Shown: in pieces, positions 1 to 64,000 of the stretch | How the letters are laid out: each line of letters opens with the position of its first letter | Position numbering within the stretch: position 1 is the first letter of the stretch | DNA from: Eledone cirrhosa | Taxonomy: Eukaryota | Assembly: GCA_964016885.1 (NCBI GenBank) | Contig: OZ024745.1 | Span: 102,734,001-102,798,000, forward strand | Reading direction: 5' to 3' | DNA length: 64,000 nucleotides | Program-made: the position numbers and the translations under genes | The notes under the pieces: generated by a model | Databases searched by the model: none | What the model saw: only the letters and a program-made list of their open reading frames with translations | Told to the model about the DNA's origin: nothing

Positions 1-1398
1 AAAACAGAACTGTTGGCATCAAGACTGAAGGAGTAGTATCTGCTAGAGCACGGTGTTTGTATAACTTATTTTCCGCAGAGAAATGTGGTTCTACAAACGT
101 GTTTTTCTGTTGAAGGCCCGCTTTGCTTTTGATGGACTTTTCGAATGTTTATCACAAAATCATGATCCTGCAGAGTGGCGTTTGTTTATTGACTCTTCAA
201 AACGAAGTTTAAAAGCTGTACTTCTCTATAATGGTAATTTGAAGCCCTCCATTCCTATTGCACAATCCGCCCATCTTCATGAATCATATGGGAATATATA
301 ACTTTTACTTCATGCCATTGCCTATGAAAGATACTCATGGAAAATATGTGGAGATTTAAAAGTCATTGGAATGTTAATGGGAATGCAGTCAGGCTTCACA
401 AAATACTGTTATTTCTTGTGTCTATGGGATAGTCAGGCAACTGACAGACATTATTCGGAATCAAACTGGCAGACAAGAACATCATACCAGCCAGGACTGT
501 CTAGCGTCAAGAATGCATCTCTTGTAGATCCATGTAATGTCTTATTGCCTCCTTTACACATAAAGCTTGGACTGATGAAACAGTTTGTAAAGACACTAGG
601 GAAGAGAAATGCCAGAGGCTTTGAATATATTGTAGAAAAGTTTCCAAAAATCACACAGGCGAAGTTGAAAGAGAGTATTTTTGTTGGACCCCAAATTAGA
701 GAAGTACTCAAAGATGTCAACTTCAAGACCACACTGGATGAACTGGAACTGCCTGCCTGGAATGCTTTCAATTGGATCTGTGAGAATTTCTTGGGTAACA
801 AGAAGGCAATGGACTACAAGGATGGCATCAAGAATCTTCTGAAATGTTACTCAGCAATGGATTGTCGCATGTCACTGAAAGTTCACTTCTTGGACTCCCA
901 TCTGGATTTCTTCGCAGATAACCTTGGAGCAGTGTCTGATGAACATGGTGAAAGATTTCACCAGGACATTAGTGTTTTGGAGAAACGGTACCAAGACTTC
1001 TGGAATGACAGTATGCTGGCTGACTACTGCTAGACACTTTACCGTGATCAACCAGATCGGGAATACCGCAGGAAATCCAAATCACAATGTTTTGTAACTC
1101 TGTTATTCTAACTTTGTCTGTTTTTTCTGGCCCATATTTTGTGTATTCACTCTTTGTAGAATGATAGTGATGATTTTTAACTCAATAAACTCATTTACTT
1201 TCTAAAATGATGTCCTTATTTATTACGTTAATGATTTCATATATACAAATTAGTAAATATTTGCATGTATCTACTGAAAAGCTGATACGTGCTGCATACA
1301 AATGGATTGAAATTTTGAAATCAGCATGAAAAATTAGTCTAAAAAAGTTGGTTTGCATTCATAATGAGTATAATACATTTAAATTTTGTTGACCAGTG
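1..1398 (+). mobile_element. Chapaev3-type (CMC superfamily) DNA transposon, right part
   Basis: Contains a decayed transposase. Ends in aaattttgttgaccagtg (1381-1398; reverse complement CACTGGTCAACAAAATTT), followed by TAA. This matches CAC...GTG termini and a TWA target site. Confidence 0.75.
83..1095 (+). pseudogene. Disrupted Chapaev3-like DDE transposase (C-terminal part)
   Basis: ORFs 83-301 and 371-1033 carry WRLFIDSSKRSLKAVLL, FTKYCYFLCLWDS, LLPPLHIKLGLMKQFVK and MSLKVHFLDSHLDFF..NLGAVSDEHGERFHQDI. Premature stops at 299-301 and 1031-1033. Confidence 0.8.
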
Positions 1399-1729
1399 TA
1401 ATGAAAACATTAATTTCCATACTATTTGAGCACAGCTGGTGAAATGAATGTGAATAGTAATTGGAGTCAAATGATGAAGATGCTTGTGAGTATATTCTAT
1501 ATGTAAAACTAAGCAGGTATCTTCACTTTAATGACTACAATGAAACTCCTTTAACAAATACTATCTTCACTACTCCATGGTTTCCTGACAGTACATGACA
1601 CTCTTTCCTATGAGACACATACACATTTGTAGGGCTCCTCTGCCTAGAATTCATGAATGACATTTTATTCTCACCTGCACTGAGGAACATTTTAATTGGT
1701 TTGCTCACTTTTGGTTTGTTTTCCAGTTC

Positions 1730-2245
1730 TTCTTTGTTGTCCATCGTAAACGATGACATCTTCTTTATTTTAGTTCCCCTCTGTCGTGGGCACGAAGGTG
1801 GCTGTGGAGGCCGATCCTTGACTTGCAGGTCCGGGGACAGTGGGGGCAGGGGAAGAGACCGGAGTCGCTTGGGGCAGCTGCTGATGCCTTTCTCCTCATG
1901 TGTGGGTTTGAGACTGGCAGGGCTTTGGGAGTGCACGCTAAAGAAGAAACCTGTGCGAGAAAGGTTTATAATGGGAGGGCCAGTGTACAGTGATGGTTCC
2001 ACTCACTCGGCCGCAGAAGCCAGAATCCGGTGGTATGCAGGACCGTCATGACCAAGGACTTCCTTGGCTGCAGTGAAAGGCCATGATGTCTGCAGTGCCT
2101 TGCCGTGCCCTAGCACTCCACACCACTTGCTGTCGCTGTTGGGACAATGTTGTCCCTCTCCATTCACTCTTCCGGGTCCAGTCTTCGCATGCAGGGGCAG
2201 GCATCCCTATCTAACTCACCAGGGGGTTTCAGACCCGTCCGGTTA
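1730..2245 (-). mobile_element. RTE-clade LINE 3' fragment with C-terminal C2H2 finger
   Basis: A minus-strand frame near 1771-1900 reads HMRRKASAAAPSDSGLFPCPHCPRTCKSRIGLHSHLRAH, followed by a short UTR and an aagaagaa-like tail. GC-rich island. Confidence 0.75.
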
Positions 2246-2820
2246 AAATCTTATTATTCTTATTCCTATGGTAACATGATAATCTCTTTCTGCATCCTTG
2301 AAGTTTTGTGTCTGAGTATGTATTAGTTACAAAATGGATCTTGCTTGTGTCATGTAAGCCAGTTATTTTCATTACTTGATGAAAAAGAAATTCTGCTAGA
2401 AGTTAAGTCATATGTGTGGAGGATACGTGAAGCTGTTGTAACATGATTAGCCCATTACTAATAAGTCTACAACTTCCTTTTCTGTTGTTGATTCTAGGTG
2501 GTATATGAATGATGCTTAACTAGAGTACCTTAGTAAAATTAGTGATAATGAGTAAAGAGAGTTAGTCATGATGTGTTGAATGTAAATGTTCCAAACATTA
2601 GCAATGAAAACTAACCAATCAATTTCCTATCAGCTTTCAATGTCATTAAAATTCTTTTGACTTATTTAACTCTCCTCTTCTATATTACATCAAATATTGC
2701 AAGATTTTGATGCTTGAATAGGATGAAGATGAGACCACCTTCTTATCGCAGTCTTTCTTTATAAAAGGATGCAAAGCTGCTGGCACCACCTTCCTTCCCC
2801 TCCAACAAGTCTTATGTCAA

Positions 2821-2999
2821 ATAATTGTTTCTACTTTAGGCACAAGGCCAGTAATTATCCAGTGCATTACTGGTACTTTATTTTATCGACCCCGTAAGGA
2901 TGAAAGGCAAAGTCAACCTCGGCGGGATTTGAACTCAGATCGTAAAGGGACGTAACTATGCTGGAAAGCATGGCGTCCGACCCTCTACCGATACTGCCA
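2821..2999 (-). mobile_element. tRNA-derived SINE, family A (~185 bp)
   Basis: Minus strand has A box TGGCAGTATCGG, B box GAGTTCAAATCC, central gcctttcatccttacggggtcgataaaataaagtaccag (Deu/Nin-domain-like) and tail agaaacaattat. More than 20 copies in the window. Confidence 0.9.
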
Positions 3000-3439
3000 C
3001 AAATAATGAGGAGCAACAACACTTAAAGACAACTGTAAGATGTCATTTTACTCAATATCCAATGACTATACCATGTTACTTATTGTAGCAACAATGACTT
3101 CTGTGAACTTTCTCACCAGACATATTCCTATCTTAGATTTGTCTTATTCTCTTTTGCTTCTACTGCCTTGCACTCATTTGTTGTGGCTGAGCATTTATGT
3201 TGAGTTAGAAGCCAATAAAAAGTGGTACCATCATTTGTTGTGAAGTACATAAATCTTCCTTTGACTAACCCATCTAACCCATGCAAGCTTGAAAAATGGA
3301 CATTAAGCGGTGATGATGATAATGATGATGATGCTGCTGCAGGCATTTTCCAATGCACATGTAACATTCTGTCTGCATTGTTATTAAAGCTGAACTGCAG
3401 ATTCACCAATGCACAAAGCTGCATATATTGAAAGATGTG

Positions 3440-3985
3440 TGGTGTGAAAATCTCACAATTCCTAATAATATTTTGAAAGATACCACGCATAGTTAAGCCT
3501 ATAATATGCAAACAACCACGGCAGGATTCCTCAGATAGTGGACAGATGAAGCTTTTAATGAGAATGAAACTACAACTATGGAGACAGTTACTGTCCAGCA
3601 GGGTACTAGTTGACTGCATGGGTATGGCAATCAACCAAACACTACTATGGAGTTCAGAAGCAGAACAGAAACATGCCAGTCAGTATTGATCAAGAGGTGT
3701 ACATGGCTGCTTGGATCTTTGCATCACATTTGCATTGGGGAGATTGAAACGCCACAGAATGTATGCCAAGCTGCTCCAGGCCATGTGCACCAAGTTAGGT
3801 GCACCAATCTCTGTAAGTTCTGATGTGTTGTGGAGAATCTTGTTAATAAGGGCATGACAAGAGACTAGCAACAAAAGAAATGCCAGCAATGTCAAGGACA
3901 CATGAGACCAAAGAATAAGATCACTGTATCTTTCAGGTAAGGTGGCTTGCTGCCATTCAGTGTCATCAAATTGATGACACATGCA
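3440..3985 (-). mobile_element. Decayed CRE-clade non-LTR retrotransposon fragment (post-RT region)
   Basis: Translation DDTEWQQATLP...LAFL resembles the CRE W.QA.LP.R.GGLG..LA.PAFL motif. A Cys/His remnant lies downstream. Many disruptions. Confidence 0.5.
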
Positions 3986-5445
3986 AGTTTATATATTACA
4001 TTTTCGTATCTACCAAGAGCTGAAATTTTTCTCTTTTATTTTTACTGATATCACAGAAGTGCCAATACTAACTAAATTGATAACCGACTTTGGCATTTAT
4101 TGGCTGAGCAACATTGTATGATTCTACATCATGAAAATTAGTTCCCAACTATGTCACAATCTTAGTGACAATTTCACTCTCTTTGTAATCAAACTTGCTG
4201 CAAAGTCAATAAATTGTTTTAAGCTATCATTATGAAATGCAAGAAAATTGCTTTTCACAAAATGACATAAGCATTATGTGAAATTGTAATGAAAACAGGA
4301 TACCATTTGGCAAGGATGTGTAATCTGCAGATGTCATCTTGGTCTTCAATCCCAATTGGCTAATTAATTGCTTTATGAGGCCATCATACTTTGTGACAAT
4401 GATGCTGATTGGCTGAACATATGACCTCAAGCATCCAACTCAACAAAATTTGAAAACAGTGAAATGATAGACAATCTTGTTTTTTTTTCACATATTTATT
4501 TGGTCTTCCCAAGGTTATTGTAAAATACACTTTGCTAGGGTTCCGATGATGATGGTCATTGTGTTAGCAATGATAAAGATGCTGGTGGTAGAGATGATGG
4601 GGAAAATAGCAAAAAGATTATGATGAAGGAGATTGTCAGGTAATTCAGCTTCAAGTTGCATGAACAGAGTCTAAATAATGGTTAGGTTAAGGACAAATTG
4701 AATGTGCCACAACACCATTGCAGCAAACTTACAGAGTAATGCAATTTCTTTTTAATTTCTTTTGGTAAATGAATAAATAAATAAAATTAAAAACAAAAGT
4801 TAAAAATAAAATAGTAGTATATTAAAAATAGCTAACTTAGTTCATAGAAAAATGTACAAACAAAAAAAAATATCTAACAAATCATATAAGAATATTTCGT
4901 CTAGCATGATTAGAACCCTCACATACATACCCAAAATAATTTATAACTGAAAATCTTCTCAAAAGAACACAAAAGGTTTCTAATAAATAGCAGTGATAGA
5001 ACAACAATACATTGTGGATCAGATTTTGATGCTGTCCCAAAAGTTATTTACAGGATGGTAGCATATAACATAGCAACTATAGTTTTCAATAGTGGCAATC
5101 TTCTTTCTGTATGAAGTTATTGAGTCTTTTGACAATCCTAGTTTAAGGCAAGATTAAGAAGCAGGAGGAAATTATGTAATAGAACAAATGGAATTAATGT
5201 GTGTATGTATTAGTATATAGCTATATGTATATGTATGTATGCATGTATATAGATAGTATACATGTATTATATGATATATATATATATACTATAATGCACG
5301 TATACTATCTATTTTAATGTGTTTATTGAAAGTGAAACAGATATATACAGCAACAGGAAATGACAGAAATGCAGCCTGAACAGACAATGGTTAAGAAACT
5401 GAAAGAGAGGAAATAGTGGAAAGAAAATACAGAGAGCAAGAAATT

Positions 5446-7206
<1,761 letters not shown>

Positions 7207-7504
7207 CCTCACTTAGATATTCTATAATTTCCAAGTGATGCTCCAGGTATGTTATATATACAGATATGTGCATATGTATGTATGTCTATGCATGTATGTC
7301 TATGTATTTTTTTCTCACTAGTCAGTTCTTTTGTTGCTACAGATCACGCAGCTGAACTAGCAGTCGCTATCTTCAATTTGTAAAGCTCTTTAAACTGTAT
7401 GTTATTACTCTGAGGTCTATACCTTCTTGAGTGCTTGGCTGCATTGCTGAAGGAATTCATTGGCTTAGCTGCTGCTGGCACTACAAATATACTGTACTTT
7501 CATT

Positions 7505-7540
<36 letters not shown>

Positions 7541-7912
7541 ATTATCAAAGTGTTGAGTGATTTGAGATTTGAAAATGTGGGAATCCCAAATGCAGAAAAT
7601 CACTGTAACAATGGTCGATTGCTGTAAATAATAGCTTAGAAAATCAGGTAAAATACTCCTAGAGACACATGGTATTTAAGAGATATTGAGTTTAATTCTT
7701 TGTAGCTGCTGCAGGTGACTTTGTTTCCATCTTCCAATGCAGGCATATATATAAGGCTTGCTTTGGCTATTTTAAGCTGTAATCATGTCACAGCTACCTA
7801 AGTAGCCATGTAAGAATGCTAGCCACTTCAGTGACATTTACTTTCTTAGTAAAGAGTAAAAAATAAGCTACAGTTTATATAGATTTTGCAAATGCTAAAT
7901 CTAATGGGATTA

Positions 7913-8050
7913 CATCGACCCCAGTACTTACTGGTGCTTTATATTATTGACCCTGTAAGGATGAAAGGCAAAGCTAACCTCGGTAGGATTTGCACTCAGA
8001 ACATTAACTCTCTGCCATGAAGCATGGTGTCCAACGCTCTAGTGATACTG

Positions 8051-8053
<3 letters not shown>
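7913..8053 (-). mobile_element. SINE family A, decayed partial copy
   Basis: gaccctgtaaggatgaaaggcaaagctaacctcggtaggatttgcactcag...gatactgcc. Confidence 0.8.

Positions 8054-8121
<68 letters not shown>
8054..8121. repeat. (TG)n microsatellite
   Basis: Directly visible. Confidence 0.98.
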
Positions 8122-8125
<4 letters not shown>

Positions 8126-8207
8126 GGTAAACAGAAATAAAAAAACAAACAACACAGTACATTGAAGAAATATCAGTTTAATGTTTCAAATAGTAGCATG
8201 AAAAGAG

Positions 8208-8243
8208 TCTTAACATTTCAGACACTAGTCCTTCATCAGAAGA
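8208..8243 (-). ncRNA. Minimal hammerhead-like motif, decayed
   Basis: Minus strand: tctt CTGATGA a ggac tagt gtct GAAA tg TT aaga. Stem I is tctt/aaga, stem II is ggac/gtct. Confidence 0.55.
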
Positions 8244-8444
8244 AAGAGTTAGAAATAGAAAATAAATAGAAAGTAAACAGTGAGAAGAGGAAAGAACAAG
8301 GAAAAAATGGGGAGAAAAAGGTAAATAAAACGGATGTGTATTCAGTCAGCCACTTTGGAGATTTTGAAATAATATATATATATATTAAGTATTTCCATAG
8401 AAAAGATAAAGGAAAGAAGAGTACTCTATGTATAATACAGAGCT

Positions 8445-8611
8445 ATTTAATTATATAATAAACAACACAATATAACTATTCCATTACCCAAGGTTTCACA
8501 AAGTTAGACGATTCTAACAGAAATGTCTGGTTCATTCATCAGAATCGTCTAACTTCATGAAACCTTGGGTAATGAAATAATTATATTGTGTTGTTTATTA
8601 TAGAATTAAAT
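8445..8611. repeat. Fold-back inverted repeat (71-bp arms, 25-nt loop) containing a hammerhead core
   Basis: Arms 8445-8515 and 8541-8611 with few mismatches. Minus strand 8542-8481: CTGATGA atgaa...tttgt GAAA cc ttg gg TA atgg. Confidence 0.85.
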
Positions 8612-9084
8612 ATATATATATAGTACAGCGTTCCTTTGTCAGTGTTGAACAAATGAGCAACGATGGTTGCTGGACACTACGGCTTAATACGGGATGTTTG
8701 TTTACAAACACACCGAGCATTATAATAAATGTTCGGTGAATCCATACGTACATATATATATGTGTGCATGTATGTATATATATATATACATACTACTGTA
8801 CGTCTGTATACATATATGTATGTACGTGTACATACTTATATTTAAGTAACAGCCATACTAAGAGTGGGAAATGAAATTTCGTTTCATTTTTTCCTTTTAT
8901 AGAGAGAGAGAGAGAGAGAGAGCCTACACGAGGACACATGCTTCATTGAACAGATTCGGTGAAATAACTCTATACTGAACTCAACCTCCGAACTGAGTGC
9001 ACTACTTACTATGGATATAACCTCCCAGTTTTTTATGACTATATATATGCCCCAAAACACACAGCCCACACTGTAAAATGTACG

Positions 9085-9285
9085 TGTAAAAGACACGGCA
9101 AAAAGTACCCAGCACAATGTGGTTGGCGTTAGGAAGGGCATTCAGCCATAGAAAACCAGCCAGAAAATCTCCTATATGAGCGAGACAAGGTCACCCAACC
9201 CTACTTGCCTCTAAATGGGACAAACCTGTCTAACCCATGCTAGCGTGGAAGATAGACGTTAAACAATGACGAAGATGATGATGGT
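9085..9285 (+). mobile_element. SINE 3' portion with RTE-like tail (family C)
   Basis: ggttggcgttaggaagggcattcagcc...tctaacccatgctagcgtggaagatagacgttaaacaatgacgaagatgatgatg. Related tails at 3270-3335 and 12420-12490. Confidence 0.7.
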
Positions 9286-9290
9286 GTGTG

Positions 9291-9338
<48 letters not shown>

Positions 9339-9846
9339 TGTGTGTATAAATATATATTCTATAGATTAAATAGGATACTGATAAAATAATGTTGTGACAG
9401 ACTCAGACAGATCTGAAGTGAATATATGGAAAAGATAAATCTAAAATAGAGAGAATAAAGCATGTGAAATTATAAGGCAGAATATATCAGTCTTTGTGAG
9501 GTTTAGCAGAGATAATTTTTTTTAGTTTGTGCATAGACATTTTTTGTATCTGAAAGAAAACTTTGGTTTAAATTTTAGTGATTTTTGTATTGTTGGGGGG
9601 CTTCTTTTTTTTTTTTTGCTTTAATATTTTTTATATCATACATTTTGAGAACAATAATGTTTTGGGATATAGGTTTTCAACTGGCCAATTATTGATTCAT
9701 TGCATTTCCGATGGTGAGAGTGACAAAGTCTGTGTAGCTGGGGCCAAAAAAAATTGAAGTTAATTTTTTATCAAAGCAATATTTTATTGGCAATTTCCCT
9801 ACTGATATACACACGTGCGTGTATCTGTGGGTGGGTGAACATATAT

Positions 9847-10186
9847 ATCATCATCATCATCATTTTACGTCCGCTTTTCCCTGCTTGCAAGGGTGAGACG
9901 GGAACTGATTCTGGCTTGATTTTTACAGCTGGATGCCCTTCCTAACACCAACCTCATTTACAGTGAGAGCTGGGTGCTTTTTTGCCGTGGCACCTCCATA
10001 ACCACTTTGCAGTGGAATGATAGGGACCCCAGTCCCTATCATCTCATTTCTACAGCTGAGTAATCTGGAGCAATGTGAAATAAAGTGTCTTGCTCAAGGA
10101 AACAACACATCACCCGGTCTGAGAATTGAACTCACAACCTTTCGATTGCAAGTCCAATGCTCTAACCACTAAGCCATGTGCCTCCA
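9847..10186 (-). mobile_element. tRNA-derived SINE (family C, possibly two joined pieces)
   Basis: Minus strand has head tggcttagtggttagagc...gagttcaattc, core ttgtttccttgagcaagacacttta, and a tail ending ggacgtaaaatgatgatgatg. Confidence 0.8.
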
Positions 10187-11483
10187 TATATATATATATA
10201 TATGATTTCTGTATAGTTTCTGTCTACTGAAGAACCACTACAGCCAATATCATCAACAACTGCAAGAGAGCCTTTCTAGGGTCACTCAACCTGATAGAAA
10301 TAGCCAAATCTTTCAAATCCCACTTATCCTATGTAATGTAGTTAGTTAGAAAACTTGTATGCTTCTCAGAGTTAAAAATCTACATCTGTTAACAACAGCA
10401 AACATATTTAATTCAGCTTGTTTTTCTGCAGCCACTACATATGTCACTTGGATTAATCATATTCATATTCAACTGCTATAATACTTCTGACACAATAAAT
10501 GCAACACATGTTTTATACAGCTAAAAGCTGTAGTTTTATTTTATTTTATTTTTCAAAGTTACCTAAAAAGAACATGTTGCAGATTAGAAAAGATTTGCTT
10601 GCCAACAGAATTTAACTACTGGCTCACAGATGGATTGTTTCTGTATGTGCTTTTTCTTTATTTTTTATCTCTACAACAATGGTTTCTTTCTGTTCTTCTG
10701 AATGTACATGTTTCTCCTATTTATATCAGTGTTAATATGTATCTCACCTCAACATTCTACTCTAAACATTTTGCCTAATCTGCTCTCACCAGTTGGCTAC
10801 CAATCTTTCATTTATGAAAGCCTCACATAAAATATTAATGGACAATTCTCTGAAACACCTTCCTAATCGAAACTTTTCTCACAAATATCAATGTTAAAAA
10901 CGTTTAAACTTAAGAAACAATTGCAACAATCTCATAAAGCAGACCTACAAAAATCATAGGTATTTTCCTTCTGATTATCTAATTAAAAAGAAAGAAAAAA
11001 AAATTTCTGCTGCCCAATTTGAGATTCAATTCTTTTTTCACTTGTATACTATCAAGAGAGTATGTATCCATGCATATCTCAGTTAGAGTGAGGACACTAT
11101 AATCCTGCATGTTGTAGGAGTTGATTAAAAGGATTGGTACCAGGAAGAGCCTCAAAACATTGCCTCAAAAAGGACTCCATAATGAATATGAAGCTTGTCA
11201 ACAGACTTTGTTTAAATAGAGAAAGTGACTTTAAACCACTTGTTATCATATATAGAAAGTATTATCGTTAAATTATTTCTCTAAAGACTAATACAACCAT
11301 ACTTTCCTTTACTGCAATTATCTGATCTCTACGTCAGCAAGCACAGCAATATCTATAATTCTGATGAGGTCACAATACTGCCAAAACTCCTCCAGAGTAA
11401 TCTCACAAATTTGCTTGAGAAACTAAAGTGGTATTAGTGATTGACTAATATTGTTTGTATTTTTACTCATCACATGTTCCCTA

Positions 11484-11812
11484 TGGCAAAGTCGTTAGAA
11501 CATCGGATAGAATACTTTCTGGTATTCGTTCCAGCTCCCTGCTGTCTGAGCTCAAATCCCGCTGAGGTCAACTTTGCCTTTTATCCTTTCAAGGTTGATA
11601 AAAAAAAATTACCAGTCTAGTACTGGGGACGATTCTTCCTCTATATATCTTTCACATTTCCTTCTACTCACTTTCTGTCTTTCTCCAGAAGAAATCTGCT
11701 ATACTCATCAGGCCTGGAGAGGGATGGGCTCCACCAAGCTTAAAATGCCCAAGAAATGCTGTATGTCAATACGGTGCCCCTACAACTCTATTACAAGTTA
11801 CGGGACCATACA
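11484..11812 (+). mobile_element. tRNA-derived SINE, family B (~330 bp, family A-like head with a different tail)
   Basis: tggcaaagtcgttaga...gagctcaaatccc...gccttttatcctttcaaggttgataaaa...gttacgggaccatacata. Confidence 0.75.
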
Positions 11813-12044
11813 TAGACAAAAATGTCTTTTGTGGGATAAACAATACTGCAGGTTCTGAGTATTTGTTGGTTCACAAACAATATGTACTATTTTAGTTTTT
11901 ATATATTCCTTGTATTTGATATGTTAACAATAACTTACCTATTGTTATTCATATGGTTGTTGTCTGAATAATATATTCTCTGAGCAGTGTACATTTATTT
12001 AATGAGCTTATCAGTATTTTAGCAAGTAATGTGAAGTCTATGAT

Positions 12045-12252
12045 TTGCTGATAATTGTTTCTACTTTTGGCACAAGGCCAGCAATTAACCAGTGCATTAC
12101 TGGTACTTTATTTTATCGACTCCGTAAGGATGAAAGGCAAAGTCAACCTCGGCGGGATTGACTTTGCCTTATGGGGTCGATAAAATAAAGTACCAGTAAT
12201 GCACTGGGTAATTGCTGGCCTTGTGCCAAAAGTAGAAACAATTGCTGATAAT
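12045..12252. mobile_element. Inverted pair of 5'-truncated family A SINEs inside one 11-bp TSD
   Basis: A minus copy (12051-12158) is fused to a plus copy (12158-12243). ttgctgataat occurs at 12045-12055 and 12242-12252. Confidence 0.85.
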
Positions 12253-12942
12253 GTCATAAGATAAACATGCCCAGAGTTGCTTCTTGTAATTTCTAAATAA
12301 TTAAGATAATATTAATCAATAAGTTTTTTTTTTTCTGACCATATAATTACTTCTAGTTAACCTTTTAATTTTACCTGTATGAGCAAGACACAGTCACCTG
12401 ATCCAGCTTGCCACAAATAGGACAACCCGTTTAACCTATGCTACCATGGAAAATGGACGTTAAATGATGGTGGTGGTGATGATGATGCTGTTACACTAGC
12501 CTAACTTTAAGAACACAATTTAACTAAACAAGAAATATTTTAGACTTGAAATTCCCTTGCAATTTGTGAACCATATACTACCAGGTCTGAACACCAAGGA
12601 CACACAATCACACTAAAGCTGTTATTTTCTAAACTTCCACACTTTTATGTATGTAGTGTCTTAATATATTTGCGGACTGATTCACCACTAAGAATAATTT
12701 TTTACAAATCTATTAATATATTTTTACAAATCTATTAATATATTTTACAAATAGATTAATATACAAAAACTATTTAATAATCTAATTAATTATTTTTCTA
12801 TAGAAGATAGTATTTTTTAAGGCAATTTTTCATATTAAGAATTCTGTAATCATAAGTATATTATTTTATTGGCAATTAGATTTCATAACTGAAGAAAATT
12901 ACTAGTATTGATTTTCCTAGCAACTAAATTATCAGAAGAGAT

Positions 12943-13270
12943 ATAGTACACTGCTATATAATCTATGTCTCACTACAAATCTCATACTCCTACCAACTTT
13001 CAAAGAGTTATAGTACACTGCTATATAATCTATATCTCACTACTAATGTCATATTCCTACCAACTTTCAAAGAGTTATAGTACACTGCTATGTAATCTAT
13101 GTCTGACTACTAATGTCATATTCCTACCAACTTTCAAAGAGTTATAGTACACTGCTATATAATCTATGTCTGACTACTAATGTCATATTCCTACCAACTT
13201 TCAAAGAGTTGTAGTATATTGTTATATACCTCTATGTCTGGCTACTAATGTCATATTGTAACCAACTTTT
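12943..13270. repeat. 67-bp minisatellite, ~4.9 copies
   Basis: Unit atagtacactgctatataatctatgtctgactactaatgtcatattcctaccaactttcaaagagtt starts at 12943, 13010, 13077, 13144 and 13211. Confidence 0.95.
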
Positions 13271-14514
13271 ATAAAACATTCTGTAATTAAAGCTATATCA
13301 CTTTATTACATATCCTTTTACTTTCTATTAAAAATATATTTTATGTTTGATAGTCTCGGCATATATTCCATTCAACCCAAATCCATATTTGTTAAAATCT
13401 GTTTGGTAATCAATCAGATAGCTTTGATTGAGGAGGTGGTCGCTATTACACATGAAATATTACTTAATGTCCGTATTTTTTAAAATATTGCTATTATTGG
13501 AGATTATGATACTGAACAACTAAAAGCAGAGAAAATATATTTAAAATATACTCAAAATCATTGCATGCCTGTTCAGCAATATAATGTGCTATACAAATGG
13601 AATGGTGGTGTCAATAGCTTTTAAATTGCATTTAGTTGTAAAGTGTTTGTTGTTGTAGTTTCAATGCATTCATGGATATTGGAAAATGTTTGAAATATGT
13701 GTTGATTGTTCTGTTAGAATATTCAATAAAAGCTAAATGGAATCATTATTGAGTTAAGTCAAAGAATGAGAAAAGGATAAAGAAATATTAAAATGAAATT
13801 TAGTAGGAATATGACAATGGTGGTCAGAAATAAATTCAACATACAGTAGTAAAATACAGCTGATATACCTATATTCTATACAGTAATGAAGTAACTCTCT
13901 TCTGATAAATTTAGTTGCCAGAAAAATCAATATTAGCCATTGTCTTTAGTTATGAAATACAATTGTAAATGAACATTGGGAGATTTGTAAATTAATGACA
14001 GAAAACTACATTCAAGAGAGAAGGCTGAATCAAATCTAGACTGGTTTATAGTTCTTCAAATATACTCCACACTCCCTTGTGAATGTCAGTTATGAAACAG
14101 TATTAAATCTTCAAGTAGGGAAATAGAATGCATGTTGGGGATCAAACACAGACAATATAGAGTAGTTGGTGATCAAACAGAAACAATATAGGTTACTTGG
14201 GAATTAAACTGAGTTAATAAAGAGTACAAAAGGCTACAGTCTTGCTGAGTACATGACAACCGTTTTAGTGCTAGTCTCATGAGAAAATGTACTCAGTACA
14301 CTCTCACAATTTTAAAACACACTACATTTGCATATAGTGCGTTTTAAAGTTGTAAATAATAGAAATAGCAAAATTGTGAAATATATTTTGTGTATTTTGA
14401 AATTGTGAAGCTGTTTATTTTCTTCGGGATTCCAATCTGGGATTGATTATAAATGCTTTAGGCACTGGCGCTCCTTTTCAAACTAAATTATTAAATAATT
14501 ATATGTATATGGTA

Positions 14515-14857
14515 TGGTATGTACCCATAACTACTGAGGAGTGGTAAGGGTGCCATATTGACATACAATGTTTCTAGGGCATTTGATTTTTAAACTTGGT
14601 GAAGCCTATCTCCTCTCCAGGTCTGAATACACCAGATTTCTTCCAGAGAAGGATAGAGAGTGAGAGAAAGGAATTGAGAAAGAGCTATAGAGGAAGAATC
14701 AACCCCATTTCTTGACTGGTAATTTTTTTTATCGACCATGAATTGACGAAAGGCAAAGTTGATCTCAGCGGGATTTGAACTCAGAGAGCGGAGAGCCGAA
14801 ATGAATGCGACAAAGCATTCTATCTGATGTTCTAATGACTCTGCCAATTCGCCACCT
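14515..14857 (-). mobile_element. SINE family B
   Basis: Reverse-complement match to 11484-11812, with head ggtggcgaattggcagagtcattaga and B box gagttcaaatccc. Confidence 0.75.
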
Positions 14858-14923
14858 ACATATGTTTATATATAAACCTATGTCTTACATTTATTGCTTA
14901 TTTCTGTACAATTAATATACATA

Positions 14924-15330
14924 CTAGCAGAAAAAACCACCCTTTGGATGGTTTTCTGCTAGCATGTGTAGTGTCTATATTGGTATTATATGCAAGTTTA
15001 TATACATGTAGATATGATACATCAAATAAAATCGTAATTGACAATATACACAGAAATTGAACGAAGACTGTTACACTGTTTTATTTAATCAGTAAAATAA
15101 TCCATGATACATTAAAAAAAGACGATATTATATATAAACTGCCTTAGCAAAAAATTATTGGCAAAAAATTAGTGACAGAAAATTAGTATGTTTATTCAAG
15201 CAATCGCCAACTGGAAGTGTTGACATTTCAGAAATGTTAAAGAAGTGAATCTTTAAATAAACAAAATATATTTAATCAACAGCCACAAAATTTAGTAGAT
15301 AAATTATGTAATATTCATTCATTATTTATT
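14924..15330 (-). mobile_element. Non-autonomous Helitron (family D), 3' part
   Basis: 3' terminus CTAG|T with palindromic ctagcagaaaa...ttttctgctag end. Body matches 18385-19175 in the opposite orientation. Confidence 0.6.
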
Positions 15331-16149
15331 CAAAGTAATCCAACTTATTTTACTAATGGGATAAAAAATTATAAACCATACGCAGTCCCATGCTTATAGT
15401 CCCCTTTATTATAGTTTTGATGCTGAAATATGAGGTGAAATATGAGGTGAAATATGAGGTGAACTCTGGAGGGCTTTATAAGTCTCCACTACCCAGTTTG
15501 AATTTCTGGCTATAATAATTTCTCTTGTGTTTGTAGCCATTGAGAATAACATAGATGTCATTGTCTCTCTTCGATAAGTTGCAGTGTTTTTAACAATATT
15601 TATTTATCCTTTCCTCATAACAATTCAAATTCAAAGAGTCTCAATATCAGTTTTTCACAGAAAAAAAAATAGTATACCAAGATGTTTATGTTAAAAATCA
15701 TAGATATTGAATAAATAATGAATGTAGAAGTAAGAAATTGTACAGGAAACACAGTTTACTTTCCTCTACTTTCTTACATCATATTTTTTCCAGTATTTTA
15801 TCTTTGACACCATATTTACAATGTTATTTCAGTTAAATTATATAATAGAAAAGATACAGCTATTTGCAGCAGAATGAACAGTGTGTCTTAGAAATTTTGG
15901 CTGTAAATAATACCTTTGTTTAAACAAAAATATGTAGTAACTTAAATAAGTTTTAGTTAGTTTCCATAAAATACAATATCGGAAATGAAGCCTCTCTTGT
16001 TCCACAGATAATTCTGTTTTCCATAAAAAAATTGTAGCACTTTAATACTTAAGGTGCTGAACTATAAAATAAATGTTAAGACACTGTGGCATTAATCTAA
16101 CAGTCAGGGAAGAAGACAGTAAAAAATTTCGCAAATAAGTATGGTATTG

Positions 16150-16610
16150 AACTTGGATGTTGCAAGCTTCTCCTCCCAGCTCAAGCCTGTGGGGCTGGAC
16201 TGAAGGGATGGCAAAAGTCCAGACAGCATGACTATCTTCCCATTCTGCAGTGGTAAACCGCTCATCTGGGATGTCCCTTGCAGTGACAAATTTTCCAGTG
16301 GCAACCTGGTGCAGCCTGCAACTAATCCAGTCTCTGCTGTACTTCAGGCCGAGGAGGGTAAACTCTCCAAATATCGGTCACTCTCCAACAGGTTTGTGGT
16401 CGAGCCCGTGGCAGTGGAGACTTCTGGGCTCTTTGGCCCTAGGGCCACCTCCCTGTTCATCATCATCGGCATAGAGTTGGCTACACACAGGTGAGATCCT
16501 CACGAGTTGGAATGGCTCTTCTAGCATGTCTCTCTAACCACCCTCTGAGGAAACACCTTTTCTATTCTATCTGCTTGGGCCACAGGGCAGTCAGTCCACT
16601 GGGGCCCCAT
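16150..16610 (+). mobile_element. CRE-clade LINE 3' fragment (restriction-like endonuclease), CpG-decayed
   Basis: ORF 16228-16494 GKPLIWDVPCSD...AEEGKLSKYRSLSNRFVVEPVAVETSGLFGP is homologous to 42075-42445. Confidence 0.8.
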
Positions 16611-18384
16611 TTGCTCATAATAGTGAGAGATGGGGAGTGTGAGAGAGATGGAGGCAGTAACAATTGGAGTTTGGTTCTATTGTGTTCAGACTTTGGTGTT
16701 TATGTATATGTATAGAATGAGAGAGACTCTACATAGTTGCTCAAACTAACAAGAAATAGCAATCAAATAAATAAGACCACCATATCTATCTATTTTCATA
16801 CTATGGAACAATTAACTTAGGATAAAAACATAAGATAACGCTGTTTAACAACAATTTTATCAACAGAGTTTTGATGGATGTGCTAGGTGTGGTTTGTCTA
16901 TTGAATCTTAATATGAAATAAGAGTTTTCCTGGTGGTTAATTTTTTTGTAGCCCTTTGTTCATTTTATTCTTATTCAGTACAATGATCAGATAGAAAAAA
17001 TGTATTAATTAGCATAACAATTTAAATGTATATATACTGTATCAATTTTTATATAAGACTTGTACAATTTATTCTTCTGCAGAGTGCAGCAAATTTGGTC
17101 AGGCAGACTGTAGGCTGAAACATATTTAGATTTTTTCAAACATGAACCTAGAGAGAGAGAGAGACAGAGTGTGTGTGTCTGTGTGTGGATACACAAAGAG
17201 ACCGGGGGGGGGGGGGCAACTTTAAAGCTATCTGTATGTAAATGCCATCACAATGTTAGCAGCTAGTGTGTGTGTTGCTCCTTGTTGATTTCTTACCAGT
17301 TTTGTTTTAATGTAGATGCTTTTTTTTTCTTTCACGGAACTCTCTGATTCAATTTCTTCTGTTATGTGTGAGATGATATAACATGGTGAATTTAGTAGAA
17401 TGGTTCTCCCATGAAGATGAATGTGTACATTGTAAAGATGTTGATTCAATGGTGGGGGCTCTAGATAATGATAATCTGTATCAGTGACTATTATTCATCG
17501 ATTCCTGAAAAGTCAACTTGAAAGCAATAATTTCTAAAGGAAATATATTCTTTTCAACACATGCTGCAAACCTACAAAAGTCATATAACATGTTGCTTTT
17601 AGAAAATGGTTCAGTATCTGAAAGTGGAATATCTTTGGAGATGTGCAGGTCATTGAACTTTTACAAGGGTTGCAGCTAGGTTACACCAGTACTATAGATA
17701 TGTGTGGAACAGTGAGAACAAAAATATTATGCTCAAAAAACTTCACCAAAACATATCTCACTTCTTCCAGACAAGAAACATGTTTTGAATTCTTAATTCA
17801 TTGACTTTAAGAATGCGTGTACTCCCTCCTTTGAACACCAAGCTTGGACTTATAAGAATAAAACTGTTAAAGCCATGAATAAGATACCAACAGGATTCAA
17901 GTAATTGAGAAACATGTTTCTCTGTATCATTATGCCAAGATTAAAAAGGACAGTTGAATGAAGTCAAGAAAGCTGAGTGGTAGATTTTCTAAACTATCTG
18001 TGCAAGCTTTTTTGGAAATAATATCACTGGTAACTACTTTGAAATATTTGGCGACCTTTCTAAGACTTAATAATGCAATATATCATTAAGGTTCGTTTGT
18101 TGGTCTCTCATTCAGATTAATTTACAGAAAAACTAGGTATGATAAGGAATGGATAAGGTGAACATTTTCATTAGGATCAATCTACTATGGAAAAGTGTTA
18201 TCAATGCAAATAATGCCCCAGTATATTTGCCAGCTACTGTTGGACAAAGTGCAGAAGGAAATCAAAGATATGTGGTATTATTATATCATAATATAATAAA
18301 GGGAGGGGAGCGGGACTGTGTCCTGAATATATTTTTGTATCCTATTAGTAAAATAAGTTGGATTACTTTGAATAAATAATGAAT

Positions 18385-19175
18385 GAATATTACATAATTT
18401 ATTTACTAAATTTCGTAGCTGTTGATTAAACATAAATATTCTTATATATAATGATTGCTTATTTTAAGATTCACTTCTTTTAAAATTTTCAAATGTCAAT
18501 ACTTCCGTTTACGATATAACGGACGCTATATCATATCGTTTATATAAACGTTCATATATTTGCATCTTTATATCATAGCATTTGGTAATGTTGAGCATCA
18601 ATTGTCAAGTCAAGAGTACCCAAACTATACTGTCAGATAAAAACTCAACTCGTGGTGTGAGTAGGTTATGTCTGGAAGGAAGGTTGGCTTGTAAGAGAAG
18701 CAGAGGCTGGCAGCCAAAACGATGGATTGATAATGTCAGCTTATGGACTGGACTTGATCTTTACTCTTTAAACTCTGCTGCTGGTGATCGAATTTTGTGG
18801 AGAAAAAGTATGTCATGTTGATGCGCAGTCTGCAAGTGGCGGAGTTTAGCGTCACAAGACATCATAATGTTTATATATTCGTCGCTCATTTTCTACTTTT
18901 TCGTTTTCATTACATTTCACCGTAATGCAGTTCATATATAATATCGTCTTTTTTAAATGTATTATGGATTACTTTACTGATTACAGAAGACAGTGTAACA
19001 TAGTCTCTCTTCAATTTCTCTGCATATTGTCAATTATGATTTTGTTTGACGTATCATATCTACATGCATATTATATTTGCGTTTGATATCAATTTGTACA
19101 CTACACATGCTAGCAGAAAACCACCCGAACCAGTGGTACACATGCTAGCAGAAAACCACCCGAACCAGTGGTTTG
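18385..19175 (+). mobile_element. Non-autonomous Helitron (family D) interrupted by an RTE fragment
   Basis: Inverted homology to 14924-15330. Duplicated 3' motif acacatgctagcagaaaaccacccgaaccagtggt. Confidence 0.55.
18630..18860 (+). mobile_element. RTE-clade LINE 3' fragment
   Basis: LEGRLACKRSRGWQPKRWIDNVSLWTG...AAGDRILWRK matches the RTE C-terminal pattern EG...GKR.RGRP..RW.D.....A.DR..WR. Confidence 0.75.
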
Positions 19176-19179
19176 CGAG

Positions 19180-19307
19180 AAAATGTTGGTGGCCCGCAGG
19201 AAATTTTTTACGTATTTATCTTTTAAAAAAAATTCATATTAGTGGTCCGCAGGATTTAAAATTATGAATTTAGTGGTCCGTGAGGTTTGAAAGATTGGCG
19301 ATCGCTG
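19180..19307 (+). mobile_element. hAT-like MITE right end
   Basis: Repeated gtggtccg subterminal motifs and terminus aaagattggcgatcgctg. Confidence 0.45.
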
Positions 19308-20667
19308 CTATAATCAATGTGTAACTATATATTCAATTAAATTGAATATTGCACGAAAACCTACCACAATAAAGAAATGTTACAAAATTATTTGGTTATA
19401 GTACAAAAAGTACAATAAAAATCGGTTATTTTCGTTCTTGCAACACAAAAATAAAAGCAACTTTTGTTCCTCAGTTGACATATAATTCTATTTCTATCTC
19501 AGAATTAAAAGTTTATTAGTTGTGTATACTCCTATGTGTATCTTTACTATTTTCGATATGTTTTCTTGAATATTTTTCCACTTTAATCATTTTCTTCCGT
19601 TAATTATTTATTTTGTTTCTCTTAACTCCCCTTTGTTTCTTTACCTGTTCTCTTTTACTTTAATCTATTTTTATCCTCTATACGTTGTGTAGTTGGTAAG
19701 AATATAAACCTTTAGAACTATCAAAATCCGTTCTTTCATCTTTTATCGTTATTACAGTTATGCTTCGTTTTTTCCCATGTTTACTCGTCATAGATCTATC
19801 TTACTTTTGATATTTTTTCTATAATGAATAGCATTCACTTTCTTTTTATTCACTGTTGTTTCCTCTGTAAATACATTTTTTAAATAACAATTTCAAACAG
19901 CCATAAGAGTACACATTTGGAGCAAAGTGAGTGTAACTGTTTACTCCTTCACCACCGCCTGCTACTTATATTATCGATTCTGGAAAGACAAAACCAATTC
20001 TAGCAGGGGTTTGAACTCAGCACCAGAAGGTATTTTGTTCGCCCTGCAGTGATTATTTTGTTGATCGACAAAACATTTTCCTAGAATGTAAAACAAAATA
20101 CACTTGAGTTTATTAAAAATAAAATTTTAGACTTCAGCGCAGCACAAACCTAGAAGAAAAAAAGACATTACAAACAAGATTATACTTCGTACAGATAAAA
20201 GCTGCAGTAAAAGAAGGGAAAACGTTACAAAATACATTTGAAAATACTCTTATTAATTAGATGTCTCTAGAAAAGCAGCTAAAGAAGATTGTATATAAGC
20301 TTATATAAATTATATAGAGAAAAAGAAAATTTAATGAATGTTCTTTTTTCATTTTCTATTATAGTATTGTATTAAGACTGACAATACTTTTCTCGTTACT
20401 TTTTCATATCCTTTGCAGATTCTATTTTAACAACAAAATACAACCGTATTTTCCTCGCAATTCGAAAAAAAATTTCATATTTCGAAGACTTTAAATATCA
20501 TGTAGAAAAAAAAAAAAAAACGAGATAAAGAGAGTACGATGAACACATAGGTAATATTATAATTGAAGTAACGATGCTGTTTTACTAAAACAGTTATTTA
20601 GTTTAAAATATTCGAAGAAAAGTGTTCAATAAAAAACAAAATGGTGGCGATTAAGATCTATTATTCA

Positions 20668-20772
20668 TTCCGAGGTTAACTTTGCCTTTCATCCTTACGG
20701 GGTCGATAAAATAAAGTACCAGTAATGTACTGAGTAATTGCTGGCCTTGTGCCTAAAGTAGAAACAATTATT
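20668..20772 (+). mobile_element. SINE family A, 5'-truncated
   Basis: ccgaggttaactttgcctttcatccttacggggtcgataaaataaagtaccag...agaaacaattat. Confidence 0.9.
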
Positions 20773-20908
20773 CATTAAAAACAACTTTACATGTAATAAA
20801 TATTTGAATGTTACAGTTGATCAAGACGTTAAAAACCTATTGAGCAGTCACAAATCTCACATCATGTATCTGTAACAGTATTACTTCATATCTCGCAACA
20901 AAAAATGT

Positions 20909-20976
20909 TTCATGCGCGATTTAGTTACTGGTTAATCAATCGTGTACGTCGCGCATGAATATATAACTTCCGCCCA
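20909..20976. promoter_or_regulatory. Candidate promoter-like CpG cluster
   Basis: Inverted ttcatgcgcga/tcgcgcatgaa (NRF1-like half sites) and acttccg (ETS-like) in unique sequence, where CpGs reappear after a depleted region. Confidence 0.25.
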
Positions 20977-21659
20977 TCTAAGAAATTCGCACTTCTTTTA
21001 TTGACTTCACCTAGTTGCTGCATTCACTTCCCGAAGATAAGACATACCTTCCTTCTCGTGTCGATAATAGCAAGATGTAACGGTAAAAAATAAACCTTGG
21101 TCCTCTCGGCTAGGGACCAACCTCTTTCTTCCAACATTTCATTTACCCATGCGGCATGCCGACAGCAATTTATTGTAATCTTGTACGGTTGTAAATACGT
21201 TTAAACAGCCTTCTGATATTTCTGCCACCATTGAATCTGCACACATACTAAAAACATTTCTTCTGGCACGATATGGGAAAATCCTTTTTCCCAAGGTAAT
21301 ATCATTTCACTACAGCAAGTGAGTACAGTTTTCGTTCCCTTAAATAGGATATACCTTCTCTCGATTCACTGAGAAAATTAGCTTCTCTCGACTCACAGAG
21401 ATGGACTTCACTTGCTCACTTGCCAACAACAACTATATCACAGATTCATCTGCTTTCGTGGCGACAACCTTCAACCAAGCTATAACCAAACAATAACTTC
21501 AATTTCTACATCTATTATTACAAACAGATTTTTTTACTGCTAAATATCTATCCCATATTGTGGCATCGTCAAAACAGTTGCTCTCTACTAGAAATAAATC
21601 AGATATCCCTCAAATCACGTTGTAATGCTATTTTAAAAACACACGACATATTAGATAAT

Positions 21660-21870
21660 GCGAGGGCTGCTGAAAGGTTCATAGCTTTGGGTAAAAGGAA
21701 ATATAGGAGGATCAGTTAATTATGATTTTATTCAGCATGTTGCCCTCACAGATTGACACACTTATTGCAGCGGTCCTTCAGTTTTTCTTTTTAGAACTCG
21801 GAAGGTTGGGCATTCAGCCATGCATCTGTAACAGCGATCAAGCCAGGAACTTTTCAACATGACCTCCTGT
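21660..21870. mobile_element. Mariner-type MITE, decayed
   Basis: Imperfect TIRs cgagggctgctgaaaggttcatagct and agccaggaacttttcaacatgacctc. Confidence 0.6.
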
Positions 21871-22129
21871 AGTACTAGATACACAAAGAGATGGTGGGTC
21901 TTATCTTGGGCTAAAGAACAATAACCTTAGATCAAATGTTAGGATTTCTTCTCCAGTGCATTTCATAACGAAAACCTCAGAGATACACACTCACACCCAA
22001 CGCCTATAAATGCAATTGTAGAAACGCACGTTTCTTGTTCTTGGATCTCCGTCGTTTCCGACAACGAGTGCTCCAGTTGAGTCAAGGGAACTACCTGCAC
22101 TTGAAATTGTTGTGTAAGCGGCTGAACCT

Positions 22130-22320
22130 TACACAGACACGTGTACCATTAATGTAGTTCTGGGAGAGATTTAGCGTGATACAGTGCGACGCGACAACTC
22201 ATTTTTGCTAGCTGGGTGCTGTGGAGCAGCATGAAATAACGCGGCTTGCTCAAAGACAAAACGCTCCACCCACTTCCTGGGAATCGAACTTAGACTTTAC
22301 GATTGTGAGCCGAACAACGA
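22130..22320 (-). mobile_element. Decayed tRNA-derived SINE (family C-like head)
   Basis: ggagcagcatgaaataacgcggcttgctcaaagacaaaacg...gggaatcgaact. Similar copies at 32075-32192 (-) and 61895-62065 (+). Confidence 0.6.
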
Positions 22321-23390
22321 CGAAGAAATTCACTAAAATATTTCTAGATGGATAATGCCTATCAAAGGCGTTAACATATAGAACTTCAGTAAAAACACAT
22401 AGTGTGTGTGTATATATATATGGGAGGTGGGGGTTAATTAGTTAAAAGAAAACTTTCAAAACCTAATATGCACAACACGAATGTCCATTCAAACTCGGAG
22501 ACAATCACTTCCACATTACTGTCCCAATATAGTTGGAAAGTAGTTAAAAATAAATAAATAAAGCGCGAATACAATTGTGTCATGTCTGAAAAGCTAAGCC
22601 ATATGCAAACAGCAATAAGAAAGGTTAGAGAAAAGTAAAATTTATTCATAACATCATGCATTTTCTTTTTAAACACTATAGAAGAAACATATTCAATTTG
22701 CCCATACAAATAAAAAATTAACATTATCATTCAAGCGGAAATTTTCTCTTGGTTCTATTTCAGATACAATTCTTAAAAGTGTAGAACATAATTGCGATGA
22801 AAAACTATTATCTAGAAACATTTGTGTTCTGAATCCCATCTTGATAACTATTTAGGTACCAGAGATAATTTATACCAACATAATATGCCTGTAGAAACCA
22901 ATAAACAGACATCATGTACGTACTGTGTTTTTGCTGCCATATATATTTACATGCAGGATTTCCAATGCTCGAGAAAACGAATCAGACTGGAAAATCTGTG
23001 TAGCCACGATGAATCTATAAGTTTCGAACCGATAGATAAACCCAACATGTATTGAGTACTTACTCACTCTCACTCTCTCTCATGGTTTGAAACAAAACAA
23101 ACGTGTGTATATTTCCTGGAAGTTATTTTTAAAAAAATTAAGTTCTGTAAATACAAGTTCATCTATTGAAACACCTGTGAAAACTGGATATTGTGATTCA
23201 CTCATGATATGTAAGCGGCACACCATTAAAACTGTATCTAACTGGCAATCACTTTCAATAGTCTTGATCATGTACAAGCATGCAACGCCACAACATCAGC
23301 ATGACAATGGGCCTTTTTAAACGTGGTGCCTTATTTACATATATATATATATGAGGGTGTTAAAGTTTGCTTGAAGCATTGTGAAATGTG

Positions 23391-23775
23391 TAAAATATGT
23401 AGTTTAGAAAGCCACAACAATGCAGATGGGAAATCTCGAGGTAAGAAGTGAGTGAGAAATAGGAGAAAAGTGAAAATGAAAACAAAACAAAGGTAGAAGG
23501 GTTACCGTAGTGGAGATTTAATCCCAATATTTCGGGCTCACGCCCATCAACGGGGGAAAGTTCCAAAAGGGGGGGAACAGGCTAAGCCGGAGAAAGGTGT
23601 TGGAACTTTCCCCCGTTGATGGGCGTGAGCCCGAAATATTGGGATTAAATCTCCACTACGGTAACCCTTCTACCTTTGTTTTGTTTTCATTTTCACTTTT
23701 CTCCTATTTCTCACTCACTTCTTACCTCGAGATTTCCCATCTGCATTGTTGTGGCTTTCTAAACTACATATTTTA
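23391..23775. repeat. Near-perfect fold-back inverted repeat (176-bp arms, 33-nt loop) next to (TA)n
   Basis: Arms 23391-23566 and 23600-23775. The two opposite-strand ORFs translate identically over the arms. Confidence 0.95.
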
Positions 23776-23888
23776 TATATATATATATATACTATAGAAT
23801 TATATAGCACAATGATATCAATACAAAATAGTGAATTCGCACTAATATAGCATTCTCTCTCCTCTCTTTTTCGTAATTCCAGAAGGAG

Positions 23889-24196
23889 TCACGGGGGCGC
23901 CATACTGACGTACGTTGTTTCTAGGACATTGTTAAACCTGGCGGAGTCCATCTCCTCTCCATGTCTGAATATAGTTTCTTCCAGAGAAAGATAGAAAGTG
24001 AGGATGTCATATCGAGGAATAATCGCCCCCCCCCCCCTCTTCCGCAGTACTTGACCGGTACTTTTGTTATCGACCTCGAATGGAAGAAAGGTAAAGTTGA
24101 TCTCAACGGTATTTAAACTTAGAAAGCATACAGCCGAAACGAATACCATAAAGCATTATATCCAACGTCCCAACGACTCTGGCAATCCGCCGCCTG
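23889..24196 (-). mobile_element. SINE family B
   Basis: Minus head ggcggcggattgccagagtcgttggga and tail ggactccgccaggtttaacaatgtcctagaaac, matching 11484-11812. Confidence 0.7.
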
Positions 24197-26004
24197 GTAT
24201 AGTATTAGAAAAATTAAAAGGCAATATTAATCACAAAGGGATTTGAACCAAGATACTTGGCTTTACCTCTATTATCGCCTACATTTCCAAAGTAAATAAA
24301 ATCACGCGCCAGCTTGAAAGCTAATAGCTGGCCGCTCATGATTATTGAAAAGTAGCCAAATCTCACCTTACTGTCTTAAAGGAAGAACATATTAGACAAT
24401 GTTACAGTTTTAGATATACAAAACTATGACATTATTACGTCAGGAACGCTTTTAAACATACGTCTGTTCAATCAACGCTAACCTGGGGGATAAACATTAC
24501 GAATTGTAAAAAGAAACGTTGAGTATAATGAAAGACAATTCCAATGCTTTAAAGTCAACACTGACTAGACATTGCTAGTTAAATTAATAATGATTATTTT
24601 ATCAACTTTGAAAACAGGGTATTTAAGAATTCGTACATTGTGAAATTCTATGATTGGAATAACACAAAAGTCTAGAATTTGAAAACATATCTAGTATTAT
24701 AACTGAGAATTAACTGCTAAGTTGTAAACCTGGTATGCCCGACGATACAATGAGAGAGGCTGTATTTGGTTAATACTTACAAAAAATAGCAGCTAAATCT
24801 CAATTAAACCACACCCTATCATCTTTAGACTGAAAGGATACATTGGACAAAAAAAGAAAAAATATTAATGGCTGGAACACATTTCATCAAGACCAACAAT
24901 AAGGTAGTATCTTTTGAAATATTTTGTTGCAGAAATCTGTATTGGTAGCGAACATAGATTATTGCACCACTCAGACTTCTCCACTTCTTTCATAAAATAA
25001 CTTTTTCAGTTAGTTAAAAGAGGAGAGTATTCTCTTAAAATTTCCCTTGTGAAAAATCTAGAAGTTTTGGAATCATACGATGGCCTCCAAGGGTTTAAAC
25101 TCAGAGTAATTAAGTAAGAATAATTGTAATGTTAGCTCTGAATCAATTGTCAAAAACCATCCATATCACTATAGTTACCAAATTGAGAAATCGATTCTCT
25201 CAACAATACATCCTCCCCAGATATAAAGTCAAATTTGTTTCAAAAGATGGGATCAAGTAGCTGCAAAAATTTTGTCTTCGAGATTTTGCCTTCTTCAAAT
25301 TGTTTTTATTGATTTTGTTGATAGCGAGGATAATGTTGATGATACTGACTATGATTATAGGGAGGATGGCTGCCAATAATAGAAATGAAAATAGTTTGAG
25401 GTGAGAATGGAGTTGATTCTTTTTCTACTCTATCAGTTATTGTGTAAAACTGGAGTTTTCAATTATATGCCGAAGAGAATAATTACTCAGCAGAAAATAC
25501 TGGTTAATATCAACAGGCAAACATATTCATATATAAATATATAAACACATAATATGCTATAGTTTATATACATACATATACGGTGAATCTGAATCAGTGA
25601 ATCTGTTATAGCTTCACTGGGTGTATCACTGCCATTAAGTATACCACTGTCACTGAGTATGTGTAACAATGTGAGTGACTGTGTGTGTGACTGTTTCCAT
25701 GTTTTTCATCAAATCAATGCGTGCCTAAACAAAAGGTGATCTTTTGGGGAATTGTAATTGAAAATATAAGACCTGATGGTTACATTTCATATGAGTGTTC
25801 TTTGTATTAGCACGTTCCCTTTTATTTAAAACTGTAAACATATTTTCACCGTTCCCTCCTCGGTTAACCAACTACAGAATTTAATACACAGGCGCGGTGG
25901 AACAGTATAATAATTATATTTTTCTCCCCAAACTACCAAAACAAATCTATTTGTATATGCGCTACAATTTATGTACATGTTATGTTTATCGCATATCGAA
26001 GGTT

Positions 26005-26058
<54 letters not shown>

Positions 26059-26138
26059 CAAGGTCTAGTAAATAGAGAAAAAGTTTTAAAATAAATTTTA
26101 AAAAAAATGTTTTTTAATTCGCTGTACTTACTATATGT

Positions 26139-26220
26139 ACCTTTACCGCGGTTTCATGCTCCAGAATAAACGGAAAATCCAAGCGGATTTCCATTGAGAA
26201 GGGAGCAATCTTCAGAAGGC
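26139..26220 (-). ncRNA. Type I hammerhead ribozyme with minimal stem III
   Basis: gcctt CTGAAGA t tgctcc[...ggaaatcc gctt ggattttcc...]ggagca t GAAA c cgcg g TA aaggt. GUA cleavage site and palindromic CGCG loop 3. Confidence 0.88.
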
Positions 26221-26636
26221 TCTTCTCCCTCGGAGAATATAAAATTCCCGAGTTCAAACCACAAACCGACGCCATACAAAATCATTCCCAAATGAAAGCG
26301 GATGATGAAAGAAATAATTCTGTCTGGTGCCGTGTGCAAAAACAAAAGGCAGGGTGGACAGGTCAATGTCCTGCCACTAGAAATAGGAGCAGTTCAAATG
26401 GCCAAAATGTTATCTCTACCTTAGGGGAGATCAATAATAATAAAGTATGAATTCCTACGTGTAAAAAATACATATAGGGAAACAAGTATTATCCAACCGT
26501 ATGCCAATGTGGTTCTATGGCGGGTTAATACATTAACAAGCCAGAACATATAAAATCAAGGTCTAGCAAATAGAGAAAAAGTTTTAAAATAAATTAAACA
26601 AAGAAATTAAAAAAATTCGCTGTACTTACTATATGT

Positions 26637-26718
26637 GCCTTTACCGCGGCTTCATGCTCCAGAATAAACGGAAAATCCAAGCGGATTTTCATTGAGAAGG
26701 GAGCAATCTTCAGAAGGC
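26637..26718 (-). ncRNA. Type I hammerhead ribozyme, second copy (GAAA>GAAG)
   Basis: gcctt CTGAAGA t tgctcc...ggagca t GAAG c cgcg g TA aaggc. Confidence 0.75.
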
Positions 26719-27167
26719 TCTTCTCCCTCGGAGAATATATATATATATATATATCTTGGTTGATATTTGATAATAACAGCTAAATTAATCACTAAAACTA
26801 AATTGAATAAATTTCCCCCACCGCACACCCCAATTCAGAAATGCTTCCACCACCCCTGATACACACACAAACACGCACACATATTTATCTACCTATATTC
26901 ACACATACACACAAACTTTCACACGAGCGCACGCATAAATATTCATATATAGACGTGTGATATTTAAACTGACTCGGTATCCTGATAAGACTACTAGAGG
27001 AATTTCAATGGCGTGGAGAGGTGAGAAACTTGCATTCTAGGGTGACTGCTGGTCTTCCGAAAACAGTTAACCAAGCTTGCGACACGGAAAGGGAATTTCA
27101 AGATGCAGCTCTATGGTGACATAAAACATACGGTGGCCTCGGATATGTGTGTAATTGCATTTATAGA

Positions 27168-27541
27168 ACTAGATAATTATTTCTACTTTTGGCACAAGGC
27201 CAGCAATTGGTATTTTATCCGTAAGGATGAAAGGCAAAGTGAACCTCGGAGGGATTTGAACTCAGACCATAAAGGGGCATAACTCTATGCTGCAAAGCAT
27301 GGCGTCCGACCTTCTACCGATACTGCCAATCCCACTAGATAATTGTTTCTACTTTTGGTACAAGGCCAGCAATTATCCCAGTGCGTGACTGGTACTTTAT
27401 TTTATCGACCCCGTAAGGATGAAAGGCAAAGTTAACCTTGGCGGGATTTGAACTCAGAATGACAAGGGCCGTAACTCTATGCGTCAAAGAATTGTGTCCG
27501 ACCCTCTACCGATACTGCCAATCCACCGCCACTAGATAATT
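27168..27541 (-). mobile_element. Two head-to-tail family A SINEs
   Basis: Copies at ~27172-27332 and ~27338-27531. actagataatt occurs left of, between and right of them. Confidence 0.9.
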
Positions 27542-27743
27542 GTATTCTCTCAGGTTTGTAATTGTGATCTTGATTTTAAACCCTGCCATAAATACTTTGT
27601 TCCATTTCATTGAAATGAAATCATAGAAATACATGCATACGTGACCTCCGAAATGGTAAAACTCTTTTCTTATTACATCAAACCTTAAAGTAATATATAA
27701 CTTTATTGTAATGCATCATTTACTGTGTTGTTTTTCGCTTACC

Positions 27744-27746
27744 TTT

Positions 27747-27817
<71 letters not shown>
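27744..27817. repeat. (TA)n microsatellite
   Basis: Directly visible. Similar tracts occur near 26005, 28345, 30840, 31928, 33660 and 38296. Confidence 0.95.
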
Positions 27818-27819
<2 letters not shown>

Positions 27820-28344
27820 AACGAAGGAAGTGTGGTAAGGAACCAGGTGGACGCACCAGAGTACTCGATACTTTGGGTAGTAGACTGGGTAATAGGAAAA
27901 GGTTCAGGACCCTGACGGCAAGCTCAAGCCGTTTCGACGGCTATCTTTCTCTCTCTCTCTCTCTCTCTCTGTATGTATGAAGGCTGCCCCCTCGTTATCG
28001 AGTATGGCCATTGCACGATATAAGATTATTAATAATTATCAATTAATGCTATCGTGCAATGCCTGTGCGTGAAGATTCTTTTAAAAGTGAGGAACGACTG
28101 TGCGCTGAGCCAATCCCACTCTCCGAGCGACAGTAGCTATAACCCGAAAAGAAGAAAAAATCAACATCATCGGTAACTACTGAGCCGCAGGTTTTATGTC
28201 GGAGTTATCCCAGTTTCCTGAGTTGCTTTTAAAAGATGCTCTGACAAAGGTTAGGGGTCCTTCACTCCCAATGGTTAAACAGTGCGATCGGGTATCCAGC
28301 CCAATTATTTCTGTCCGCGCGCATATACGTACACACGCATACAC

Positions 28345-28396
<52 letters not shown>

Positions 28397-28717
28397 CATA
28401 TATACACATGCATACACGTATATATATATATGCATACATATATACACATGCATACACGTATATATATATATGCATACATATAAATACATATTTACACACT
28501 TTGGGGAGGTCGTTAACCCTTATAGACTTCCGCCCTTTGTCAGGTTTTGTTTTTTGTCCTGCAGAGTGTCCAAAATGACCCCCCTCACCAAGTAAACTTG
28601 ATGGAGTTTCCGGTTTAGTCGCCGACGATCCTACCATGCGACATGTACTGGGTTACATGTTACCAGTAGCACTCAAGAGTGACCCGAAACACATATATAC
28701 ACACACACACGTACATA

Positions 28718-28797
28718 CAGGATGTCTCAAAACAATATTTACATACTTCAACAATTGTGTATAAATAAATCGTGTATATATTTTTATGGACACCCTA
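28718..28797. mobile_element. Tiny Tc1/mariner-type MITE (~80 bp)
   Basis: ta|caggatgtctcaaaa ... ttttatggacacccta|ta. Confidence 0.5.
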
Positions 28798-28812
28798 TAT
28801 ATATATATATTT

Positions 28813-29035
28813 ATTTATTCGTGTAACTAATTGTTTCTACGTTAGGCACAAGGCCAGCAAGTACCCAGTGTATTACTGGTACTTTATTTTATCGACCCCG
28901 TAAGGATGAAAGGCAAAGTTAACCTCGGCGGGATTTGAACTCAGAATGGCAAGGGCCGTAACTCTATGCGTCAAAGCATGGCGTCCGACCCTCTACCGAT
29001 ACTGCCAATCCACTGCCTTTATTCGTGTAACTAAT
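28813..29035 (-). mobile_element. Full-length family A SINE with 18-bp TSD
   Basis: tttattcgtgtaactaat lies on both sides. A and B boxes are intact. Confidence 0.92.
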
Positions 29036-29282
29036 ACTTGCAAATGATTGATTTAATTTAGTTTCTTCGAATCACAAAAAGAGTAAATATTTCGTTTTAG
29101 TTAAATGTTCTTTTTCACTTTTGGTTTTATTCAAGTTACTAGAATAATGAGCACATAGCATCAGAATATAAGTATTAGAAATATAATAACGAAAGGGTTC
29201 AAAATAACTTTTGTAAGTAATGATCTTGAACTGAAAGAAAGTGATGTCCGAACGAGTATCCTCCACTTCCAACTAATTTACC

Positions 29283-29405
29283 CTCCGCCTCTGGGTCCTG
29301 GCTGATAGGATAGGGAATACATTGCCCCGGCGGACGGCGAGGGAGATGCGCTGGAACAGCCTCTCCACCTTGCGGGACTTGCACCTGCGGACGGCCAACT
29401 CCGTA
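29283..29405 (-). mobile_element. CRE-clade LINE extreme 3' fragment
   Basis: TELAVRRCKSRKVERLFQRISLAVRRGNVFPILSA. Confidence 0.75.
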
Positions 29406-29437
29406 ACAAAAAGAGGCAAGTGTGCCCGTAATATTAT

Positions 29438-29635
29438 TGGCAGTATCGGTAGAGCGTCAGACATGCTTTATGGTATAGGGTTATGCCCCTTTACGATCCG
29501 AGTTCAAATCTTGCCGAGGTTAGCTTTGCCTTTCATCCTTACGGGGTCGATAAAATAAAATTCCAGTAATACACTGTGTTTGATTTAATTGACTTCCCAC
29601 TTCCCCCAAATTGTTGGCCTTGTGTTTAAAATAAA
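29438..29635 (+). mobile_element. SINE family A
   Basis: tggcagtatcggtagag...gagttcaaatc...gcctttcatccttacggggtcgataaaataa. Confidence 0.85.
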
Positions 29636-30391
29636 AAAAACAATATTATTTTGACATGAACTGTATTTTACGAATGTGAATCTTAACTGTTGAATTATTT
29701 GTATATTTTTAATGGAAAACCATAAAATGCTAGCTTCTTTAATAGCTGCATCAATAAATCACATCTGGTCGGAAAACATAGATTCTCCCTATTATTATTA
29801 TTACGAAGGGATATTTTTCCCTTATATTGATACACTTGTTTATTGTTTGATGCATTATATTCTGATGAAATTTGCAGTAATTCCACTAGGCACCAGATTT
29901 ATATAGAATATTCTTCTTTCCATATATATTTCAACGAACAGAGTTATAAACAAAATAATCGATTAGACTGGAGAATTTAAACATTCGATTTTTTTAAGAG
30001 CTATTAAAAATTCATTTGAGGAATGAAATTTGATATAATTATTGAGAACAGAATATATATCAAATGTCTAATAAATTATCCATATTATCCATTTCATTGC
30101 ACATTACTATACATCTGCCATTATTACAACATATTCCTTCTGAGACAATATGGCGCGATTATGATTTTCTGTCGTCTTTTGTCTAAACTGTGTGCGGCAT
30201 GCTATCATTTTGGATGTAACATTCATATTTCTATTGTGTTGGTGACCAATAACCCACTCGTAGCTCATAAAAAATATTATTGTATTTAATAAAATAACTG
30301 AATTTCAATTACTTGAAATTAAGGGCTCTATAGAAATGAAAAATATATTAAGAAAAATTATATAAAGAAAATCTTATTCAATTTCAATTAT

Positions 30392-30837
30392 TTGCAGAAC
30401 AAAAGAGTTATACAATATATTTTGCAAATTTTTTTTTTTTTTTTTCTAGAGGAATTTCAGAATATAAAACCAATTCTTTGTTAGATTGTTTCAAATCACA
30501 CACCTTAAGTCTCGTAGGCCAGTTGCAAATATTCTTTCATACATTTAATATAATGCGTCTTCAAATGGAAGTTGGGCCGTGTTTTCGAACTAAGTCACAT
30601 TCCATTCAATCTTCTAGTTAATATGTATCTCAGTTTTAAAAAATGGGAATTTAAAAGCTAATTTGAAATTGAAGTATAATTAATGTTGAAGTATAAATAA
30701 TGTTGAATGGTTAAAGCAGCTAATTGTATTAACCGCAGAATTTGTAATTGAGTAATTGTATTTGGTCGTGGGTCATGGCTGATTTAGATTTGTTGTATTC
30801 GTTTACCTATATTTCGTTTCGATGTTCAATTGGATTA

Positions 30838-30874
<37 letters not shown>

Positions 30875-31019
30875 GAACAAAAGAGTTATACAATGTATTT
30901 TGCAAATCTGTTTTTTTGTTTTTTTTGTCTTTTGAGAGGAATTTTCAGAATATAAAACCAATTATTTGTTAGATTGTTTCAAATCACACACCTTAACTCT
31001 CGTAGGCTAGTTGCAAATA
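30392..31019. repeat. ~140-bp direct repeat pair
   Basis: tgcagaacaaaagagttatacaat...ctcgtaggc(c/t)agttgcaaata at 30392-30530 and 30871-31019. Confidence 0.85.
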
Positions 31020-31922
31020 AGATTAGCTGATCAAAATTATCGGTAGCAACGAATGTCCCACTGTGGGCTTTGTAATTTAGAAATACTACATATTTTAAGG
31101 TACGATGGGATGCTGCTTAACAACAAAATAGAAAGATCAATTTTCTGTAGGTATAAAATAGCTATTAGATTCACAAACTCCAAACCACCATGATTTGAAC
31201 CAGCAATCCCAAAATTAGAACTGAACCACCTAGATTTTAACATATAGAATGCACACCATCGCACTGCTATTAGCTAACGGCCAACTGGTCACTGGATCAT
31301 AAATCTCTGAACATCTCTTTCACCCTCTCTCCCTGAAAAATCAGCAAAACATTTACAACAAGCGTTTATCAAATGTCCCGTAATCCCTAGCCCATAAATC
31401 TCATACATGTATCCCCCAATTAATCTCTAATTTATTGTTTTTACTTTTATCTATCACTACATCCGACCCTCTACACGTATCTATGTACATCTCGAACATG
31501 TTTTTTTTTCATGTTAGCACTAAACCCACCAACGAATCCTTATAAGAACACTTACTTAAAACTACTACTAACATACTATGTTCTTGCACGCTATCACTTA
31601 CTTATTTCTTTCTTTATATTTTCCATTTTCTCATTTTCTTACTTTTTAATGTACCCTATCTCATCTTTTAATTTTTACTTTTTACATCTGTAACTTCTCC
31701 ACCGATTTACCATATATGTTATTGTTTTGATTATACGCTATTTTTCTATATATGTCTTGCCTCGAGTGAATTATTTTCATAGAGGTAAATAATGTATTGG
31801 AGATCAAGTGACGCAACTTCAAGCGATTATCGAACTCTAGACTCACCTGATCAACGAAACAATTGTCAGTACTTTAAATAAAGCCCCTTATTGTACAGCC
31901 AACCATGTTACTCTTCATTCTT

Positions 31923-31981
<59 letters not shown>

Positions 31982-32189
31982 GACAATCGATCGACTTTAG
32001 TCAAATCGGACCGAGGAAACAACCTTTCTCTTGGTCTTTCGAATTGCTAATACTATCTATAGGTCGCAACTCCATGTAGATGGAGCAACGTGAAATAAAG
32101 TGTCTTGTTCAAATGCATAACGCATCGTCCAATCCGTGAATCGAACTCACGATTGCGAATCCAATTCTCTAACCACTCAGCCACGCACC

Positions 32190-32220
<31 letters not shown>

Positions 32221-32225
<5 letters not shown>

Positions 32226-32875
32226 TAAATTCAGTACTTCATCAGTGATCTTCCAACCTTCATTGGTATTTCATCGCTTTAAAGACCATATACCTCCGGT
32301 TGGTGCGAGCAACGGCTAAAGAACGTCGTTGGGGCACGTAAATAGGGGGAACGAGCGAGACAGTAAACAATCAAAGATGGTAATGCAACGAAAAGTGAGG
32401 AAGAAGGAGTCAAGGCCCTGAAATCGATGAACATAAGTTCTGTGAAATCGTGGACGAAAGAGAATAAAGACCATCAAACCTGGTCGAAATGTGAGTAAGG
32501 AAAGAATTTCGCACAGGTCAAACGAGAGGAAGAAGGAGTCAAGTCCCTAAAATCGCTGAACATAAGTTCTGTGAAATCGTAGACGACAGAGAATAAAGAC
32601 CATACGACCTGGTCGAAGTGTGCATGAGGAAAGAATCTCGCACAGGTCAAACGGGAGGAAGTAGGAGAAGGAGTAGCAGTGAGTGAAAGTGTGAGGAAGA
32701 GGCTAACAGAGAGAGATGCAGAGAAAAGGGGAAGCAGTAAGAAAGAAACAGACGGGTCACAGCGGAGGAAATTATATATGAATATGAAAACATGGCGTGC
32801 TGCGTGGTTGCAAATGGGTTACATATGAATAAATTTAGTCCTTCATTGGTATTTCATCGCTTTAAAGACCATATA
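32221..32875. mobile_element. Non-coding (TA)n-embedded element with terminal direct repeats and an internal ~130-bp duplication
   Basis: atgaataaat...ccttcattggtatttcatcgctttaaagaccatata at both ends. A second partial copy lies at 33184-33488. Confidence 0.7.
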
Positions 32876-33488
32876 TATATATATATGATACTATTGGTTT
32901 TAAATTTGGTTTTCACATACATGACAGACGGTCCGACAATCTAGACTGCCAAATGTCAAATAGAAAATTTGGGGAAAAGGGATACATTTATGTTAATGTT
33001 GGGTTCTATGTTTATAGAAATCCAAACAACAAACATTTGGAGACGAGGTGACTTCATGCCTGTAGCAGAGACGGATTATATGAATCATGGTTGAGTGGTA
33101 CTAGAATTTTGCCGTCGTTTGTGTGGCAAAACTTGACTGCCACTCACCAAAGATACATATGATTATATATATAATATATATATATGAATAAAGTGGTCCT
33201 TCATCAGTGATCTTCCAGCCATCATCGGTATTTCTTCGCTTTAAAGACCATATACCTCCGGTTGGTGCGAGCAACGGCTAAAGAAAGTCGTTGGGACATG
33301 TAAATAAAGGGAACAGCGAGAGTGTAAACAAACAAAGATGGTGAAGCAACGAAAAGTGAGGAAGAGCGAGTCAAGTCCAAAAATTTCCATGAATATAAGT
33401 TCAGTGAAATCGTGAACGAGAGAGAATAAAGACCATCAAGCCTGGTTGAAATGTGAGCAAGGAAGGAATTTCGCACAGGTCTAACGGG

Positions 33489-33650
33489 ATATTTATTAAA
33501 ATAACAGATTAAAGTTTAAGCAAAGAATCGCTGCTTTCACCCTTAAACTTTAATCTGTTATTTTAATAAATATTTGCTCTACAGTTCTTATATATTTGAT
33601 ATATATTTATCCTTATCGAGCTTCTTTGGATTCTAGTCTTCAGATTTATT
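33489..33650. mobile_element. Family X fragment with 32-bp fold-back arms
   Basis: Arms 33489-33520 and 33542-33573 with a 21-nt loop, followed by the module ttgctctacagttcttatatatttgatatatatttatccttatcgagc. Confidence 0.8.
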
Positions 33651-33662
33651 ATTATTACTATA

Positions 33663-33698
<36 letters not shown>

Positions 33699-33700
<2 letters not shown>

Positions 33701-34075
33701 GTTGTCTCCCGGTATTCTCGGGCGTTACGTTCCTAGAGAACCTGCGAAGAGTGAAAAACTGCGAATATTGGACGTGGTCCATAAAAATGCCTATAAACGT
33801 CAAAATATAACGTAAAATATAAGAAAAGGGGCGTCTAATAGGCTGGCAATATGGTAATATGTTAATTGTTTCTACTTTAGGCACAAGGCCAGCAATTATC
33901 CAGTGCATTACTGGTACTTTAATAATTTAGCGTTAAAAATATATATTGGCACGAAAAAAGGCATTAAAAAATAGCGGAAGATATCTACGATTCCGCGAAT
34001 ATGCGGTGGCTTGTACGAACAATTAGTCAGGTTCTAAGGTAAAATCCGCGAATACCGGGAGGGGGGAGGTCACTG
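33699..34075. mobile_element. pogo/Tigger-like MITE with an internal SINE A tail
   Basis: TIRs cagttgtctcccggtattctcgg and ccgcgaataccgggag...cactg, in TA context. Confidence 0.65.
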
Positions 34076-34106
<31 letters not shown>

Positions 34107-34202
34107 AACTTAGGAAACACGGAACTTTCACTCGATTAATTGTGATCCCGATTACTATTAAAATCTCGTCCTCACACAAGTTTCTAATTGAATAAACTAT
34201 TA

Positions 34203-34386
34203 ATAATTATTTCTACTTTCGGCACAAGGCCAGCAATTACTCAGTACATTACTGATACTTTATTTTATCGACCCCCGTAAGGATGAAAGGCAAAGTTAAC
34301 CTCGGCGGGATTTGAACTCAGAACGTAAAGGAACGTAACTATGCTGGTAAGCATGTCCGACCCTCTACCGATACTGCCAATTCACC
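34203..34386 (-). mobile_element. SINE family A
   Basis: Near full-length match to 2821-2999. Confidence 0.9.
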
Positions 34387-34904
34387 AAGGTCTATAACAT
34401 CGATTAATACGAAAGTAATAGATTCAATATTGTTTCCAAATGAAAAAATACCCACTCTCGGGTCTCGAATAATCGCCCACACACCGCTTATTCATACCCC
34501 CTCCCCCTCCCGATTATTAAATTTTGCTAATCTATCTCTGGTGAAATTTTATTCTAAGTGGTAGCATTCCTGCGGCAATTAATTTTCTACATAGATTAAA
34601 AAATATCATACATGACCGAAAAAGTACAAACCCAGAAACCTCATATGTTATACAAGAAATAGGATGGGTTGGGGTCTCAATATGTATAAACTAAACGACT
34701 AATTCTCTGTTTTTTTTTAAATTATCTAAGACAACCTAGAAAAATTAGTTATTTTTTTCACTTACTGACATGGCCACCAAGAAGTGTCCTGCGATCTCGC
34801 AGAGAACACAGTAGATAAATTCTCCGGAGGCTAATTTTTACGGCTTCAGTGGTATGAAGAACATTCTGGGGCCATCTGTTATCTATCAAAAATAACAAGC
34901 CGTC

Positions 34905-35104
34905 ATTATAAATAGGGCGGTGAATTGGCAGTATCGGTAGAGGGTCGGACGCCATGCTTTCCAGCATAGTTACGTCCAATTACGGTCTGAGTTCAAATCC
35001 CGTAGAGGTTAACTTTGCCTTTAATCCTTACGGGGTCGATAAAATAAAGTACCAGTAATGTAATTGCTGGCCTTGTGCCAAAAGTAGAAACAATTATAAA
35101 TAGG
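34905..35104 (+). mobile_element. Full-length family A SINE with TSD attataaatagg
   Basis: ggcggtgaattggcagtatcggtagag...agaaacaattat, flanked by attataaatagg. Confidence 0.92.
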
Positions 35105-37267
35105 CTGTCTTGGGGTCCTAACTCACTCAGTCATCTGCCTCTTCTGTTAGATCTTAGACAACACAGCTTCCTTGTCACTACGAGTTTACTATTATGTATG
35201 CTGTACTCAGATATGGAGATGGACAGGTTCCGCCAGGCTTAAGATGCCCAAGAAACGCCGTATGTCAATACGGCACCCCTATGATTCTATCAGGAGTTAC
35301 GGGACCATACCATGCTGATATATACTGTCTGGCTACAACTTGTCACTTTTTAATCAGACATCGTGCATTTAACAAGGAGACTCCAACACAACACAAGCCT
35401 TTTTGATCACTATATTCATTTGTGAATACTACAATCAAACTTTATATTTACGATTCAAAGTAATCATATATTTTTCCTTATTGCTGCAGTGAAGTAAAGT
35501 TATACGTTCAACCAGAATTATTGGTATATGTCGTGTTTATCATTCTCTTCCACAAAAACCAGAAACTTCGCTTCAGATTTACTTAGAACTTGTTGACAAG
35601 CACGTTTCTCCGTGTTAGTTTGGTTTATTACATTTATATCAGATAAAAATACATACATATAATCCATTAATGAATATGATACTATTTACAGTAACAATAA
35701 TAATAACAATTAATTTAAAAAAAAAGGGAAAGAATAGGGAAATATAGAGAAAAGGGTGAGAAAGAAAGAAAAAGAGCGGGGAAAGGATGGCAAAAGCTCT
35801 GTTGTTGCAGAAGAGAGGGGAGGGTAATTGGGCTTAGGGCAAAAGTGCTGTGCCCCGCGAACAAACGGCAAAAGCATTCCCCCGGACGATGGCCAGTGAC
35901 ACCCGCTGCAACAGCCACCCAACTTCGTGGGGCTCCCTCCTCAGACAGGTCGCCGACGCTCCGATCAATATTATACATTACGTTTTCCAAAGCGATTTAT
36001 CAACAATTTTTCCTATAACATATAACATAAGGTTTCTCTTTTATATTCATTTGCCTGGAAGCTTGTTTATGAAATTATTGTTTCTTCTGGGATAAAATAT
36101 ACAACAATAAAAGCATATTTACCGTGATATATTTTTATATCTTATATACCTTATAAATAATTCAAAATGATTAATTTGATGCTATTTTGACAAAATTGCC
36201 TGGACACGCTATAAGAAATATTTCGATTCTTGCTGCAATGATAACCAGTATCAGCTTAGTAACGGCTTAGGTATGTTTAATAAATTTATAAATCCACAAA
36301 TCATAGGTAAAATATACTAAGCTGTATCTACGATACATATTAGAATCTGTGACGTGAATAGTTTGTATAAGAAATTTTCTGTTTTACTAATCTCGAATCA
36401 ATTTTATTTACAATCATATTAAAATTGCAACTTTTCAAACGTTTATTCATGTGAATTTGATTCTTTGAGCCAAGTACACGACGCATATTCTTCTGTGTGC
36501 TTCACACGAGCTGGCACTACAACCGGCGATATTTCTTAATTTATGTCTGACAAATGGACCAAAATCCAAACCCCGTTTATAAACTGAGGCAACAGCGTCC
36601 GTAACAACAACAGCAATAACAACCGCAGCAGATGGTTATATGAAGTAGATACATAGATAGATAGATTTCTTTATTAGCCACAAGAGCGCACAAGAAAGGG
36701 GGACAAAACAAAGACACATGCCGGGAATTTTACATACAGTCGTGTAAAAATATGAAACAAACACATATAACAATCGAAATCCCCAATGGGGGGGGGGGGG
36801 GGGCACCACAAGTGGATTGTTTAATACCCCGTAGATAGAACAACCCTCAACTTCAGGAGCGTGTTCTGCAAGTGCTCCTTTCTTCCTTTTGTTCTCTTCT
36901 TCAACCTACAGGTTTATATACAGAGACGGCCCAATCACTCGGGCCATTTTTGCTCCATCTCTCTGTATTATGAACAAATGGGGTCCCACGTGCTGGCCGC
37001 CACACAGCACCGGCGGACAGAATGGAGAAGGCGTTTCCCCTGGAGGAAGGTATGGAAGATGCGCAGGAAGAGCCAGATATTCAATGACCTTTGAGATGTT
37101 CAGGTGTGCTTGGCTGCTGACAAAGTAGCAGATGATGCAAGCAAGCGTGCTTCGTTATTCCAGGCCCTTAACCTCGCAATTTTCCGTGTAAATACCGTGA
37201 GGTGAATTATTGAAGGGAAACTCTAGCTCCACATGTGACGTGTAATTGAGTGAGCTCGTATTTTACC

Positions 37268-37593
37268 CAGAGTCAGATTTAATGGGTAGCAAAGGGAGCA
37301 ATTTCCCCGGGTCCTCTGCAATGGAGAGGGGTGGGGGTCCCCACCAACGACCGCTGTAGAAATATATTTATGACCTCTGCTGGGCTTTTTAGTTTTAGGG
37401 TGGTTAAAAATTTTTGAATTTAATACCTCAATATAGAACTTTTCAATGCCAATTATTTGCGACAAGCTGACTTTGATATGTAAAATCGGGTGTTTGTTGT
37501 GTATTTTTAAATTTTATTTTTGTATGAGGGGGCCCCCAAACCTGAATTGCCTCGGTGCCCCCCCCACCCCCCACCACCATTTAAATTCGGCCC
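37268..37593. mobile_element. hAT-like MITE, decayed
   Basis: Termini cagagtcagatttaa and ttaaattcggccc, with subterminal ggggccccc motifs. Confidence 0.5.
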
Positions 37594-38184
37594 AAATTCT
37601 ACCGATTTTTTGTTTTACTTACTGTTTCTTTTTTTTCTTTACTTTGACTATTTTATTTCTGAAAATTGTTAATCTTTCGATAATTTACGTAAATAAAAGT
37701 CTAAAATTATCAATTTAATTCTTACGTCCAGTGAGAACGTTATGTCCCCAACTAAAGGGTATTCTTTCGTAGGTTAGATAAATACATTGTTGAGAAATTG
37801 GAATTGACAGATAGTTCATATCAATTTCCCACCGCGTGTTGGACAATGAAATTACACACAATTCTACTTCATAGATTGTATAACTCAAACGCATTGAAAT
37901 CCTGTCAGCGTAGATGTGAGATTACGGCGTATACATTCTTCCTAATTTTCAAGGGAAGGGGCTGTATATTCAATGTCTACTAAATAGTTATTTTTTAAGT
38001 TTTAAAACAATAAAAAAAAACTGTTTGTATATTTATTATAATTACTAGTAGGAACACCGCCTCCCTGTATATATAAGGTGGCGGTGCATATGTGTGGGTT
38101 TCATAATATCTATAGCGATGTATATATAAATGCATGAAGAGGAATTGCATTTTTGATGTGCGAATAATACGACCTCGAGCCGAC

Positions 38185-38293
38185 AGATTCTAGAGTTCTT
38201 AAATATTTGATATATATTTATCCTTATCGAGCCTCGTGAAATAAATACGTTTGTTTATATTTTGTTATTGTGTATGCCAAAATATCTGTACAC

Positions 38294-38297
<4 letters not shown>
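38185..38297. mobile_element. Family X fragment (modules C-D)
   Basis: ttgatatatatttatccttatcgagcc is joined to tcgtgaaataaatacg...gtacacgaatata. Shared with 33575, 50835 and 61224. Confidence 0.75.
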
Positions 38298-38334
<37 letters not shown>

Positions 38335-38335
<1 letters not shown>

Positions 38336-40856
38336 TAGCAGAAGTACCCGGCGTTGCCCGGGTGTAAGTCGACCTTTGGTCTGTTAGAATGTGTGAAAGT
38401 TACTTCCCGCGCATCACAGGTTCAAAACTTCGAACTTCAATGGAAAAAAATAGGTTAGTAGACACAGGTGTGTAATTTATTAATTGTAGTTACACAGTGT
38501 ATCGTTGAAATTGTTCTCTGCACGACTGACGGAAGTCAAAATCGCTTGATATTGAATGTTCAGTTAATTTAAAGCAGGGTGAAAATGTCGATTACTTTCA
38601 GGGTTTTTTTTGTTTTTTTTTACAATTTTTGCGCTCACATGTGCAGAAGAAGAATTAAAAGGGCCTTTATCTTAACCGCGGCATAATGGCGAGTCTTTTG
38701 TGACAGTTTTCAAGAATATAGGACGTTCCTGTAAAAAGTTTTCCCATGTGTAACTTTGCCTTGTTTTTTTGCGCAAAGTCGAGCCCCGCTTCAGTTTTAT
38801 TGATTTTTTACATCAATGCGTGATCTCTGAAGTAGATTTGAGTAGCTAAAAACCTGTCCCGGTAAATTTGCTATAGGTGAAAAAAAGTTGATCAAAATTG
38901 TATCTAGGGTTATTGCTCTTTGCCACAGCCTCAAGCCTCGTCTGACGGGATGTTGGTGATTCCTCCGTCAGCGCTTGTTGGCGACGAAGGCGAACATCAG
39001 CAAGCCTTGTCGTACGTGATGTTGGTGACTCAACCAGCCGGGAAAGACGTCTATCAGCGAGTCGAGATTCGCGCTCAGCAGGTGTTTCCTAGAGAAAATT
39101 AATTAATTCTACTGGTTAGCTAAGCCAATGGCAGTGTCAATAGTAAATGAGAAAAGTCTAACATGAACAAAAGGGAATCAAGGTAAGACAATAAATTTAA
39201 TATAACTACGATTAGAATGTTGTAGTTGCTTAAAAGTGGTGACAGTTAGGATAAACGCAGTACTTGCTAACATTAAGGGAGAATATTGCATAAAGGATTA
39301 ATCAATTGTGAATGAACTCATACCCGAGAACGCCTAATTCGTTGTCTCAAAGCAATAGCTGTACCTTTTTTGGAGGTAAGTCTTGAACGTTTCCGTGTGG
39401 GCATAACGACGTGTAACGAAGCTGTTAGGTTAGAGAGAGGTGATTAAATACAGAGAGAGATGACACCAGATTCGTTAGCATGGTTACTGGTGAATGGGAA
39501 GGTTTGGAAATATGATTACAATAACTTACCGAATTTTCCCGTCTATAAATTGCACTTAAAATAATTAAATTTAATCAAAAAACAGCTCTGCGCTTTATAC
39601 TCCGGTGAGCCTTATGTATAAATAATACAATGGTAATCAATCACGGCTCTAACAGAAGTAATAGATCTAGACTAAAAGTAAAGAAGATAGCATTTTCTGG
39701 TTGGCCTTACACGCCTTTGCGCGGACCGGATTTTAAATGATACGCCTTATATCCTGGTGAGCCTTATAGAGCGGAAAATATCTATTGGAAAAGAATACGA
39801 ATTCATGACCAAGGTGTGACAAAATAGGCGTCTATACAGCGCCTGAAACAAACTTGTCCAAAACCCTAGGATTTTTCTCGTTAAGTATCCACCCAAAAGG
39901 AACCGTTTTTTAGTTACAAAAAATAACCAAAGTGTATAGTAGCTATATTTCTGACATATCATGCCACAAAGAACAATATATTCAAAAAATGTTCTAAAGT
40001 ACATTCAATCTCTCTTTTTGACCGATATCTTAGTAAGCAAGTTATCGATTTTTTATTGGCTGTCAGTGTCTATCTGCATGCAGGTGTGCACGTGTGCGCA
40101 ATTAATTGCAAATACGCTCATAACATTTAGTCGTAAGCAGAACAAAAAATGCCATTAAAGGTGGGCTAATAATGAAGACACAAACTCTGGTGAATTTACG
40201 TTTAAACACCCGAAAAGTTACTCACTTCCTGTGCAAAAGACTGTATTATAAATTAAGTAATTTTTTAGAATCTTTTGTTTAAACAAGGAAAACATTGGTA
40301 CGACGTAAATTTTTTTACTTGTATTGTATGTGTACAACACAAGTTGGTTAACGTATTATTTAGTAATTTTTTTTTTCAAAAAGCATGATTATTTAAGACT
40401 GTTTGAAAATTTACGCACAGCTTTTAGGTTCACAAAAGACACCATTAAATTTGGTTCCCTTTTCAGATAGGGATAATACTGTATTTCCACTTGAATAAGG
40501 TGGAATATGAAAAGAAACTCTTTAATGGTCGGTCGTTTACTGAGACAGCTGGGAAGACATGCAGCTGGCCGTCCAATCAATAACGCACGTCCTTATATGG
40601 GCATATGAAATTTATTTTTATTGCGCCAGATGTAAACTAAGAGTTCTTGTGTTCGAATTCACATAAAATTTCATTGGAATCGAAAAACATTCTGTCATGG
40701 GGCCCGATTATCGATTTTTCGAAAATTTCAAGTAGCCTATTCCACTCTACGCGTTGAGTTTTATATATGTGTGAGGTTTCATGAAAATTGGATGAACGGT
40801 GTAGCAGGCAAGTTCGGTACACTAAACAATGTCCATCTTCCCTTTATATATATAGA
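38335..40856 (-). mobile_element. Non-autonomous Helitron (~2.5 kb)
   Basis: 5' A|TCTATATATATAAAGG at 40856. 3' hairpin cccgggcaacgccggg and CTAG|T at 38335. Confidence 0.8.
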
Positions 40857-40861
40857 TATAT

Positions 40862-40965
40862 ATATTAAAATAACAGATTAAAGTTTAAGCAAATAATTGC
40901 TGCTTTCACCGTTAGCCGGGATCTTCTGAAACTAAAAAAATCAATCTGTGAACGCAGAAGTAAAG
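40862..40965 (-). mobile_element. Family X fragment with variant hammerhead (40882-40933)
   Basis: Minus strand: agttt CAGAAGA tcccggctaacggt GAAA gcagcaattatttgc TT aaact. Confidence 0.65.
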
Positions 40966-41020
40966 ATTCAATAGTCTAGATTTTATGAGGGCACTGTGTA
41001 GCGGATAGTTTATATTAAAA

Positions 41021-41400
41021 CAAGCTGATGTACCCGGCTTCGCCCGAGAGAACAGTGAAGAGAAGACGGATAAAAGAGAAAACGACTGTATTGGGTGTGT
41101 TGTCAGGTATGAGGTGAGACCGTAATATGTGTGTGCGTGAGAGACATAAAAAAAAACAATAATAAAACTTCCTTATTAGGCTGAGGGAGTAAACTGCCGA
41201 TTAAATGGTAGTATTGGCCTTGGATTTTAAATGTGAAATAACCATAGTCAGTATGATCTTTTTCAGCTCTTAAGGACGTCATCTGAAACACAGCAATATA
41301 CCGCATATCATTGCTTCTGAGGTGTTTAGCTTCGTTAGTACGGTCTGTAAGTAGTATATGGATAAAAGCTGGAGGGTAGATTAATTTCAAACAGTATCAG
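41021..41400 (-). pseudogene. Decayed Helitron Rep fragment with 3' hairpin
   Basis: FQMTSL...FTFKIQGQYYHLIGSLLPQP is the Helitron RepHel motif. Hairpin remnant at 41033-41048. Confidence 0.75.
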
Positions 41401-42074
41401 TTTTTCTTTGTTCTGTAAAACGACTTTATAAAAGCTAAACGCAATATTGTTAAACCTTCCTATAGATCAAAGGATTTATAGTTTAAGCCGTTTCTAAACT
41501 TGCGTGGGGCGTTACTCTCTCTCAATATCTAACACTTTAATTGTATCTCTCTGTGTATAACGGCCTATCTCTTTCTTTCTGCCTCTGCCTCTGTGTGTGT
41601 CTCTCTCTCTCTCTCTCTTTAGATGTGTGTGCGTGTTTTTCGTGTGATTCAACCAGCCAACCAATAAACATCTTTCATTTATCTATATATATAAAAGCGA
41701 GGATGTGTGTGACAACTTTGGACAGCTAAGGCTTTTACAATTCCCAACCGAATTTGAGCAAATTTTCTGTGCACGTTGCACCTGTCGTTAACATGGTCAC
41801 ATCACAAAAATGTTTCAAATTGACCCACGTTGAGCAATAAAAAATCGATAGCAAAATTATTTTTTTCTTTTGCCGAATCCAATTTCCTCTTCGTGTTGCC
41901 TTTGCGATGTCCATAAACAAGTCGCTAGGTCAAACTCTTTCCTTCGCTGGAATTCACTTGGATGAACTTTGCTTTTCGCACGGACAATTCTACGTTGCCT
42001 GCTCACGAGTTGGCAGTCGAGATAATCTCTTTGCGTTTGTTTCGAAAAGAAAAACAAAGAATATCGTCTATCCT

Positions 42075-42445
42075 TCTTCCCGTTCCGCGGTGGCAAACCC
42101 CTCGTCTGGGATTCCTCTTGCACTGACACTTTCTGCAGCTGCAACCTGGTGCAGTCTGCGACTGACCCAGGTTCTGCTGCACGTCGGGCTGAGGGGGCGA
42201 AACCCCTCAGATACCGGTCGCTCTCCGACAGGTTTGCGGTCGTACCGCTGGCAGTGGAGACTTCTGGTATCCTCGGCCCCAGGGCTACCTCCTTACTCAC
42301 CACCATAGGTGCTGAGCTGGCCAGCCGTAGGTGTGAGCCCCGCGAGTTGGAGTGGCTCTTCCAGCGCGTCTCCCTTGCCGTCCTCCGGGGAAACGCCTTC
42401 TCCATTCTGTCCGCCGGGGCTGTGGGTGGGCCCCATCGCGTACCG
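42075..42445 (+). mobile_element. CRE-clade LINE 3' coding fragment (restriction-like endonuclease)
   Basis: AARRAEGAKPLRYRSLSDRFAVVPLAVETSGILGP...LFQRVSLAVLRGNAFSILSA. CpG-rich, so probably young or unmethylated. Confidence 0.85.
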
Positions 42446-42518
42446 TTGGAGTTGTTGTATTCATATATTAACTCATCAATCCCATTGTCCTAATCCAGGA
42501 GATACATACTTTATTTAT

Positions 42519-43002
42519 AGTCTTACTTTATTTTCCCTTTCTTTGCTTTTATTTATCCATTATTTCTTTTACATTTTATATTTTACATTTTACATTTTAC
42601 ATTTTACATTTTACATTTTACTTTTTACATTTTACATTTTACCTTTTACCTTTTCTCGCTATTTCCCTGTTTTACTATTTCACTAGACTATACATAGATT
42701 GTCGTCACCGAACTAAAATGCATCATAATGTAGGTTTTACAAATATTTGAAGATTTATTCATGTAACAGTCCAAATATTTGTAAAACCTACATTATGATG
42801 CATTTTAGTTCGGTGACGACAATCTATGTATAGTCTAGTGAAATAGTAAAACAGGGAAATAGCGAGAAAAGGTAAAAGGTAAAATGTAAAATGTAAAAAG
42901 TAAAATGTAAAATGTAAAATGTAAAATGTAAAATGTAAAATATAAAATGTAAAAGAAATAATGGATAAATAAAAGCAAAGAAAGGGAAAATAAAGTAAGA
43001 CT
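42519..43002. repeat. Apparently perfect fold-back inverted repeat (231-bp arms, 22-nt loop) with (ttttaca)n
   Basis: Arms 42519-42749 and 42772-43002. Translations on opposite strands are identical over the arms. Confidence 0.95.
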
Positions 43003-46000
43003 TGACTTCACCTTACTCATTACAAAACATACGATGCAGGATATTTTGGATTATAAGTTCAAAATGTAACCATACACAGCAAAAGATGCTCTCAAAGAAT
43101 ACATTTTCTCTTATTCTACTCTCATTGTTTTTTTTTGTTGTTTTTTTTTGTATACAACTCTGCTTTCATTACAACTTTTTGTACTTTAGCAAAACTGCCT
43201 GTTTTTTTTACAGATTTGCAACGTGTATTGTCTTTAATCATTTGTATATCTACATTCTGTTCAGTGTTTTCCTTCATTATCAGCATAGTTTTATGTGTAC
43301 AAAGATTGCACTAAATATGTGTTTGCATTAATTATTGAAGACTTCTGCTTATTTTGAGAGGTTGGGGACAAATAATCTTCTTCTTTTACTTCCTAGTGTA
43401 TATTCTTAGCATAGTTTCAAACCCCGGGCAACGCCGGGTAAATCTGCTAGTATTATATATAGAATAGATATAGATAATAAAACTATTCTCAGGACGCGTG
43501 AAACCTATGTGACAAACCTGTAGGTGACAAGCGACATAGGTGTGAAGATCCCGTTATCTCCTTTGTTGATTGCCAGATAAACACTTCTCGATAAGACACA
43601 CATATATATATATATATATTTATTTTTAAAATAGCTTAGTCATGAGTAGACATGTCTGTTGAAATTCTTTTGTTTGATTAATCCAATTCCTTTCGTTGTT
43701 ATAATCTACGCTACTCAATATTTTAGTTGATAGAACTATGTATTGGCATTTACTTTGATCAACGAACATATACATGCATACACTCACATACATATACACA
43801 TACACACATAGTTACAACAACAATTTTATAAACAGCGGGAAACTCTTGGTTAACTGAAGCTGCAATGTAACTTTCAATCTACGGTTGAAACGATTTCTGA
43901 TAGCCCCTTAGAAAAGTCATCAACGTCACAATATATTATTTGCCTTTCATTAAGAAAAATGCAAGACTGTGTGCTTGGTTAAAGAAAATAACAATCTTTC
44001 TTCATTTGTTCTATTAAAGCAATGCGCTCATCCGGGCATGTAGTGATGGGGAGAATACCTATGAGAAGATAGTGGTGGCGGAATGGATGTTGTGGTCAAT
44101 AGTGCAGGCTAGAGTAGGGAACACTCACCAATGTTGGGATGGGGGAGAGGAGTGTAGTAATGGAGGTGGTATAGGTGGAATGCACAGGGGTGGAGAGAAT
44201 AGTTTTTGGAGTGCAAGAGGAGAGAGGGATAGCTAAAGAGTGATATTTTTCCATATTTTGTAAAAGTCGATCTTCGCACTATAATGAATTTGCAAGACTT
44301 CTGTCGATTTGGCGTTTAAACACCATGTTGTCATATGAGTTGTGGCTATTATATTTTTCGTATATTACTACTATGCATCAACAGTGTAGTGCATAGTTTT
44401 GGTAGGATACAGGCCCGTGCATCTTCAGACAACTAGTTAAATTCTTACCTTGGCCCTTACGCCTTTCTGTTTATTTGTTTACTAGTAATTCAATCATAAG
44501 AATGTGTGTTGTAATAAGAATTAACTCGTTGGTTGTTAAACATTTAACAACGAGATTCATATCATGCCATTGCTTAATTAGAGAAGAACAGTAAAAAGAA
44601 ATTCACTATGAATATCCAACCCAAATAAAGCTAAACAGTATAGAGAGAAAACCAAGCAAATTACGAAGTTATGAATTAATGATGTTCTAAATTACCAACA
44701 AAATAGCAGTTACGATATTTTTTTTTGGGGGGGGGGGGGGGAATATTATCTTTTAATATTCAAGTTAATGTTCCTGATTGGTAATAAGATATTTGTTAGG
44801 CTTCATTTTGCTTTTTTTTTTAATAAGTTATATTTGATATTCACTGAACACTATTACTGCTAATTACAACATAGCAGCAAATAATAGTATGCATGTGTTA
44901 TATTTACTAAAATGTCTTTTCTAGAAATGCTTCATTAATTCATCAAATTATTAGGAAAGAAAGATGCCCATTACGATTAAATCTTTCCAAGGTGCATTCG
45001 AAAGCAACATTCAAATATAAATGAGATAAGAGTATGTTCTTTATTTTATATACTTTAGTTAGAATAATGTTGATATTGATGGTGTTTGTTTGCAGAGCGT
45101 TTGTACATAAGGAAGCTGCATGATAGTGGAAAGCGTACATTAAAATATAAAATTATGATAGTAAGGTTAAGAAAATAGAATATTTTACGAGGAGACAATT
45201 CCGAGGTACACTGAATATATAACGATGCAGATACAATTTTCCAAATTCTGTTCACTATTTGTCAGACTAATTGATGTGTGTACAACTAGTTTTCAAGTGT
45301 TTCCAGTTGTATAGTATGCTGGAGAGGCTAGCAATCTGTTCCTAATAGTTTCATTGAATGTGTGGGTAGTGACAACCAAAGTAAAATATCGATTTTTGAT
45401 TAGTACAGTACATAATGTGATTTCGGGCCTGGAATCCTTGCGAAGAAAGTTTAGCTAACTTATCTCTATATAACAGATATATTATTACTCACTCTCAATG
45501 ACAAGATATCAATGAATACCGCTTCTGACAAAATAGATATGGTCTTTTTAAATGTAGTCTGCATCTCTTACACTTACATAAGAAATCAAATAACAAAACA
45601 ATCTTTAATAAGAAATGTAATGTCATTATACACAAGCGTTCGAAGCTAAGTAACAATTGACAATCTTTTATTTTTATTTATTTATTATTATTTATTTATT
45701 ATTATTTTTTTGTTGTTGAGATTCTCCAGATAGAACACATTTTACTTGGACAGATATTATCACTAACAGACACTTTACGACAGCCTTAATAGATTATTCT
45801 GAAAATATAAAAAAATATTCGCTGATCTTGTCCCTGGCTAACAACATAGTTTTTTTTTAATTGTTTAATTCTGAAGCTTCGCTTTCTTTAGTGTAATTGT
45901 TTAGTTTTCATGCATTGCTTTTGTCATTTTTATCTGTTAATTACAATTAGCTAATTAACAGTATATGTTTTTTTTATGTATACTTTTGTATTAAATCATT

Positions 46001-47785
46001 GTAGATAGTATAAGCTACACATCTATCTATCGTACTTTCTTCCTAAAATCCATCAATCTATCCATATAGTATCTGTAATATTCTAATTAGCTGTTCTCTT
46101 CTCTTAACGTTTTCTATATTTCCACTTTTATTAAATCAACTCTATCCACCATACATTCGGAGAAATATCCATCTTTCTAGTGCGAATTGGTAAATTCATT
46201 ATTTCTTCAGTTCTTCTGTCACTACTCAGTACATAAAATCTATATCAATGTCGCTATTTACAAAACTTTTGTATTTATTAAACCTTCTATTGAATGAAGG
46301 CTTAATTATGACCTATATTTGGTACCACCTGATAATCTGTAGATGTTTACTGATATTACAATAACTAACCTTACATATGTCTATCAATAACCTCATCAAG
46401 TGTTCATTTCTACTTGAAAAACTCACAAATTATACGAAGAAATTTAACTAAGCATGAACGAGAAAGCCTTGATCTGCTAGACATAGCAACCAAATTTCCC
46501 TGAAATTACAGTCAAGTATATTAGATAAAGGGCTGAACACATTAGATAATGTAGTTGTAGCTGCTTCACGAAAATGAAATGGTGATATCTGGAATTCCTT
46601 TGGTTTTATGGTCTGCTCCATCAGGGTTGGTCAATAGATAAACGACTATTACAAAAACCAATTTTAATAGATATATTGGAATGTGTTATGCTGTGAGGAA
46701 GAAAAGTCTACTATTTCGGACGTTTGACTTTCTTTGAAGAGAGAGAAAAAAATTCGTCTTAACGCTCGCTGGTAAAATCTATCTCCGAAGAAGGTCAAGC
46801 ATCCGAAACATTAAACTGTTCTCCCCCATGTTAAAACATCAGTTAAAATGCTTTGTGGTATTTGTTCTGGTTCTGTACATTCTGAATTCAAATCCCATCA
46901 AAGTCAAATTTCATCCTTCCGGGAAATGTCAATGAATACAGTACTAGTAAAATGTTGTGGCTGATTTAATCGATTATTCCTTTCCCTCCTAATCTGAGGC
47001 CTAGTGCCCATGTTGCAAATATAATCATTATTTGTATTACTTTCTGTCGGCACAAAACATTACTGGTTTTCTCATATACGATAACTCTTTTACAAATTTC
47101 ATATTGCACCAAAGAAACTCCGCTTTTACTTCCCAATGATGGAATAATTCAAACTTGAATATGTATCGATACTCTAATAAAACTTCGATGTGTTCTATCG
47201 AATATTGGATATAATTCGCCATCACTGACAGCACAAAGCAATCTAGATAAAATTTCATTAACTAAAAATGTTCAATCTCTAATTCTAGTTGTCATGTCTT
47301 CTTCTCTCTTCAACTGTTATACTTCAAAATCACACAACCACTTGAATATGTTCTCCATACACGTTTCATTGTTTTTCATCACTAGCACTGCATTTTCCCC
47401 ATCGTCGTTTGTTCTTAGAACCACTCCATTTCTAAACATTTTCTCTGCATGTTTTTGAAGTTCACCAACCTCAAATTCTTTCAACAATGTTATTGTATGT
47501 TTTGTTGAAGTTTCGTAATATATGTATATATATATATGAAAAGGGAATAAGGTTTTATACAAAACAGGGGTTATAGAGAAAAAGTGGAATTGGAAACAGC
47601 ACGGAAAATATATTTAAAGAATCTGTTTTTCTTTTTTACTTCTTTGATCCGTCAAAGTGACATTATTGAAAAAATGAAAGGAACAATTGAAAAAAAAAGG
47701 GAGTTTTATAATATGTATACAGTATACAAAATATTACCGGTTTCAATGTATCAGTGTAATCCACTATTAATACTACTATTACGAC

Positions 47786-47788
<3 letters not shown>

Positions 47789-47862
<74 letters not shown>
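47789..47862. repeat. (CT)n microsatellite
   Basis: Directly visible. Confidence 0.98.
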
Positions 47863-47868
<6 letters not shown>

Positions 47869-48020
47869 AATGTAGAAAGGCTTCTACAGGACTAGAACTG
47901 TTTCATTCCAAAGAAATCATCACCTTACTTACTGTGGTTACCCCCGATTGAACCCGGTATAAACTTATATACAATGATATTAAATAAATGGAAACTATAT
48001 TTATTTATAAAACCATATTT

Positions 48021-48079
48021 ATTCTATTATATATATTTCAAGGCTACCAAAACTTTGGTACGCTCTCATCAGATAAAAT
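48021..48079 (-). ncRNA. Minimal type I hammerhead ribozyme in PLE pLTR
   Basis: attttat CTGATGA gagcg taccaaa gt tttggta gcctt GAAA t atat a TA atagaat. 7-bp stem I and palindromic ATAT loop 3. Confidence 0.8.
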
Positions 48080-48679
48080 ACAAAGTTTGTTTTATAAATA
48101 TTGAAATAAGGGCGGTGCCCCAGCATGGCCTCAGCCGGATGGCTGAAACAGGTAAAAGAGTAAAAGAGTATAACCAGCAAGAAGATCTTAACGGTTCAAG
48201 TTTTTCCTGGATAGTAAAGGAAAGAAGGGAAAGAGAAGAAAAGTCAAATATTTCAAATTATTAAGATGAGTATGCAAATGAGGTTGAGGTATAGGGCTTA
48301 ACAAAACGTTATTTTAAGACGCTAGGTAGATTTAAATAATTATTAGCATACATGTATGTATGTGCGGGAAGAAGAAAGTGAAAGAAAGAAGAGCTTGTAT
48401 TTACATTAATTTAAAAAGAATTAAGTTTGTAGGAATGGTGGAATATAATTCCAGAATTTAAAAAAAATATTTAGTTATATTATGAGTATAATATTGTATA
48501 TATAATCAATTAGATTATATGAAGAATTATGGTTGTAAGTATATTTTATCTTATTACATTACAACAGGTTGTAAGTATATAAATATCTATATAGATTAAA
48601 AATTGTGTAAGTATAAGTATTATTGGTGATTAAATTAATAGAGTTTTGAGAGTTAATTATATAAAAAAAATTCCTCGAT

Positions 48680-49262
48680 ACACATGAGAAAGCCATATTT
48701 CTGTATGCAGTTGCTTTCGAAATCGTTCCCCGAGATATTGAATACTCTATATTGTTGTCCTTTAAATTACAAATTAGATGTGAAAGTGAAGTGGAATATT
48801 TTTTTATTGAACCTATTAAATGTATGTTTGTGGTTGTACCAGCGTTCTTTGAATTTTGTAGAAGTGGCACCTATATAGTTAATTATTTTGTTTGTAGTTT
48901 TAACTGTGCATTTATAAATTACGTTTTTGTCTAAGCAATTATTTTGTAAAGGGCAGTTTGATTTAATTCTACAGTTACATTTTCTGGAATTGTTGTTATT
49001 AGGAACGGTACTATTATTTTGAATATTGTTGTTAGAAATATTATTATTGCTATCTTGGTTTGTTTGGTTAGGGTTTAAATTTAAGTTTCTATTATTAATT
49101 CTATTTATATTTTGTGCTATGTTCATAGTAGTAGAGTAGGATAGTTTTATAGTGTGTCTGTTAAAAATAGAGTGGTATCTGTGGGCTTTAGGAAAACACT
49201 TATCTAGTGCTTTAAAAAATAGCTTTGCTAAAGGTGTTTTAACGCCTAATGAGAATGGGGGA
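48680..49262 (-). pseudogene. Frameshifted Penelope-like RT thumb/linker plus GIY-YIG endonuclease
   Basis: PPFSLGVKT...IFNRHTIKLSYS...CNCRIKSNCPLQNNCLDKNVIYKCTV...YIGATSTKFKERWYNHKHTF, then STSLSHLI after a frameshift. Confidence 0.88.
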
Positions 49263-50110
49263 GAGTACTAATACCTTATAATCTCACACAAAATAATATA
49301 TGTTTCTCTACATACTTTCTGAGAAAATCATTCATCAAATTTAATGGTTAGCAAATAAGATTGGAGTTATCTTTTCCTTTACAATTGAGCAAACATAAAC
49401 ATGATCACTTGTATGATAAATTATATACCTTCGCTAAATTAACAATATTCTGAAAACATTTTCAATGTTGGAACAAAATATTTGAATCTACAAATTGTTC
49501 CCCTCTGACAGCTTGAACTACATCTTTTTCTTAAATTTTTTCATGTAAAATGTAAAATCAACATCCTTCGTAACTCATATGATAAATATAAACAATTAAT
49601 AACCGTGGTTTATTTCTATAAAATCACCAATAATACTTATACTTGCACAATTTTTAATCTATATAGATATTTATATACTTACAACCTGTTGTAATGTAAT
49701 AAGATAAAATGTACTTACAACCATAATTCTTCATATAATCTAATTGATTATATATACAATATTATAACTCATAATATAGCTATATAATTTTTTAAAATTC
49801 TGGAATCATATTTCACCATTCTTACAAACTGTTAATTCTTTTTAAATTAACGTAAATACAAGCTCTTCTTTCTTTCTCTTTCTTCTTCCCGTACATACAT
49901 ATATCCTAATAATTATTTAAATCTACCTAGCGTCTTAAAATAACGTTTTTTTTTCAGCCCTATACCTCACCCTCATTTGCATACTCATCTTAATAATTTG
50001 AAATATTTGACTTTTCTTCTCTTTCCCTTCTTTCCTTTACCATCCAGGAAAAACTTGAACCGTTAAGATCTTCTTGCTGGTTATGTCAATATTTATAAAA
50101 CAAACTTTGT

Positions 50111-50169
50111 ATTTTATCTGATGAGAGTGTACCAAAGTTTTGGCAGCCTTGAAATATATATAATAGAAT
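50111..50169 (+). ncRNA. Minimal type I hammerhead ribozyme in the inverted pLTR
   Basis: attttat CTGATGA gagtgtaccaaagttttggcagcctt GAAA t atat a TA atagaat. Confidence 0.75.
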
Positions 50170-50809
50170 AAATATGGTTTTATAAATATAGTTTCCATTT
50201 ATTTAATATCATTGAATATTATCCTCCAGAAAAGCTGTCGAGTGCTTCGAATCAATTATAAACATTTATATTTGTTGAATTACCAACAAATTAAATATCC
50301 CTTTTTCTTATATATAATATATATATATTATAAAGCTGACGGCCGTATGTATGTAACAAACTTTTCGCCAAACGGCTGGACCAAAAAGCACCAAATTTGC
50401 ACCATAGATGTAACTTTTTCCAAGTAAGAAAGTGAGGGTATTTTTGTCTTTTAAATATTGTTAAAAGATTAAAGATATTTTATCGTTTATTTAAATATTC
50501 ACTTCTTAAAAAATTTTGAAATGTCAACGCTTCCGGTTATACGACATTTCTCACTCTTTCTTAATCTGTCTTTTTAGATAGATACATAGCTATGACGTCG
50601 CGCCCTTATAATATGTCTCTGTATGTCTGGCTGTCTGCATTAGATACATAGCTATAAAGTCCCACGCTTATAATATCTGTCTGTCTGGCTGCCTGTCTGC
50701 ATTGACTTCGTTTCAAAGCAACTTTTAATTAGTTCAGTGCAAAGATTATATATATATATATATATTTCTATACTTTTCATTTATATATATATATATATAT
50801 ATATAATTA

Positions 50810-51105
50810 GTAATAATTATAATAAATCCAAAGAGGGCTCGATAAGGATAAATATATATCAAATATATAAGAACCCTAGAGCAAATATTGTTCTCATTGC
50901 TGACGTATTATCTTCGCTTTTTTCTGTCCATTGCCAGGGAACGTCTTCACGAACCAAAGTATCGTCTTCCTGTTTTCCTTCGGTTGCAACGTTTTTCGAA
51001 ATATTTACTTCTGCGTTCACAGATTGATTTTTTTTAGTTTCAGAAGATCCCGTTAAGGGTGAAAGCAGCGATTCTTTGCTTAAACTTTAATCTGTTATTT
51101 TAATA
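50810..51105 (+). mobile_element. Family X copy (modules A-B-C) between (TA)n tracts
   Basis: Reverse-complement match to 61303-61521 and 33575-33630. Confidence 0.85.
51036..51086 (+). ncRNA. Type I hammerhead fold with non-canonical core (CAGAAGA)
   Basis: agttt CAGAAGA t ccc gttaa ggg t GAAA gcag cgattct ttgc TT aaact. All three stems pair. Confidence 0.6.
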
Positions 51106-51126
51106 TATATATATATATATATATAA

Positions 51127-51918
51127 CTAGCAGTGGTACCCGGCGTTGCACGGGATAAGGTATTTTGGAACGCGAGCCGCCAACAGACCTAATCGTGGAA
51201 AAACTGCATGCCTGGAAAATATGTAAAGAAAATAAACCGAATACTCTGATGGCTGGATAATCTTTAACATTTTCCTCGATGAAGCAGGAAAAATGCAGGT
51301 TTTCACCTAATGCGGGCCCTATGCCATAAGAAAGTTGGATTTCTTTGCTTACGGTATGAAGAAGAGACTGACTAATACATAGTTACAATTTCAAGGAAAT
51401 CGGTCTGACGCAACGCCTCAAAAATCCCCTAAAAATCTTTAAAACGCAGTTTTTCACCTAGGAGATAAAAAAAAGTTGAATTTTTTAATGTGCATAACAC
51501 TCCGTGAAATATAAATAATACACATGTAAAGTTTGAAAATAATCAGTTGGGTACTTCTCGAGTTTTAGGGATTCAAACTCACAAACTCACAGACACACAC
51601 ACAGACACACATCCTCAGGGAAGTGACGTAATGCAGACAGCCAGACATACAGACAGATATTATAAGGGCGCGACGTTATAAGTATGTATCTATCTAAAAA
51701 GATAAAGACTAAGAATTATAGAGCGAGATCGCTAAATCACCTAATGCGGTCTCTAGGGCTTTGGAAATTTGAAATTGTTTTTGCTCAGAACACTCCCTGA
51801 AACATAAGTATTACATGTGTAAAGTTTGAAAACAGTCGGTTGGGTGGTTCTCGAGTTTTAGGGATTCGACCTCACACACACACACACAGACAGAAATCCT
51901 CAGTTTTATATATATAGA
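51127..51918 (-). mobile_element. Non-autonomous Helitron
   Basis: 5' A|TCTATATATATAAAACTGAGG. 3' hairpin cccgtgcaacgccggg and CTAG|T. Confidence 0.8.
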
Positions 51919-51954
51919 TTAGCAGAAAAAAACCCGGGGGCGGTTTTCTGCTAG

Positions 51955-52425
51955 TCTATATATCTAAAACAGAGAATGTCTGTCTGTCTGTCTGTCAGCT
52001 CACTAAAACTTGAGAACCATCCAACCGATTGTTTTCAAACTTTAGACATGTAATACTTATGGTCCTGTGAGTGTTTTTAGCAAAAATTATTTCAAATTTT
52101 CAATGCCCTAGGGACCGCATTAGGCGATTTAGCGTTCTCTCTATATAATTCTTGGTCTTTCTTTTTAGATAGATACATAGATATAACGTTGCGCCCTTAT
52201 AATATCTGTCTGTATGTCTGACTGTCTGCATTACGTCATTATGACGCGCTCAGTGTGTGTGTGTATATATATGTATCGTAATGCAGACAGCAAGACATAG
52301 CTTTCCTTCCCCTCTTCCAGCGTCTCTCTCTCTACCTCCCGCTATCCCCCTCTTGTAGTCTGTCTCTTTCTTTCACTCTCACTCTCTCTCTACGCGTCGG
52401 ACAGACAGACGGAGAAATTGCTGGT
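51955..52425 (+). mobile_element. Helitron 5' part, same family as 61096-61873
   Basis: TCTATATATCTAAAACAGAGAATGTCTGTCTG start directly after the previous CTAG. 3' end is unclear. Confidence 0.6.
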
Positions 52426-54511
52426 TATATATTATAAGGAGATTATATATTCGTGTACAGATATATATATATATCAATCAGTGAATGGTATCTTTAATAT
52501 GTGTGTGTGGTGGGGTGTCTTTGGCCGATGTGCTGCAGACATCGGAAATGTTTACAGAAATCTGAAATATTGGTCTATTACGATCAAACAATTTTTTAGA
52601 TATTAGTTCTGCATTGAGTTATAAGCACTCCCTCGTCCGTCTCGACATCAGAAATGTAGTAAAGCAACCATTGTTTCATTGAAAACCTACAACTAACGAC
52701 CTTATTGCTAGTAAAATAAAATAATAAATAAAACAAATGTCATATTAAACAGTCTCTGCAGGATAGCATATATCACTTTCAGTACACTGTTGATAACGTC
52801 AGTTATATTTACCACATTAATTTGACATAATTGATACATTATGTTACATAGTTAGCCCGAGAAATCCATATCTAGCATGATTACAGCATATTTATTAGTT
52901 TTAAATTGCACTTTTACAGCATAAGCCTATCTTATAAAAGTTTATCTATAATGACCTATTCTCTTTGTTTATGCTATATCAACTTACAGTATAAATAAAG
53001 ATTTATGAATATCTTCATATATTGGATATTTCTTTCTATAAGAATTTGACTTAGATTTCTTTGTTGAACAAATTTATTATTCCTTAAAACGTCAAAACTG
53101 AATAATTTTTAACATGTTTGTAACTCACCTCCCTTTAAGGAAACTATAGATGATGGAATGATGCCATTCCTAGATGTGTTGCTTTTTTATGCAGAAAGGT
53201 TATCCTTGTTATAATTTCTTTGAAAAGAAGTGAAGGTTGTTGTTGTTTGTTGTTGTTTGTTTTTTGTTGTTGTTTGTTTTTGTTGTTGTTTTTTGTTGTT
53301 GTTGTTTATTTCCTACTATTTTTCCTTTTCGGAGTTTATTCATATCATTGCTCAAGTGAAAATGTATTACTAACGGTGACATAAAGTCACTTATATATGG
53401 AGACTGAGAAGAGAAGGGATGGTGCCAGTATTTTTCTTTTGTCATTGAAGAAATTTCTTGAGGTGACGAATCACAACCGTATCTGAAATGTTGATATCAA
53501 TGTTATCACTACAAATGGATTGAAAAGTATTGATTATTTTTATGAGGAGAGCTCCATATGTTTCTTAGCCTAATGTAATAGTCTTTATTTATAACAGACG
53601 CCGAAGAGTCTGCGACCCAGTTTTGATTTCTGTTTAAGACATTCAATTACAAACGTACCCTTAAAGGCATAAACGTCAAATAACGATGACTCCTCTTTCT
53701 CATAAATCTGAGTCTTTGTGTTTATGTAAGAAAAAAAAAAAATCAATATTACTCATCTAGTAAATTTGATCACAATACCATGATAAATTATATTTCTTAC
53801 ATTTAAAAAATATTTATAACTTTCGTTATCTAGAAGAATGATGGTAGATAGAACATTAGTATTGAGCAGTTATTTTTGGTCTGTAGCTATCTCTTGATAT
53901 ATTGTCAGAGATAAGCATTAATTCTAGCTAAATTATATTCCAGTATCACGTGAATGTTGCTCCAAGGTGAAGATATTTCTTGGCTACACATATATGTATG
54001 TCACCATTATAGATTTTCATATCATTAATAAAGATGTGAGCAGCTTTCACTTTCTATAACTTTGTATATTCTTTGTAATATCAATTGAATGACTTGAGGT
54101 TTTATATTTAAATTTTCTTTATGTTAAAACATGGTAGGCCTGATGTTTTGCGTGTAAATAAGAACTTCAGTTATAATTATCTAAAAATGAATTTGTGTTT
54201 CTCTATAAAATGGTAGTAGATTACTTGTGCACAATGTTCTGCAAACAGGATTAGAATTCTGACAGCCATGATCCAGATGTTGTTGGAATATGGCAGCAAT
54301 GTATTGTTGCTTGTGCTAGAAACAAGCTGTTGAACGACAGTATGGAATATGGAAGTAAAATCATAGCCCTGTTTAGACCAGAAGCAGGTATAGATCAGAC
54401 CAAAAAGGTAACCTAAAAGGTTAGTCATAACAAATTGAGAAATATAGCCTTTGCTAGTATAAAACCTATGCTTTAGTATTTGAACCCGACAAGAGGGAAC
54501 AACATTGCAGA

Positions 54512-54690
54512 GGCAGTATCGGTAGAGGGTCGGACGCCATGCTTTGCAGCATAGAGTTACGGCCCTTTGTGATCTGAGTTCAAATCTCGCCGAGGTTAAC
54601 TTTGCCTTTCATCCTTAAAATCGATAAAATAAAGTACCAGTAATACACAGGGGTAATTTGCTGGCCTTGTGCTAAAAGTAGAAACTATTA
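54512..54690 (+). mobile_element. SINE family A
   Basis: ggcagtatcggtagagggtcggacgcc...aaagtagaaactattat. Confidence 0.9.
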
Positions 54691-56611
54691 TTTGATTTGA
54701 AAATGAGCGGTTCAGAATTAGTGCAAATGTGTTATCAGATATTGGGATAAAGTAATTGTTACTGTAGATTTAAGAAGTAAGTAAAGAATACAGTCAACTG
54801 ATTCCGAGATTATCCATAAAATGTTAATTGATAAATATTTAAATACATCTCATATTGCAGCATTTATATGAAGGTGATGAATGTCTGGAAAATAGTGGAT
54901 TTCATGCTGCAGTTAAACAGTATTTCAAGATTTAACCAGCCCACTACCCTGCATCACTGTATATCTGACTATACGAGTCATATTCCAGAGATGCCATGTC
55001 ATTTCAACAGATATGAGAACTATCGAAAAAGATATGAAATTTCCATAATGCAAATTAAAGAACCACTTTTAGTTAATATGTCGAAAGAACAATCGTGAAA
55101 ACTGCGATTACTTCTTCTGAAGGTTTTTTAAAGTTAGGAAATATCAACATACATACCTCATAGGTAAATTCCTCACTCTAATCAAATTAGGTATGTGTAC
55201 GATTAAATTAAACGTTGACGATTGATCAGAAAATTGTTGGTCCTCCAATTCAAGTCAAAGAGACTGTTTCAATTGGTCTTTCCCATTGATACTATCTATC
55301 GGTCACATCTCCTGACAAATTACACATCGTTTTTTATAAGAATGGAATCATTTACAACCGCTTTGATTCTGGAAAATGTTGTGAGGTTAGGGAATAACAA
55401 TGGAGGTTGTGTGAGTGTGTACGTTTAAAGTAACCGAGATGGCATTGATGGAAATGTTTATATTTGCTAAGGGGATAACATCAATGTATTGAACATGAAA
55501 CCAACAGAGAAAAGGGATTAATTAAACTCTTTTATTGGGTTACAACATTTTTATAGCTGTTTCATTCTTAACTTTTCTGATCTGTTAAACATTCAAAATA
55601 TTTACGTCAAACAAGAATAGGATTCTTCGTTTTTTTGATAGGATTCATTTAGATAAAATACAATGAATTTTATAATAAATTTGTATTGGATATTGGATAG
55701 ATCTCAGCAGAAGATGGTGCTACCGTTATACCGACTAGGCAGCCGTCTATGGCACAAACCTCAGAGTGGTGCATTGCTGAACCTTAAATGATCATAGCTT
55801 TATATAAATTTGTATAATTAAATAAAATAAATAATATCCTGAAATCAATAAATAGATCCCTGAACATCTTTGTTGTGTAGCAGCATTGTGGAAATATCCA
55901 AAACTGTGGAGAGAGTTGTTTGATATTATGATCTGTTATTTGATTTAGTAGGTGAGTGTGGACTGTATTGTGGAAAATGTAAGCTTACTAATTTGTTTAG
56001 TGTAGTGAGAATGAAAAGTATCAAATACTAGGTTCGTCAGCTTACCAAACTGTAAGTAGAAATTATTTTATTTGAGAATGAGATGCATAACTAGAAGTAA
56101 AGAACATGCATTATAGAGCTAACACAGTGCACTAAATACCCAGGCACTGTGTCTGGTGTCTCTACCAGTATATATCATTTCTTACAACGGATGCTTAATA
56201 GGAGCGTTACTAGCTCGATGGAGAAAGCTATTAAAAACGGCAAACAGAAAGGTGCTAAGATATTATTTGTGCTTATTCTACGCAGTAGTAATACGACAAA
56301 GTGGATTAGCTCGGTATGGACACTAACCCTCTATAGTCATGTTACCTATTTAAGGTGACATCGGTTTCCATTGTAAATGGGAACGTAGGATATTAGATGA
56401 TAACTTGTTTTCGTATGTAAATTTTATTAATGATTAACGTGTGTAGCTGCCTGACCTTGTTGTTTTGTAAACAAATAATTAGCTGAAATAACATATTTCC
56501 TTATCCAATGATAGTAGATTATTTGCGTTAACTAATATTTTTTCTATGCTACAACACTTGTGAAGCCATAGGACTCACTCACCAGGGACAACAAAGGATT
56601 CAGTGTTTAAA

Positions 56612-56800
56612 TGTGGATTGGTAGTATCGGTAGAGAGTCGGGCGCTATGCTTTGCAGCGAAGAGTTACGGCCCTTTATGGTCTAAGTCCAAATGCCGCCG
56701 AGGTTAACTTTGCCTTTCATCCTTACGAGGTCGATAAAATAAAGTACCAGTAATGTACTGGGTAATAGCTGGCCTTGTGCCAAAAGTAGAAACAATTATT
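56612..56800 (+). mobile_element. SINE family A
   Basis: gtggattggtagtatcggtagag...agaaacaattat. Confidence 0.9.
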
Positions 56801-57532
56801 TCAAAGACTGTTTTTATTTAATCTTAACAACGGCTGTTAAAATAAAGTCAATACATATTCACAAGACTCTCTCCAGTACAATACATATTCACAAGACACC
56901 CTCTTTGTTTCCAGCCAAAGAGATAGCTGCTATGTGGTCACTCGACATGCTAGAAATAGAACGCATTATATTTAAGCATTGAAGAACACATTAGGTAATT
57001 TACACCCAAATACCCACTAAAAGAGGACATAGATGGCATCTTTGACCATACGTCTGCTTAATCACGTAACTTTTATAATTATAAAAACAACTATGCATAT
57101 GTGTTCACACACACACATGTCTTTATGATATGCATACGTATGTTTAGATGTATTTATATGTCCGCGTATACATCGGTATTTTCGAGTGAATGTGAATGTT
57201 CCTGCATATATATAATATATATATATATAGTCCATTTACCTGCTTATTATCTTAACAGCATGTCAATCTTAAATGTTCTTATTATACTAACACATGCATA
57301 TATACATACAGACGTACGTATGTTCACATTCTCAGATGAATGTGTATGTGTGTGTGTTATTCTCTTTGACTTCATTATTCTGGTTCAAATCACAATAATG
57401 ATGAACAATAAATACTGTTTGGAGAAACACGTCAGCCTATCTACATCATTTAACACTTCATTAAGATTCGCTCCACTGTTTAATTATTCCTAATATACAG
57501 TGTGCGCGCGCGTGTTTATATATATATATATA

Positions 57533-59212
57533 CTAGCAAATTTACCCGGCGTTGCTCGGGGTTTGAAATTATGCTAAGAATATACAGCTAGGAAGTAAAA
57601 GAAGAAGATTATTTGTCCCAACCTGTCAAAATAAGCAGAAGTCTTCAATAATTAATGCAAACGAATATTTAGTGCAATGTTTGTATTCATAAACCTATGT
57701 TGATAATGAAGGAAAACACTGAACAGGATGTAGTTATACAAACGATTAAAGACAATACACGTTGCAAATCTGTAAAAAAAACAGGCAGTTTTGCTAAAGT
57801 ACAAAAAGTTGTAATGAAAGCAGAGTTGTATACAAACAAACAAAAACAATGAGAGTAGAATAAGAGAAAATGTATTCTTTGAGAGCATCCTTTGCTGTGT
57901 ATGGTTAAATTTTGAACTTATAATCCAAAATATCCTACATGACATATTCATTGGTATGTTTTGTAATGAGTAAGGTGAAGTCAAGTCAGAGCTGTAATAA
58001 GTTTTTTTGTTAACATTAAAGCACTTCAGGATAGACGATATTCTTTGTTTTTCTTTTCGGAACAAACGCAAAGAGATTTTCTCGACTTCCAACTCGTGAG
58101 CAGGCAACGTAGAATTGTCCGTGCGAAAAGCAAGGTTCATCCAAGTGAATTCCAGTGACAGACAGAGTTTGACCTTGCGACTTGTTTATGGACATCGCAA
58201 AGGCAACACAAAGGGGAAATTGGGTTCGGCGAAAGGAGAAGGGAGTATCCACGCGTGATGTAGTCAGGCTAATTTTTGTTATTATCACATCCTCGCCTTT
58301 TCCACATCCGGATAGAATGGTAGCGTCAATACTAAGTGGACACAGTTTTTTAACCACAAGGCGTGTACCATTGCATAGTTTGGGAGGAGTGATATTTCTC
58401 AGCAAAATAACTGACCAATGTATTAGGAGGTAAACCAGGAGGATTTAAAGAATTTAGAAATTCAACTGGCTAGTTGAGCGCATCCTGTAGATCACATACA
58501 GTATCAATAGATTTATATATCCGTGGACATCCAGAAAGAATCCTGTTCAGTATGTTCCTTCATTGTCAAAAAAGTTTGATGTGTACGAATACAGCTGGAA
58601 GCATAGATAATGCCTGCCTCAAATGTGGACGAAATTACTTCATAAATGTAAAAGCTGTAGGTCCTAATGGTTTGAATGGAAAGTCCCATAACGATTGTTC
58701 TAAAAATAAACAAACCATCATCAACATCTCGTCAATTCGATACTGCTGTGAGATTAGGCATTTAACGTGAAAATTAACACTTAATATAGTGAAACAAGTT
58801 AAAACAACAAGTGTTTTTTTTTAACTTTGAAAGTGCAACAAAGAATAAACAAGAAACAAACGATAATATTAGTGATTTATCTTCAAATGAATCTGATGTT
58901 TATATTTCTGAAATTTCGTCCGATGATGATTGTTGTTTTAAAATTGAAAACGAAGGTCTCCATATCTCACTCTCTTTATAAGGATTGTCAATAAAGTTGG
59001 TTATCTCCCTTACATCAATTTTGCTACCGATAATTTTGATATCGATTTTGTATTGCTCAACGTGGGTCGATTGGAAAATATTTTGTGATGTGACCATCTT
59101 AGCGACCTGTGCACAGAAAATTTGGTCAAATTCGGTTGGTAATTGTAAAAGTCTTAGGTATCCAAAGTTGTACACAGACACACACACATCCTCGCTTTTA
59201 TATATATAAAGA
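57533..59212 (-). mobile_element. Helitron deletion derivative (1680 bp)
   Basis: 5' A|TCTTTATATATATAAAAGCGAGG. 3' hairpin cccgagcaacgccggg and CTAG|T. Inserted in (TA)n. Confidence 0.92.
58016..58530 (-). pseudogene. PIF1-family helicase C-terminal remnant of Helitron RepHel
   Basis: YKSIDTV...PVEFLNSLNPPGLPP / LRNITPPKLCNGTRLVV...QFPLCVAFAMSINKSQGQTL...FSHGQFYVACSRV...TKNIVYPEVL*. Confidence 0.92.
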
Positions 59213-59727
59213 TATATATATATATATATATTAGTATAAACAATGGAAACATTGTGAATTACACCCCCACTCGATAAGCGAATGAGGTCTGGGATCTTGT
59301 CAATCGAACTCTATTCTCTCTCTCTCTCACACACACGCAAGGTAAATACATATTAATGTATGAAAAGCAAAAACCACATTTTTGGCATGCGAATGATACA
59401 GCCTCACACCAACATAGTGAATTTGGGGGTTTATTTAATGTTACAACAACATTTATTCTCTACAAACCGGTGACCTCTACGTGATTAAGAAGAGACGGGA
59501 TGTGAACCAGTTCTCTCCTACAAGCAGTCTGACGTGGTAAGCAGAGACGTCATTAAAACAGCCCAACACGGCACCCTCAATAATATTCGAACCCTTATGA
59601 CATTCAAATAAAACAGCTACTTTTTATCAACTCACGTGTTTCTTAGTAGTCTTGATTCTAGAAGGACGGTGTGAGGCGAATAGCTTGGATTGAAAAGGTA
59701 TAAACTACTTTTCTGACATGTAAATAA

Positions 59728-60124
59728 CAGACCTGCCAAACTCTAAAAACCCAAACGGGGAGTATTACGAAAAAAAGTGCCCCAAAACGGGGAGAAATGA
59801 GGCAAAATGAGGACATTTTACATAATTGTTTCTACTTTAGGCACAAGGCCAGCAGTTACCCAGTGTATTATGTGGTACTTTATTTTATCGAGCCCCGTAA
59901 GGATAAAAAGCAAAGTCAACCTCGGCGGGATTTGAACTGAGATTGTAAACGGACGTAACTATGCTGGAAAGCATGGCGTCCGACTCTCTACTGATACTGC
60001 CAATCCACCGAGGATATTTTACATAATGAAAGCTATACCCATTTTCACAAGAGAAGACCTCTCTCATCCACCCCCAAAGTGGGTGGGAGATCTCCCCGTC
60101 AGACGGCGAGAGTTAACAGGTCTG
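59728..60124. mobile_element. hAT-like MITE containing a family A SINE (59822-60010, minus)
   Basis: TIRs cagacctgccaa and ttaacaggtctg. The SINE is flanked by gga(c/t)attttacataat. Confidence 0.65.
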
Positions 60125-60367
60125 GAATAATATGAACTTGTACTAATATATTTGATTATGAGGTATATTGAATTTGATGTTTAAGTATGATAAATATGTT
60201 TACTACAATTATTGATTGTGTCGGTACACAAGATATATATATTTAGTGATTAAGATGGTCATTAATTTAAGAGTTTGTGAGTGATGCAATTAACTCAAAA
60301 GAATTATATTTCAGATGTTGATTGTAAGAAGACTAAATTACCTTTAACACATTTTATAATAATAATA

Positions 60368-60795
60368 CTAATGTTTCTACTTTTGGCACAAGGCCAGAAA
60401 TTACTCAGTACATTACTGGTACTTTATTTTATCGACCCCGTAAGGATGAAAGGCAAAGTTAACCTCGGCGGGATTTGAACTCAGAATGGCAAGGGCCGTA
60501 ACTCTATGCGTCAAAGCATAGCGTCCGACCCTCTACCGATACTGCCAATCCAACGCTGTAATAATAATAATTATAATATATAATAATAATGATAATAATA
60601 ATAATAATTGTTTCTACTTTTGGCAGAAGGCCAGCAATTATCCAGTGCATTACTGGTACTTTATTTTATCGACCCCGTAAGGATGAAAGGCAAAGTTAAC
60701 CTCAGCGGGATTTGAACTCAGATCATAAAGGTCCGTAACTCTCTGCTGCAAAGCATGGCGTCTGACCCTCTACTGATACTGCCAATCCACTGCCC

Positions 60796-60827
<32 letters not shown>

Positions 60828-60925
60828 GGGTTTTTACTTTAGGCACAAGGCCAGCAATTTTGGGAGAAGGAGAAATGTTAAATCGACCCCAGTGCATTAC
60901 TGGTGCTTTATTTATCGACCCCATA
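60368..60925 (-). mobile_element. Cluster of three family A SINEs in (AAT)n
   Basis: Copies at ~60368-60557, ~60604-60795 and a partial one at ~60830-60925, separated by (aat)n. Confidence 0.9.
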
Positions 60926-61095
60926 ATAATAATGATGATGATGATGATGGGAAAATGACCTTTCCCACAGACATGGTTACGAGAGCGTAGGACAACAAGC
61001 AAAAAAATTAGAGAAAATTATTGAACTATTAATTCCATATTTAATAAATAAAGCATATTTTATCAAGAAATTATATTTAGAATTTTTAGTTTGTA

Positions 61096-61873
61096 CTAGC
61101 AGAATGGCTCGGCGTTGCTCGGGATTCTAAACATAGATTGGCATGTTTATTCCCCCTTTCTGAAACAGTACAGAGAAGTACGGAATACCTCGGCCTCGGG
61201 ATGGTGTCTACATTTTGTGCTTTCGTGAAATAAATACGTTTGTTTATATTTTGTTTTTGTGTATGCAAAAATATTTGTACACGAATATATAATTATATAT
61301 ATTTATTAAAATAACAGATTAAAGTTTAAGCAAAGAATCGCTGCTTTCACCCTTATCGGGATCTTCTGAAACTAAAAAAGTCAATCTGTGAACGCAGAAG
61401 TAAATATTTCGAAAATCGTTGCAACCGAAGGAAAACAGGAAGACGACACTTTGGTTCGTGAAGACGTTCCCTGGCAATGAACGGAAAATAGCGAAGATAA
61501 TACGTCAGCAATGAGAACAATATATATATATATATATATAAATATATATATTATTATAACACACACACAGATAGAGAAGTCAATGTTTTCATAATGTAGT
61601 AATGCAGATAGCTACACATACAGACAGATATTATAAGGGCGCGACGTTATAGCTATGTATCTATCTAAAAAGAAAGACTAAGAAAAAGAGAGAGAGAGAG
61701 ATCGCTAACCGGCGCCTAATGCGGTCCTTAGGGCATTGAAAATTTGAAATATATTTTGCTCAAAACACTCACACGACTATAAGTATTACATGTGTAAAGT
61801 TTGAAAAAAATTGGTTGGCTGGTTCTCGAGTTTTAGGGGGACAGACAGACATTCTCTGTTTTGGATATATAGA
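61096..61873 (-). mobile_element. Non-autonomous Helitron interrupted by family X
   Basis: 5' A|TCTATATATCCAAAACAGAG. 3' hairpin cccgagcaacgccgag and CTAG|T. Confidence 0.7.
61224..61521 (-). mobile_element. Family X copy (modules D-A-B) with variant hammerhead (61323-61373)
   Basis: Minus strand: agttt CAGAAGA t ccc gataa ggg t GAAA gcag cgattct ttgc TT aaact. Confidence 0.8.
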
Positions 61874-62557
61874 TTTGTCATCACTTTATATATATTGGTG
61901 CAGGCTTGTCTGTGGGATAAAATAGTTCGTTTGGAAATCACGTGGTTTCAGTTTCATTCCCACTGCGTGGCATCCTGGTAAAGTGTTTTTCTATTGAAGT
62001 CTCGGATTTACCAATGCTTTATATGTGAAATTTGGTAGACGGAAAGGTGCGGAAGCCCATCCTATGAACACACACACACACGCACGCACGCACGCATTAT
62101 ATATATATTTATATATATATACATATAATACGTATATATATATATATATGTGTGTGTATATATATATACATACATACACGTATTTTCGCTCTTTATTTTC
62201 TTTCTCGTTTTCTCTCATCACTCCTAACCAAAGTTCCAAATAACTTTTTTCTCCGCTTTACTCGGTTGCACAATTTCCTTGTTGTGCCCTAGTAGTAAGA
62301 CTTTTTTTAAAAATTATATATATATATATCGACTCATAGTTTCCTTGTCTACTGAACCGTTTCTTCAGTCGTAAGACTTTCCTATTTGTTTGCGGTTTCG
62401 TATTTCCGTTGTTCACTGTGTTGTTTGCCAATGTCATAAGACCTTTCATTCTGTATTTTCCGATAATTGTTGTACTGTTCCACACTCATATTTCACTATT
62501 ACTAGATATTTTATAGCTGTACAGCTCGTTATTTCAAGCTGAAAGTCTTGTCACCCA

Positions 62558-62737
62558 CTACCAAAAAGTAATGAGAAACAGTTTATGTTCCCATCGCAGT
62601 ATCGTCCTCTTCGGAGGAGCTGGTTTGCCGAATTTTGCAGTGAAGCCATGTCGCACATCCTCCATGCTCTTGCCAGAATGCACACGATCATGTGTCCATA
62701 CACTTGCAAGCAGCCTCTCTTCCAAACTGTAGCAGCT
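62558..62737 (-). pseudogene. Transposase N-terminal HTH exon (DUF4817-like)
   Basis: After the acceptor ttttctatttcag the frame reads SCYSLEERLLASVWTHDRVHSGKSMEDVRHGFTAKFGKPAPPKRTILRWEHKLF. Confidence 0.65.
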
Positions 62738-62814
62738 CTGAAATAGAAAATTATATTATTATTATTATATATTATAATTAACGATATTATATATTATATT
62801 ATTAAAACAAAAAA

Positions 62815-63265
62815 ATAATTGTTTCTACGTCTGGCACAAGGCCAGCAATTACCCAGTACATTACTGGTTCTTTATTTTATCGACCCCGTAAGGATGAAAG
62901 GCAAAGTTAATCTTGGCCTATCATCCATTAAAACAAAAAAATAATTGTTTCTATTTTTAGGCACAAGGCCAGCAATCACCCAGTACATTACTGGTACTTT
63001 ATTTTATCGACCCCGTAAGGATGAAAGGCAAAGTTAACCTCGGCGGGATTTGAACTCAGACTGTAAAGGGACGTAACTATGCTAGAAAGCATGGCGTCCA
63101 ACCCTCTACCGATACTGCCAATTAAAAAATAATTGTTTCTATTTTAGGCACAAGGCCAGCAATTATCCAGTACATTACTGGTACTTTCTTTTATCGACCC
63201 CGTAAGGATGAAAGGCAAAGTTAACCTCGGCCGGATTTGAACTCAGATCGTAAAGGGACGTAACG
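62815..63265 (-). mobile_element. Three head-to-tail family A SINEs
   Basis: Copies at ~62815-62917, ~62941-63122 and ~63130-63265, each preceded by attaaaa(caaaaa)aataatt. Confidence 0.9.
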
Positions 63266-64000
63266 AAAGTTAAAACAATATGTGACAAGGGTGACAAGAC
63301 TTTCGGACCACCCTGTACATACTAGAAATAAAGTAGCAAACTAGCAGTTGACACAGGAGATAGAAGCGTTTGTTTGTTCCTCCTTTGTGTTTTTTTTTTT
63401 CCTTTTCGCGTGCAATTGTGTGTTTGTTTACGTTTTTTATTTTTGTTTATTTTCGTTCGATAGAGATCGATGAACTAAATATAAGGCTTGAAAAATAAAT
63501 ATTAGAATTGATATGGTCGATTGAATTCATCGAAGCTGGTGCTTCAGCATAGCTGTGGGTTAATGACTAACACCCAGTAAAAGAGGAATAAGTTTTATTT
63601 TTGCTGCCGATGTTGCAATTACATACTATGAGACACACTATTCGCGAAACACTGCTCTACGTAGTCGCTCGACCAGATAGTAATAACATTTTTCTCAAAT
63701 CACATCACCAACCAACCAACCAACCTATACGTCTTAAAAGAAAAAAAAATACGGAAGACACATTGGACCATGTAATATCCTAGATAAACAAATAAGACGA
63801 GGTGATTACAGCCGGAACGACTGTTTAATCAGGGCCGACCTGGGAGCTAAACAACATAATTCGTTTCAATCAAATTGTTTACGTAATATATTTGTCTCCC
63901 AGTAGAGCGACGTTGTGTCCAGTGTAAGAAGGCATTAATGTGAGTGTGTTGATCTGTGTATTAGTGAGATTGCTTCTGAATTTATGGGAGTGAGTTTGTG

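Follow-up and report, generated by a model that had tools for sequence, protein, structure and literature searches.

A hammerhead-like motif with an A4 core in the terminal repeat of a Hydra-type Penelope-like retrotransposon

Family X copies and their neighbours in the window

The 64-kb stretch of DNA analysed here (the window) holds four copies of a repeat, family X, that carry all or part of a hammerhead-like motif. The first lies inside the 5' half of a non-autonomous carrier (50321..51125, +), which we take to be Helitron-type from the hallmarks of such elements; its 3' half was not found within the 64-kb window, and no library match to the carrier was found. At another locus (L007), a 1,471-base carrier that contains a helicase C-terminal remnant and ends in a hairpin followed by CTAGT matches this half with 88% identity over its positions 1-794. 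The enclosed family X piece is made up of two parts of a retrotransposon: an inverted piece of 5' UTR, or tail (50810..50889, -), which sits between (TA)n and a truncated 3' end, and that 3' end itself, the 5'-truncated pseudo-LTR of a Penelope-like element (50885..51110, +), which terminates in (TA)n. Both parts match an intact copy of the element, L064, positions 50824-50889 being 97% identical to the bases 3' of its hammerhead and positions 50901-51110 showing 89.5% identity to the final 207 bases of its 3,243-base unit.

The motif opens with the 5' strand of a 9-bp outer stem I (51019..51027, +), which is predicted to pair with 51087-51095 at probabilities of 0.71-1.0, and continues with a bulge (51028..51035, +) that reads U8 in the window copy and CUUUGUU in the young coding subfamily, and which is the sole part of the motif differing between subfamily consensuses. 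The 5' strand of inner stem I follows (AGTTT, 51036..51040, +), its first A being the putative capped transcription start, and then core C3-A9, CAGAAGA (51041..51047, +), in which the A of position 4 is base 51042. The U.U closure, the 3-bp stem II (CCC/GGG) and the 5-base loop (51048..51060, +) are laid out as in relatives. G12-A14, helix III and U17 occupy 51061..51081 (+), with helix III forming an imperfect 17-base palindrome (51064-51080) and the cut predicted after 51081, and the motif closes with the 3' strand of stem I (51082..51095, +; inner part 51082-51086, outer part 51087-51095).

The second copy (61216..61523, -; hammerhead 61323-61373) lies within a Helitron-type element at about 61094-61874, the third (40845..40968, -; hammerhead 40882-40933) is shorter and more decayed, and the fourth is partial (33489..33676), running from loop 2 onward (33489-33546, -) and joined to an inverted tail. 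The first-pass annotation had reported three copies, and we found them at the sites it gave, with C3 at 51041 (+), 61368 (-) and 40928 (-). The layout that it described (stem I AGTTT/AAACT, CAGAAGA, a U.U pair with a 3-bp stem II, GAAA and a CUU site) is borne out, and its stem III, given as gcag/ttgc, reads AGCAG/TTGCT; it missed the outer stem I, the fourth partial copy and the origin of 50810-50885 as inverted 5' UTR. Its account of where the copies differ stands for loop 2, loop 3 and stem II of the 40.9-kb copy, which has a one-base insertion and a G-to-C change, and is incomplete in that the stem I bulge differs as well. The differences among the window copies look like post-insertion decay, and two of the three are carried by Helitron-type elements, where a working ribozyme is not required.

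Several other features share the window. At 47900-50320 lies another element of the family X clade, now decayed, with about 40% protein identity (48682-49267, -), inverted ends and two canonical hammerheads of the CUGA type, 48022-48078 (-) and 50112-50168 (+). Two hammerhead-like motifs at 26140-26219 and 26638-26717 (-) stand in tandem, each with CUGA in the core and a long insert in stem II; the former is the top hit in the window (23.9 bits) of the covariance model described below. A long AT-rich minisatellite with units of about 8-14 bases (5300-7200) is the source of matches to Rfam microRNA families. The stretch 41200-41340 (-) reads like what is presumably a Helitron protein remnant, and the string CAGATGA...GAAA at 41285 (-) was set aside as a chance motif in this apparent Helitron coding sequence, not a hammerhead.

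The carrying element and the base at position 4

Judged by its protein motifs and its anatomy, the element whose terminal repeat is family X is a Penelope-like retrotransposon with Hydra-clade motifs. In the 3.0-Gb genome, core matches paired on opposite strands pointed to loci that hold RT and GIY-YIG frames, and a protein search of the genome scored 116 places, many of them with a 713-codon open frame. In L064, the 3,243-base unit comprises a 130-base 5' UTR, a 709-aa ORF and a 3' UTR of about 1 kb that ends in the hammerhead; a direct repeat of the element end lies upstream of the unit, and (TA)n lies downstream. The single ORF encodes RT and then a C-terminal GIY-YIG (709 aa; YRDD, IVY..YIG), as in the Hydra clade, and the motifs of the protein are RWR (RWK in most homologues), DKT (in L063, L085 and L089; NKT in L064), YRDD, CxCX5C (CNCRNRADC), IVY..YIG, CxxC (CDLC) and CxH (CKH). 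Pseudo-LTRs, partial tandems, inverted truncated copies and (TA)n targets are all present, and in place of a canonical hammerhead the repeat carries a homologous motif with A4. Pfam returned no family on two protein fragments; among the 120 homologues listed, PF26215 was found in many and PF01541 in one. The placement in the Hydra clade rests on motifs and anatomy. The RT tree, built by a quick method from unnamed homologues, groups X with P0004 and family Y, described below, with another piece of this genome. A search of viral contigs gave no match.

A reading of family X as a pure Helitron passenger was rejected, as intact coding copies carry A4. Moreover, among 90 loci picked on single-base variants, 12 were in the tested carrier, 14 had an ORF and 64 were fragments or other sequence, so most copies spread by retrotransposition. 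Sequencing runs labelled as other organisms (X4-X6) contain near-identical pieces at a depth of 5-12 with position 4 unchanged; these were not counted, since low-level admixture could explain them.

Position 4 is A in almost the whole family. The genome contains 18,547 exact 30-base matches, of which 18,366 have A4, 72 read CUGA and the other 109 have C or G; the consensus is thus A4 and not CUGA (18,366 vs 72), in line with the first-pass annotation, and a CUGANGA descriptor would indeed miss a core that reads CAGAAGA. All 30 loci picked on protein alone have A4 in the 3' hammerhead (28 of these motifs lie 800-1,100 bases from the ORF end, the other two at 741 and 150), CA stands at positions 3-4 in 106 of 107 motifs from 79 protein- or ORF-picked loci, and 30 older-subfamily loci picked on the 3' UTR gave 27 CA, one CG and two gapped motifs. 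The rest of the core and every stem pair are intact, though the stem sequences differ from those of relatives. Seven of ten CUGA matches of family X (L031-L040) sit at the helix I 5' junction, and in L033/L034 an inverted junction has two arms with different bases at position 4; local inversion of a 7-base near-palindrome around the core could be the source of CUGA at junctions.

The published Hydra rows read ctga in 26 of 26 cases (supplement file S2 of PMC8557442). Among 78 metagenome loci (38-46% protein identity, some redundant; the descriptor allowed one core change), a motif was found in 51, with 50 CUGA, one CCGA and no CAGA best hits, and none was found in 27. The U.U closure is ordinary for Hydra-clade hammerheads, both in the published rows and in the metagenome motifs, and is stated in PMC3088659 to be tolerated. 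No report of a natural U4A or CAGANGA hammerhead was found among the papers listed in the literature searches; figures 5, S6 and S7 of PMC3088659 may show position-4 variants. A CCGAAGA hammerhead-like motif occurs on metagenome contig L107:2168, separate from the Hydra-type element of that contig.

Another Penelope-like family of the same genome, family Y, has a fixed U4C (CCGAAGA, about 3,900 matches; a search that allowed A, C or T at position 4 gave 4,043 matches, 133 of them with A or T) and includes several subfamilies (e.g., L329-L348, L027:2810 and L204). Families X and Y share 42-57% protein identity in matched pieces. The remaining core of Y is intact, and the core is fixed while adjacent bases vary among subfamilies (27 copies, mostly picked by a core-containing pattern). 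U4A and U4C are perhaps independent changes, the tree neighbour of Y having a possible link to a CUGA motif. Family Y apart, the other hammerhead families of this genome have CUGA; at least eight further CUGA families occur in the fetched flanks, and the genome is rich in such elements.

Comparison with known systems places these features as follows. Hydra-clade Penelope elements, in the parts of Craig et al. (2021; PMC8557442) drawn on here, resemble family X in the single ORF with RT and C-terminal GIY-YIG and the motifs listed above, in (TA)n targeting, and in a 3'-end type I hammerhead with U.U before a 3-4-bp stem II and a palindromic helix III. Family X differs from the Hydra rows in having A4 and not U4, a helix III of 17 bases vs 8-10, and G, not C, after A15.1, and from the clade in its 3.2-kb unit with a 3' UTR of about 1 kb. 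The minimal type I hammerheads of metazoan Penelope pseudo-LTRs, as sections of Cervera and de la Pena (2014; PMC4209133) describe them, share the terminal-repeat position, the many truncated or opposite-strand copies, the likely dimeric action and an expected low activity; the family-wide variant in those sections is U3-A8, a compensated pair, whereas the U4A of family X is uncompensated. The viroid U4C hammerhead (Ambros and Flores 1998, as cited in PMC3088659) is likewise a change at U-turn position 4 that persists in nature and is matched by family Y, but it has C, not A, and is a plant viroid sequence variant, whereas the change in family X is fixed in thousands of genomic copies. Non-LTR retrozymes, in the portions of PMC7229834 and bioRxiv 10.64898/2026.07.22.740005 used here, are also animal type I hammerhead repeats with a Penelope link, but they are short tandem non-coding units, whereas family X, whose coding 3.2-kb unit differs from short non-coding head-to-tail repeats, is the end of a coding element.

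Fold, homology and ends of the element

Three helices surround the core and are open at helix I, as in a type I hammerhead, and G12 A13 A14, the A15.1-U16.1 pair and H17 (= U17) are those of the type I motif, while the core departs from CUGANGA at position 4 only, with the other five fixed bases present. A covariance model was built from 25 canonical CUGA hammerheads, all from metagenome loci; 96% of the cells in its alignment are paired, with 103 two-sided changes, and none of 500 shuffles scored as high. Over the 64-kb window, this CUGA-derived model gave 21.1 bits (E 5e-4) to the 51.0-kb copy, 19.2 bits (E 2e-3) to the 61.3-kb copy and a weak 12.4 bits (E 0.28) to the 40.9-kb copy; a natural CUGA copy of family X reached 29.2 bits with the same model, a gain of 8 bits. 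Because a model built from CUGA relatives recovers two window copies, and the third weakly, the family X motif is a homologue of hammerheads with one core departure, at position 4. A hammerhead was absent among the Rfam matches listed for the window (150 of 222), and Rfam on 50000-51110 gave four matches, none of them a hammerhead; this negative is uninformative, since the canonical motif at 50112-50168 (+) in the same stretch was also missed. Given the CUGA mismatch, we class family X as a hammerhead-like variant of Hydra-type Penelope elements and not as a proven hammerhead ribozyme.

The folding energy tells against the motif: it is unremarkable (z 0.28, -1.08 and -1.61, the first for a stretch two bases short at its 5' end), and the hammerhead fold is predicted to be 2.1-2.5 kcal/mol less stable than the minimum-energy fold. 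For inner stem I, pairing is predicted at a probability of just 0.03-0.08 in the full motif, which speaks against a retained ribozyme, and at 0.0 in a 90-base RNA from the putative cap site, where stem I is not predicted with either A4 or U4. The helix III segment is predicted to be far more stable as a dimer than as a hairpin (-12.9 vs -3.6 kcal/mol). A fold in which A4-G5 pairs instead with bases of helix III was rejected as less stable (-11.4 vs -13.0).

We mapped 178 3' ends, 57 at +68/+69 and 62 at +157/+158 from C3. With the cut site at +41, the common 3' ends lie about 28 or 116 bases beyond it, so the templates were intact or re-ligated there. At the other end, a non-T base precedes the first A of inner stem I in 2,228 copies, about 12% of family X core matches, and 28 of 30 such loci read (L269-L298) are true junctions at the first base of inner stem I. 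A G precedes the junction A in 53 of the first 100 among the matches listed, where about 25 were expected (p 3e-9); in the 30 loci read, an inverted arm could account for about four of the 21 Gs. The extra G before helix I suggests a copied cap and, hence, a capped start at helix I. A CUGA family likewise has a G before helix I at this junction, in all six copies that start there. At L479, L502 and L503 the same foreign sequence is joined just before the core, possibly marking a chimeric subfamily.

No clear footprint of cutting was found in family X: none of the 249 mapped 5' ends falls on the cut site. The cut site has 795 matches and the control position four bases upstream 620; 10 of 30 loci at the former are junctions vs 3 of 30 at the latter (p 0.057), several via short homologies. 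The CUGA control families are mixed and lack a clear peak, junctions making up 13/25 vs 4/25 loci in family B (63 vs 110 matches) and 1/25 vs 4/25 in family Z (1,696 vs 213 matches, mostly a U17 subfamily), so the footprint cannot tell whether family X cuts. Among point changes at position 17 (L299-L328), G (9/18) outnumbers C, an excess expected if the stem I arms correct each other.

Persistence of the variant core

The first-pass annotation had taken the sharing of the core change among copies as the mark of a family trait. A4 is the consensus in nearly all copies, as it held, but three near-identical copies cannot tell a selected trait from one founder mutation, and sharing among copies proves nothing alone, because fixation is explained by a single change in a master copy that was successful. 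Stronger support comes from the intact protein-coding copies, which carry A4, and from successive subfamilies, which keep it. Comparison of the young and older subfamily consensuses revealed 49 differences in 472 positions of the 3' UTR and one in the 77 of the motif, which lies in the bulge (Fisher p 0.005); no change falls in the 70 positions of pairs, core and loops (p 0.001). The 70 bases just upstream of the motif are also little changed (5/70 vs 1/77 in the motif, p 0.10, not significant), and hence the conservation signal may belong to the whole element end. Conservation of the motif may also have other causes, such as overlap with the inferred start or closeness to the 3' end. A search for covariation gave no compensatory stem change within the family, the three subfamily consensuses being unchanged in their stems. 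Apparent sister families with a covarying stem II (330 matches, control 63) were rejected on 20 loci read, 14 of which were mutated family X copies and six inversion junctions of a CUGA family; the apparent stem II variants are scattered double mutants.

We give roughly even chances to the reading that the family X motif is a slowed ribozyme still kept by selection. U4A would have arisen once, in a founder copy, and would break the U-turn and slow the cutting. Transcription would start at the first base of inner stem I and yield a capped RNA, and the element's protein would nick (TA)n and copy the RNA up to the cap, the hammerhead presumably being uncut or re-ligated at the time of copying, while in a tandem transcript two repeats could pair through the palindromic helix III and cut as a dimer. 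The element would tolerate a slow rate, and selection might even favour it, since cleavage 46 bases from the cap would cost the RNA its cap and cleavage in the 3' copy its priming end; conceivably, slowed cutting would thus benefit the element. Helitron-type elements would later have captured a piece and spread it passively. In the parts of the literature drawn on here, U4C reportedly lowers activity in vitro yet suffices in vivo in a viroid (PMC3088659), and pairwise mutagenesis of another hammerhead gave low activity in every mutant of the CUGA region, whether single or double, except the C3-G8 swap (PMC9901934). We favour a slowed but retained ribozyme because mutants of the CUGA turn have low activity and yet a natural U4C supports a viroid. 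Naiad elements, which according to a passage of PMC8557442 reach high copy number without canonical hammerheads, count against a retained ribozyme.

A real prospect, although one that falls short of an even chance, is that U4A knocked out the ribozyme in the founder, that the element does not need it, and that the sequence is kept as a start, promoter or recognition signal or has not yet decayed. The low activity of CUGA-region mutants (in the data of PMC9901934 used here) agrees with such a knockout, as do the bases neighbouring the motif, which are nearly as conserved as the motif itself, and the suggestion of Craig et al., in the part of PMC8557442 used here, that hammerheads may be dispensable. 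With subfamily divergence of about 10%, approximately one change would be expected in 11-13 core bases in the absence of selection. The lack of a cut-site footprint in 249 ends points the same way but says little, as two CUGA control families are also without a clear peak. Loss of function fits less well with the unchanged 70 paired, core and loop positions (0/70 vs 49/472 in the UTR) and with the fact that both variant families, X and Y, were hit at position 4 with the remaining core kept.

We consider it improbable that family X has a fully active, fast new core in which the extended stem I, a contact between the bulge and loop 2, or dimer formation offsets A4. The long stem I with its bulge and the strong dimeric helix III would suit such a core, tertiary contacts are proposed by Perreault et al. 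to make up for core variants (in the portion of PMC3088659 used here), and copies with CUGA (72) do not outnumber those with C or G (109); against it, the pairwise mutagenesis revealed no second-site core rescue (in the data of PMC9901934 drawn on), CAGA is absent from the 26 published rows and the 51 metagenome motifs, and metazoan Penelope-type hammerheads are described as weak in vitro even with CUGA (in a section of PMC4209133). Fixation of A4 as a 3' splice site (pyrimidines + CAG), with splicing removing or rebuilding the ribozyme, is very improbable: TTTCAG does follow a pyrimidine run and a Drosophila Penelope intron ends at helix I (in the part of PMC4209133 used here), but none of 30 loci with non-C before AG joins an upstream element part here (a test that CAG-ending or non-AG exons escape), and the inferred start lies just 8 bases upstream of the site.

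Building on the reading of a slowed and retained ribozyme, we tentatively propose, though as less likely than not, that position 4 is a tuning knob: U4A and U4C may have been fixed to slow cleavage and to keep capped full-length templates, with U4A still cutting, probably as a dimer. Craig et al. (PMC8557442) treat the function of hammerheads in Penelope-like elements as open. That a broken U-turn is present in tens of thousands of copies would mean either that cutting is dispensable or that the core rules of descriptor searches have to widen, and a single genome offers three states for comparison, U4 in several families, C4 in family Y and A4 in family X. If, as is likely from the junctions, the capped start lies at the 5' edge of helix I, templates would be copied through an uncut hammerhead, which would constrain models in which self-cleavage makes the 5' end of the template. 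If position 4 does tune cleavage and the U4A motif cuts, family X would be the first working natural U4A hammerhead found in our literature search and would provide a direct handle on what the hammerhead does for the element.
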